From Paramecium tetraurelia (taxonomy: Eukaryota): DNA of 64,000 bases. The translations under genes and the position numbers were made by a program. The notes under the pieces are model-generated. The model made no database searches. It was given only the letters and a program-made list of their open reading frames with translations, and was not told where the DNA came from. Location of the stretch: NCBI GenBank assembly GCA_000165425.1, contig CT868207.1, positions 1-64,000 on the forward strand, written 5' to 3'. Positions 1 through 64,000 of the stretch are shown here, in pieces. Position 1 is the stretch's first letter, and every line of letters starts with the position of its first letter.

Positions 1-780
1 TGAAGAAGCTTTGTAAAATTATGATTCAGCAATTGAGAAAAATCCAGAAAATTCTGACTTATATTATAATAAAGGTACTATTAACTATTTTACATTTCTT
101 AGCTATTACATTAGATATAATGAACAGATTTGAAGAAGCTTTGTAAAATTATGATTCAGCAATTGAGAAAAATCCAGAAAATTCTGAATTTTATAAAGGC
201 AAAGGTACTATTAACTATTTTACATTTCTTAGCTATTACATTAGATCATATGAATAGATTTGAAGAAGCTTTGTAAAATTATGATTCAGCAATTGAGAAA
301 AATCCAGAAAATTCTGAATTTTATAAAGGCAAAGGTACTATTAACTATTTTACATTTCTTAGCTATTACATTAGATCATATGAATAGATTTGAAGAAGCT
401 TTGTAAAATTATGATTCAGCAATTGAGAAAAATCCAGAAAATTCTGAATTTTATAAAGGCAAAGGTACTATTAACTATTTTACATTTCTTAGCTATTACA
501 TTAGATCATATGAATAGATTTGAAGAAGCTTTGTAAAATTATGATTCAGCAATTGAGAAAAATCCTCAAAATTCTGACTTATATTATAATAAAGGTACTA
601 TTAACTATTTTATATTTCTTAGCTATTACATTAGATCATATGAATAGATTTGAAGAAGCTTTGTAAAATTATGATTCAGCGATTGAGAAAAATCCAGAAA
701 ATTCTGAAATATATAAAGAAAAAGGTATATTTAAGTATTTCTGATTTCCTAGCCATGACGTTATATATAATGAATAGATT
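1..780 (+). repeat. Near-perfect 130-bp tandem repeat (102-bp exon + 28-bp intron), ~6 copies
   Basis: tgaagaagctttgtaaaattatgattcagc recurs at 1, 131, 261, 391, 521, 651; intron gtactattaactattttacatttcttag identical in the first four copies. Confidence 0.95.
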
Positions 781-2937
781 TGAAGATGCTTTGGAACATT
801 TTAATTCTGCACTTTAGATAAATCCTGAAGAAACCAGATATTATATTGGCAAAGGTATAATTCAAATTGTATCAAATGTTTTAGCTAATGTTCTAAGTGA
901 GATGAATAGATTTATGGAAGCTTTGAGGAATTTTGATTTGGCCATTTCTAAAAATTCAGAAGATTCTACATATTACTTCTACAAAGGTAGAATACATCTT
1001 ATTTGATTTTTCAGCAATGACTCTATGCAAGATGATTAGATTAGAAGAAGCCTTACAGAATTATGATTTAGCAATTTCAAAAAATCCAGAAGAATCACAG
1101 TATTATAATTACAAAGGTTTAATTAATAACATATGATTACTTAGCGGTTACCCTAATTAAAATGAACAGATTAAGAGAAGCATTAGAAAACTTTGAAGTA
1201 GCAATTTAGAAAAATCCAGAAGATTCTAAGTGTTACGCAGGCAAAGGTAGATATATACTATTATGATTTTCTAGCTCAAACTCTACATAAAATGAAAAGA
1301 TTAGATGAAGCCTTAGAAAATTATAATTTAGCAATTTAGAAAAATCCAGAAGATTCTTAGTTTTATAATAATATAGGTACAATTGACAATTTTTGATTTT
1401 ATAGCTATTATTCTAAGTGAAATGAACAAATTAACAGAATCGCTAAAATATTTTGAATTAGCAGGATCAAAAAATACCAAAGATTTAATATATTATTTCA
1501 ACAAAGGTAATCCAATGTTTCTGATTTTACAGCTAATACTCTACTTAAAATGAACAAATTGGAAGAAGCTTTGTAAAATATGGAATTAGCAATTTAAGAA
1601 GATCCAGAAGATTCTATTTGCTATAATGGAAAAGGTATAATTAACAATGCTTGATTTCATAGCTGTTATTCTAAGTTAAATGAAAAAATTAGAAGAAGCT
1701 TTGGAATATTATGAATATGCAATTTAGAAAAGTCCTAATGATTCAAATTATTACTTTAATAAAGGTAGAATTAATTATGTAAGATTTTCTAGCTGATGTT
1801 CTACATTAATTGAAAAGATATGAAGAGGCTTTGAAATATTATGATTTAGCAATTAAACGAAATCCTGATGAACATTATTTCTTTAACAAAGGTAAAATTA
1901 ATAATGGATGATTTTTAAGCAAATACCCTAATCTAAATGAACAGATTGGAAGATGCTTTAGAAAATTTTAATTATGCAATTTAGAAAAATCCTGAAAGTT
2001 AGCAAAATTACATAAAAAAAGGTATAATTAATAATGGAAGATTTTTAGCTCATATTCTATTTATATTGAAAAGATATGAAGAAGCATTGAAATATTTTGA
2101 TTCTGCAATTTAGAAAAATCCTGATGATTCAAAGTATTACTGTGACAAAGGTATCATTCAAAAAGCTTAACTTTTTAGCTACGACTTTATATGAAATGAA
2201 GAGATTTTAAGAAGCTTTGAAAAATTTTGATTTAGCCATCGCCAAAAATCCAGAAGATTCAACGTTTTACTTCAGAAAAGGTTAACTATAAAAATTTATA
2301 ATTTTTTTCAGCAAATACTTTAATTGAAATGAAGAACTTTGAAGTAGCTTTGAAATATTTTAATTTAGCCATTTAGAGAAATCCTGATGATTCAAAGTAT
2401 TACTTTAACAAAGGTAATACCCATAATGGATGATTATTTAGCTACTACTTTAATTTAAATCAACAGATTTGAGGAGGCTTGGAAAAATTTTCATTATGCA
2501 ATATAAAAGAATCCTGATGATTCAATGATTTAAGATCTAATTCATAAAGTATGATTTTTAGCTCAAATTTTAATGAAGATGAATAAATTTTAAGAAGAAT
2601 TTAAAATTTAAATGAAAACCAATCCAATAATCCAAGCTTATACATTAAATTCCTTCAATCAATTTTAGGAGGCGTTAAAATTTGTCAATTTTAGAAATCG
2701 GAATTCTAATATGGCTGATGATAATGAACTAAAAGGTATATCACCATTTTTTAAGTTATAGCAAACATATTAAAATCCATGATTAAGATTATGGAAGTAC
2801 TTAAGTTTATTGATGAGTTAATTAATAGAATTGAGAGTTCTAAATACTATACAGAAAAAGGTAATTCTAACTTAATTAATAAAATTTCAGCTGGCATGTA
2901 AAACAAAAAGAACAATGAACCATAAAACTACAAATGA
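1..2937 (+). CDS. TPR-repeat protein (5' truncated by window), ~20 repeat units each on a 102-bp exon; 3' end degenerate (may stop at TGA 2552-2554)
   Basis: Spliced translation gives classic 34-aa TPRs, e.g. YYNKAITLDIMNRFEEALQNYDSAIEKNPENS; GT..AG introns at 75-102, 205-232, 335-362, 465-492, 595-622, 725-752, 855-884, 987-1014 etc.; last exon ends TGA 2935-2937. Confidence 0.9.
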
Positions 2938-4442
2938 AATTATAATGAAAAATAAATAATGAATTTATTAACCGAGTGATTATATTATTTTCAAATTAGC
3001 TTTCATCTATTATTTATGTGTCGTTGGAAAGAATCATCAGAATTATATAAAATATTCCAATAAATTTATCAAAATTAGGAATTTCTGAATAAAATATAGA
3101 GTTCATATATAAAAGTATTTTTAGGGAATATTTTAATTTGCTAATATTAATTAACGCTATAGTCAATGATTGAAATATATATGAAAAGCAATATAAATAT
3201 ATTCATCATTAGAAAATAACAGATATTTCATCTACTCGAATACTATAGCTTTATATGGTAAGGATTATCCCCAATTATATAATAAGAAGAATTGATGGCT
3301 TGGGCATAACTTTTACACTGTTTAATTATTATTCTTAGATAAATTCTCACTATTGGGTATTAACAGATAACATTCAAGAACAATCTGCACACTAAAACAG
3401 CCTAAAATATCCATCCCCAATGGGTTTTTAGAGTTTTGTATTAAAGCTCTTCTCTCAAAATTTCACTTTTGTTCTTTTTTTTTTAAGCTTTAGTCAAATT
3501 TGACATTCATTTTTAATTTCCCTAAGTTTAAATAGTTATTACTCATAATCCAAAATTGTGTAAAGTGTTTAAAAATCCGGTTCTCTATCATATTTTTGAC
3601 TCTCCAATTAACCTTTCAATCAGATCAAACCCTTCTTCATTTTCATACACTGTGTAAGAAAATATTATTAATCTTCTGTATTAGATAAACCTACATTGAT
3701 CTTGAAAAAAACGTTCTCTAGTAAACCTTTTCTTTTTGACGTAATTTTTCAAAAGTGTTCCAATTTAGGCTGAATTTGATTCGTAAATTTCGATCTAAAA
3801 TACTTGAAATAACTTACATGTAATTATGCGGTCGCTGTAGTCAGGTTAAAATTGTTCTCATTTCTTTACACTCTAAAAAAAGTGAGTACCATAATTTGAT
3901 TTTCTATTTTAGTCTATTTTCGTCTAACGTAAAATAAAAGATTTATAAGTAGTTAAGCTAGATAATCTTATTTTAGTTTATATTTCTATAGTTTTGCAAA
4001 AATTGTGTATTGACAACAGCTAATTCTATTATATTTCTAAAAATGACTATGTAAATTAAAGATATACAAAATTTTCAGATATTAATAAAGACTAATAATT
4101 GAAAATCTATTAATTTAAATAAAAAATTGTATTTATAGTATTTATCCTATTAGAGTTCATTTTATTAATTTAACAGTATTGACCAATATTTGATTCTCTA
4201 ATATAAGTAGTAAACTATCTAATTGTAGATGGGTATTTGGGTTTTAAAATCTAATTTTTAATTATTCCATTTCACTAAGTATAAACCAAAATTTCTATAT
4301 CTAATTTGCAAATAAAAAGAAAACGATATTTATTTTTATTCTAAATTTAATTGGAATCTATGTCCTCTAATTCAACGTCGTTATAGACAATTATAATTCA
4401 TTTATAAAATTTATATTTTTTATATTAGAGTAAAATTAAGTT

Positions 4443-6937
4443 ATGGATTTTGATTTAACAAGGTTTGAATTTATATCTTAAGAGCCTTATATTAAGCATA
4501 ATAATAGAACGTTTTTTAAGTTGAGAGAGAAAAAAAATTAATCAAAGGTAAAAATGTTGTTTTAAATTATTAGATATTTACATTCTTGATAATTGATGGG
4601 GTTAGCGAAGATAATTTAATGAAAAATCACATACATTGTTAAGGAAGAACTGAAGGAATAGTGAAAATAAAAGGACATAAAAACTTGGACTTTTAAGATT
4701 AATTTGGGATTAAAGTTTGCCGATAAGGATACCTCTTAGAGGAAATCTCATAAAGTCTTTTCTAAGTAGCATAAATCGAAAAAATAAATGAAATTATCAT
4801 CTCTTAACTATTGCTTGAAGTTGTAACAATTTTAGCTGATTTGCAAGAGGAAGAAATTGCATTACCATACATAACACCTGATCAAATAATGAGAATGAAG
4901 GATGGGAGATTTAAATTATTTGATGTTAATCATGCCATTAGTGTTATAGGAATGGACAGCAGTGTTTAAAGAGAAATTAAAAGTGATATTAATTACATGG
5001 ATCCTGATACATTTGCTGCTTCAATATCAGGTTAAATTTCAACTCTTCAAAATTATTTTAAATCAGTTGTTTATTCTTTTGGATTGATCATCTTGGAATT
5101 TAATTGCTAATAGTAAGAATTATATAATCAACATAGATTTTCAAATCACAGAAAAACAGAAGAACAAATTGCCTTCATGTTAGAACAATTAAGCATTATG
5201 AATCCAAATATTTCAGACTTAGTTAATTAGATGGTCTAATCTTCAAAAAATAAGAGACCTAATTGCAAAGAAGTGTATGACCATATGATAGAAATCAAAA
5301 ATGCAATAGAAAATAAAGTAGAAATTTAGATGGGATAAGAATTCAATTAGTAGCAAGATAATACTTTTAATTGGACTAAACAATTTACAGTTTCATAACC
5401 AATTAATGAAAATTTCTTTTCATAAGAATAATTTGGAGAAACAAATAAACAAATTTAACATCAATAGGTTTAACGTTTTTAGGATAGCTTGGCTTATAGT
5501 GATAATTGCTAAACAATGTAATTTGTTTAAAGTGGTATCAAATTACCAGAAAATCTGAGGAATTAAATAAAGCAATGGTAGGAACGACAATAACAAATTT
5601 AATCACAATAAGACTTTACTTTGAGATAGGATGAGCCTACTAGTAATCATTTAGAAAGCTCAGATGAAATAGAATAAAATTTTTATAATTAAATGACATT
5701 TGCATAATTGGTGGAGATACTCAACAGATTTCCATTGATTAAACAAATAAATGAGAATGATTTGATGATAAATGAGTAATAGTTAATTTATATCTAGCGA
5801 ATACAATATAGATGAGCAATAAAATATATTTAGATGCACCTATCAAAATTAAGAGAAGGTGGTTAAGATATATCGAAACAAACCAGCTTCTCATATCTTC
5901 TAATTACTCAACAACATCAATCACATTTAAAAATTAAAAATTTACGGTTTATGTATCTACGAAGGATATTATTTGTAAGAATCTGAAAATGGATCTTGTT
6001 TAGGAACTCTTTATCTTATAACACAATAAATGAACTGTGATTTAGAAAGAGCCTTGGCTATTCCATAAATACACTAAAAAAAATAGAAAGAATAAGTAAT
6101 TTTGAACATATCTCTATTTCTCAAAGCATATAATGAACACTTTACTCATGGAAATCTGAAACCTTCAAATATTTTATTAGGTAAGTTATTTATTAAGAAG
6201 TAGATAATTCATTGAACATTTATGTTACAGATTATGGCTTAAGTGAAGTAAAAGGAGAATTAGATGATCAGCTCTATAGTAGTAAACCATCTTGTGTTTA
6301 TTCCCCTCCAGAAAAAACATTAAGGAACACATTATCTAACACATCAGATGTTTGGAGTTTTGGAATCATAATTAGTGATATTCTTACAGGATAAAAAATG
6401 AACAACACTATCATCTAAAAATTAGGAATGAAGGACCATACTTATCAAGGGCACTTATCAGTAGATAAATTAGATTTTTTTCCTGCAACTGAATAAAACA
6501 ATAAAATGAAAAATCTTCTCAAATAAATGACACTGTATAATTGTGAAAAGAGAATTACAAGTGATTTGGTCCACAATGAACTTAAAATTATCTTCCAATG
6601 GACAGATTAATCAAATTTCAAGAGCAATAATACCAATAATTTTTACCCTGGAAACAAAATTTCATAATCAAATATATAGAAAAATAATTATGTATAACCT
6701 TAGCCATAGCTATATTCTATAAATTAAAATTAATAAAGCCCATCCTTTACTAGTATTAAATAGACTATTTAATCTAATCAAAATAAAATCCACAGAAACA
6801 CTGGATTATCCCATAAAATTCCACCTCCCTCTGCTAGGTAATAAAGATTTGATAAATCTGGTGGTGAGTTTTACATATAAGGAAAGACAGTTAATTTATA
6901 ACCACAAGATGGAGGAAAACAAAAAAAATCATAATGA
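4443..6937 (+). CDS. Protein with two kinase-like domains (probable tandem pseudokinase) and Q/N-rich linker and tail
   Basis: ATG 4443; domain 1 LPYITPDQI..KLFDV..YMDPD..VVYSFGLIILE; domain 2 HGNLKPSNILL..DYGLSE..YSPPE..SDVWSFG; TGA 6935-6937. Confidence 0.8.
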
Positions 6938-7405
6938 TATAATTACTTTAAAAAATAATTTTTAGAATACAGCAGACAATATTTACATATCTTAATATCA
7001 ATCTTGACTGTTTAAACGATACATAAATTAACAATCGTTCTATCCAATTGTGGCTCTAAATTATTAACTTATTATAGTTTTAAATCAGATTCTACCTTCA
7101 TCATAGATCTTCTTCCAACATATGTGATTCTCTGAAAACGTATCAAATTCAACATCCATACTAAAAGTTTAAATATTATGAAGAAGTGATTTCTTTAGAA
7201 ATAATTGATACAAAAATATTCATTTTTTCAATAATTTGCCCTTTCACTTTCCCTTCAATCTGTTTATCAATTTTCAACATATAGTTACTTATGTTGTTAA
7301 ATAAAACACAGAGAAATCTCAATCAATTGCAGCAATATAAGATTATTTATCAATTAATTTTTAATTTAAAATTCGCAATCTAAGTATTTGATAAGATTTA
7401 ATAAT

Positions 7406-8537
7406 ATGTTAAATAAAATATTTATTAGAGCATATTTTTAGACTGTTAAAGCAGTGCGATTCACTTTCGACGAGATATAAAACTGTAGCAGCAATTTAAA
7501 TGCAAAAATTGAAGAGGCCTATGGATCACATGGATTAGGACTTGCAATTGTTAGTGGAATCCCTAACTATTCAAAAATGAGACTAGAACTATTACCTTTG
7601 GCATAGAAATTGGCTATTCAACCAAAAGAATATTTAAAAAGTCTTGAAAGGCCAGAAGCATTTCATTCAAAAGGTTGGAGTTGTGGTGTTGAATAAGTAA
7701 AGGAAAAAATAATAAATTTAGTTTAAAGGCAAATTTGATAAATCAAAAGGGTCTTTTTATAATAATCCAAATTATGATACACCTCATGATTTAGGGAAGG
7801 AATATGAGCATTTAATTAAAAAGGGCAGTCTCATAAGGTTGGACAATGTATGGCCAAATAGAATCCCAGAATTAGAAGGGGCATTTAAGAACCTTGGGAG
7901 ATTGATGGTAGATACAGGAGCTTTGTTATCTTATCATATTGATAAATACATCTATTCAAAGTGTAATACTTATGAAATGGGAAAATTATACAGATATATT
8001 AGATCCGGTGATTCTCATGTTGGAAGATTGTTGCATTATTTTGATGGGCCAAATACTGACGAATGGTGTGGATGGCATAATGATCATAGTGCCCTGACAG
8101 CTCTAACTTGTCCTATATATATGCACAATGATAAAATTGTAGATTATACAGATAAAGAAGGAGGTTTGTTAGCTAAAAATAGATATGCAGAAATAATGAA
8201 AGTAGGAATGGACCCAGATTGCTTGGCATTTTAAATTGGAGAAACAGCATAGATAGTGTCAGGAGGAATAGTTGAAGCCACACCTCATTGCGTAAAATCA
8301 GTTTTAATTAAATAGGTTGTTAAGAGTGATGAAACTGTAAGAAGGTAATTGAACAGAAATACTTTTGCTGTATTTATGGGTCCATTGTTTAATGAAGTTT
8401 TAAATGTTCCAAAGGGGATCGACAAAAATAAAGCATTGAATAAGCCAGCCTATAACATTCCATCTCTCTTAGGAAGATGGGATGAAAACATGACATTCTT
8501 GGAGTATAGCGCCAATAGTTTTAAAGCTTATTCTTGA
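7406..8537 (+). CDS. 2OG-Fe(II) dioxygenase (IPNS/clavaminate synthase-like superfamily), possible mitochondrial presequence
   Basis: AYGSHGLGLAIVSGIP, GRLLHYF, WCGWHNDHSALT (HxD), ATPHCV (distal His), RNTFAVFM; TGA 8535-8537. Confidence 0.85.
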
Positions 8538-9656
8538 AATTAGAAGAATGTTTAGCATAAATATTATATATAATTATTTTTTCAATATTTAGTTTGCCTT
8601 GCATTATTGTATATAAGAAAAACTTAATTGTTGATTCAAAATCTTAATTTTTATTAAAATTATTGTGGTCTGCCTAAAGATAATTTAACTAAAACCATAA
8701 AAAATAGTATCATCATTTAAATCATGTATAGTATAGAAATTCAGCTTCAAAAAATTAAATACGTCATCACTAATTGTTAACTTCTATATTAAATGTCAAT
8801 TAGATATTAATTCATGAATTATCCAAAAAATTCATTCTTAATTCTAAAGGCCTAAAACAAAAGTCAATCAACTACTCTACACCTAATCGTTTATAATCAC
8901 TGCATTTATTAAAGAATTTTTAAGAAATTTAGAATAGCAATTGTCAAAAGCCAGATTTAATGGAGAATTTTAATAGTTTATAAATTGTTGAGAATGTTAA
9001 TCAAAAATTCATATATTTAATCTTCATTTCTCAAGAAAAAATAAAACATATCGTCATACGCTTCAATGATTTGAACTCTTACTCAAATTAAAGGTTGTAA
9101 TCACATATTTATAATTAATATAAAAATCATTTTAATCAGCAAAGAAGGATTAGAATCAGGATAAGGTTCATAACTTCGAATATATTCAAGAGGAATTTAA
9201 ATGAAAAACAATGAAAAGGAATCACAGTTATCAATATTGATCTTACAATAATTTCTTTTGATGAATTACTTATTCTGAAATGAGATTTCTTATGAAATAT
9301 ATTTTATTAAAATTATTCAAAATTGATTCCAATATTCATTGTAGGGATTTAATTGAACATTAAGTGCACTCTAAGTAATGGTATGATTAAATCCCCCATT
9401 TAATGAGAGCCAATATTTCATAAAATATCGTACAACAAATCAATTTTAATATTCAATTTATGTATATATATATTATTCCATATTTTACATCCTTGTATTT
9501 AGATATTCTTTATAGTCAGAAAGAATCAAAATTTAAGTGATGATATAAATCAAATTTTCTAAATATTTTTTATTTTCATATCCAAATGTCAAAAAAATCT
9601 ACTCAAGTTATGATAAAAAGCATAATAATAAGTGAGGCAAGAGGGAAATTCAAAAA

Positions 9657-12600
9657 ATGTCAAATTTGTTAGAAAGAATTTGGAATTTTTCATAAAGAAC
9701 ACCAATGCAAAAGGTTAGAAAAATAATCTCAATTTTAGGTGCCGAAGAGCAGTTTGCTAGAATTGTGCAAATCATCATGGTCCTATACTAGGAGATGCTG
9801 GATTTTCCAAATAAACTCACAGAATTTGTAATACTTGTAAGGAGGAAAGCGATGCAATCAAAAAGTTTATCGAACAATACAAAATAGGTTTAGGAAAAGA
9901 TACCTTTTCAATTGATTGGCTTAAGGCATCGGGTCTAACAGTAGACATCGCTAAAAAGGTAGTACCATTTTTATATTTTAGGAATACGAATTTGCTTAAA
10001 AAGAGAATGACAAGGCAAAGGATAAAGGAGAGTTCTTGAAAATGAAATAAGAATTACAATTGGCGATGATTGACTTTTGGCTTAATCTAAATTATTCTTT
10101 GAGGGAATTTTTGTTTTATTTATTGAAGGATCTCGAATTAGATTAATTACAATAACAAATATGTCGAGTTTTGGGAGCTATTCTGTTATAATATCCAGAA
10201 ATCGGATATGGCCCAGACTAAGTTATATTAACAATATTTTTATTGTGTTTCTGTTCTGAAGCATCAGCATACACAATCTTAACAATATTGTACTCGGACA
10301 TTATTCCTTCTTATTTGTACCCATTGAATTTAAGAAAAACACCCTATGACTATCAACATGAAATCGACTAAGTCCTTTAGGTACTGGAGTAAGGATTTAA
10401 AATTAAATCATCAGAAATATAAAACATCAAACCATTTGTTAGAACTAGAATCTCAAGATATGTCCTTCCTTTGGGAATTAACTTTTATTAATTTTAGACA
10501 TCTTTCTATATGATTAATCAAATATTATTTGGTACAAAGACTGGATATGACAATTTTATCAAATGTATAGCTGTCAGCTATTATTAATAATTCGAAGATA
10601 TCAAAATTATGATAAATGCTCAAGATGATGCAGAGGCTTAGATTTTGAGAAATGTGAAATCAACTCAATGTGAGAAAGATTTTCTCCTCACTAAAGTAAT
10701 AATATTTCTACCTCACAAACGAGTGACTTAAAGCGTTGTCATACAGAGATCAAATGAAAAAAAAACATCAAATTAAATATAGCCAGAGCATAATAGGGAT
10801 GTTAAGGTTGAAATTTAAATTAAGACAGATAATAGCATGACCGAGTATGCGGCTGTTTAAGATAAAAGCTTTTAGGAATTGAGAAGAAAATCAGTTGAAG
10901 TAAAAGCAACACCAGAGGCTGATGAAGAAAAAACAAATCTCAAATAATATATCGAAAAAATAGAAGAAACATTAATGTTAAAACATAAATTAGTCACAGA
11001 ATTGTAGAATAGAATCAAAGAATTATAAAATTAACCTCCATAAATTAATAATACCTTAGACGTGGATAAGTAACTTATAGAAGCTAATGAATAATTAAGA
11101 AGAAGAATTTAGGAATAAGATGTTCAAATTTCATAATTAGAAGAGTAAAATAAATATTCAAATAAGCTTCAAGAAGATGCTTAAGAGATGGTAACTTCCA
11201 TTTAGCAATCAAATAAAGAATTAGAATAATAACTTGAGACTTCTTTAAGAACTAATAAGGATTTGTACCTTTAGATTAAAGATTTAAAAAATTAAAGTTC
11301 TAAACTTGAACCTCCTTCTCCTCTAACACCTTCAAGGGAAAAAAACTATTAAATCAATATTGCTTTGGTTTAAAAAAAAAACGAGGAATAATTATAGTCG
11401 AAACTGGATGAAGAGTAACAAAAAACAGTTTAATTGTAATAATAGATGAATTAATTGAATAAAGAGCTGTTGGGTTTATAATAATTAAATTAAGATAAAC
11501 TCAAGATTATTGGAAATTTAGAAGTTAGATTGATTGAATTGGATTCTACAAGAAAAGAAAATGAAAAACTCACACTTGAAATTGCAGCTCTTTTTAAAAA
11601 GATTGAACATCATGAATTAGTGATAATTTAACAACAAGAGGAGCTTGATGATTTGAAGGCTAAATATGATCATTTATTTAAATAGCATGAAATCTAAAGT
11701 GAAGAATTGGATCAAGTAAGAATAGAAAAAAGATAAAACTTAGAGGAGTACGATAGGAAGGAGAATGAATTATTACTAATCATTGAAGATTTAAAAAACA
11801 GATTGGCAGAAGTGAATAAATAATATTAAACTACTTCAGATCAATTAAATCAATGTCTAGACAATAACAACTAATTGTAGAATTTGGTCTAAGAAAAAGA
11901 TGAGACAATTAAACTACTTGAGGCAGGTATAGCTAAGGGAGTTAAGAAAATTGCTGAAATAGAAGCCAATCATCATAAATAACAGGATGATGATAGAAAA
12001 AAAATTGAAGAATTAAATCAAATTATTGAACAAAATAATAAAAAAATTAAAGATCTTGAAGATAGTATAGCAGAAAAGGATGCTAAACTTGAGGAGCACA
12101 GGAAGGAATTTAAGGCACTTAAAATCATATTTGTAAGTTTAGAGGAGAAATGGACGAAATTAGATAATGATCATAAGGATTTAAGTGGTAAGCATGAAAA
12201 ATTGATCGCAGAATGCGAAGAATGGAAAAAGAAATTTAAGGATCAAGATGGTGAACATTAAGGATTAAAGGAAAAATATAGAATAATTGTTATAGAATAT
12301 GAAAAAGTAAAAGGAAATACAAATGATAAATTGAATGAACTAAAATCTCAAAATGAAGATCTTTAAAGAAAACTTAAAGCATTAGAAGACAAACATTAAT
12401 TACTGTAAAATTAGCATCAAGCATTAATGGATAGATTGGAGAAAGAAACCTAAAACCACATCAAGAAGGTTGGAGAACTAGATTTAATAATTATAGGATT
12501 GGAAAAGAAGGCTCATGAATACAAGACATTAAGTGAAAATTAAAAATTAGAAATTGTTAATTTATAAGCAATTATTAAAGAATTAGAAGCTAAAATTGGC

Positions 12601-13053
12601 TAAACAGAAAAAGACTAACAAAATAGACATCAATTATTGCTTGTTTAAATAACTTAACATTTAGAGAAAGTGACCAAATTAGAAAATAGAAATAGCAAGC
12701 TTGAATTAGATGTTTTAGAATTAGAAAAAAAAATTTAAGAACTCATTTTGTATAATTAGGATTACAAAAATGAAATCATCAAACAAGATGAAAAGATTAC
12801 AATTTTAATTAGGGAAGGATAGACCAAAGAATCAGAAATACTAAAACTTATTGAAGTGATTGAAAGGTAGAAACTCGAATTGATTGATTACGAGAAAATT
12901 ATTAGAGAGCTAAGATAGAAAATTTAAGAACTTGAACTAATTATTGTAGAGAAGGATAAGAAAATTGTTGAGCAAGAAAAGTCAATTAAAAAACTATAAA
13001 CATTGCTTGTACAATTTAAGACATTATCAGAAGAAATGGCCTCAATAAATTGA
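9657..13053 (+). CDS. Degenerate TBC (Rab-GAP-like) domain followed by long coiled coil
   Basis: ATG 9657; ICRVLGAILLYNPEIGYGPDQVILTIFLLCFCSEASAYTIL resembles the TBC core; long E/K/Q heptad region; TGA 13051-13053. Confidence 0.7.
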
Positions 13054-13168
13054 AGTTATTTACAATATAAAATAAATTATTATTCATATGATTTTATAAA
13101 AAAAATCAATCTCTTTTCAAAAGGGTCTTAATTACTGGTGAAAGAGGAAAGTATAAAGGTTTCTAAAT

Positions 13169-16100
13169 ATGTTTGAAAAACTTGGAACAAAATTTGAATG
13201 CTAAAAGTTATGAAAATATCCCTTTTAGGTGTAAAAGAGCTGTTTGTGACAAATGTTCTATTTATAAAGGAAGAGTATTTACTAAGATATTAAAACCATT
13301 GAATGGTTAAATTAGTTTGGAGTAACGAAGGAAAAAGCCAAAACACTAAATAACTTTTTCTATTTAAATTAGGAATATTTGTAAGCGCAATGCAAAATTT
13401 CTCAAAAGTGATAATTAGAAATAAGAAAGCTCAAAAATAATCTAAATATTGCCTTTGCTGAGATTCCTGGAGTTTTCCATTATTCATTGAGAGAGTTTAT
13501 ATATTATGCTCTCAAAGAGAATGAATATGAAACAATGAAGTAAGTCACTGGAGAGTTCTTGAGGCATTTTTTTAGAACTATAAAGAGATTGGGTTTTCAC
13601 AAGATTTAAGAATGTTGACTATTTTTTTACTCTGTTTTGGATCTGAATTTGCTGCCTTTTCATTACTCAATATTTTTTTCGCAGAAATGGTATCAGAGAA
13701 TCTATTACCTGCCAATATTATGTCCTATGATAATGGAGAAGATATTGATAGATTGCTGTAGGTTCTAAATTCTTCATTTAAAATGCCATAGCAAGGCAAG
13801 CCATTTATAACTAATTTTTTGAAGTCAAGATAATTAAATTTTAGAGTAAAATTCTATACAAAGTGATTAAAATGAAACTAGGCAACTTCAAATGTAAATA
13901 AATTAGCTTGAATAATCAAAATTCTTGATTAATGCTTAACGAAGCTAGAGGGAAGCCACAATTACATAGTTTATAGATAAATTCATAGACTTTTAGATGA
14001 AAGTAATATGAAATCTGAAAGCGATTAATATATTTAGGAAATAAAGAAGAATGCTGAATTATTATTTCTAATTAGTAGCATTTAAAATTAAGAAAAGGTT
14101 TGGAAATCAAAATTAAATGAATTGAATATAAGCTTAAATAAAAAGTGCTAATAAATAAGGAATTGAAAACTAAGGTAAATTCTGAAAATCCCACAATAAT
14201 AATAACAAAAGATGAAAATGAGAGTAGATATGAAAGACTAAGGGAATAATTTGTAGTTTGAATTGGAAGCTAAAAACAACTTTAACTAAAAAATTATTTT
14301 AATAAAGGAAGAATTTTCCATCAAATTAAATCAAGTGAAACTATGATCGATTTATTAGAAAAACAAATTTCAGATAAAATATATCTTAAACGATTTAATA
14401 ATAAAACTAATAAAAGGATGAGAGAATATAAGACTTTAGTGCATAGATAGAATAATTATTGTTAGAGTTATGAAAATCAACATCTTCATTAACTTAATTA
14501 TCAAACATGCATTAAAATCTTCAAGATAACTTCAGAGTTGAATTAGAACACTAAAAAAGAACGTATGATAGAATAATACAAGAAAAAGTGAAGTTAATAA
14601 CCACATGTGAGACTAAGATAAAGAATTAAATAGTTAAAAGGATTAATTAGATGATTAATTGACTGATAGTCTCAAAAAGTAAAGTGAATAAAGAGTGTTT
14701 TTAGAGATTTTTAGTTTTAAGTTGGTAATAAAGGAAAGGGATATGAAAATCCTAAGTAAAAAATTGATGAATAATAATTAATAATTTTATTATATAAAGA
14801 AAAGATTCACTAAGTGAAGGAATCAAAAGAAGCATAATAAAATGAAAAATCAATCCTTGGTACTGAATAGGAAAATCTATAAAATAATAATTAAAAATGA
14901 AAGAAGAATAAATACGCTCAAGAGAATAATAAGTAAACAGTCTTAATGAATAAAATTAGAAATTTAAATGAAAAGGTTTCTAACCTCAAGCAGTAATAAG
15001 CTTTTAATCCAATAACTGAAACATCTCTAAGATTAAATCAACTCTAAAGAAAGAGAATATAAGATAGAAATATAAAAGGTCATTTCTGAAAGAGATTTAA
15101 AGAAACAAAGGGTTATAGAGTTATAGAAGCAGAGGCTTAGATTTTAAAGTTGTATAAAGCAATAAAAGACTAAAAAATGAAGTTTCTAATTTAAACCAAG
15201 AACTACATCAATAATTCTTTATCTTGAAATAATTAAATAAGTAGATTAAAGATTACGAAATATAACAAAATTAGTCAAGAGAATCTAAGTTAGAGAATAA
15301 TAAATAACAATAATTAAGATGGGACAGATTATTAAAACTAAAATGTAAATATTAAATTGAAGCATAAAATTAAGAAATTAAATCATACACTGCTAGGTTA
15401 GAAGAATAATTAACTACTATAACTGAATTAAAGTATAAAGTGTATGAAGAGTAAGTAGAAGAGCTAAAGAAAAGTAGGCTAACAATAAAGTTCAATAAAT
15501 AAGTTAACTCGAAAAGTATAATTAAAGCAATAGATAATCATAGGATTTGTAAAATTAATACAATGATCTAAAAGAGAGATATGATGTTGAATTCAACAGT
15601 ATGTGATCTCTCTTAGATAAATAAATTGAATACAGCTCTTTATAATAATGATAAATGGAATAAAATTAAAGATAAGCTCTTTAGAAAGTAATTGTTGGAT
15701 TACAACGAAATTGCTGATTAACATTAAAATAAAAAAAAGGAACTTTAAAGTTTAACTGATTTACTAGATTCAAAATTATCAACTATTGTATCTTATGAAA
15801 CGAAAAGATTGATTTAACAAATTAACTAAAGGAATCAAATTAATAATTAAGACTTGTGGAAGATTAAAGTGATGATTATCAAAGTAGATATGAATTGGCT
15901 TACAAGAGTTAGATATCTATAAAGGAAAAGATAAAGAGATAAATTTGACGGCAGCCAACAGAATAGAATTGCGGGAATAAATTTATTCAGTTTAGAAGAA
16001 AATTAAAATCTTAGAGAGAGAACTTTACCTTTCTTAAAATACCTTATAATCAAAAGAGTCCGATATCTTATAACTATAGCATAACATTGAGAAAAAGGGC

Positions 16101-17270
16101 TAATAAATAATAACATTAGAAGGCACTATTGTAAAACTAAGGGCTGATTTAACTAATTTAAAAAAAGAGTTATGAATAATTGTAATTAAAGTTGACTGAA
16201 ATGAATTCAGAACAAACATCATCAATTGTTTTCTTAAGTCAAAAAATTAACTATTGATGATTTAAATAAGAACACTTAAATTTATTAATTAAAATTGTAA
16301 ATTAATGAACTCTTTTCAATTAAGATCAAGGTTAGATGATTTAGAAGGATAATTTAAATAATCTAAAATTATTATCAAACAGAGGGAATAATAAATTCAA
16401 TTATTGAAATCATTATTAGATAATTAAAAGTAACACCTATTAAAAAGAAAAGGAAAATACTAAAACAATAAGCCAGTAAGTAATAGTAATAATCAAGAAA
16501 ATATGAAAATTTCGGAATATTAATTCATTATTGAATAATTGACAGAGGAAATTGAAAAAATGAAAAGGAACCCACAAGGATTAGGTGAAGATTTAACCGA
16601 ATTACTTACTTAAATTACGAGTGTGTTCTTAAAAAAGATCAATTAACTATCTCTTCTGTTCTTGATTAAATTACACTATTTTAAAAGAAAATAAGAGTCT
16701 AACAATAAGAAAAGAAGATGGTGAATAGTTAATCTTATAGAAGCTTTAATAATATCGAGGAGACGATATCAACTTTAGATTCAGAATCGAATAAATCTTA
16801 ACAAGGATAACTTTATTGAACTAACAAATGCTTTAAATTATATAAGAAGCAAGAATATAAGGAAAAAAAAAGATTTAGATTAAAATATAGAGTTATGTAC
16901 TTCAAATTACTTTTAGATTCATAAGCTGTTAGTACGGTAATCCACTGTAACTATTCTAGAAATTTGAGGTAGAACTAAAATCATACTAAATAACACAAGT
17001 CCTTAAGGATAAATTATATATAAGTGAATTATTATTGAAAACTCCTTTATTTACTTAATAATAAATATAAAGATTTGCAGAACCAAAGGTATCAATAAAT
17101 CTTAGAAAATATTAGGATTAAGAAGATGCTAGACTAATATTGGAAGCTAGAAATCAATAAATCTGGTGGCTAAAAAATTTGATTAAAGAAAGCAAGTTCA
17201 GTTAGCCATGATGAATACTTACTTAAATAATTTCAAATAGTTAATGGTTAAATATCATTTAAAATGATAA
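13169..17270 (+). pseudogene. Disrupted TBC-like/coiled-coil gene related to the upstream gene
   Basis: KRLGFSQDLRMLTIFLLCFGSEFAAFSLL matches the upstream gene motif; many frameshifts and in-frame TGA (e.g. ~14164, ~14258) not explained by GT..AG introns; ends approximate. Confidence 0.7.
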
Positions 17271-17314
17271 CTTCTATATTTAAATAGAATAAGCAATAAA
17301 ATAAATAAAGTTTT

Positions 17315-17929
17315 TCAATGAAATAGTCTTGATTCTGTAAAATTGGTTTCAAAGTTATTAAACTTTTTCTCAGATATTCCTCTTGGCCTATATTAAGATT
17401 TGATCATATTCTCTTTATTTAAAGGTCTAGATAATCTATTGTTATTATTTATTTTTTATAATTCAGATAATTAGACATATAATTTTTATATTTCTTAATC
17501 TTTATATTAACTATCCATTTCATTTTTGTTTTAGTATCTTTATCTTAAAACTTATAATTACTACATGTAGTTATTGTTTGAATTGTTTTAAATAGCATAT
17601 TGGTTGATGTTTTAAATGTCATTTTGTTATGTTTCATTAATATTTGATTATAAATTGATGATAGTTTTACTTAATTTAATGTTAAGTTCTTATTGATCTA
17701 TCAATTTGAGTGTTGTACTCTATTTCTACTGTTCTGATTACTACAATTTCTAATTTAGTTGTAAGATTTCTTGTCTTAGGCTATTATTCTCTTCAATTAA
17801 TTTCTAATCAGTAGATTTTCTAATTATAAAATATATTTAGTACTAATCAAGTTCTTCATACAATGACCTTAACTCTGAACGTAACTAAACGTTCTCATTT
17901 TCTAATTCCAAGATTTTGTGAATATCCAT
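17315..17929 (-). CDS. Small coiled-coil hypothetical protein
   Basis: MDIHKILELENENVQLRSELRSLYEELD..., one mini-intron, ends SRLFH-TGA. Confidence 0.7.
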
Positions 17930-17990
17930 TTACTTAAAGAAATTATATGAAATTTATATTTCAGTTAATTGTATATAAATAAAGAAAATT

Positions 17991-20868
17991 TCATTTACTT
18001 TTTAATTTATTTTTGTAAATATTTTTAAAAACAGTGAGTAGTTTTATAATGTATTCCTTATCTCCTTTCAGTAGCTTTTCTTATTCTATAACTAATTCTA
18101 AAGGCATATCTAATTTTTCTTTCAAAACACTGAAAGCCTTCCTTATATTTACTAAGCAACCTGCATTAGTATTTGGTTTTTATTATATTCCTTTAAATTA
18201 AATATTTTCAAGCCTTTATACTATAGTGCAAATAATAATACTATTGCTTTATTTATAATTATTACCCATCTTTGAATTCTTCCAAAACCTCATTATTCCA
18301 ATTTATCTTAAACCCAAAGTTATTGAGCCATTCAAATTATGGAGGGTCATCGAAAATCAACTTTTTGTTAACTTATTATGGTTAAACAAAGCTGCTTTCC
18401 TTTTATATGAGAGAATAAGGTTCTTATTAAATTATTTGCTCAACTTTTTAATTTCCTTTACTTTAAAAAATTGATTTTTTTAAGTAAGGGCCATCTTCAA
18501 AATAAGAGTCTCCTTACCTTTGAGGCAGCCCATCAAAGTACCTCCTTAAATCTTCAAATAACCCCAGAATTATAAGTTAATCTCCTTCGTAAATTAATTT
18601 TTCAGACCAAACAAATCTTTATCCAATTTATTTTCCTTTTAAGTAATCCAAAGCCTTTCTAATATTAGCAATGCACTATTTCTCTCCAATAGGTTTTGTA
18701 TAGATGGGAGTGATTTTCTATTAAAATATTTCAGTTTCAATTTGACATAGTAGGATTCCAGTTTAGCATTAATAGATTAGGTCATTAAAATTCTGTATTG
18801 TAGATGTATATTCTCTAGCAAAATGCAGAGTTACAATTTTCAATTAATCAATCTCTTCTTATCTGTAAGGAAGTGTAAACTAATTAATATTTGGCTCAAT
18901 CTTTTTGGTTTATTATTTTAATAACCACCAATATAAACCCATAGCAGATTTATCTAGTTACATAATGCTTGATTTATCGATTTTTCCAATCCAAGCAGGT
19001 AAATTTCCTGCATCCGCTATTGCTTTTGTAGCTTGTAATGCTGAATCAACATTAAATTCAACTTCTAAAATCGACTTAAAGTTGTTTTTTGTGACTGGCT
19101 ATTCTATTAATTGTATAATATAATTTCCATTTCGAATTGGATCTGTAAACAAACTAAATATAATTCTTTATTTACTTTTCATTATTATACAATCCTTTCT
19201 GTTTAAAATACGTTTGAACATACAATTCCATTTCTCGAGTTACACAATTTTTGCTTATTGATGTAGACCTTGCTTTTTATTACTATTTTGAGCTACTGAA
19301 ATTTCTTGAATGTTGTAAAGATTGATTGACAGGGGTGCCATTCTAAGATCCAATTTAAGATTTTTTCATTAGTGAATTCAAAGATCTGTTAACACTATCA
19401 TACTCTTATTTCATATTGTGAATTCTTGAATAGGGTCCCACAGGCGATCTATTTGCAGTGCTTGGTTTTACAGATTTTGATTATTATGGCTGATCAATTG
19501 TTATTTCTAATTATGTGTCTGCGAAGGATTGTTTATGTAATTACTTCTTTTAAGAACGTGTTATTTGTGATTGTAATTTAGATTAAGAATTCTATTAAAA
19601 TAATTGTGTATTTTGTTAAACTTATTATTATTGTTGGGTTTATCTTAAAGAAGCATCAACTGATTATGAACAATTAGTAATTGCAGCATTTCCACAATTT
19701 GTATAATAAACTTTAATGTCATGCATCAAACCCCAAAAGGCTCCTTCATCTCCGTCAACCAATTATTATTCCGAACTTAAATATTTGTAACTCATTTTTT
19801 CAAGTTACTTTAGATATTCGAGTACTCTTCTATAATTGTGCTTGATTTCTCTTAAGCTTTTTGGGTTTCTTAAAGCTCCTTTTAAAACTTCATCTCTACC
19901 AGTAAGTCTATTAATTAAATCAAAAAAAATAACTCCATTTTTACAAATTTTGGGCAGTTTATATTCCAACCCTTATGCATTTGATTTAATTAATCGAATT
20001 TATTTTAGCCATTCAATTAATTATTATTTTTATTCGTTAGTGATAGAATTTTATTGCTATTATTGTTGATTAAAATTTTAATCCTAATTTAACTCGTCAT
20101 GTTAACTTTTGCTTTCTTAACTATGCTTTGATTTACATTCCCTGTTATTTTTTTATTAGAGATTTTATTATTCTTTTGCAATTTGATTCTCTAAAACTTA
20201 TAGTTCATACTTTAATTTCTAATTGTAAGAATCTTTATTAGATTTAATTGGTGTCAGATTACTAATTGAATCATTAGATTAATTTTATGGTTTTGATCGA
20301 TTCGAGTTTTCAGCATATTCAGTTTAATGTGTTTGCGATCTTTATTGATTGTTATTAGTCTCTTAATAAGGGCTATTCGGTTTAATCATTTTGTATTTAT
20401 TTGCAATTAATTCTTCATTATATGTCATCTAGATTGATTGATTGGGTTAAACTAAGTTTTCATCAACATAAAATAATGGCTCGTCTTATTTTTGAGGTGC
20501 TTTAGGAGGTTTTGATGAAGCTGATGATACAGATTTTGATCTATAAAATTATTATAGTATCTAAAATATCTTTAATGGATTTTGGTATAGCATTTATCCA
20601 GTTAAATGCTTCACTTATACCTATTGGCTTTCCTCTAACAAAGCCAATGCAAATGTTAAATTCCTTATACAACTTTAATAGTCTTGTTTTGTGCATTTTA
20701 TTACTCTTATCTTTAGTTCACATTATCTTTTGTCTTAAAATAATTCTTTCGATATTATCTAACATAATGCAACACCTTTGATTTTTATCAAAAGTTACCT
20801 GTTTTTAGATCATCAATACTCTTTGTGTTTTCAAAAGTATTAGCCCAGTCTATTATTTCTTATTCCAT
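17991..20868 (-). CDS. Protein with four calponin-homology (CH) domains
   Basis: MEQEIIDWANTF..DDLKTGVALCQII; IIEWLK..CKNGVIFFDLINRL..NYRRVLEYL; CQTGILLCQI..CIANIRKALDYL; FEWLN..EEFKDG..CLVNIRKAFSVL. Confidence 0.8.
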
Positions 20869-20904
20869 TCAAATTTAATATAACAGTTAATAATAATTTA
20901 TTTA

Positions 20905-23336
20905 TCATTTTGATATTTGCAATTTATTATATTAATCCTCTAACTATGCCAAGAGTCTTTCGAAATCGTTAACTCTGAATGAAGTAAAAAATCTGGATTT
21001 AGTTGTAATTATTGGAACTCCTCTAGGATTTTATTATCTCTCTTGATCCAACACTTTAAGATTCATTTTAGTTGCTATTTGATTAAACAATTCAAATACT
21101 TTCTAATTTTTAAGTATACTTTGAATAATATGCTCTTTCCAATTCGTCAAGTTGAATTGACTACCTTTTTTACTGTTACTATTGATTTGCTTGATGACTG
21201 GGATTTATTTAATATTATGATACATTTTCTTAAACTAATTAAACCTATACATGTAATGGACCCTATGACTTATTTTATTGAATCTACTATTATTATGATA
21301 TTAATTATTATTGTTGTATTTATTACTATTAATAATTTAATTGCTATTCTGATCCCTTTTATTCAAATCGTCTAGAAGGAGATTTATTATTGATATAAGC
21401 TTTTGGACTTTAAGGGATATCTTCATTGCCATCAAACTCTTGATCATCCATTGTGTTCCCTGCATTCCAACAATTCTTTACTTTTGATTTAACAGTTTTA
21501 GGATCTACTTTTGGATTTTTCAATGGAATCTATTTAGATTTTCTTTTTAAGAAATTCTTTGGTTTTTGATCAGAAGCATCATCTTTAGGAGAGCATTCTC
21601 CAATTTATTCAACCGATGGTCCTTACTTTTCAGGAGTTGCACTTAAATTAAGTTTGCTAGTTTTTGGTGATTGTTATCTTTCTTAAAGATTTTGTTATGA
21701 TAAAACCTGCTTTTTTTAAGGAATTTATTGTTATTGTTATGGTTAAACTTCTTATTATTCTTCAACTTCTTCAACATCAACTTTTTCAAGTTGTTATTAT
21801 TCTTCCTATTTCTTCTTTGCTTCCTGAATTGCTTTTCTCGGATCATATTTTGTTCTTTTTTTAAGATTTTCTAAGAGTTTAGGATCTTTCTTTTTTGGTT
21901 TAGGTTTTTCTTAATCATTAAAATCATCATTCTACATCTTTCCTAAGGGGGGTTCATTTTCATTTTAATTGTCATAAAGATTTTATTATCTATCCTCAAC
22001 TTACTTGTTCTCCTTTTTTTATTCAGCTTTTTTTCTAGGAGGTTATTTCTATTTCTTTGGAGGAGCATCTTCTTCAAAATTACCATATGTCCCCTTTCCA
22101 CTAATAGGTATTTCATCAGCAGGTATATCATACTATCCCTTTCCACCTAATGGTCTTTCATCTTCAAATTATTGATATTTTCCTTTGCTTGCAATTGGTC
22201 TGTCATTATCTAAATATTATTCTTGTTCGAATTAATATGTATCTTTGCCTTTTTTTATAGGTCTCTCATCCTCATATTAATTATATGCGCCTTTATTTTT
22301 AGGTGCAACAGGTCTATCATCTTCATAATATGCGTTTGCTTTTTTTGTTGCAATAGGCCTTTCATCCTCATAATTATTATAAGCATTATTATTTTTTGCA
22401 TTTATTGGCCTATCATCTTCATAATTATTATAAGTATTAGCATTTTTGGCGTTTATTGGCCTTTCATCGTCAAAATTATTATAAGTATTTGTATTTTTTG
22501 CATTTATTGGTCTTTCATCCTCTATATAATTATATTGACCCTTTCCACAAATTGGTCTATCATCATCATATGAATTTTTTTCAGGTGTATACCTTTCTTG
22601 CATTGCAAAATTTGCTTAATTTTTCGATTTAATAGGTCTTTCATCTTATTAATACTCTATTCTTTATGATTGTTGGTATTATCCTGATAAATTAGAGTTG
22701 GAATGACTTTAATCACGAATTTAAGAATTCTATTACATATATTCTTAATAATATGGTTATGGCTATTCAGAATATTCATTTTGAATTAGTTAATCATAAT
22801 ATTGTTGTTCAACTTTGTTTGCTTAAAGGGGTTATTTAGAGGGTTTCTTGTAATAATTTTATTAGAATTTTTAGTCTTAACTAACAAATTCATTATCCAA
22901 ATATTGATTAGGAACAAATTATCTTTAAGAACTTTTAACTCTTTTAAGTTTTTTGTAGAATTAACCATTCTGTAAATAGTTTTCAATCATTCTTATTAAT
23001 CTTATCTTTTTTTGTCTTATTTATGGATTTCCATATGCTTAATATAATTCTTGAGATATATACTTCCATCATCAGTTTCGATAATATTTTATCTCAACTT
23101 AGCCACATCAGGGACTTTCAGAATTTATCTTGTCCTATATCCTAATAAAATAGAATTGATAACAAACCTTGAATGAATCCATTTAAAATAGCTTTGAATC
23201 TTCTGATATGCATCATGATGATTTTGTGCCTCTATCTCTAAATGTACCCCTTCACATTCTTTTAAATTAATGTAGCACAAAAGTTAAGGAATCTAACTAT
23301 CATTTCCTGATTCTTTTATGAGTCTTATCGTTACAT
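20905..23336 (-). CDS. IQ-motif protein with DERPI tandem repeats and low-complexity Q/N regions
   Basis: ATLIQKNVKGYIQRQR and FIQGYRTRQ IQ-like motifs at N-terminus; ~11 D[ED]RP[IVL] repeats; ends LQISK-TGA. Confidence 0.75.
22100..22650 (-). repeat. Coding repeat of ~14-16 aa (48-bp core period), consensus YNNYEDERPINAKNAN
   Basis: DDRPICGK, DERPINAK x2, DDRPINAK, DERPIATK, DDRPVAPK, DERPIKK, NDRPIASK, DERPLGGK. Confidence 0.85.
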
Positions 23337-23376
23337 TATAATTTTTAATAAAATTTGATTTAATAAAATGCTACAA

Positions 23377-24538
23377 TCATTCACTTGCTTCAATTATGTT
23401 AATTTAAGTAGTTCCAAAATTACTCAATTTCAAATCCAATCCCACTTGATCTAGAGTCTTTTAAGCCTTCTACCTAGCAGAAAGAATTCTTCTATCTATT
23501 TCACTAAAATCGACAGGATCACTTGACAAGATATGTGACCTAGATACTGAGCCTTAGGTGCGGAAAGAATGAAATTATGATTCCAGCATTTCTATGATAA
23601 TCATATCTTAGTACCTCCCTGTTTCCCTATAGGATTCAAAAAAGTGGCAAAGCTATCCTGTTATGGATGGAGAACTTGCAAAAGACTTTGATAATTTGGT
23701 CTGCCTTCATTATGTAATTTGAGCATTGCCTGAATGATGGATTTAAAGAAATCACTATACTAGTATCTTGAACAATATTTATCTATTAGTCGATTTACGT
23801 AATCTCTTTTAAACAACAATTTTTCTTGATTGTAAAATTCAACACATCTTTAACCGCTTATAAGACTCACCATCATAAGACCGAGACAAAAGACATTTAC
23901 CAATTCTTAATTGTTGATATCGTATTTATCTTTTTCAGCTAAGAGAATCAACTATTCAGGAGCTACATATTCTAAATCTCTTTAGCCAAAGAGAACCTAA
24001 TAGTAGTTGCTCAGTTTTGGGTTTTCGAGAAATTAATCATAGTATTTAATCTATCTTTTATCATCAATTAGGATTCTATGTGGATAAACATCGATTATTT
24101 CGTTATTGAGGGTTTTCATATAATGGCAGAGATTAGAAATCTCATATAGAATGTAGCATAGTTCTTATTCTGAATATATAGTCTTATGGACCTTTCTTAT
24201 ATGAATGTCATTTTATAAGGTTTCATTCAAGTACTCTGAGGTTATTGATAAGATAGTAAATGAACTGCAAAAGTCATCCATCTTTCCACTATCAAATGAT
24301 AATATTTTAATCAAGCATTTATGATTTAATTGCAATCTGACTTTAGTTCAACATAATACCTTTTTACTAAACTGGCTTTTATTGCTTAAGCTAAAGAATC
24401 ACTTGAGTAAACTTATTTAATTTCTGCAAATATCATGTTGTTGGCTTTATTTTTATATATAGTTATTTCTCCATAATTAGGATCCAGTTTCTTTTCTAGA
24501 AACTCATTTTAAGATTCACTTAATTATTAATTACCCAT
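23377..24538 (-). CDS. Kinase-like protein (probable pseudokinase) with MGN N-terminus
   Basis: NHKCLIKIL, IIDVYPHRILID (no HRD), YVAPE, VFCLGLMMV, MLKLHNEGRPNY. Confidence 0.75.
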
Positions 24539-24589
24539 TTTATTTATTTTATTATTAAATTAAATTTATTTTTTTCTGCAATTATACTA

Positions 24590-25702
24590 ATGTAGGAAGT
24601 CATATTGACTAATGATGCCAAAGCTAAAGTACTCCATGACTATTTATCTCAAACTTATGTTCCATAACTCAGTGATCATCTTTTTAAGACAGATGAATAC
24701 CTAAAGTAGGAATCAGAAGATTTTGAAAAGTGATGTTATTTTCTATCTTAGGATCATTAATTAAAGTGACGAATTAACAGAAGAGCTAGTTGAAAAAAAA
24801 ACAATTATTAGTCGAACTGTTAAATAGTTAATCGATAAAATTTAATCTGAATAAGTAAATCTTACTTTTTAACATCAAGGAAAAACTCAAAAAAAGTGAA
24901 ACCTATAAAAAAGGTAAGAAAGATGAATTGGCTGCTATTCAAAAGGCTATAGATTCAATTTCAAGTGCAATGAAAGAAACTTGTTCAAAAGTAATTCTTA
25001 TATAACCTTAAACAGATTGATTCTAAGGAACTTAATAAGATAGGCTAATTGCCTCAAGGAATGGATTAATTTATGTCAAAATTGTTCCATATCATCTACA
25101 ATGAAGATCAAGGTAAATTCAACTGGGCTGATTTCAAAAAGAAAGTGTAATATTCATTACTTAAATTTCAGGTTTGATTAAGACAAAGGCGCTGACTTTT
25201 AAAGTAGATTAGCTAACTTTTAATTTAAGGGTGTAAGTTAAGAGAAAGAAAACTTATTACTTGAGATGAAGGCCGATCCACAATTCTAAAAAGTGTTTTA
25301 AGATCCCTAATACACAAAAGCATTCTTAGATATTGCTGATTGGGTATTTATAAAGACAATTAAAATAGATTCACTTTGCAGTGTCAGGTATTGAAAATTA
25401 AAAAAAGAAGGACTAATCAGCAGTTGAATTTGAAAGGATTGATAAGGAATTTGCAGGAAGAAAGGTTGAATTAGAAAGTTATTAAAGAACTCATGTATTT
25501 ATTGAATAAAATTTAATAGGACTTTTGGGTTTCATAGCTGAAATATGTTGAGGATCAACAAGTGTTATTGCATCAATTGTAACCGAATATCAAGCAAGTA
25601 GCTCAAGAAATTTAAGGCAGTAAAGTGTTATTAGAATAACATATTGGAAAATTCATATAAGGAGCTGAGAAAGTCAATGAGTTAATGATTCCAAACATTT
25701 GA
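24590..25702 (+). CDS. ~330-aa coiled-coil protein with a segment resembling the dynein heavy-chain stalk/MTBD
   Basis: Spliced ORF; IDSKELNKIGQLPQGMDQFMSKLFHII..NWADFKKKV..DFQSRLANFQF..DPQF..KAFLDIADWIHFAV flanked by heptads; family assignment by eye. Confidence 0.6.
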
Positions 25703-25756
25703 TAGTAGAGATAAAATAATCATTTATAAGTCATAATTTTCACGAAAACAATGTTC

Positions 25757-26589
25757 TCATTTATCTGTTTTGGGTGACAATTTTAATTTATTCCAATATC
25801 TACCATATTTTGATTTATGCAAATCTGACATCGTTTATCTTAATCTTTCTTTCTACAAATTTTGATACTCCAGTAAACTTAATTCTGCTTAATGTTACTA
25901 TCTTATTTCTTAAAGAGATTCAACTCTAGTTTCTTGGCCAGCATCCATTCTTTATAGCAATTACTTCATAAAATCTTCTCCTTTTTTATCATCCTTTTTA
26001 TATTAAGGGATTAATTTAGCTTTTTCATTGAATTTTTCATACTTAGTAATCATTCTCTCGATCTTTCCTTCCTAAAATAACATGAAATTCACTTTTTTAG
26101 TTAATCCTTCTTCAAATTTATGTCCTAACATTTAAATTATTTTCGTACTTGATTATCTGGATGAGATATTTTCGCTGTAATTTGCATATTTGTTTTTCAT
26201 ATATTACTTTTACTTGAAATCTAACTAAGGCAACACTGCTTAGGATTGAATATCTCTATTTCCGTAGTGATATATTCTTTATCCAACTTTTTACATCTCC
26301 TTTTAAACAAATAAAGGTTGTTTCTAAAATTTGGTTTCAAGAAATTCTATGATTTATTCTGGAGACTTCAATCTATTTTGTATTAATGAAGCATAACTAT
26401 TAAGTTAATCTTGGGCTTTAAGTTCTTTATCAAAAAAATGAGCTAAACTATCTATCAATTCATTATAATTGCTTTACCTTAACTATCTTTGACTAAAGCT
26501 GGTTTTTAGGGTAGCCTGTTTTATTCTCTAAGTTATTCCTAAAGTTCCCTTCCCTTTTATGTCACAGTAATTCTTTAAGATAATGACAT
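25757..26589 (-). CDS. Hypothetical basic protein
   Basis: MSLSQRITVTQKGRELQEQLRE... to ...YWNKLKLSPKTDK-TGA. Confidence 0.7.
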
Positions 26590-27238
26590 TATTTATTTTT
26601 ACACTTAATATATTTAACAATACATTATTCGTATTTTGGAAATTTATATAATCAATCTTTATTGAGTAAATTCAGAATTCCATTTTGCAATCACAATTAA
26701 CTTCATTGAGAATGTTAGAAAAACGTAGGAGCATTGAAAATATTCCTTTATAAATTCTTTCCAATTTAATATTCTTACTGGAATAATATATTTAAATTGA
26801 ATTGTTCTTAATTTGAAGAGATTTGTATCGTTTTATTTCACCTATGATAACTAAGAATTTTAGTTCTTCTGTTAAGCACTATTTAAATTAATATGCAAAA
26901 TTACTAGGCAGATTACAATAATAAATTGCTATTAATAAATTTCTCCCTATTAAATAAAAAAGATCTAATTATGGCTCTGGTTTTGAAATAAAAATATTGA
27001 CAATTCTTTTACATTTATTTAAGTCAAAACATTAATATAATTCTTCCATCATGGAAAATATAAGATTAAAGACATATATTAATTAATAATAATTATAATT
27101 CCAATTCACAAAACCTTTTATATAAAATTCGCGCATTTTACATAAGGTTAATCTGTTTATCTAACTAAGTTTCATGATTATTGATATAATGGGTGTCATA
27201 TTGAAATTGAATTGTATAATTTGATGTTAATTTATATT

Positions 27239-28585
27239 ATGAAATTTGATAAACTTCATTCTCATAATTCAACTCCAAAAACAGTGGAATTCGCCTCGAC
27301 AACCAAATCAACATTCGTGCCTCCACCTCTGGGATTAGATATTGTCACTATGCCTAATAATAAAATTTTTGACCTCTTCCTAAAGGGATCAATTAGTGCT
27401 AAATAAATGTTAAAAATGGATCATAATGATATTGATAATGTTCCAAGAATTGCACCCAGGCGATAATAAACAAGACATAAATCAATTAAAAAAAATTAAG
27501 CAGATCAAATATTTAGTTTAGTTGAAAGATTTTAACAACAAAGAAAATAATCAGTTATAATTGCATAGAATCCAAAACCCTCGCATCCACCTAAATTATA
27601 ACGGAAAGAAACCTTAATGTAATTGACATCCAGCACTAAAGAACTCATTTAACCAATATAGCAATCAAGATTCAGAGCACCAGTTAGAAAATTTTCATAA
27701 AGGAGCACATCTAGTGGTAAGGAAGAATAATTAATAAAACGATGCGAAAAATTAAGTGGGGAACGCTTGAATGTAGAAGAAAAAGAATTATTACTAAAAA
27801 AAGATATAACAGATGAAGATGCATGGAGAATGATGAACGTGTTTCAAAAGAAAAAATGGTTTTTTGATTATGTACACAGAAATCTAGATCAGTAGTCGAA
27901 ATAGCAATAAAGCTAATAAGAAATCAAAGTGCAAGCTCAACCGATTTCGTTATTCTAAAAATTAAGAAACACAGTGCTCAAGCAAACAGAAGTCAAAAGA
28001 AAACCTGAGAAGCAGTGCTAAGAGTACTACAATCACATTTAAAAGTATATTTATAAGTGAGATAGTATCGAAGATTAAATTAAATACCATGTTTTTAATA
28101 GAGATTTGCCTGAACAAATTAGAAATCAGTAAAAACCGAGTGTGAAAATGTATAGATCTGAATCTGAAGTTTCCAAATTGAACATCAGAAATAAGTTCAT
28201 AGAGGCAGCTGATAAATTTAGCATTAATTAATCCAACCCTTAAGTATTAAAGGATTTTTTTGAAAATGGAAGTCAAACTTGTAGATCCTAACCTAGAATC
28301 TCAAAAACTAAATTAACTTCCAGAAAAGTTCAAAGACCTCAATTATCAAGGGAAAACGATATCTCTCATGAAAGCTAAGGAGATTCTTATAAGAGCATCA
28401 CTGAATTCAGACTCAATGAGTTGTATCATGAAAGTAAATTACGATAAAAATAATATAAATCAAAATATGACACTCCTATTATTGATAATGGGGATTAACT
28501 ATAGAGGAAAGTGAAAAATTTAGTTAGATTAGGTAATTTGTAGAATACCATTTTAAATGTAGTTTCATTTAAACTGTAATAATGA
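27239..28585 (+). CDS. Hypothetical protein
   Basis: Long open frame in ciliate code MKFDKLHSHNSTPK... ending TGA 28583-28585. Confidence 0.7.
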
Positions 28586-28642
28586 ACTTTTTCTAAATTA
28601 TAATGATGTATATGAAAATGTTATTTAATATATTTGATATAT

Positions 28643-30160
28643 ATGCTTTAAAACAAAATTTATTAACCAAATACGCCTAAGAGAGGAGTCTCTCATTCTG
28701 AATCATTTAAGAAAAAACTACTCAAACTAAATCTGGATTCCTTGAAAACTCATGAAACTGAAACTTAAATGAATAGCGATTTACTGACCACTAGTAGAGC
28801 CCATCATAACAAATCTATTAGTTCAACGTAATTTTAAAGAAGAAACAGCAAATACCCAGCAATATTGTAACAGTTATAACAGCAGTACTCAACAGCTTTC
28901 AAAAATAAAGAACTTGATAAGGCAATCGATGCAGTTGTAGATGTTATGATTTTACACGTTGTAAGAGACAACATTTTAGGATTACTTAATGCCTACATAC
29001 TAGTGGCTGAAACCTATTTAAAATTTACATATTATTCATCAGCCATCTAAACCTATACATAATTAGTAATTACAATGATTATTTTAGCTGCATTTATGTG
29101 ACATATGTAATGATGTTGAAGAAGTCTAGAAATCATTTAGGTTAAAAGTGTTGCTTAAACTAAGTAATATAGCGCATAATTTAAAAATGCATGAGACTGC
29201 TGTCAAAATATTGAAGAAATTACTGCAATATTCTTGGCATTTTAAAGATAAGTATTTAGAGGTTGTATGCTTTGACAAACTTGGGTAAGAAGCCTATCTA
29301 CAAGCAAATTTAGAGAAAGCTTAGTTTTATCATTGCAGAGCTATTTGGGGGAGATCAGAGCCTGAAAATTCTAATCATTATCAGATATCTACTTAAAATA
29401 TTGGATAATATTTAAAAAAACTTCCTAAAGGAATCCAACATATTGATCAGAATTTAGTAAGCAAAGCTACTTTCCTGCCATTCACATTTATAAGTTAAAC
29501 ACAGAATTAATAAACTATTAATAATGCTCTTTAATATTATTGCGGAATTGAAATTACTAATTACTATTTAAAAAATATGAATGTTATTAAATAGCCACAT
29601 AGATTTTTATCTCATGTTACTCCAGAAGCAAGTTTTTAAAAATTATTCATTACTTCCTAATTTGAATTTGAAATTTCTACTCCCAGATAAGCTAAGTAGG
29701 ATTCTCATTCGAACGATCTATTAAGAATCAATCCTTAAGATTTGTTTATTTCAGTCCTTCAAAATTCAAATGACAGGGAAGAGGTCTTATATATGAACAA
29801 AGTCAAGTAATAGAATAAAATGGGAGGATTTGTATGATATTATTGATATTTTAGATTCCTCCCACATCTTATCGAATTTAAAGAAAGGATTAGCCTAAGA
29901 TTGATAAAAAGCTATTGAAATAGCCTTTAATTAAGATGATAAATGAAAGATTAACCAGTCAACAAAATTTTACAGAAATAATTGAAGAAAGATATCGTGC
30001 TGCTCGGATGAATCATAGTAGAGTTCCACTTAAGGATCAAGTGAGGATTTCTCATTTAAGTCCAAATAGAGATTTACTAAACTATGGAGAATGTTTATAG
30101 GCCACGGCTGATCCAGATTAAATGTTTATTACTAATATACTCTTTTGATATGAGGTCTGA
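28643..30160 (+). CDS. Protein with TPR-like helical repeats
   Basis: AVKILKKLLQYSWHFKDKYLEVVCFDKLGQEAYLQANLEKAQFYHCRA; TGA 30158-30160. Confidence 0.7.
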
Positions 30161-30251
30161 TTTTTTAATTTTTCAATACTTTTAACTAATAATAATAATT
30201 AAATTAATTTAAATTGAACTTCATATCTTTATATAAACTTAAATATTTTAA

Positions 30252-31872
30252 TCAGCGACTATTTAGATACCATTTTTTCTAATTTGATAGAAATGCATTA
30301 TTATTAACCAACTCATGGAGAAATTGCAAACGTAATTCGGATATCTGTTTAGGTCCTACCTCGAAATTAATCTCAGTAACGCTAATATCAGTATGTTTAA
30401 TCAACTGCATTGAATTGAATAAAGTATAAATTGAACAATCATATGCATTTCTTTATTGAGGCACTTTTACTACCTTTTATTTAGGTTCCAATTCTAAGAA
30501 GTTTGCAGATTATTCAATAAAACAAGATTAGTTCCTCAATTGACGTTACTTTTCTCTGAATAATGAATATATTTTGCTTATTTATCGGCCTACAATTTCA
30601 TCACTCCAAGTAGAATTCATTGAATTTAAAATATAAATGGTATCTTCTTCGATACAAATGCAAATAAAATGACATCTATCAACATTTATCAAAATTACTA
30701 ATCTCAAACTTTTATTTTCTTAACAATTTATAGGATTAAAAAATTGATTAGCATACTCCAAATTAATTTAGTCAACTTGAGTGATCTAGCTGGAAAATAT
30801 ATCTTAAGCTTATCTTGTATCCATGAGAACAATTTAGTATTTTGCTTCCCTATGATTAATTAGTTATTATTGTGGATAATATTGTCTAATAAAATAATCA
30901 ACTAAAATCTGGTTTAACCATCCACCATCAAATAGAGCCTTAGCAAAGTTAGGAGTAATATGAAATTCATCTGAAACTACAATTGGTTTAATATTTCTAA
31001 AATCGGATCCGTCTCCAGGACAGGACTGAACCTTCTACTTCTAAATATCAAATTCAGAATATGTAAATTTAGCACTTGGAATTGTGTAAAAAAATTAATC
31101 ACATTCAAATAGCATTTATCTTTCCTAATTACTTAGTTTACCTTATCCTCTAGGGATTAGATATACAGGATCTATGAAACCAAGAAATTTGTCCCAAATT
31201 TTACTATCATTTGGTCTTTTTGCGATAAATGATTACTCTTATTGCATTTTTCCTGTAAATTTCAACATACTCTGATTAATCACATCGGAACATTAATTCC
31301 AGAAATTTTGAATTAAGTATTCATTTTCATTATAATAACAATGAGAAGAATTTTTGAGTAACATGGTATTTTGAGAATTAGTAATTGAGCGAATTCTAAA
31401 TATTTGATATTAAATACATGTTATGGTTGGGAAGCAACAATAATGTAGAATATTCAGTTGATCCAATTTTATGAATTACCTTATGAATAGGTTTTTAAGT
31501 AAACCACATTTTTTTAAAAGCAGCAATCCACTTTTCTAATTAATCCCAATCCTTCTCTTCAAATGTAATTCGTTTAGATTAATAGTATATTCCAAATAGA
31601 TATCTCATAAACTCAATTACTTTTTTTTCTGTGAGCTCTCTTTATTTGTTTTACAAAAAACACGTATTCATTATTTAAATGGAATGATTTGTATCTTTTT
31701 TGATTAATACTTATGAAAGTTCAATTTTATGATAAAAATCATAATACAATATTAGTGTTCGAAGTAATTACGCAAATTAGTTATTTCCTACCTAAGTATT
31801 AAGTAGTAGCTATAAACATTCTTTGTGCTCTATATTTTTGATTTATTGAGTGAAGAGCTAATATGCATCCAT
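30252..31872 (-). CDS. Ulp1/SENP-like cysteine peptidase (clan CE, C48-like)
   Basis: GWLNQILVDYF, INVDRCHFICICI (His), YILNSM, VPQQRNAYDCSIY (oxyanion Gln, catalytic Cys), ISELRLQF. Confidence 0.8.
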
Positions 31873-31926
31873 CTAATAGAGTATTTCTATTATGTAATAA
31901 ATATTAAATTTCAATTATATAATTAC

Positions 31927-32464
31927 ATGAAAGGATTTTTGTAAAAATTAATGGGTTAACTCAAATAGGAACCCAACCTAACCCAAGCTGGGTAATTCTT
32001 CAAAAAGGTTAGTGGGACTAGCACTCACTAGTAGAATGCGAGTAATCCTCACATTGTAGATAAAATTGAACAATTGAATAGAATAATAATTTAAGGGAAA
32101 TAAAGAGACTTCCTGATGTTTAGGATTAGATAAGTAATTACAGAGGCATAATTGGGGCATAACATATCTCCAAAGCTTTAAGATGCTTGCGAAGTAGTCC
32201 ATTATGCATTATTAAACAATATTCCAGTTTTAATATCAAAGGTGAAATTAGTGCATCCAGAATTTGACTTGTCAGATTAAGTTAGTTTATCAATTTATGA
32301 GATAGAAAATAGTAGATGAAAGAGAATTTGAAAAGTAAAAAGTGGAGGCGAATCCAGAGTTAAAGTCAGAAATTGAAGTAGATACCTTTGCCAATAAAGA
32401 TTAGACTGAATATTATGACAATTCAAAGCATAAATGGAAACAATAATAAAATAAGAAGAGATGA
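31927..32464 (+). CDS. Hypothetical protein
   Basis: MKGFLQKLMGQLKQEPNL... open to TGA 32462-32464. Confidence 0.6.
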
Positions 32465-33085
32465 ATTTGAAATTGAAATTGAATGTTTTAGAATATTTGT
32501 AATATAATTATTGAAATATTTGCATTTATTTAATAGTAGAGTATGCAGAACTTCATCATCTCTATCACAAGTTTTATAATAACATGATGAATAGAATATT
32601 GAAGTATGTTTAGAATGAAAAATATAAAAAATACTTTTGGATAATTACATAATCGTAATAGATTGAAAGTTAGTGGAAATAAAGTAACAAAATAAATAGT
32701 TTTAAGAAACATTAAGAATCACTGTAATTTTTATGTGAGAATATACACTTATATAATCAAGTTAGATGAAATATTTAGGATACAATATCAATTATTTTCA
32801 TTTACACTAGGATAAGAGAGTAGAAATTAAGTTCTGAATCAATACTTATTTTTTCAATATACAACAGACTTTCTTAATATGGCTATGGATATTATAAAAT
32901 ATAGAACAAATATCAAAGATATCATATAATGCTTAGAATATTCATATTGCTCTAACAAATAGTGTTAATAGAGCATTAGATATCTGATTTATTTCGCACT
33001 TTTGGATTGAATATAATTAAGTCTTTCTATAATTTATATTCAGAAATACACATTAAATATTTAATATATTTATATAAATATACAT

Positions 33086-34302
33086 ATGAATTAATTGAAA
33101 GACACAATATAGGAATATATGAATAGAAATGTTAAGCCAATTTTTGATTAACTATTAGCTTAATTACTGCTTGCTAGACCTGATGATATTGTGAGTTGGT
33201 GTATTAATTGGCTTTAACAATTATGTAAGGAATATATGATTATAAGAATCGACAAACTCTAAAGCAAAACACTCGGAAGCATAGCATTATCAAAGTGAAG
33301 AAGAAGAAGATGAAGAGGATGAGGTTTTACCTATTTAAAAAGAAACAAAAAAAACAAATAGAACAGGAGTTTCAGCTGAAGTCTATGGGTAATTTAACAA
33401 AAAAGAGGATTTCAAACCAAGAGTCATTGAAAAAAATAAAGATTAAATTGACAGAATTAGGAAAAAGATTTTAAATTCATTCCTATTTTAAGCATTAGAT
33501 GAATAAAATCTACATACCGTTATTGATGCAATGGAAGAGAAAAAATTTTAGTAATTATTTTTATTTTTCACAATATTTTAGACCTGGAGATTATGTCATT
33601 CGTCAAGGAGATGATGGAAATGAATTGTATGTGATTGACGAAGGTGAATTAGAATGTACCAAGAAATTCCCCAATCAACCTCAAGAAAAGTTCTTAAAAA
33701 AGTATTTGCCTGGAGAATCCTTTGGTGAACTTGCTTTATTGTATAATGTACCTCGTGCTGCAACTATTAAAGCAATTTAACCTGTAATAGCTTTTGCTTT
33801 AGATAGAGCAACTTTTAACAATATTGTGAAAGATGCAGCTATCAGAAAGAGAGAATAGATGGAATAGATCTTAAACAAAATTGAACTCTTGTAGTCAATG
33901 GACACTTATGAGAGATTATAGTTCTGTGATGTTTTGAGAGAAGTCAAATATCTAAGAGGAGATAAAGTTATTAAATAGGTTTTAATAATATTTTAATTTC
34001 TTAGGGAGAATAAGGAGATACAATTTACTTAATTGCTGAAGGAGAATTGGAAGCATACAAAGATGGTTAGCAAGAAAAGGTTTACGCCTACAAATCAGGT
34101 GATTATTTTGGAGAATTAGCATTATTAAAAAACACACCTAGATAAGCAACCATTATAGCAATAGTAATTATTTAGTTATACATTTTTATAGTCAGATTGT
34201 ACTTTATACTATTGTGATTTTAAATCATTTACAAGAATGATGGGTCCATTGGAGTAAATTCTAAAAAGAAATGTTGAAAGATACGAGCATTTTCTTAAAT
34301 GA
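33086..34302 (+). CDS. PKAR: cAMP-dependent protein kinase regulatory subunit
   Basis: N-terminal dimerisation/docking-like helix pair, RTGVSAEVYG inhibitor site, two cNMP domains (FGELALLYNVPRAATI; FGELALLKNTPRQATI). Confidence 0.95.
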
Positions 34303-34599
34303 ATGTTATATTTATCAAAAAAAAGTTGCAATATATTCATAATTATTCAATGTTGATCTTCAATAATATTAAATCTAAAAAACATATCTAGAATATAAAG
34401 TGAATTAATTAGCAATGAAATTAATATAGATTTTAATTTTCAAATTGAAAAGCAGAATGTAAAATGATTCAAAAAAAATCCCCTTAACTGTTTCAATAAT
34501 ATAAAAGCATATACCTAGCTAAATTAATAATGTATATTATACTCCCATTATCCTCAACAATTGAAAGATGAATAATATACATGATATTATATAATATTT

Positions 34600-35450
34600 A
34601 TTTCATCTATACACTTTAATGTATCTTATTTTATTTTCTTCAACAATTCTGCTCTCTTTCTTAATTCTTACTTCTTCAACTCTAATTCAAAAGGTCTCTT
34701 TTAATCTATGACGAATTCTGTCTAAGGATATTGATTAACTCTTTATTTACCATATCTGTAACTAATGGACCTTTTTTTACTGCTAGGCCTTGCGATTTAC
34801 TATCGGTTATTATTAGACTTGACTTGATAAAATTTCTTCCTCTTGAAACGATATTAGAATTTACACGTTATCTTAAATGTGATATTAATTTTATCCTATA
34901 GCTTGAATAAATTCTTCCTCTTGTTAAATTTTAATTTTAGTCTTTTCAACAGCAATAGACATCGCATAAGCATACTCAAGTTCTCCTTGTATTCTTTGAT
35001 TTCCATTTCAGGATTTTCTCCACCCTTCTGTAAGATATATCTTTATGTCTATTTTGTATAATTCTTCTAAAGCTTCATCTTTCAATTCCTTGTTTATTTT
35101 TAACATCAACCTTTACTAAGAAATTCTCAACAATCAACAATTACTCAAACTACTTTTTATGATTTTTATTTTTTAATCCTATTTCGAAGCATTTCCCAAT
35201 TATTCTTCATTCTCAACACCTATATCAGTCAATAATTATTCAATCATAGCCTTAATCATACTTTTGAATTTCTAGTTATGATGTAGTTCTCACCTGATAA
35301 TCAGGAATAATTGATAACTTTTATAAAACCAATTCAGAAATGCTATTTTTTTAATAAGAATTAAAATAGAAGCATCTTAAAGATGAACTATAACTCTTCC
35401 AAAAGGAAATACCTGATATTATTGTACAATAATCTTGATAAGAATACAAA
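34600..35450 (-). pseudogene. Frameshifted BART-domain (CFAP36/CCDC104-like) relic
   Basis: Pieces HNQKFKSMIKAMIEQLLTDIGV / KKQFEQLLIVENFLV / LMLKINKELKDEALEEL lie in different frames without introns between them; boundaries approximate. Confidence 0.55.
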
Positions 35451-35831
35451 TCTGATTATAATCTAAAAATTAAAAAATATCTTATATTAACTTTTGTTAA
35501 GTAAATTATATCAAAATTAAATTATTAGATATTTGTCATAAAAGGATTGCTTACTAATTTATTATCACTTGTTAAGTCTCTTTTAGATTTCTTAAGCTTA
35601 ATTATTTAGATAGATTTTTTTCAATTCTTATGCATCAATTAATATATTAGTATAATTATTTCATTAAATGTTGTAAATTATTCTATTAGATATTGCAAAT
35701 CAACTCCTTTGATTTTTATATATTCATAATTGTATTGTATTTAGTCAATTCAAGCAGATAAATTAGTTATTTATAATATATATATTTTCTCAGACAATAA
35801 ATTCATATAATTAAATAAAAGATATTAAATT

Positions 35832-36183
35832 ATGGGTGTTAGAGTGACATATAGAAGAAGAACATCATACAACACAAGATCCAATAAAATTAGAAAGGTC
35901 AAGACACCAGGTACATTGATATGTGTATCATTTAGGTGGTAATGTTGTTGTCCAATATCCCAATAAAAAGACAAGTGCCTCTACCTGTGCTGACTCAAAT
36001 TTGAATGTTGTTCTTAATGGACTCAAAAGAATCAGACCAACCAAGCTTAAGCAACTTGCAAGAAGATAAAGAACAGTTTCACGACCATATGGTGGTGTTT
36101 TAAGTGCTGGTGCTTTAAAAAACAGAATAATTAGAGCATTTTTGGTTGAGGAAGTCAAAATTGTCAAACAAATCAAAAAATGA
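35832..36183 (+). CDS. RPL34: 60S ribosomal protein L34 (eL34)
   Basis: [50 protein letters not shown]; one intron. Confidence 0.97.
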
Positions 36184-36320
36184 TACATATAGTTCTATGT
36201 TTTAGTACATTAAATACACAAATACATGATCTTAGAGACATCTGTTCAGTTTTCTTTATTTGAAATAAAAAATTCATAATTTATTAGAAATAATAGTGAA
36301 GTAGGTAAAATATTAAGTAA

Positions 36321-36987
36321 TCATTAAAATCTATCGGTCTAAGATTTCTCTAAGAAGCTTAGACGATTTTCCTTCCTTTATTGTTAACATTGTTATTCAA
36401 TTCTTTGTTTGAATACTTTTTCATTTTTCTTTCTTAACCATTCTTCTTGTTTTGAATGGAAATCTTGAGATCTCTATCTCGTTATTTTTTACTCATTTTT
36501 TTAAATTTTAATTTCTTTGATTGGCTGTTGCGATATCTTCCTCTATCATATTTGATTGAATATTTTACAGCCAATTTGGTAAAGTTAATATACTCAACAT
36601 TTTCTATTTCTTTATTTTGCTTAACGTTTTCCATTTATTCCAAAGGTTATCTTATTATTTCAGGTTCCTTGTTGGATTTTAGGATTTATTTCTGTTCCTA
36701 TTCTTGAGGTATGGGTTTTGGGGAATTCTAACGAACTTTAAAATTTGGAGTTAAAGCTTTGGTTAGACTTTCTACGATCTCTTTTGAAATCCTCTGAAGC
36801 CCAATCATGGTGTCCTTATGAGAATGCTGACTATCTTGAATGTTAAAGAAAGTTTTACTTCTTGGACTATGTATATTGGATTTATGTTCTTTGAACTTCG
36901 CATTTCCAGATAATACTACATAGAATATTAAAAAATACTTCTTTTGGTTCTGTGTTCTGAGAAAGCATAAACTTGTTTCCAATTCAT
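36321..36987 (-). CDS. Hypothetical basic protein
   Basis: MNWKQVYAFSEHRTKR, intron, then LSGNAKFKEHK... to TGA at 36321-36323. Confidence 0.65.
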
Positions 36988-37065
36988 TTATAGAAAGAGT
37001 TTTATTAATAAGTATTAGATATAAATTATTAATAAAAGAAAAAAGCCCTTTGCTTTCTTCTATTT

Positions 37066-37412
37066 TCATTAATTGATTGTGGCTTTCTCGTCTTTTTGAT
37101 TATCTTCCCTCTTATCTTCATCGATAAAGACTTGATGCTTGCTTTCTTCTTCGAACTTAAAATTTTTCTCTCTAGGCCTTCCCCTACTTCCATAATGCTT
37201 ATCACTTGGTATCTGAGTCCCTGCAGGAGGCTGCCCTTCATGCTTGATCCTTTTTAGAGATATGAATAGGATTACTTCAAATGAGTGTACAATGCAGGAT
37301 AACTGTAGTAACCACGCCCACAACCGCATTTATAAGGACGAGGAGTTTCATCATGCTTAGTGCATCTTCTAATTCTTTTCTTTGCACTTGGATGGTCTTG
37401 TTACTCAGACAT
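37066..37412 (-). CDS. Small C2H2 zinc finger + AT-hook protein
   Basis: YKCGCGRGYYSYPALYTHL..KHEG followed by RGRPR. Confidence 0.8.
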
Positions 37413-38135
37413 CTCTTAAATTTATTATTAATTTATTTATATAAATTTCAATGATCATATTTATGTAATTTATAGTTTTTGATATCAAAATTAAGTATGA
37501 TTACTGTATTATATCATTTTATTTCCCAGATGGTTCAGAATCTCAAATCCCTTTAGTCAATCAAGTTATCATTTGTTTGATCAAATTTTTTAATAAATTA
37601 TAATTTACTCATAATTTTTAATAATTATAGTTTACAAAATTGGCAACTGAAATGCGTTTCATGACCTAATCTAGAAATTAGAGTTAATGATGTGAACATA
37701 AATATTGAAATTTCTAAAAATAGATTCCAGATATCCAGAAACTCAAACAATTAATGGGTTCTCTAGATTGATGAATGTTTCTATTCAATTTGTTAGCAAT
37801 TTATACATTTTGCACACAGTATTATTATAATTGGTGAAAAATAAGGAAAAACTTAATTTCTAGAATTATATAATTTAATGAATAAACTATCATATTATAC
37901 AGGATCATAAAGTTTCAAATATCAATTCTATATGATTATGTCAGAATGCTCTATGAATTGGTTATATGGAAGTATGCCATATTGATAAGTTTTGAAAATT
38001 TTGCCATTAATTTATAATTAAATAATGCATCATGTTTTTGATTAAATTTACAACATCCACCCATATTATCCAATTTAATACGCACTTAGTTGAGTATAAG
38101 CTGTAATTTTATAATGATTAAATGGTTTAAATAAT

Positions 38136-39112
38136 ATGTCTGAAACAACTTAATGGATTTATAAGAGCAAAGAACTTTTGAAACCAATTGTGGAGACTCA
38201 ACTCATCGGAGTGTCAAGAGCAATCTTAGGATTACCGATGGATCATTTCTTTGATCGCTTTAAAACTTTGATCTAGGCTTCCTAAAATAGCAATTTCAAA
38301 CAAGTAAACATTTATAGCAATTATAGCTATTTTTTGAAAGTTACTATCGAAATGGAATCTTTCGTGGAATATTCGCAGGGTTCTCATCATAAATAAGCAT
38401 TTAATTATTTAAATAATACTATAGGTAAATTCTCAAGCATATTTAGATGGCCTATGATGATTTTTATCCCTAAGTTTTATATGGAAGTCTTGCCCACAAA
38501 GATTAAGGAGTGGGCTCCTGCACTTCATAAAGGATTGGCTGGAATAACGATTGCTTTGTTTGAGTCCCTTGTAACTTGCCCATTCGAACGAGTTAAATGT
38601 TAATTAATGACTTAATAATAATCAAAATCAGGTAGTAGATCTCAGAAATATTCCTAGTTCTCAAGTATATGTGGCAACACGATGGAGGAATCAAAGGGTT
38701 TACTAGAGATTTGTTCACTGGCATGGAAGTCATGGTTCTGAAATAAGTTGTTTCCTGGACAAATTATTTATATTGGGATCATAGGGTTAGATATTTTTTC
38801 AAGGAACGTCCATCATCAAAATTGACAGTTTAAGAGATTGTCCTTTGTTCTATTTTTACTGCAATTCCCAATATCATCATTGTGTAACCATTTGATATGA
38901 TTAAAACATAATTTTAAATGGAAAATAATCATTAAATAAAACATCTATCAATTTGGAATGCATTTAAAAAAGTGTATTTAGAAAAGGGAATACCTGGTTT
39001 TTATGCTGGTTGGTAGATGAGATTTTGTTAATTCATGTTCTAAGCATTACTAACAACTCCTGTTATGGATTACTTAGAAAGATAACATGGCATCCCATTG
39101 GAAGTGTTATGA
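38136..39112 (+). CDS. Mitochondrial carrier family (SLC25) protein
   Basis: Three signature-like motifs FFDRFKT, CPFERVKC, QPFDMIKT; GIPGFYAGW. Confidence 0.9.
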
Positions 39113-39406
39113 TCATTTATATGTAATTTATTTTATACTGAATGGTAAATCTTATAAAATCTATCTAATTAAAACATTTCAGTATCGTTCGATTCTGAAA
39201 AACTGAAAGTTGTTAGTGAATTAATTAATTAGCTCTCACAATGTAAACTTAACAATAACAAACTTCTTGCATTATAATATATTATAATTCTTATTATATA
39301 GTCTACACATCTTTTCCTTGGAATTAAAAATTATGGAGTTAGAAAATTAAAATACTAATGATGAATTAGCAGGAATGTATTGATGTTGAATTGCCATAAT
39401 TTTAAA

Positions 39407-40904
39407 TCATTAATCATCTGGATCAGCTTGCTAGTCTTATCCATCTTAACCATCTTGACCTTCAACTTTTTCTGGCTCAGGGGGTTTGGGTGGATTTTTA
39501 GGATTTGGTTCAGGAAATTCTGATTTATCTTCTGGTTCCAATTATAAGTCATTGTTTTGGATGGGCACATAAGCTGCTTGTGTATCTTTGAATCCATAAC
39601 CAACATAAAAAAAAGCCCATTGATTTTGCTAAAAAAATTGTTGTTAATAATACATTGGCAACTGTAACAGCCCCGCTCCAAGTGTAGTTTTTAAGTATGA
39701 CAGTTGCATAGACATTGTTGCCAGAATTTTCGTCTTTAGGTGGATATATCATTTAATCTCCGAAAGTTTTAATTAGCCAATTAGTTTGATAAAATGGTTC
39801 GAGTGGACGATCTTCAGCAATTCCCTTTAATCTTGTTGTTTCACTATCAAGATCTGGATTAGCCTCTAGTAAAGCCTTTTATTCATCATCAGATAATCCA
39901 TCTGTGTATAATGTTATTCTTCCTTATTTTAATATTTATGCAGGAACATGAACCCAACTGTCTGGATTTTACAACTCAGCAAATTCTGGAATTTTGAAAT
40001 CTTCTACAAATTCCAATTCCTTAGCTAGATAGATAGATAAATGTATTAATTACGATTATCATCTTTTTATTGATAAAGTCCTTTTGGTGCAATTAGATTA
40101 GCATGTAGAATCCTTACTAATTGGGCTTTTAAATAGTGTTTTTCTTTTCCAGGAAAAGGAGGATAAGTTTTTAATTCTTAATTCAAATTTCCTGTACAAA
40201 CATATTTTATTTCTCTAGCCACTTTAACTTAGTCTGGTGTTACCAATGGTAATTCATTCCAATCAGTCAATACTAAGGATTTAGGTGTTAATTACTATCG
40301 TTTGTGACCCAGAAAGTATAGTAATTTACACCATCTCCCCTGGGTTCAGCATTAGGGGCTAAATAATCGGTTGGTAATTTAGGGACTACTCCTCTGGCCA
40401 CATAATAATCAGAATTCCTACATAGTATCTTTCCAAAGAATGTCATCTCAGTTGCATTAGTTTCAATCTGAAAATAGATATTGATATTTACACTTAATTA
40501 CTTAATGCTTAATTGGATCTAGTAGGTTTCTTCCTCTCCAAAACCATAACCTGCAGCTTCTAACAATCTGGCTGATGAAACAAAGTCTTATAAAATAGTA
40601 GGCATTTATGCAACTGTTTGACCCTACAATTTAATAGCCATTATACTTTCAGTAATTGTGAAACCCTCTTTACCCAATCCGCAAATTCAGGGATTTTGTC
40701 TTTAAGATTATTTACTTCACTTTCAGATGACAATTTTTTGAAAAGAAATCTATTTTTTTTTGTGAAATCCGATAAGAGTTCGATTGAGTTCATATCCTTG
40801 TGATTGCTTTACAAGACTTCATTAATGAAGCTGTTAATGTGATCAAAAAGGGTGACACCGTTGACATCTGTGTGAGATTTCAAAACCTACGATAATTTAC
40901 TCAT
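39407..40904 (-). CDS. RSPH4: Radial spoke head protein RSPH4/6-like
   Basis: FFGKIL..DYYVA, GVNYYTFWVTN, WNELPLVTPDQV, YPPFPGKEKHYLKAQLVRI, WVHVPAQILKQGRI, TWSGAVTV. Confidence 0.9.
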
Positions 40905-40929
40905 TAATATATATATAATAAAATTTCAT

Positions 40930-41887
40930 ATCAGTTATTTAAATCGTCAAAATAGGAATGCTTCAAAGCCTCTTTTGCTTTGATTCTTGCATAAGGATCA
41001 TAAACAATCATCTTAGCAAGTAGATCTAATCCTAATGGACATAAATTTGTAATATCCTTTCACAAAGAAACAGCAGGATTTGTTATGAGTTGGCCATCCT
41101 GGAAACTACTCTTGAATACTAACTCCTGTCCATGTAGACTTCTTTGTAATTCCCATCATCTTAAATATCTTGAATAACTAATCAATCTCGAAATCTCCAC
41201 AAAATAGTGGTCATTTCTGAGCCATGTCAGCAAATATACAACCAAAAGACCATATATCCACTGGAGGAGTTGAGTATTGTTTCTGTCCCAGTAAATTTCT
41301 GAGGCTTTGTACCATAAGGTAATGACTTCATGATATATACTGAATGCTCTTGCCAATCCAAATTCTGTTATTTGAGTGTTTCACTATTTTAAGTCTATCA
41401 AAATATTTTAAGGCTTTAAATCTCTAAGAATAACTCTGTTCTAGTGGCAATTATTTAGTGCTTATAAAATCTAGTGAATAAACTTCTTCACTTAGACTTT
41501 ATCTAACTAACTAAGTTACATTTTCCATGCACTTTTTTAAATCTAAATCCACAAAGACAAAGATAAGTATAATTCTTGATTCATCATAAACTACATCTTT
41601 TAGAAGAACAATATTTGGATTTAGACCTAGTATTTCTAAATATTCTTACTTCTTTCAATAATGAAATCTCTCTAATGGAAGTTAATGGAACTACTTCATC
41701 TTTATGATCCAATCTTATTTTCTTTAATACCACTATTTCCCCAGTTTGATTATTTTTGGCCATATAAACCAAGCCATAGGTTGCTTTACCTATTTTTTCT
41801 GATTTCTAATATCTCTCTTTACTTTATAAAAAATTCATTAATAACAGCGATTCTTTAATTTTCTTATATTGCTATGTATCATCCATT
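40930..41887 (-). pseudogene. Decayed cdc2/CDK gene
   Basis: GKATYG (Gly loop lost), [13 protein letters not shown] (from PSTAIRE), LRDLKPQN, EFGLAR, WYKASE, several frameshifts. Confidence 0.85.
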
Positions 41888-43071
41888 TTGTATTGCTTAT
41901 CTCTAAACAACCAGTGTATAATAAAAAATAATAAATTGCTAAACTAATAAACATGAATTTGATTTTTCGATGATAAATTATCTTCATTATTGTTTCTCTA
42001 ATTATACATTTTATTACTTCTTTTCTATTTCTATCATAACAATTTCATAATGAGATTGCTGTTAATTCCATGAAGTTTTAAGATCATCTCTTTTATGTTA
42101 AAGTACATATTAATAACTTTGCTTATCCAATATGTAATTTCTATCTTTTAAAATAATGCATTATTTTCATTGTATCATTATTATTATCATCCATTAATCT
42201 GTAATAAAATATATTTATAACTTCATTTTTATTAAAGTTTTCTACTTGCGCTTGATTTCATTGCATCATTAATTAATCACAAATTTGTAAGCTAAGATTT
42301 TCAGTCATTTGATACCATTTCACAGATTGCTTATCATTTTATACTTGCAACTGCTATTAAAAAAATGTATTGAATTTCCTTTTTTAGATTAAAATTCAAT
42401 TTAACCATAGTATCTATAAATTTAGTATTCTTAACTTCTACTAATATACCCTCCAAAAATACAGTCAATAAACTCATGGTTTATCAATTAATATATTATA
42501 GAATTCTTATTAGTCTTTGTTTATATGTTTGAAGTCATTAATAAGTTATAACAATAATATTTCCTTTTAAATTAATAGAACTTTTAGACCGATCCATATT
42601 CTAGTCAGCCATCATTTTATTTAGAATAAAAACTTCATTAAATATATAAATTTAATATAAAATAACTCTTAATAAACAATAATGGATTTAACATCATCTC
42701 AATACCTGATTCAGATTAATACTAATGATACTTTTCAATTAATTTAAAATATAATATAATATTGTATATTGTATTTTTCCATGAAATGATTTATTCATTA
42801 AATCCAACAAGAATTTAATGTTCTAATTTACAACTTATTCTCAATTTACTTCTTGTAATAGCATCCTAATCATTGATAAACATTTAAGATTAAATATTTA
42901 TAAACATTTAAGTTAAATATTGATACCAATCTGATCAATATCATGAATGAAATAATAATAAATGTATGAATTACTGCAAATTATCTAAAGGTCTGAGAAA
43001 TAGTCTTTATAATTAGAATCTTAGTATTTATTTATTTTGTTTATATAAAATCAGTTTCAGTTCAATATCAC

Positions 43072-43316
43072 TCATTATTACCTTGCTTGAGCTTTTTCTG
43101 GGTTATTCTAGAGCAAATAGTTAGCTATAAATTCAATGGGATTAGGAGGTCTTAATATTTAAGAAAAACTCACCTCACTTTTGCTACTTCAGTCATGGCC
43201 TGTAGTAGAAGTGGCACTACAGTTTGATCCAAGTAATTTCTAATTGGAAGGGCTTACAATTATTTCATTTTCTAAAAGAATAAACTAGATAATAGTACTT
43301 CCTCTTCACTTGACAT
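43072..43316 (-). CDS. DPY30: Dpy-30 motif protein
   Basis: [39 protein letters not shown]; two introns. Confidence 0.9.
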
Positions 43317-44066
43317 GTATTTTTTATTTGAAATTAAATTAATATCATTTAATTAATGCAAGATTATAATACTATATATTGAAAACTTACAATATATTTG
43401 AAATTTAAACTAAATGAAAAATGTTCAATTCTGCACAATAAATTTCAAACTCAGCGATTTCTCTAATAACCCATTAGTCAACAGATATAATCAAAGAAAA
43501 TGTATTTAAATAAAATACATCTCAATTCATTTTACTATTTACATTGATTTATGCATGATCTAGCAATTGAAATAACTAGCGCGATCTGTGCCAAATTTAT
43601 CTTGATATTTCTGAAACAAAGAAGTTACCGAATTAAATTTATAGCTATTATTCATTTTTTACTTGTTTCAATTTTAATGATGTAGTAATTTATCAATGTT
43701 CTTAATCATAAGCCTAATAATTTTGTCATCTTATTTTAAATACTATTAAAACTAACGAACTCATTCTAAAATTCAATATCAAAAGATATCAATTAACAAA
43801 ATTCTATAATAAATAGTATTTCACTGTAATTTTTAAATTTTAAGACGATTTATGAGTTATCAGATTAAATTTAAATCAAATTTGGATGTTATCTCATATT
43901 CAAAGTGGTCCTACATTTTATAAGGGCAAGAATCCAATCAAGATTCTGCCTCCACTTATAGTTGAGTTCTCTTAGAAGGTAAGCCAATTTAATTTTTGTA
44001 TAGTGCATATCTATGTACAACACCATATTTTAGAATATATATTTAATCATAATTAATTAAAGAACT

Positions 44067-44399
44067 TCATTCAAACTCTTAATGGGTATTGAGCTTATTT
44101 ATTTCCTCAAATAGTTCTTCAAATACCCATGATTGGGATTCAGATATCGCTTGAATTGAAGAAAGCTATTCTTCTACTTCTACGGGATCATTCTGGATTA
44201 ATTCAATGAGTTATTATTCATCTTAACGTTTAGATTTGCGCTTAGTTCTTTTTTTCTTAACTCCTTTATCGGAATGATTTTAGATATATTTTTCACCAAC
44301 TTCGCTAACTACCACCTTTCGAATTTTATTGCATAATTATTCTATAGAGTTAGATGATTCTTCTTGATTTTAAGATGAAACCTTCCTTTTCGATAACAT
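44067..44399 (-). CDS. Small hypothetical protein with basic NLS-like patch
   Basis: MLSKRKVSSQ..KKKRTKRKSKR..QEFE-TGA. Confidence 0.5.
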
Positions 44400-44520
44400 T
44401 CTCTCGTTCTCTCGTATAATAATTATAAATTTAATAAATTACAATAGATTGCTAACTTAATCTAATATAATTAAAATCAAAAAATTAATTTATAATAATT
44501 TAATCACAGAAGGACAGAGC

Positions 44521-47081
44521 TCAATACATCTTTAACACCTTTGAATAAGAATTCAAAATATCGACAATAATTTATGAAAATTGAACATCTTCCCTGCAAA
44601 TCTTAATTCCCTGGCTTTCTGGGAATTTCAGCAATGCTTCATTCAATTCTTTTATTTTTTCACTATTGATAACTAACAATAATTACATGAAGTGAGATTT
44701 GTCATTGCATTTCTTTTAGTCAATCAATAGTAATATCTGCCAAAAGACGATCTTTATCAAATGAACTTGCTTATTCTCAATCAAACTTTTGGTTAACTCC
44801 TTAATATTCATATTAAATAGAGTTTGATTAATTTCATTTAGATTGATTGATTCCTATCGCATAGACAAATAGGCTTATTAAAATATTTCGATCAATTGGA
44901 ATCGATAGAAATATTTAAATAATTTGGATTCTTTTGCACAACTCTTAATTTTTGAATGTAGGTTTTCAAGATTCTTTGCTTGCAATTGTCTCTTTTCAAT
45001 TTAAGACCCTAATCTAATTATGCAGTATTAGTTGACAATCAAACAACTTAGGATAAATACTAGTTATGTTTCATGATATAGGTAAATTGCTGTTTCTAAA
45101 AGGATTTCAGAATTTTAATTTAATAATTACTTCAAATAGACACTCATTTCATCTAACTTCAAGATCAGGATTGTGTGACAATCATTAATCTAATTCATAG
45201 TGTATGATTTTTCCAATTGCTATTAAAATTCTTTTAATGAATTATGTAGATTCTTTTCAAAGAACAAATTGATCATTTCATTGGTAATGTTTAGTAATTC
45301 TTCTTTTCCAAAGATGATTTCGAGGTTATCTCTGACATTTTTTTCATTCAGAACCTACGTAACATGATTAGACTTCTATAATAAGTTAGCAATGGCTTCA
45401 ATATTATAGGAACAAACACTCATTATTAAACAAGAAATAAGAGGATGCTTATTTTATGTGAAATTAACAAGGTTATCAATAACAAACTTTTTTTGCTTTT
45501 CAGCCTAAGCATTTTGCTATGTTTTCATATGCAAATCTGAAAGAACTGTATCTAATATAAAATATTCTACCTATGAAAGACATTGATTTTAGTACTTATA
45601 TAATTCACTCAAAATGTAGTCATATCTTTACAAAATAATATTGATTCTTAGACTTACTGTAGATTGTGGTATGGTTTCATGAAGATCTATAAGTTTCCAA
45701 TGAAAGAAAGCCTTTTTTGATTCTTGTTCAGATCTTTCATAGACCACAAATTAATCAGAACAATGAGTGGTCTTCAATGTTAACCAAATGTAAAAGTCCC
45801 TATCTTTTTGAAATTAGGTTTATTCAAATACATCGTAAGCATCACTCACATCTAATAATAACCAATAACATTATTGCAACAATATATCACAACATTGTTG
45901 TCTTGATTTCTCCTCAACATCATTTTGATTCAGAATTTCTTACTTCTGTAAATCGAAAAAACTTAAGAATTATTAAGCAATCCTTTAATCACTTGATATC
46001 AACCCAGAAAGGATCTTTTAAGCCTCATTAGCTTTTCCGCATCTCATCAATAAAAAGAGGATTCCACTCGGAAAAAACTGCCCTATTTAATACAATTCAG
46101 TGGTTTGTAAATAAGGAAGGTAAAACTCTTTGAATTTTCTATTCAAATTCTATAAGTCCAAATGACCTACTTATTTAAGCATTTCACTCTCTAAATGGGC
46201 TACTGTATTGCGAATTATCTTCTCACTATAATGTAATTGAAATTCGATACCATTTTTGTTATTAATTCAATGTATTTGATATATTCTTAAATTAATCTGC
46301 TAATAATCTCATCTCCACATTATGATTTGTTTCGAAAAGCTCCAGTGTTCTAAACAGCTTCTCATATATTGATAGATCATTCTTGTTTTTGATGAAATTT
46401 GAAAGCACTTAATATAAATGATTATCTATAAATAATTTTTCCAGAATTGCTTCATTATATTAATTTAGCTAAATTTCATGTGACACTAATTTTTCAGTTC
46501 TGTTTGAAGAAGTGAGTATATCTACCAACCTTTCCTTCTGTCTAACTGTTGTCTTCAGTTCGGTTTTGTAAAAGGAATTATATATCTAATTTGATTACTT
46601 GAAGTATTTACTTATTTATTTTTTTAGAACTCTTGTTAAATTTACGAAAAATTTCGAAAATTATCAATTTTAATGCTAGAATGATATTACTCTTATTTTT
46701 TCTTCATCTCTTGATTGATCCTGTCTCCCAACCTTTTAATGTGATCACTCAAATAGTCAACATTGCCTTAATTTAGATGAGATTTTTTGAAGAGGTAATC
46801 CACCTTTAATCCAATATCCTCAATCATAAAGTCTATCTTAAGTATTGCTAATTACTTTATGTTTTCTTGAGCTTAATAGGTAAATCAAAAATGTTTGAGA
46901 TTCTTTTTCTTAGATGATCTGTCTATTATGCTATCAAAGCTAATTCTTAATCCTACGCTTATTTATTTTACTATGTCTAATCTTTATTTTGTGCAATCTA
47001 TTTCAAAACTTAAGATGTCGGCAAATTAGTATTAAAAGTGACACCAATTCCTGCATTCGCCTTATAACTATTTTATTGCAT
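44521..47081 (-). CDS. ~800-aa helical protein, possibly Nup93/Nic96-like nucleoporin
   Basis: Spliced ORF; ILFLLMRCGKANEA and DFYIWLTLK resemble the Nic96 motifs (lRcG...A; EDyLWlkL); family call by eye. Confidence 0.5.
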
Positions 47082-47502
47082 TTTTTATTTTAAATTAATC
47101 AAATAATTTCTTCATTTTATTTATTATCTATACCTAAATTCACAGACATTACTAGATAAATTACTATCCCATTACTTATTCATATTAATTCAACTTTAGA
47201 ATCAAAAACAAGATTAGGACAAGTATAAAGGACTTAATAAGATCGATTAAAAGTACAGTAAGGATATGGTATAATATTATTTTGTACATATTTATGAAGA
47301 ATCTGATAAAATTGGAGTAAATAAAGAAGAAACGAAGATATAATAAATCTTTTGAGATCATGCAGAATAATAAAATTAGCTTGCTATTAGTACTGAAATT
47401 CTGATGCCTTTAAATTAATGCAATTAAGAATATGAAAAGAATTTGTGATACGATATTGATAAATGAAGGGTTTGTTTAATGATTTTGTATATATAATCAG
47501 CA

Positions 47503-47800
47503 TCAAATATATGCAATTACTCCATTAATTTCTTTACAATTTTTAAGTTTTGCTTTGATTCTTAATCTAGAGAATGATAATTCTAATTTACTTTTCTTAA
47601 GATTTGACTTCTTTCCCTTAGAGTGTAACTTTGCTATATTCTGCATCTTCATTAATATTTTCTGGGTTTGTAAAAACATTGGGTATTTTGGTTTCTTTAG
47701 AGTCAAGATAATCGGCATTAATTCTTGGGTCCTTCTGTTAGACAAAGTATCTGACTCTTGAGAATTAGAATGCTTATCTAATGGTCTTTACAATATTCAT
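47503..47800 (-). CDS. Small hypothetical protein, possible mitochondrial presequence
   Basis: MNIVKTIRQAFQFSRVRYF..., one intron, ends GVIAYI-TGA. Confidence 0.55.
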
Positions 47801-47863
47801 AATTAAATTTATACAAATTATGTCAAACTTAATATTGTTGAGATAATATAATTATTAACTTGA

Positions 47864-48445
47864 ATGATTGCAATAGTGTAAACTCCAAGCACGGTGAATT
47901 CAAATAGACAAAGTAAAACAGTAACTTATTGATTGCACCCTAATTAGCCTGGAGAATATAATCACTTCAGGAGAATATTAAAAACAAGGCAGAGATTCCC
48001 ATCAAGTTCCGATTGTAAATTCAGGAAATCTGAAACTGCTCCCTTAAAAAAATAAAGTGCAAATTAAGTAATGGAGAAGAAAGTTCTTCAAACTTTGTAA
48101 GATAGACCCAAGACTCAAACAGATATCCCCGAAAGACCTCCTGAATATTATAACTTATTCAATTTACCCTACAAGAACTACAAATATTAGAGACCTCCTG
48201 GATAAATAAATGTGGAGGAGTATTTAGAAGGAACCTACAAATTAGGGAAAATTATTGGAATTTGGGATAAAAGTTTATTGCATAAGAAATTGAATGTGAA
48301 TAAGTATCTCTTGATTTCATGACCTTAGTCTTCAGATCAAAAGGAGCAATTATACTTCGGATCATCTCATTAAGGCAAGGAAACCATAAGGACCATCGAG
48401 TTGTTTAGAAACTATATATATCGCTAAACTTCAATTGGATAATGA
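47864..48445 (+). CDS. Hypothetical protein
   Basis: MIAIVQTPSTVNSNR, two mini-introns, TGA 48443-48445. Confidence 0.6.
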
Positions 48446-48470
48446 GCAATCTGATGAAACATTAATTAAA

Positions 48471-49310
48471 ATGAAGTCCATGGAGGACAATCTAAAATAA
48501 GATATACAGAGGTATATTGTGGAAGGATCGGCACATCCACTGTAAATCAAATTCCCATCATAATCATACATTTTGAATAGATGGACAAGACAATCAATTG
48601 GCTAAGAATAGCCATAATGCTCAAAATGCGAATTGATCCCAAAATTCACTTTTCAAAAGAATTAAGTTAACAATAGTGTGGAATCATTCAAAAGATCTAT
48701 GATTCAATTTCAGTCATAGGACACTTCTTCATAAGTTACTGAACTGCCATAACCAATGAAATTTTATAAATTTGAGTAAAGTATTATTATTGATAGAGCA
48801 GTCCAAAAATTAATTCAATTTTGCATCTCTACAAAACCAAAGGAATGACAACATTCTGTTTAAGAGAGAGTTTCTTATGTTTAAAGAAACCAATAATAGG
48901 GGATAGACTTTTATTGAGTTTTGATTTGAGTCCTCAGAATAATGATGAGAAGGTCTCTTACAAATAATTTTGCCATTTCATACGAGTCTTCATTCACAAG
49001 AAAGCAAATTTGAAGGAAATGATAGACAGTGTGTTGAATGTAAGTAACTTAAATAATGCTAATAGTTTTATGATCCGGAGAAATAACAAAAAGTTACAAA
49101 TAGAGAATTTATTAATATCAATAGGATACTTTGTGAGTAATTTAAAGAGAAACATCCAACAGTTAAACCGATTTATTAAGAGTTGATCTAAAACTTTAAA
49201 TTGTCGAAAGTAATAAGTGATGAAAATGATACTTATTTTGATTAATAAGCATTTAAACATGTTTTCATATCAAATTAAATGCACATCTAGGATATTATAG
49301 ATTTGATTAG
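48471..49310 (+). CDS. Hypothetical protein with degenerate EF-hand-like C-terminus (model uncertain)
   Basis: MKSMEDNLKQ...; NDEKVSYKQFCHFIRVF and FYDPEKQQKVTNREF; splicing of the middle not fully resolved. Confidence 0.45.
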
Positions 49311-49351
49311 TGATGAGTGATTAATTAATAAATAAATTAATTTTTATAAAC

Positions 49352-50844
<1,493 letters not shown>

Positions 50845-50960
50845 GTTTTATATTTAATATTAAGTAAACATTTTGTATATAGTGAATTCTTATGAAATAA
50901 TTTAAGGTTTATGTATAATACATTTACAAATTACTATTAAAATTAATTATTATACATTTT

Positions 50961-51656
50961 ATGAATACTGCCAAAGTTCGTAATCGAGTTTTGTCTTAAT
51001 AGAAATTAAAAAGTAAGAATTAAAGAATTAACGGCTAATTCAGTGAACCTAATCAATTAAGCACAAGCATTTTATTATAAACACATGAAAAACATTCTTT
51101 TCCAAAAGCCAAACGATTTCCTTCTGTTTCTAGAGAATCATCTCCTAAGATGCTCTTATTGTGTGATACTAAAACAAAAAGATCAACTTCCTTTGGATTT
51201 GGTACAAAGCTGATTAAACCTTTGGACATGGAGAAAAGAGATAAATTAAATCCAGCGCCTGGAGACTATTAACTTAAGATTTCCTAAAATACAAAATCAT
51301 TTTCATTCGGAAATAGGTTTGTCAAGAAACATCGCTAGGAGGTGCCTGGACCAGGGTAATACTAGTATAAGCTGCTATCAAAAACCCCATAATTTAGTAT
51401 GTATGAAAAAATAATGTATGCTTATATAACAATCTTTAGTGATAAATAAGTTTTACCTTAGTAATAAGCATCCTTTGTTACATACAACCCAAAAGAAGCT
51501 ATAACTTTGAATTAACGATTTAATCAGATATCCTTCGGTATAGGAGACAGACCAAAGCAAACTTTAAATGAATAAATTCCTGGGCCAGGTTCCTATTAAT
51601 GCAAATCACTATTTGATTTGATCTGCGAAAAAAGAAAATAAAAGGTCTCTGCTTGA
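50961..51656 (+). CDS. SHIPPO/ODF3-like PGP-repeat protein
   Basis: NPAPGDY, VPGPGQY, IPGPGSY with SFG spacers. Confidence 0.8.
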
Positions 51657-51730
51657 AATATTGACAATGTTACTTTATTTTTTATAATTTCTTTTTTAAA
51701 ATTATTGACACTCAAACATGTAAAAATAAT

Positions 51731-53266
51731 TCACAAATATTTATTTAATCCATTCTATTCAATTAGACTCAAGTACTCATTTCTAATATTTACTCCGATT
51801 TATCCTATAGCATTTTAAGTTCCATTATAAATCCCACAATTATCAAAAACTAACATCATGTCTGCATGAAATTCTCTCAAGGTTTTATATGCATTCACAT
51901 TTAATTTATTCTATTTGATCGTAATATATTTGTACTTTAATAGTTCCAAAATCCATTGGTTTTTTTATAATATCAAAGTAATCTGTAATATTAAATTTCT
52001 ACTGATCCACTGGCTCACGGAATAAGTAGGCCCCTTTAGCTTTCCAAATTTAAGCTTTAATTCATAAATACTAAAAATACCTATTATTTTTTTGGCCTAC
52101 TTTTCCCAAGCTTCGTCTTCTTTGAATTAATTTATCATATTTTCATCAATGAATTCATCTGCATTTAAAATAAGTGATGCTACATCAGGATATTAAATTG
52201 AAAATTATTAAAAACCTCCATTTGTTAATTCTCTTTATTATCCTTTGTCGTCAGTATGCAGAATTTTATATTACTACTTCGGAACTTCCTTTTACTTTTT
52301 CTTATTCTATTTTTATTCCCCCCCTTTAACACTCTCCTCCTTTTTTTGATGAACAACATCCTCCTTTTGCTTTTGCATACTAGCAGTAATGAGATCTACG
52401 ACTTCTTTCTTCTAGGATTGTTTAGCAAAATAAAGAGCTGTTTTCTTTTTATTATCTTGATGATTAACAGGACATCCCGCCTAAATTTTATAATTATTTT
52501 TACCTCTATCAATAATCTACAAGCCTCGTAATGTCCTTTACTTGCTGCATAAAACAAGGCTGTCTAACATGATAAAGTATCCAGATGTGCTACATCACTG
52601 CCCAATTTAATAAATCTAAATGTTTGTTTGCAATGATTACCTTTAAATAATGTCAATTCTATTTTCTCGTGAAGCATAAAATAATGGAGTCTATCCATAG
52701 GAATCAGTATCAGAAATGTTGATTCCTTATGATACTAAAAAATCAAATAGTTTTGTCCTTCCATCTCTGCAAATATAAAAAAGGATGGATTATTTTAGGT
52801 TGTCTTTATAGTTTATGTTTGCTCCTAGTTCACACAAGTACTTCAATATTTGCAATGAAATATCTTCATCTGAACCTACTATAGCAATAAATGTTGAAAT
52901 TTATCGAGTCTATGGATCAATTCGATTCACTAGATCAATATCCTTTTGATACGTAGCTGAGTTTAATAAAACAATGCGCATACTTAATATTTGCCTAACC
53001 TTTTCTATGTTCTAAAAATGTAAGGCTTATCGAAAATCTGCATATATCGCATAAATTTATTCGGATGTGAGCTTTTATATTGGGATTTCTTATTCTATGG
53101 GTTAGAGCAATTATTGAAACTAATTAATGTCTATTTAGTTAATGGTGTTACCTATTTCGGAGGTGATTTGTGAAACAATTGAATTAATCTATGACTGAGT
53201 ATAATTTAAACTTTGCAAAATAGTAACTACTTGATCCGAATTTACCCTCTCATTTATAGCAGCCAT
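51731..53266 (-). CDS. Ankyrin-repeat + C-terminal bromodomain protein
   Basis: QSILFYICRDG, QTPLFYASREN, QTALFYAASKGH; bromodomain FREPVD..DYFDIIKKPMDF..TIKNKL..DMMLVFDNCGIYNG. Confidence 0.9.
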
Positions 53267-53481
53267 TTTAAATCTGGTGAGGGCTGTTTGGACGAAATGT
53301 TAATGATTCATATTCAATAAATTTAATAATGAATGAAATTCCTCCAATAATTAACTTATATTATTGAATTATATATGTTAGTAATATTATATAATTTTAA
53401 TTTTTTAATTATTTTGTATTGAATTGAATTATATTAAAGAAAATCAAATATTTATATATATATTCCAACAAATCAATCATA

Positions 53482-53989
<508 letters not shown>

Positions 53990-54641
53990 TGTTTTTATAA
54001 ATTAGATATAAAATTTAATTTTAATATTAACAATAGGATCCTCGATATTTCTAACAAAACCATTCCTTCTAAAAGAACATAGAATTATTATTCTCTCTAT
54101 TTTTAAAATCCATTCGCATATAATATAGAATCATATATAAATAGCATTTTCTAGAATACTAAATATTTTGATTAAATTTTAACTAAAACTCCACTAAATT
54201 TTAATAATTTGAGTCTGATAATATAATGTAATAAGACCATCTTAATTATTTTAGATATTGCTCTTTAGAATGAAAAAGATTATTTAAATTCTAGTTTATA
54301 TATTCAATCTTTCTTGTTATCGATACGAAAGCAGATAATGAGATGGAAAAATTGTTCAGCTCTCGAACTAAGGCTTGATAATCTGTGAAATTTTTGGATT
54401 AAATTAAGAATTTTGTTGCATAATTTTATATTTAGTATATATATTTTAGCATATTTTACCATTTTTAAATGAAATTTAAATTTTTGTGATGCTGTATAAG
54501 TTCCCTTGAAAAAACTGAATATTTAATTATAAATCTAGTGGGAGATGAAATTTATTTTATCAATAAATTTATTTAACCTTTTCGATGATGAATTATTCAC
54601 CTTTAAGATAAAAGGGATCATATAATGTTGGATAATCTAGG

Positions 54642-56310
54642 ATGTCCTAAGATGCATAGCCCAACCTAAAACAGCAGAACGCATTCACGAATTAACAGCA
54701 ATTAAACACTTCTTAACATTAAGTACAGTAGTCTTATATACTAGAAAATTTAGTCCTAAACCTTGTAGGTAAACACCACTACTCAATAACAAAATGTAGT
54801 TTCTTAATAGTCCTTCCAATCTATTAGATCAGTTAGAGTCAATTAAGTGTCTACGAGATCCATTCATTAATAAGTATTCATAATCTTCAATTTTAGTCTG
54901 AAGCACAAGTATCTACAACCAATGTGATTGTACCTGCTCAATAACAGCCTCTGCAATAATCCTAATAAATTAGACGCGAGGGTCCAAGATCATTAAGAAA
55001 TTATATCACTTCATCTCCTCAAGGCCCCTTATCCCATAAATCCAACAAGAGCTTTTCACTCTCAAGACCTGCATTTGTAGAGTATTACCCTCCAGTGTAT
55101 ATGCCTCATGTTGAACCAATCTACAAACAAACAATCATTGAAAATCCAATTAAAGTAGTCGACTTAGTAAGGTTCGAAGAAATGTGGAGTAAAAGAATGA
55201 GAGGAATAGAGGAAATGCTTGAGACCAAAAACTAAGTAATTGTTTAGTCTGAGAACTTTGAATTAAGAGCATAAAACAATCCTGATAGTTAGACAATTAT
55301 AGATTTATAAAATGAACTTTTTAGAGTGAAAACTTAATTGGAAGAAAGGGAAAGATAAATTTAATTAATGAAGTAGCAATTGTAAAATGCCCGAGATCAA
55401 ATAGAATTTGAAAGCAGTATTAATTCACAATAAATCTTAGAACAAAATAGAAGTGCTTCCAACATATTGACTTCAGAATTGAACATCAAAATTACAAATT
55501 TGCAATAAACTATTTCTAATTTATAAATAGATTTGAAGTCAGTCTAAGAAATGGCAGAAAAGTATAAATTGGAAAACTTTTAATTAAAAGCTGAACTTCA
55601 ATAGAATTCATCTATGTTGAATGGAAAAGATGAAATCATAATGAAATTAAAATAATAATTAAAATCCTCTCTTGATTAATATAATTTAGATGCTTGTAAC
55701 TATTTATTTTAAAATAAGAATCTGGAAAGAACGTTTCCTAGTAAATTATAAATGAGTTACAATTTAAGTTGAACTCCCTTTAGTAGACAATTACCAGCTA
55801 ATAATTGAATCTAAATTCAAAGGATGATTTAATCGAGAAGTTGAGAATGGAAATCAATTAGCTTAGATAAGAGAGATAGCATATGCAAGATTTATGCAAT
55901 TAAAAAGATGATACAATATCAAAATTGCAAATGGAATTAAATGAACTTTATTAACAAGTGGATTAATTGACTGAGGAGATCACAACAACTCAATCAGTCA
56001 AGACCTATGAGGAGGAAGCTAAAATATGGAAATAAAAGTTCAAGGAGTTAAATGATACATATCATGCATGTTAAGAAAAATTAATGGTCAAAGAAGCAGA
56101 ATATGAATCATTGTCTAAATAACATAGTCAACAGAAAATCGTTACTTCAACTACTGTTATCAAGTAAAACAGTTCTCGTAATGTCTTAAATGTAATTATG
56201 TTATTTTATCATAGAATTCCGAATATACACAAAGCAGTTTTACATAAAACAATTTTACGTAAAATGAATTCGATAAATTGTAAACCCTTCAAAAACCACT
56301 TATGATGTGA
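54642..56310 (+). CDS. Coiled-coil protein with P/Q-rich N-terminus
   Basis: Spliced ORF; C-terminal EAKIWKQKFKELNDTYHACQEKLMVKEAEYESL; TGA 56308-56310. Confidence 0.7.
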
Positions 56311-56361
56311 TATTTAATAGTGTTAACATATATGTTATATTTATAAATTGTATAGAAAAAT

Positions 56362-57997
56362 TCATTTTTTATTCTTCTTTGTTGATGTGAAATCTACGTG
56401 AAATAATGCAATTAAATACTTTATCCATCACCCTCCTTAAGAGCTTACTTAGCCATTTCATGGAACTCATTATAATTTAGAAACTTCTAAAAGTCCGAAC
56501 CTTCTTCATTTCCCTAAGATGGTAAGACTGATGATTAGTTCAATTATTATTTTGGCTTAAACTCTTTTGTGGGTATTTCTTCCAATAGTAATCCAGTTAT
56601 AAATTTATTTTAATTTAATCCATCTCTTTTGTATTTGTTCGATTTAAATAATACTAACATATTTATATAGCCTTCCAATTCAGCTAATAATAAACTTAAG
56701 AATTTCACCTAAATATTGATCAATATTAGATTCATTCAATTGAAATCCTCCTTAGAATGTATAGGCTCTAGTTGGATCATGGTTAAACCTAGTTTTGATC
56801 ATTTTTTATAAAATATCCTCTATTATTGGTTGGATCTAAGATAATTTATTACCAAATTAATCAATTTCATCTTATCTATGTATGATATTTGGTATTTTTA
56901 CTTTTAATCAATAATCCTTTGGATATATTTTCTCTTTCTTTCACCATCAGGTGTCGCTGTTAGGATTCTGTCTCTCTCTATATTTTCTTTTTCTTATATT
57001 TCACACTTTTCCTTCAATTCTTAATTAGAATCTTCTAGAGCATCTATTTCTTAATTTAGCACATCAACATATGTCCATAATGAATAGTTCTATTCTTCAC
57101 TTTTGATAAAGTTATTTTTGATTTCCTCAATATCAGTTAATCCAGTAGCTTCTTTAATTTGATTGAATGCTTCATCTATAATTCTCATGTTTCTTTAATA
57201 GGTATCAATCATTTTAACTTTTTCCTTATTGTTGGCAATAATCCTTTAGAGTCTTCGTTTTAACAATGTTCCAGTATCAAAAGTAGAATAATTAGTGGCT
57301 TTGAGTCTATTGGTTTTTGATATTTTGTCTTTTTCATTTTATTTTTCTTATTTCTCTTTTAATTCAGCCTTCAGTTTATCAAACTTTTCCTGAAACTCAC
57401 TTTTGTCAATTTCATTCTTGGTTTTCAAATCGAACATTTGTTATTAGGTAATTTCTAACAATATTTCTTAATATTACAAGCATCATGAACCTTTCTTTGA
57501 GCCTACGATTACGTTGATATCAATCTACTATGAATTTACTCGTGATTCTACTCGATTTCTTTCATGGCTTATAGCAGTTAATTTCGTTCTTTTCGAATGA
57601 TATCAATATTTGATTTCATAATTTCAATATTGGCTACAGACTTACACAATTTTTTATCAAACTAAATTTGGTTTAATGTTTTACTTAATCTATTTAAAAT
57701 TATAGACTTTTAGATTCTGCCTGATCTTTGTTCAAAACCTTTTTAATAGAATCCATTTTCAATTTCTTTACAGATTAGACTTTGCTTTTCACTTCCTCTT
57801 ATAACTATCTGTGCTATTATTCCAAATTAAAAAGCTTTCTAAAATAATGCATCTGTTAAATGAAACCTTCTTTCAATTTCTACTTTTCTGGTGTAATTAT
57901 CAATCTCTCTCTATAATGTAATAATGATTGGTTCATTCAACTAACCTTGTTTTCCATGTGAAAATGATCGGTTAGACACTTTGCTTGAGCGAGGCAT
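56362..57997 (-). CDS. Outer dynein arm docking complex subunit (ODA-DC/CCDC63-CCDC114-like)
   Basis: DEAFNQIKEATGLTDIEEIKNNFIKSEEQNYSLWTYVDVLNQEI signature within a long coiled coil. Confidence 0.75.
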
Positions 57998-58283
57998 TTG
58001 TTTTATTAAAATATATATATTATATTATTTGAACTTTTGATTGTTAAGATGTCAATAATATTACATAATAACTGATGACTGATGATTCATGACTGATTCC
58101 CTACATCTACCTAAGCATGAATCTAAAATAAAGATGACACAAGTAAGCATCTACTATGTTCGATCTATACTCTTGTGAACATAATAGTTCTCTCCTTTAC
58201 TATGGATCAATATATTGTTTAGATTGATAGATAAAATATCTAAACTGCAGATTTAAGAATTTAATTAATATATAATAATTACA

Positions 58284-58901
58284 ATGAACTCTTTACTTGT
58301 GTCAGATTAACCATATTTGGATCAGCAACGTAAATCTACGATCAGTCCAGAGATAAGAAATAATATATAAAGCACTCTCCACAGAAGGACCAATCATTCT
58401 TAAGCAGATTTAATAACTCCAATAACTGTTAATTAAAATCATAAAAAGAAAGCTATAACCAAGGGTTTGCAATAGTTGTTAAAATCCAGCCCATATTTAA
58501 AATTAGTTCAATAAAAATCTTAATAATAACTCCAAATCTAAGATAGTTTTTCTTAACAATACTTGAAAGGGCATTTTCCTACTTCTAATCAATTATCCTC
58601 CCAATTAATGTATAAGGCAGATAATCATACTCCTTCCTTAAATTCAACTACATCAAGTAGCATTAAACCTAGGGTAAGAAACTATGCAAAAGATCGTTTG
58701 CAAAAAAAATCTTTTGACTCTACAAATATTACTTCCAATAGAGACAAAGAGAGAATTATGATTTCGCAATTATAAAATATCTTTCAAAGATCTTCTATTC
58801 TATTAAACACCTACAGAGATGAGTTGCAAAGGCATATCACTGAAAAGTAGGACTTAATCAAATAAATTTAGTTATTAGAAGAAACTAGAATTATGCAATG
58901 A
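58284..58901 (+). CDS. Hypothetical S/Q-rich protein with C-terminal coiled coil
   Basis: MNSLLVSDQPYL... open to TGA 58899-58901. Confidence 0.7.
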
Positions 58902-59203
58902 TTATATAATATTAAATACTTTATATTCGAATTTCAATCTCACAAGAATTTTAATGATTTAGCAAAACCTTATAAACTATTAATTTGATTAATTTCCTAG
59001 CGTTTCGGATCTAAATGATATTATTCTGTCAATTAATCAAAGATAAACATTCTTATTTAGAGCTGTTATTTAGTGTAATACTTTTATAGTAAGATCTTGG
59101 TGAATTGAATTACTATGATGATGTACAAACAGATCTTAAATTATACTGATTTACACCATATAAATAAAATTAAGGCAAATAAAAATTAATAATTTAATAT
59201 CTA

Positions 59204-60634
59204 ATGTTAAATTAATAAAGACTTGATCAATAAGACACATTAAGAAATGAATACTAATCGACAAGACCTATTTCTTAGCAATTCGTATATACAAGCGGAG
59301 TGTAACAAGTATAATACTATTGAATTTAAATATTAGGTTCCTTTTGCAGGTCAATAAGTGCAACAAGAAGAATTTGTATTTGATGGAAGAAATTAAGCAT
59401 TTAATCAATAAGGAGTTTAATTTCCTAATAATTTTGTCACAGCACAAGTCACAAACTATCCATCCATTAATGTAATGTTGATCTATTAACATATTAGCCT
59501 TGCAATCCTTGTTAGGCATCACCATTGCATATGCAAATTGTAGTTGTAAATAGAGAGGAAATCGAGGCTCCCTGGAGATTAGAATGCGAGTACCTTTAAT
59601 CAGTTATTACTGAACTTGAATCCAGACAATTAGAAACAAAGGTCGTTGAGAAAGTCATTGAAAAGGAGAAGATTGTGAAGGATACTGAATCCATTACTTA
59701 ATTAGAGAATGAATTGAATAGATTGAGATTAAGTAACTAATAGGAAGTAAGTGATTTGAGAAGACAAATTTCTGAATTGTAGATGCAAAATGCAAATTTG
59801 AATAATTAATTAAAGTAAAAGGATTAAGAACTATTACTCATTAAGACAAGTTCAAGTTCAAGCGAATCAAGATATAAGCAACTTGAAAATGAACTGTAAA
59901 ATTGGAAGAATCAATGCAGAAACAAAGATTAAGAATTGGCTATGTTAAGAGATTAAGTCTAGGATTTGTAAGATGCAAATAGTAAATTACAAATGGAATT
60001 GAGTTCATTGAGGTTGATCATATAATAAAAGGATAATGAATTAGAAAAATATAGAGTTACATCACTTGAATTGAGATCAGCAGCTAATGAGAGCAGAGAT
60101 GCTTAATCAAGAATTAGAGAATTAGAAATGGAAGTTAATAATTTGAAGGGTTTGCTATATTAGAGAACTACTGAATGTGAAGACTTAAGAAATCAATTAT
60201 CTCTTAATGACAAAGAATATAGTTCTAAAATTAATCAATATAGATTCTAAATTAGTGATTTGGAGTAAGAAATTTTGAGATTGAAAACAGAAATTGAAAA
60301 ATTAAGATAATTGTTAGCCAATAGGGATCACGAAATAGATGATTTGCATTTAAGAATCTAATATTTGGAAGAATAAGGAACTACTGTTGTCTAAGAGAAG
60401 GTGACTTTCTTAAGTTCTGAAATTGAAGTTTGGAAATAGAAATTCATCAAGATTAATCATGATTATAATGAATGTTAGGAACAATTGATGATGGCATAAG
60501 CAGAATTAGAAGCTCTTTAGAAGCAATAAAAGAAAGTATCATTTAATATTTATTGTAATTAGGAAGTAGTCGTGGAAAAGAGAACTGTAACAAGATCAAC
60601 CGTTGGTAGTAGCAGCATTCAAAAATAATATTGA
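59204..60634 (+). CDS. Coiled-coil protein related to 54642-56310
   Basis: Spliced ORF; VVNREEIEAPWRLECEYL; EIEVWKQKFIKINHDYNECQEQLMMAQAELEAL; TGA 60632-60634. Confidence 0.75.
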
Positions 60635-60765
60635 TAATGAATCATACAATATATAATAATAAACAATAACAATATCTTCTCATTCTGTATCTAATAATCA
60701 TATATATATATTTAAAATTCTGGAAAGATGAAATTATTTATTTAATATATTAATCATTATTGAAT

Positions 60766-62652
60766 TCATAATGATTCTAATGCACTTTTTGCTTAGTATT
60801 TAACCTCTGCATCTTAATCATCACAAAGAGACTATAACACTTTTTTCAATGGCTCTACGACATTTCCCCCTTTCTCCTTAGCTAATAAGATGCATGTCTT
60901 GCAAACATTGCTTCTGACATTGGCAACCTAATCCTTTGACATTGATTATAAAAGAGGAAGAATTGTTTTCAATATGTAATCATTGTTCAATGAAGATGCT
61001 ATTTGCTAAACAATAATAAATCAATAATTTTACAGTTATTGTAAATAGCACTGTGAGTCTTTAAAGATAATTTTGTATAGATTAAAATCCCCAGATTTTA
61101 GTTAACAAATTTCTATCAGCCCATGCAATACCAAGAATCTAGATCAATTAAGCAGTTTATTAAATTGCTGTTTATCTAACAGAATACACTTTATCACCAA
61201 GCCAATCTAAGAGCAATTTTAGAACTTTATCTGATAAGAATTCTGGACCTATGGCTCTGGCAAAGAAGCTTAGAACCTCGATTGTAGATGCCCTGATTCT
61301 CCAATTCTTATCTTAGGCTAATTCCGTCAGAGCTGGAATGACACTTTATGATAAAGAGTCAACACCTAACACATTTGTGATTAGACTTAATTTTTTGAAT
61401 AAAGTGATTCTGACTTCCGAATCTTGATCTTTTAGTAAGGTTAAGAAGATTGGTAAAATTTATTCGCTTGTATTTTTCTTACCGATAATTGGTGACAATG
61501 ATAAGACAGAGGCAGCTAAGGAATCTATAAATGGTTATAAATCACATCATACTTCTGACAAATGAGTTTGAATCCTATTGAATTGATTTCAAAAGTGGAA
61601 TTAATTTATTCAAAATATCATCTGCATCCATCAAAGAACTTACTCTTTCTATTTTCAGTGCTGCTATAGACTTCATCTCCGGCTCATTGTCTTACAAAAA
61701 CTTAAGATGGTAATTCTAAAAGTTCTTTCGATAACCTTCCTTCCCAACAGAATCTCCTATCTAATACAATTTAGATTCTCGCTTACATCAGCCAATTTGT
61801 CACAAAAATAATATCTCACTCTCCATGATTGATCTTCTGCCAATTATTTATACATATTAAGAACAAAGGTTTATTGTTTTTAGAAAAATGCGGTTCTGCT
61901 TGAAGCAATCAATGCATCAACTATATACATTCTAATAAAATCCTATTCATCTTTAATGAACGAATTTAGGGTGTTTTAAATGAAGGTCTCATTTACTATT
62001 GGAAAATGCTTCACTAAATCCTGCAATTATGTAACAAAATACTTAAAAATACATTGACGAAAATTTTCTAACTTGAGGTATTTGATCTTAGGAAATTTTA
62101 AGTATTATGTTAATCAGATCATTCTAGTTGTTCTAGGACACTTAGTTAATAACTGCTGGCACCAGTATTGCAACTGCATTCTTGGCCAAATAATAATCGC
62201 TATCATTCAATCTTTTTATAATCCCCATTGATAATTCCTCTACCTTCTTTTAATCAGGCAACGTAGCAAAGCATTTCTTCAATTGATTAGCAGCCTCGAT
62301 ATTATGCATTTCTTACTTTTTCCCTTACCGAAGCGTCTTCAACTCGACATAATGTTTCGAAAGTGGGGAGCAACACTTATACTTATCCACCAACAAGCTC
62401 AATAAAATTCTTAGATAGTGATTCAACTAATTCAATCAAGACTTCATCGTCGTCGTCAAGCAATTCTAAATGATATTCGAGCATACCTTAGATGAAAGGG
62501 ATTAATTCATTCTTTGTTCTCTCTGGACCTATTGTACTGGCAATCAAATCTAAGTGTTTGACTGAATGAATTCTTTTTCTGATATCATCACTTTTCAATT
62601 CATCTATAATCAAATTAATTGGCATTCCTGTTGTATTTTCAATTTTAGGCAT
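60766..62652 (-). CDS. PPP2R1: Protein phosphatase 2A scaffold (A/PR65) subunit
   Basis: PINLIIDELKSDDIRKRIHS..IGPERTKNELIPF, HEAT repeats with DQSWRVRY, DKNWRIR, WLGDKVYSVR, DQVANVR. Confidence 0.95.
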
Positions 62653-63470
62653 TATTAAGAATTATATATTTATTACTTGCACAAAATTTATAATTAGATA
62701 TTGTCTTGTAAAATGTTAAATTATGTTTTTATTTATTAAAACCTCCATTCTAATTATTTAAGATATACTATTTTGAAAGAAATACTTAAATTAAATTATA
62801 TTTCATCTTATAAATTAAATCTCATAATATTTAAAGTGCAAGAAAATTAGAATAGATTATTTAATTTTTGCTTGTTCATTCTACATCTTAATGATGTTTC
62901 CAGAACTCTCTTAGGATTTGACTTTGAAGATACTTTGGATTGATCTAAATAATATTTATTTTAATAATAAATCTATTCAATTCCTCATTCTCCTTTGAAT
63001 TTTTATATTTATTTGAAACTTAGAGTAAGATTATAATTTTAATCAATTTACTTGAATAAATAAATTTCAGTATGGATCTTTTTATCTATTAATCAAATAT
63101 CCTCAAGATTAATTAAATTATGCAAAATAATCATGTCTTAGAAGTGTATGATTGACAAAATCTATTGTCAATATAACCTATATGGAAATTAATTGATTTA
63201 GTATCTATAAAATTTATGAGATTAAGATCAAAGGAAATGAAAAAGAATTTGTAGAATAAGTGAATTATTAATTATAAGGCTGAGATGACATAAAAATATT
63301 CTCATATTCAATGGTTGTACAAGATTATTCTCAATTTCATTTCAATTAGAAAATCTTGAAACTCCTGTACTCTATATTTTAATCTTATAACATTTTATTA
63401 AGTTAATTACTAAAAAGATTAACATTATATATTTAATTCATTTAATAAAGTATATTATTAAAAATAGAAA

Positions 63471-64000
63471 ATGGGGAATAATTGTTCCGATAAAGAATAA
63501 ATAAATGATAAAACTAAATTGGATTAACTAAATTGTCTAAATAAACTGAAAGGAATGGCAAAACCTAAATTAAATAGTTTAATAAATACAAGTCAATTAA
63601 CTCAAATGGATATACCTAATGCAATGCTTCAGTCCCCTACTAAACCCTTTATTCCAAAACATAACGAAATTAAATCTTTAGTAAGAGTGCCTTCTGAAGA
63701 TAGTCTATTTTTTTCTTAGTTTAATCCGTCGAAGGACACTCAAAATGAAATCGAAAATAACTCAATCTACTAACTGAAAAAATATCCATAACCTCATACA
63801 GTATTGAAATCTTCTCTTAAATGTAAAAGCAAATAGAATCAAGCTTAAAGTCCTAAATTCTAAAGCCCTAGTCCTTATGTAAAACAATAAATTGTATGCC
63901 ATTCTCATTCACCTATTTATAGTACTTCAAAGGCTGAAATCAAAACAAAAAAAAGCTCTAAAAATTCTAAAAAAGTAAATAAGTAATAAGAGTTGAAACC
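63471..64000 (+). CDS. 5' part of hypothetical protein with MGNNC acylation-type N-terminus (truncated by window)
   Basis: ATG GGG AAT AAT TGT; frame open to window end. Confidence 0.65.

Follow-up and report, generated by a model that had tools for sequence, protein, structure and literature searches.

Why does one end of a Paramecium tetraurelia contig carry a long run of exons of almost equal length, each encoding one TPR and each followed by a tiny intron at the same place in the repeat? The window analysed here (64,000 nt; contig CT868207.1, positions 1 to 64,000, with all features given on the + strand) opens inside such a run. An initial annotation had placed the run at 1..2890 and suggested that it may be a modular variable-recognition system. 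Our analysis points elsewhere: most probably, the start of the window holds the 3′ end of a macronuclear gene that encodes a long TPR solenoid and would have grown by duplication of a unit made up of one exon and one intron. Known processes suffice to explain the gene structure, and the IES density of the family has drawn attention in print before.

Structure of the array

Tandem Repeats Finder (TRF) detects a 130-bp period over positions 1–2525 (19.4 copies, 73% matches), and 19 GT..AG intervals were located by script between 75 and 2441. The window start cuts a partial exon (1..74), whose 24-residue in-frame translation covers TPR positions 18–34 and then positions 1–7 of the next repeat. 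This is followed by the regular array (75..2441), in which the 19 phase-1 mini-introns alternate with 18 consecutive complete exons (103–2413). The exons are 102 nt long in 17 cases and 99 nt in one (1793–1891), and the introns measure 28 nt in 15 of 19, with lengths of 26, 27, 30 and 31 nt occurring once each. Donors read GTA (17/19) or GTT (2/19) and acceptors TAG (15/19), CAG (3/19) or AAG (1/19). On the exon side, the donor is preceded by AAAG in 18 cases and by ATAG in one, and the base following the acceptor is C throughout (CT in 14). Phase 1 is found in 19/19 introns, all of which interrupt the TPR motif at codon 8, in helix A. With the introns removed, one frame stays open (ciliate code, table 6), beginning at base 2 and closed by the in-frame TGA at 2552–2554. 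The exons, the introns and the arrangement of one symmetric 1-1 exon per TPR repeat are thus as initially annotated, but the regular array stops at 2441 rather than 2890, and 2555–2937 is a degenerate tail with only two intron-like intervals.

The unit count is a lower bound, as the window opens inside the array and the N-terminus lies upstream. A profile search of the rest of the 64-kb window found no more such units (0/26 matches beyond 2900). GC content is 0.23–0.31, and frames are opened by table 6, in which TAA and TAG are read as Gln; the best protein matches belong to the P. aurelia complex. The window also contains a TIP49 gene that is 94% identical to the P. aurelia-complex cluster and 89% identical to P. 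bursaria. When 16 TIP49 proteins (one from P. bursaria, and 15 of the 18 members of the P. aurelia-complex cluster, namely a P. primaurelia representative and 14 others, including four from P. tetraurelia) were compared with the window by tblastn, identity was at most 94% in intron-free stretches.

The introns would be ordinary Paramecium mini-introns, taken out by intron definition. Most of them (17/19) are not multiples of three and lead to a stop within 20 codons if retained; in 8 of these 17, an in-frame TGA lies at intron bases 18–20. The remaining two are multiples of three without an in-frame stop. Retention of the 30-nt intron at 855..884 would add 10 in-frame residues, and retention of the 27-nt intron at 2022..2048 would add nine, with ORFs at 644–1006 and 1835–2194, respectively, spanning the two introns. 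Exon skipping, which had been proposed as one use of the symmetric exons, is not supported: according to PMC8997360, no case is on record for P. tetraurelia, and its very short introns are recognised by intron definition.

Identity of the repeat

The repeat encoded by each exon can be recognised as a canonical TPR. All but one of the 18 complete exons encode 34 residues, the exception encoding 33. The signature positions of the TPR are 4, 8, 11, 20, 24, 27 and 32. Among the 13 non-recent 34-residue units, Y4, A8, L11 and A27 are present in 13/13, A20 and F/Y24 in 12/13, and P32 in 11/13. Single exons are matched by the Pfam families TPR_1 (over positions 9–34 or 12–34, E 3e-5 to 1e-2), TPR_2, TPR_8 and TPR_11, at scores of 16–25 bits (E 1e-5 to 1e-2), which for these 33-residue queries with partial profile cover lie below the gathering cut-offs of 25.7–27.8 bits. 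In a comparison with the PDB, the exon profile matches the solved TPR proteins HOP, CDC27, SGTA and PEX5.

Each 102-nt exon starts at position 8 of one TPR and stops at position 7 of the following one, and each ligand-facing helix A is therefore built from two neighbouring exons. The complete protein is predicted to contain at least 19 canonical 34-residue repeats, with its N-terminus encoded upstream of the window. The six most variable columns of the repeat are TPR positions 12, 2, 9, 6, 5 and 13, and these are exactly the ligand-contact positions described for HOP (PMC1261162). By hand calculation, the chance of hitting that exact set of six positions is 1 in 1,344,904 (C(34,6)). The product is most likely a scaffold for protein-protein interaction, in which the residues that determine specificity would vary from repeat to repeat.

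Proposed growth by tandem duplication, and selection on the units

Part of the array has been amplified recently. Units 0–5 of the 130-bp exon and intron unit form a block at 1..829 (TRF 6.4 copies, 92% matches, no indels) in which identity is 87–100%, introns included, compared with 57–79% for older units. Exons 1–5 are 87–100% identical, with exons 2 and 3 the same in every base; exons 1, 2 and 3 are followed by one and the same intron sequence, from which the intron after exon 4 differs at 1/28 bases. In old units, intron identity (63%) is about that of third codon positions (62%), with whole-exon identity at 71%. The suggestion that units can be added is borne out by this block.

We propose that the array arose, and keeps growing, via tandem duplication of the 130-bp unit (one exon plus an intron of about 28 nt), by either unequal recombination or replication slippage. 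Constant exon length, constant intron position and phase 1 would all be by-products of this duplication. Symmetric phase is not evidence of cassette use, because duplicating an exon together with its intron yields symmetric phase automatically. Tandem duplication of exon and intron alone can raise intron number, and this is seen here in an organism with near-minimum intron size.

Selection on the units was assessed by pairwise dN/dS, using our own Nei-Gojobori script on 102-nt units, which gives a crude and noisy whole-unit estimate. The nine recent pairs give values of 0.31–0.75 and the 66 old pairs a median of 0.41; even among the youngest copies the ratio stays below 1. This is consistent with purifying selection on the units, and no diversifying selection on the repeat exons was found by pairwise whole-unit dN/dS.

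These results bear on the recognition system first proposed for this locus, in which symmetric TPR cassettes would be added, lost, swapped or skipped to create a repertoire of binding surfaces, as in an immune-like or symbiont-sensing receptor family. Symmetric 1-1 exons do keep the frame when units are gained or lost, recent gain of units is visible, and the positions at which recent copies differ (TPR positions 2, 3, 5, 6, 13 and 33) lie for the most part on the concave face. However, dN/dS is below 1 in all nine informative recent pairs as well as in the median of the 66 old pairs, and the concentration of variation on the concave face is a general property of TPRs (PMC1261162). No receptor or signalling domain is visible within the window, the N-terminus being outside it. 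Nearest-neighbour analysis also gives no sign of the exchange of units between genes, as it shows clonal clusters within each gene and old units that are roughly equidistant across genes; a clonal cluster like that of units 0–5 is found inside the homologous protein P0001 as well. Together, this makes a dedicated recognition system improbable, and the swapping of units between genes is not supported.

The 3′ end of the array

The last recognisable unit (2442..2554) ends at the in-frame TGA at 2552–2554. Compared with the unit before it, it lacks 10 nt in length, and it has no GT donor, there being no GT in 2511–2548. One contig of the DNA run X16 spans 2073–3054 of the window with zero differing letters; the shortened, donor-less unit with its TGA is therefore not a local assembly error in the X16 data. 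The TGA is likely the present stop codon. Downstream lies a degenerate tail (2555..2937) of about three decayed TPR-like units, with intron-like intervals at 2736–2761 and 2861–2890 and the next TGA at 2935–2937. Judged from its sequence, the tail may be either a 3′ UTR or relic, or the end of the coding sequence, should the TGA at 2552 not serve as the stop.

An end of this kind might also indicate that the array as a whole is decaying or non-functional, a recently truncated or silent copy whose regular structure was inherited from a functional ancestor. This would account for the TGA in a shortened unit with its donor lost, for the decayed units past the TGA that still keep frame and intron-like intervals, and for the two multiple-of-three introns without stops, since introns of this type are reported to be selected against in Paramecium. 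However, about 660 spliced codons are open upstream of the TGA, the donor-acceptor pairs are intact in 19/19 introns with exact exon lengths, and dN/dS is below 1 with the youngest copies included. In solenoid proteins, divergence of the terminal repeats is common, which also counts against decay. [quoted passage not shown]

The start of P. tetraurelia scaffold 150 contains a published example gene, possibly the same as the window gene, for which a supplementary row puts a 30-bp somatic deletion at 2471–2500. In contrast, positions 2471–2500 of the window show neither TA bounds nor microhomology.

Relatives and splicing

The gene is not a singleton. Five of ten protein matches are TPR proteins of P. 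tetraurelia or P. octaurelia with the same 34-residue unit as the window array; the queries were two contiguous two-exon translations that run through the multiple-of-three introns. The homologues P0001–P0003 carry PF00515, PF07719 and PF13181, and the deposited proteins P0001 and P0003 contain intron read-through exactly at the Lys7/Ala8 junction. Among the loose ends and inserts listed, three from the DNA run can be read as paralogues with an intron at this same junction, and at least six from RNA-labelled runs as paralogue junctions without it. In one 797-nt contig of an RNA run, exon 10 has three matches, spaced by 104 and 202 nt. A length of 102 nt for the exons of these relatives is deduced from the 34-residue spacing in their proteins together with published IES spacing. 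The paralogue contigs and the IES spacing of about 125–130 bp in published TPR genes give indirect support to a possible genome-wide excess of this exon length across many genes.

By analogy with its paralogues, the window gene is probably spliced and may be expressed. Over 700–3700, three RNA-labelled runs gave almost only paralogue pieces (90–95%), leaving bins 902–1002, 1407–1507 and 2417–2921 uncovered, and among the pieces listed for reads placed on this region there was no RNA contig with at least 99% identity over the window gene's own exons; this placement says nothing on expression of the window gene. The index credit to these three runs (0.41–0.49 of words) is not reconcilable with the pieces listed. 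The possibility that the 26–31-nt intervals are IESs rather than introns was also considered, and was rejected because all 19 are GT..AG and the paralogue RNA contigs are without them.

Wider searches were made with single units. One recent exon with its flanks (44 residues) was used as a protein query and returned five candidates, none of them significant. Matches to a degenerate 23-base exon motif were obtained at nine metagenome loci (GC 0.36–0.47) and were dropped as chance matches; seven of the nine had no unit match, and the other two had only one and three short partial matches of at most 17 bits.

Candidate IES sites and the possible germline form of the gene

The window is macronuclear-type sequence, where IESs are invisible and can be sought only as footprints. 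A candidate germline IES junction is the TA at exon bases 10–11, the second and third bases of the Leu-11 codon (for example at 762..763), which is invariant in 19/19 units. Other Leu codons end in TA in 19/39 cases, giving a Fisher p of 6e-5 against 19/19 for units that are not independent. In the X16 DNA, one contig departs from the window after 764 and another starts at 762 with 24 unaligned bases, and the contigs that break at 762–764 carry a loose end of 29 nt, which rejoins the sequence of the window.

The IES-dense P. tetraurelia TPR-motif genes of Vitali et al. (2019; PMC6771405) are of the same genus and the same gene kind as the window gene. In the listed rows of their Table S2, IESs of 26–29 bp occur 122–131 bp apart in genes on scaffolds 100, 104 and 119, a spacing close to the 130-bp period of the window array. 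For one TPR gene, the table gives an 'IES' of 130 bp, precisely the length of one unit, whose retention scores are 0.37–0.56 in four temperature samples; the presence of a whole unit in somatic DNA can therefore vary, which would favour a recognition repertoire. Other rows of the same table argue against such a repertoire. In one TPR gene, 10 of 12 IESs have positional homologues, in register, in the whole-genome-duplication partner, indicating that rapid turnover of units is not general, and the listed TPR-array genes have a TPM of 0.11–0.92 in vegetative cells. Arnaiz et al. (2012; PMC3464196) trace multi-copy IESs to the expansion of TPR and WD40 repeats. Both papers are concerned with DNA elimination, and the parts cited here mention neither an exon length of 102 nt nor a uniform intron phase, and draw no parallel with Tetrahymena. 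A literature search, with most subscription journals outside it, turned up no account of periodic introns or of 102-nt TPR exons in Paramecium other than the papers already cited.

In the germline, every TPR unit might contain two different intervening sequences of about 27 nt, inserted some 12 bases or less from each other: a DNA-level IES at the Leu-11 TA and the RNA-level intron in codon 8, the two being copied together at each duplication. Excision of unit length would then produce macronuclei with differing repeat numbers, and thus a somatic, developmental length repertoire of TPR proteins. With equivalent TAs spaced 130 bp apart, the excision machinery could remove exactly one exon and intron unit in frame. 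The leads for this scheme, which as a whole is speculative and unlikely, are the invariant TA, the contig breaks at 762–764 and the published 130-bp 'IES'. If true, an IES beside every intron would make these genes a compact natural test bed for the way in which DNA elimination, splicing and nonsense-mediated decay together guard a repetitive frame, and for whether unit-length excision yields somatic variants in protein length.

Comparison with other exon arrays

A solenoid gene that probably grew by tandem duplication of exon and intron has a close parallel in the group II/III LRR genes of Tetrahymena (Xiong et al., 2019; PMC6564038), a precedent that the initial annotation had correctly named. 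These ciliate genes likewise have one exon per repeat, constant exon length and a single intron phase, belong to a multi-gene family, and show clonal expansion of exon plus intron at the nucleotide level. They differ in that the repeat is an LRR, with exons of 90 nt and phase-2 introns of about 56 nt or longer, whereas the window array has TPR exons of 102 nt and phase-1 introns of 26–31 nt. In P. tetraurelia, LRR genes have few introns and no 90-bp exon peak, and TPR exon arrays are not described in the cited parts of that study (PMC6564038). The TPR array of Paramecium thus matches, as a counterpart, the LRR exon arrays of Tetrahymena.

The NB-ARC-TPR genes of Ectocarpus (Zambounis et al., 2012; PMC3341825; PMC11378527) also have one TPR per tandem exon and are read as growing by exon duplication. 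Inactivated units on the coding strand (PMC3341825) can be counted as another feature shared with the window array. Both the Ectocarpus and the Tetrahymena genes have been interpreted as recognition systems (PMC3341825; PMC11378527; PMC6564038), and to that extent they are precedents for such a system in Paramecium. The Ectocarpus genes differ from the window array in several respects: their functional exons are 126 nt long (a 34-residue TPR plus a linker) as opposed to 102 nt, their introns are long and contain dead exons, and an NB-ARC domain is attached, whereas the N-terminus of the window gene lies outside the window (PMC3341825). Signs of positive selection and alternative splicing are reported for Ectocarpus, with isoforms by exon skipping claimed for the brown-algal genes, in contrast to the window array, where whole-unit dN/dS did not find positive selection. 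Exons of 102 nt do occur in Ectocarpus, where 21 are listed and regarded as truncated (PMC3341825).

Structure of the TPR array

A 130-bp period extends across window positions 1-2525 (19.4 copies, 73% matches) and includes a younger block at bases 1-829 (6.4 copies, 92% matches, no indels). By script, 19 GT..AG intervals were found, all between 75 and 2441, and their removal in silico leaves a partial exon at 1-74 (forward strand) followed by 18 complete ones, of which 17 measure 102 nt and one 99 nt. The spliced array is a single open frame from base 2 to the TGA at 2552-2554 (TAA and TAG encode glutamine), and every intron is in phase 1. The array of exons and mini-introns described in the initial annotation is borne out by these features, although its extent, put at 2890, is not, as the regular part ends at 2441. 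The array is already under way at window base 1, and the protein's N-terminus is encoded outside the window.

Most introns are 28 nt long (15/19), with lengths of 26, 27, 30 and 31 nt seen once each. Donors are GTA (17/19) or GTT (2/19) and acceptors TAG (15/19), CAG (3/19) or AAG (1/19); the exon ends in AAAG before 18 of the 19 introns and resumes with C after all of them. In 17 introns the length is not a multiple of three, and retention of any of these leads to a stop within 20 codons; in eight of them a TGA lies in frame at intron bases 18-20. Such a pattern agrees with the published role of nonsense-mediated decay as a safeguard for Paramecium introns (PMC8997360); the same source states that exon skipping has not been reported in P. 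tetraurelia. The 30-nt intron at 855-884 and the 27-nt intron at 2022-2048 (both forward strand) are multiples of three without an in-frame stop, a class described in the literature as counter-selected in Paramecium. Their retention would insert 10 or 9 residues into helix A without nonsense-mediated decay.

The unit that opens at 2442 has 10 nt fewer than its predecessor and reads into the in-frame TGA, with no GT to serve as its donor within 2511-2548. Past this TGA the frame stays open for 127 more codons across about three decayed units (2555-2937, forward strand), which contain intron-like intervals at 2736-2761 and 2861-2890. A unit profile search found no further units in the remaining 61 kb of the window.

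The encoded TPR units

Single exons match the Pfam families TPR_1, TPR_2, TPR_8 and TPR_11, at scores below the gathering cut-offs. Exon residues 1-26 align to profile positions 9-34, which places the intron in TPR codon 8, within helix A, so that two adjacent exons encode each binding helix. Solved TPR proteins matched by the exon profile include HOP, CDC27, SGTA and PEX5.

Among the 13 non-recent 34-residue units, Y4, A8, L11 and A27 are invariant, and variation is greatest in six columns, at positions 12, 2, 9, 6, 5 and 13. Precisely this set makes the ligand contacts of HOP (PMC1261162), and by hand calculation the chance of drawing it is 1 in 1,344,904. TPRs in general vary on their concave face (PMC1261162), therefore the pattern is not a specific sign of an immune-like receptor. 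It argues for a working TPR scaffold.

Probable growth by tandem duplication

With units numbered from 0 (the partial exon), units 0-5 are recent and the rest old. Exons 1-5 share 87-100% identity, exons 2 and 3 being identical, and their introns are identical or differ by one base. Because recent exons and introns are near-identical together, the duplicating unit is a 130-bp DNA segment of exon plus intron. Identity among older units is 57-79%, and here introns (63%) and third codon positions (62%) have diverged equally. Pairwise dN/dS, a crude estimate, is 0.31-0.75 for recent units and has a median of 0.41 for old ones (66 pairs).

Tandem growth by such units automatically yields uniform phase and exon length. 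In a nearest-neighbour comparison, clonal clusters occur within each gene (window units 1-5, and four units in P0001, a P. tetraurelia database relative), old units are roughly equidistant across genes and species (55-70%), and there is no sign of unit exchange between genes. Ordinary tandem duplication of a segment holding one exon and one intron, in a gene for a TPR scaffold, is the probable mechanism of the array. The initial annotation had proposed a modular variable-recognition system of 102-bp cassettes, whose units could be swapped. Swapping gains nothing from the comparison. Nothing here positively supports the cassette or recognition-repertoire reading, and several findings weigh against it.

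The Tetrahymena precedent cited for that proposal is accurate: PMC6564038 describes LRR exons of 90 bp, phase-2 introns and clonal expansion in waves, and reports no 90-bp exon peak in P. tetraurelia LRR genes. Those arrays are LRR, 90 bp and phase 2, whereas the window array is TPR, 102 nt and phase 1. A direct TPR precedent for one repeat per exon is found in Ectocarpus NB-ARC-TPR genes, which are reported to have a 126-nt exon per TPR and also 21 shorter 102-nt exons (PMC3341825; PMC11378527). Full-text literature searching turned up no account of the regular 102-nt exon length as such.

A family of same-unit genes

With two two-exon translations as query, five of ten matches (270 candidates) were proteins from P. 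tetraurelia or P. octaurelia composed of this repeat unit. In P0001 and in P0003 of P. octaurelia the intron is translated through exactly at the Lys7/Ala8 junction, and the intron position is therefore common to these relatives and the window gene. Their gene models contain 9-residue insertions or frame-shifted stretches where mini-introns are read through; with such models deposited, the TPR-array family is under-represented and garbled in public protein sets.

Public contigs aligned to window 700-3700 came from the DNA sequencing run X16 and from RNA-labelled runs. X16 matches the locus without differences over 762-3700 and holds 114 more pieces at 90-95% likeness; among its displayed loose ends and inserts, three read as paralogues keeping an intron at the same junction. 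The RNA-labelled runs display at least six paralogue junctions without the intron, and one 797-nt contig has three matches to exon 10, 104 and 202 nt apart. The window gene's own transcripts were not visible among the RNA-run contigs displayed on this interval. With protein, DNA-contig and RNA-contig relatives found, the gene is no singleton; the family of same-unit TPR genes is real and the window gene belongs to it.

A candidate germline IES in each exon

Exon bases 10-11 are TA in 19/19 units (window 112, 242, 372 ... 2451), the Leu-11 codon being CTA in 10 units and TTA in 9, with no G-ending form. Among the array's 39 other Leu codons, 19 have a final TA (Fisher p = 6e-5 versus Leu-11, overstated since units are related), and in seven long frames of the window 11% of Leu codons are CTA. 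The sole other near-invariant TA, at exon base 90 (18/19), is forced by the Tyr-4 codon. One X16 contig follows the window as far as 764 and then carries a loose end of 29 bases, which rejoins window-like sequence; a second contig, beginning at 762, has 24 unaligned bases. These breaks are compatible with a TA-bounded insertion of about 24-28 bp at this very TA of the unit, that is, a form retaining an IES (a germline-eliminated segment), or with a paralogue.

In P. tetraurelia, IES density is reported to be highest in TPR-motif genes, where it reaches 10 IES per kb and the IESs number 1135 overall (Vitali et al., 2019; PMC6771405). In the listed rows of Table S2 of that paper, genes on scaffolds 100, 104 and 119 have 26-29-bp IESs spaced 122-131 bp apart, and 10 of 12 IESs of one TPR gene are in register with its whole-genome-duplication partner; the TPM of listed TPR genes is 0.11-0.92. 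TPR or WD40 repeat expansion has also been placed behind IESs in 3-6 copies (Arnaiz et al., 2012; PMC3464196). Together, the invariant TA, the X16 breaks and the published positions suggest, as a lead, that every exon has a single germline IES, situated about 10 bases 3' of the intron.

For another gene, on scaffold 100, Table S2 lists a 130-bp 'IES' whose retention scores range from 0.37 to 0.56 across four temperature samples (PMC6771405). Its length is exactly one exon and intron unit. From these entries, only around half of the somatic copies appear to contain the whole TPR unit, and unit-length somatic excision is a possibility.

Remainder of the window

The GC content of the window is 0.23-0.31, and its long frames are open under table 6 only. 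With the 26-31-nt introns and the TIP49/RuvB-like match given below, these traits indicate macronuclear DNA of a Paramecium. Antisense to the array, a 390-codon frame (956-2128, minus strand) with a low-complexity translation most likely arises from the repeat combined with the single-stop code. Pfam matches identify a protein kinase frame (4469-5815), a Ulp1-type peptidase frame (30252-31604, minus strand), a cyclic-nucleotide-binding domain frame (33187-34302) and a TIP49/RuvB-like gene (49396-50526; 94% identity to a P. aurelia-complex cluster, 89% to P. bursaria), none visibly tied to the TPR gene. The 658-codon minus-strand frame at 21092-23068 has no Pfam match. Within it, a coding tandem repeat at 22272-22534 (periods 45 and 51 nt) encodes about 10 copies of an acidic motif of about 17 residues with D/E-R-P-I.
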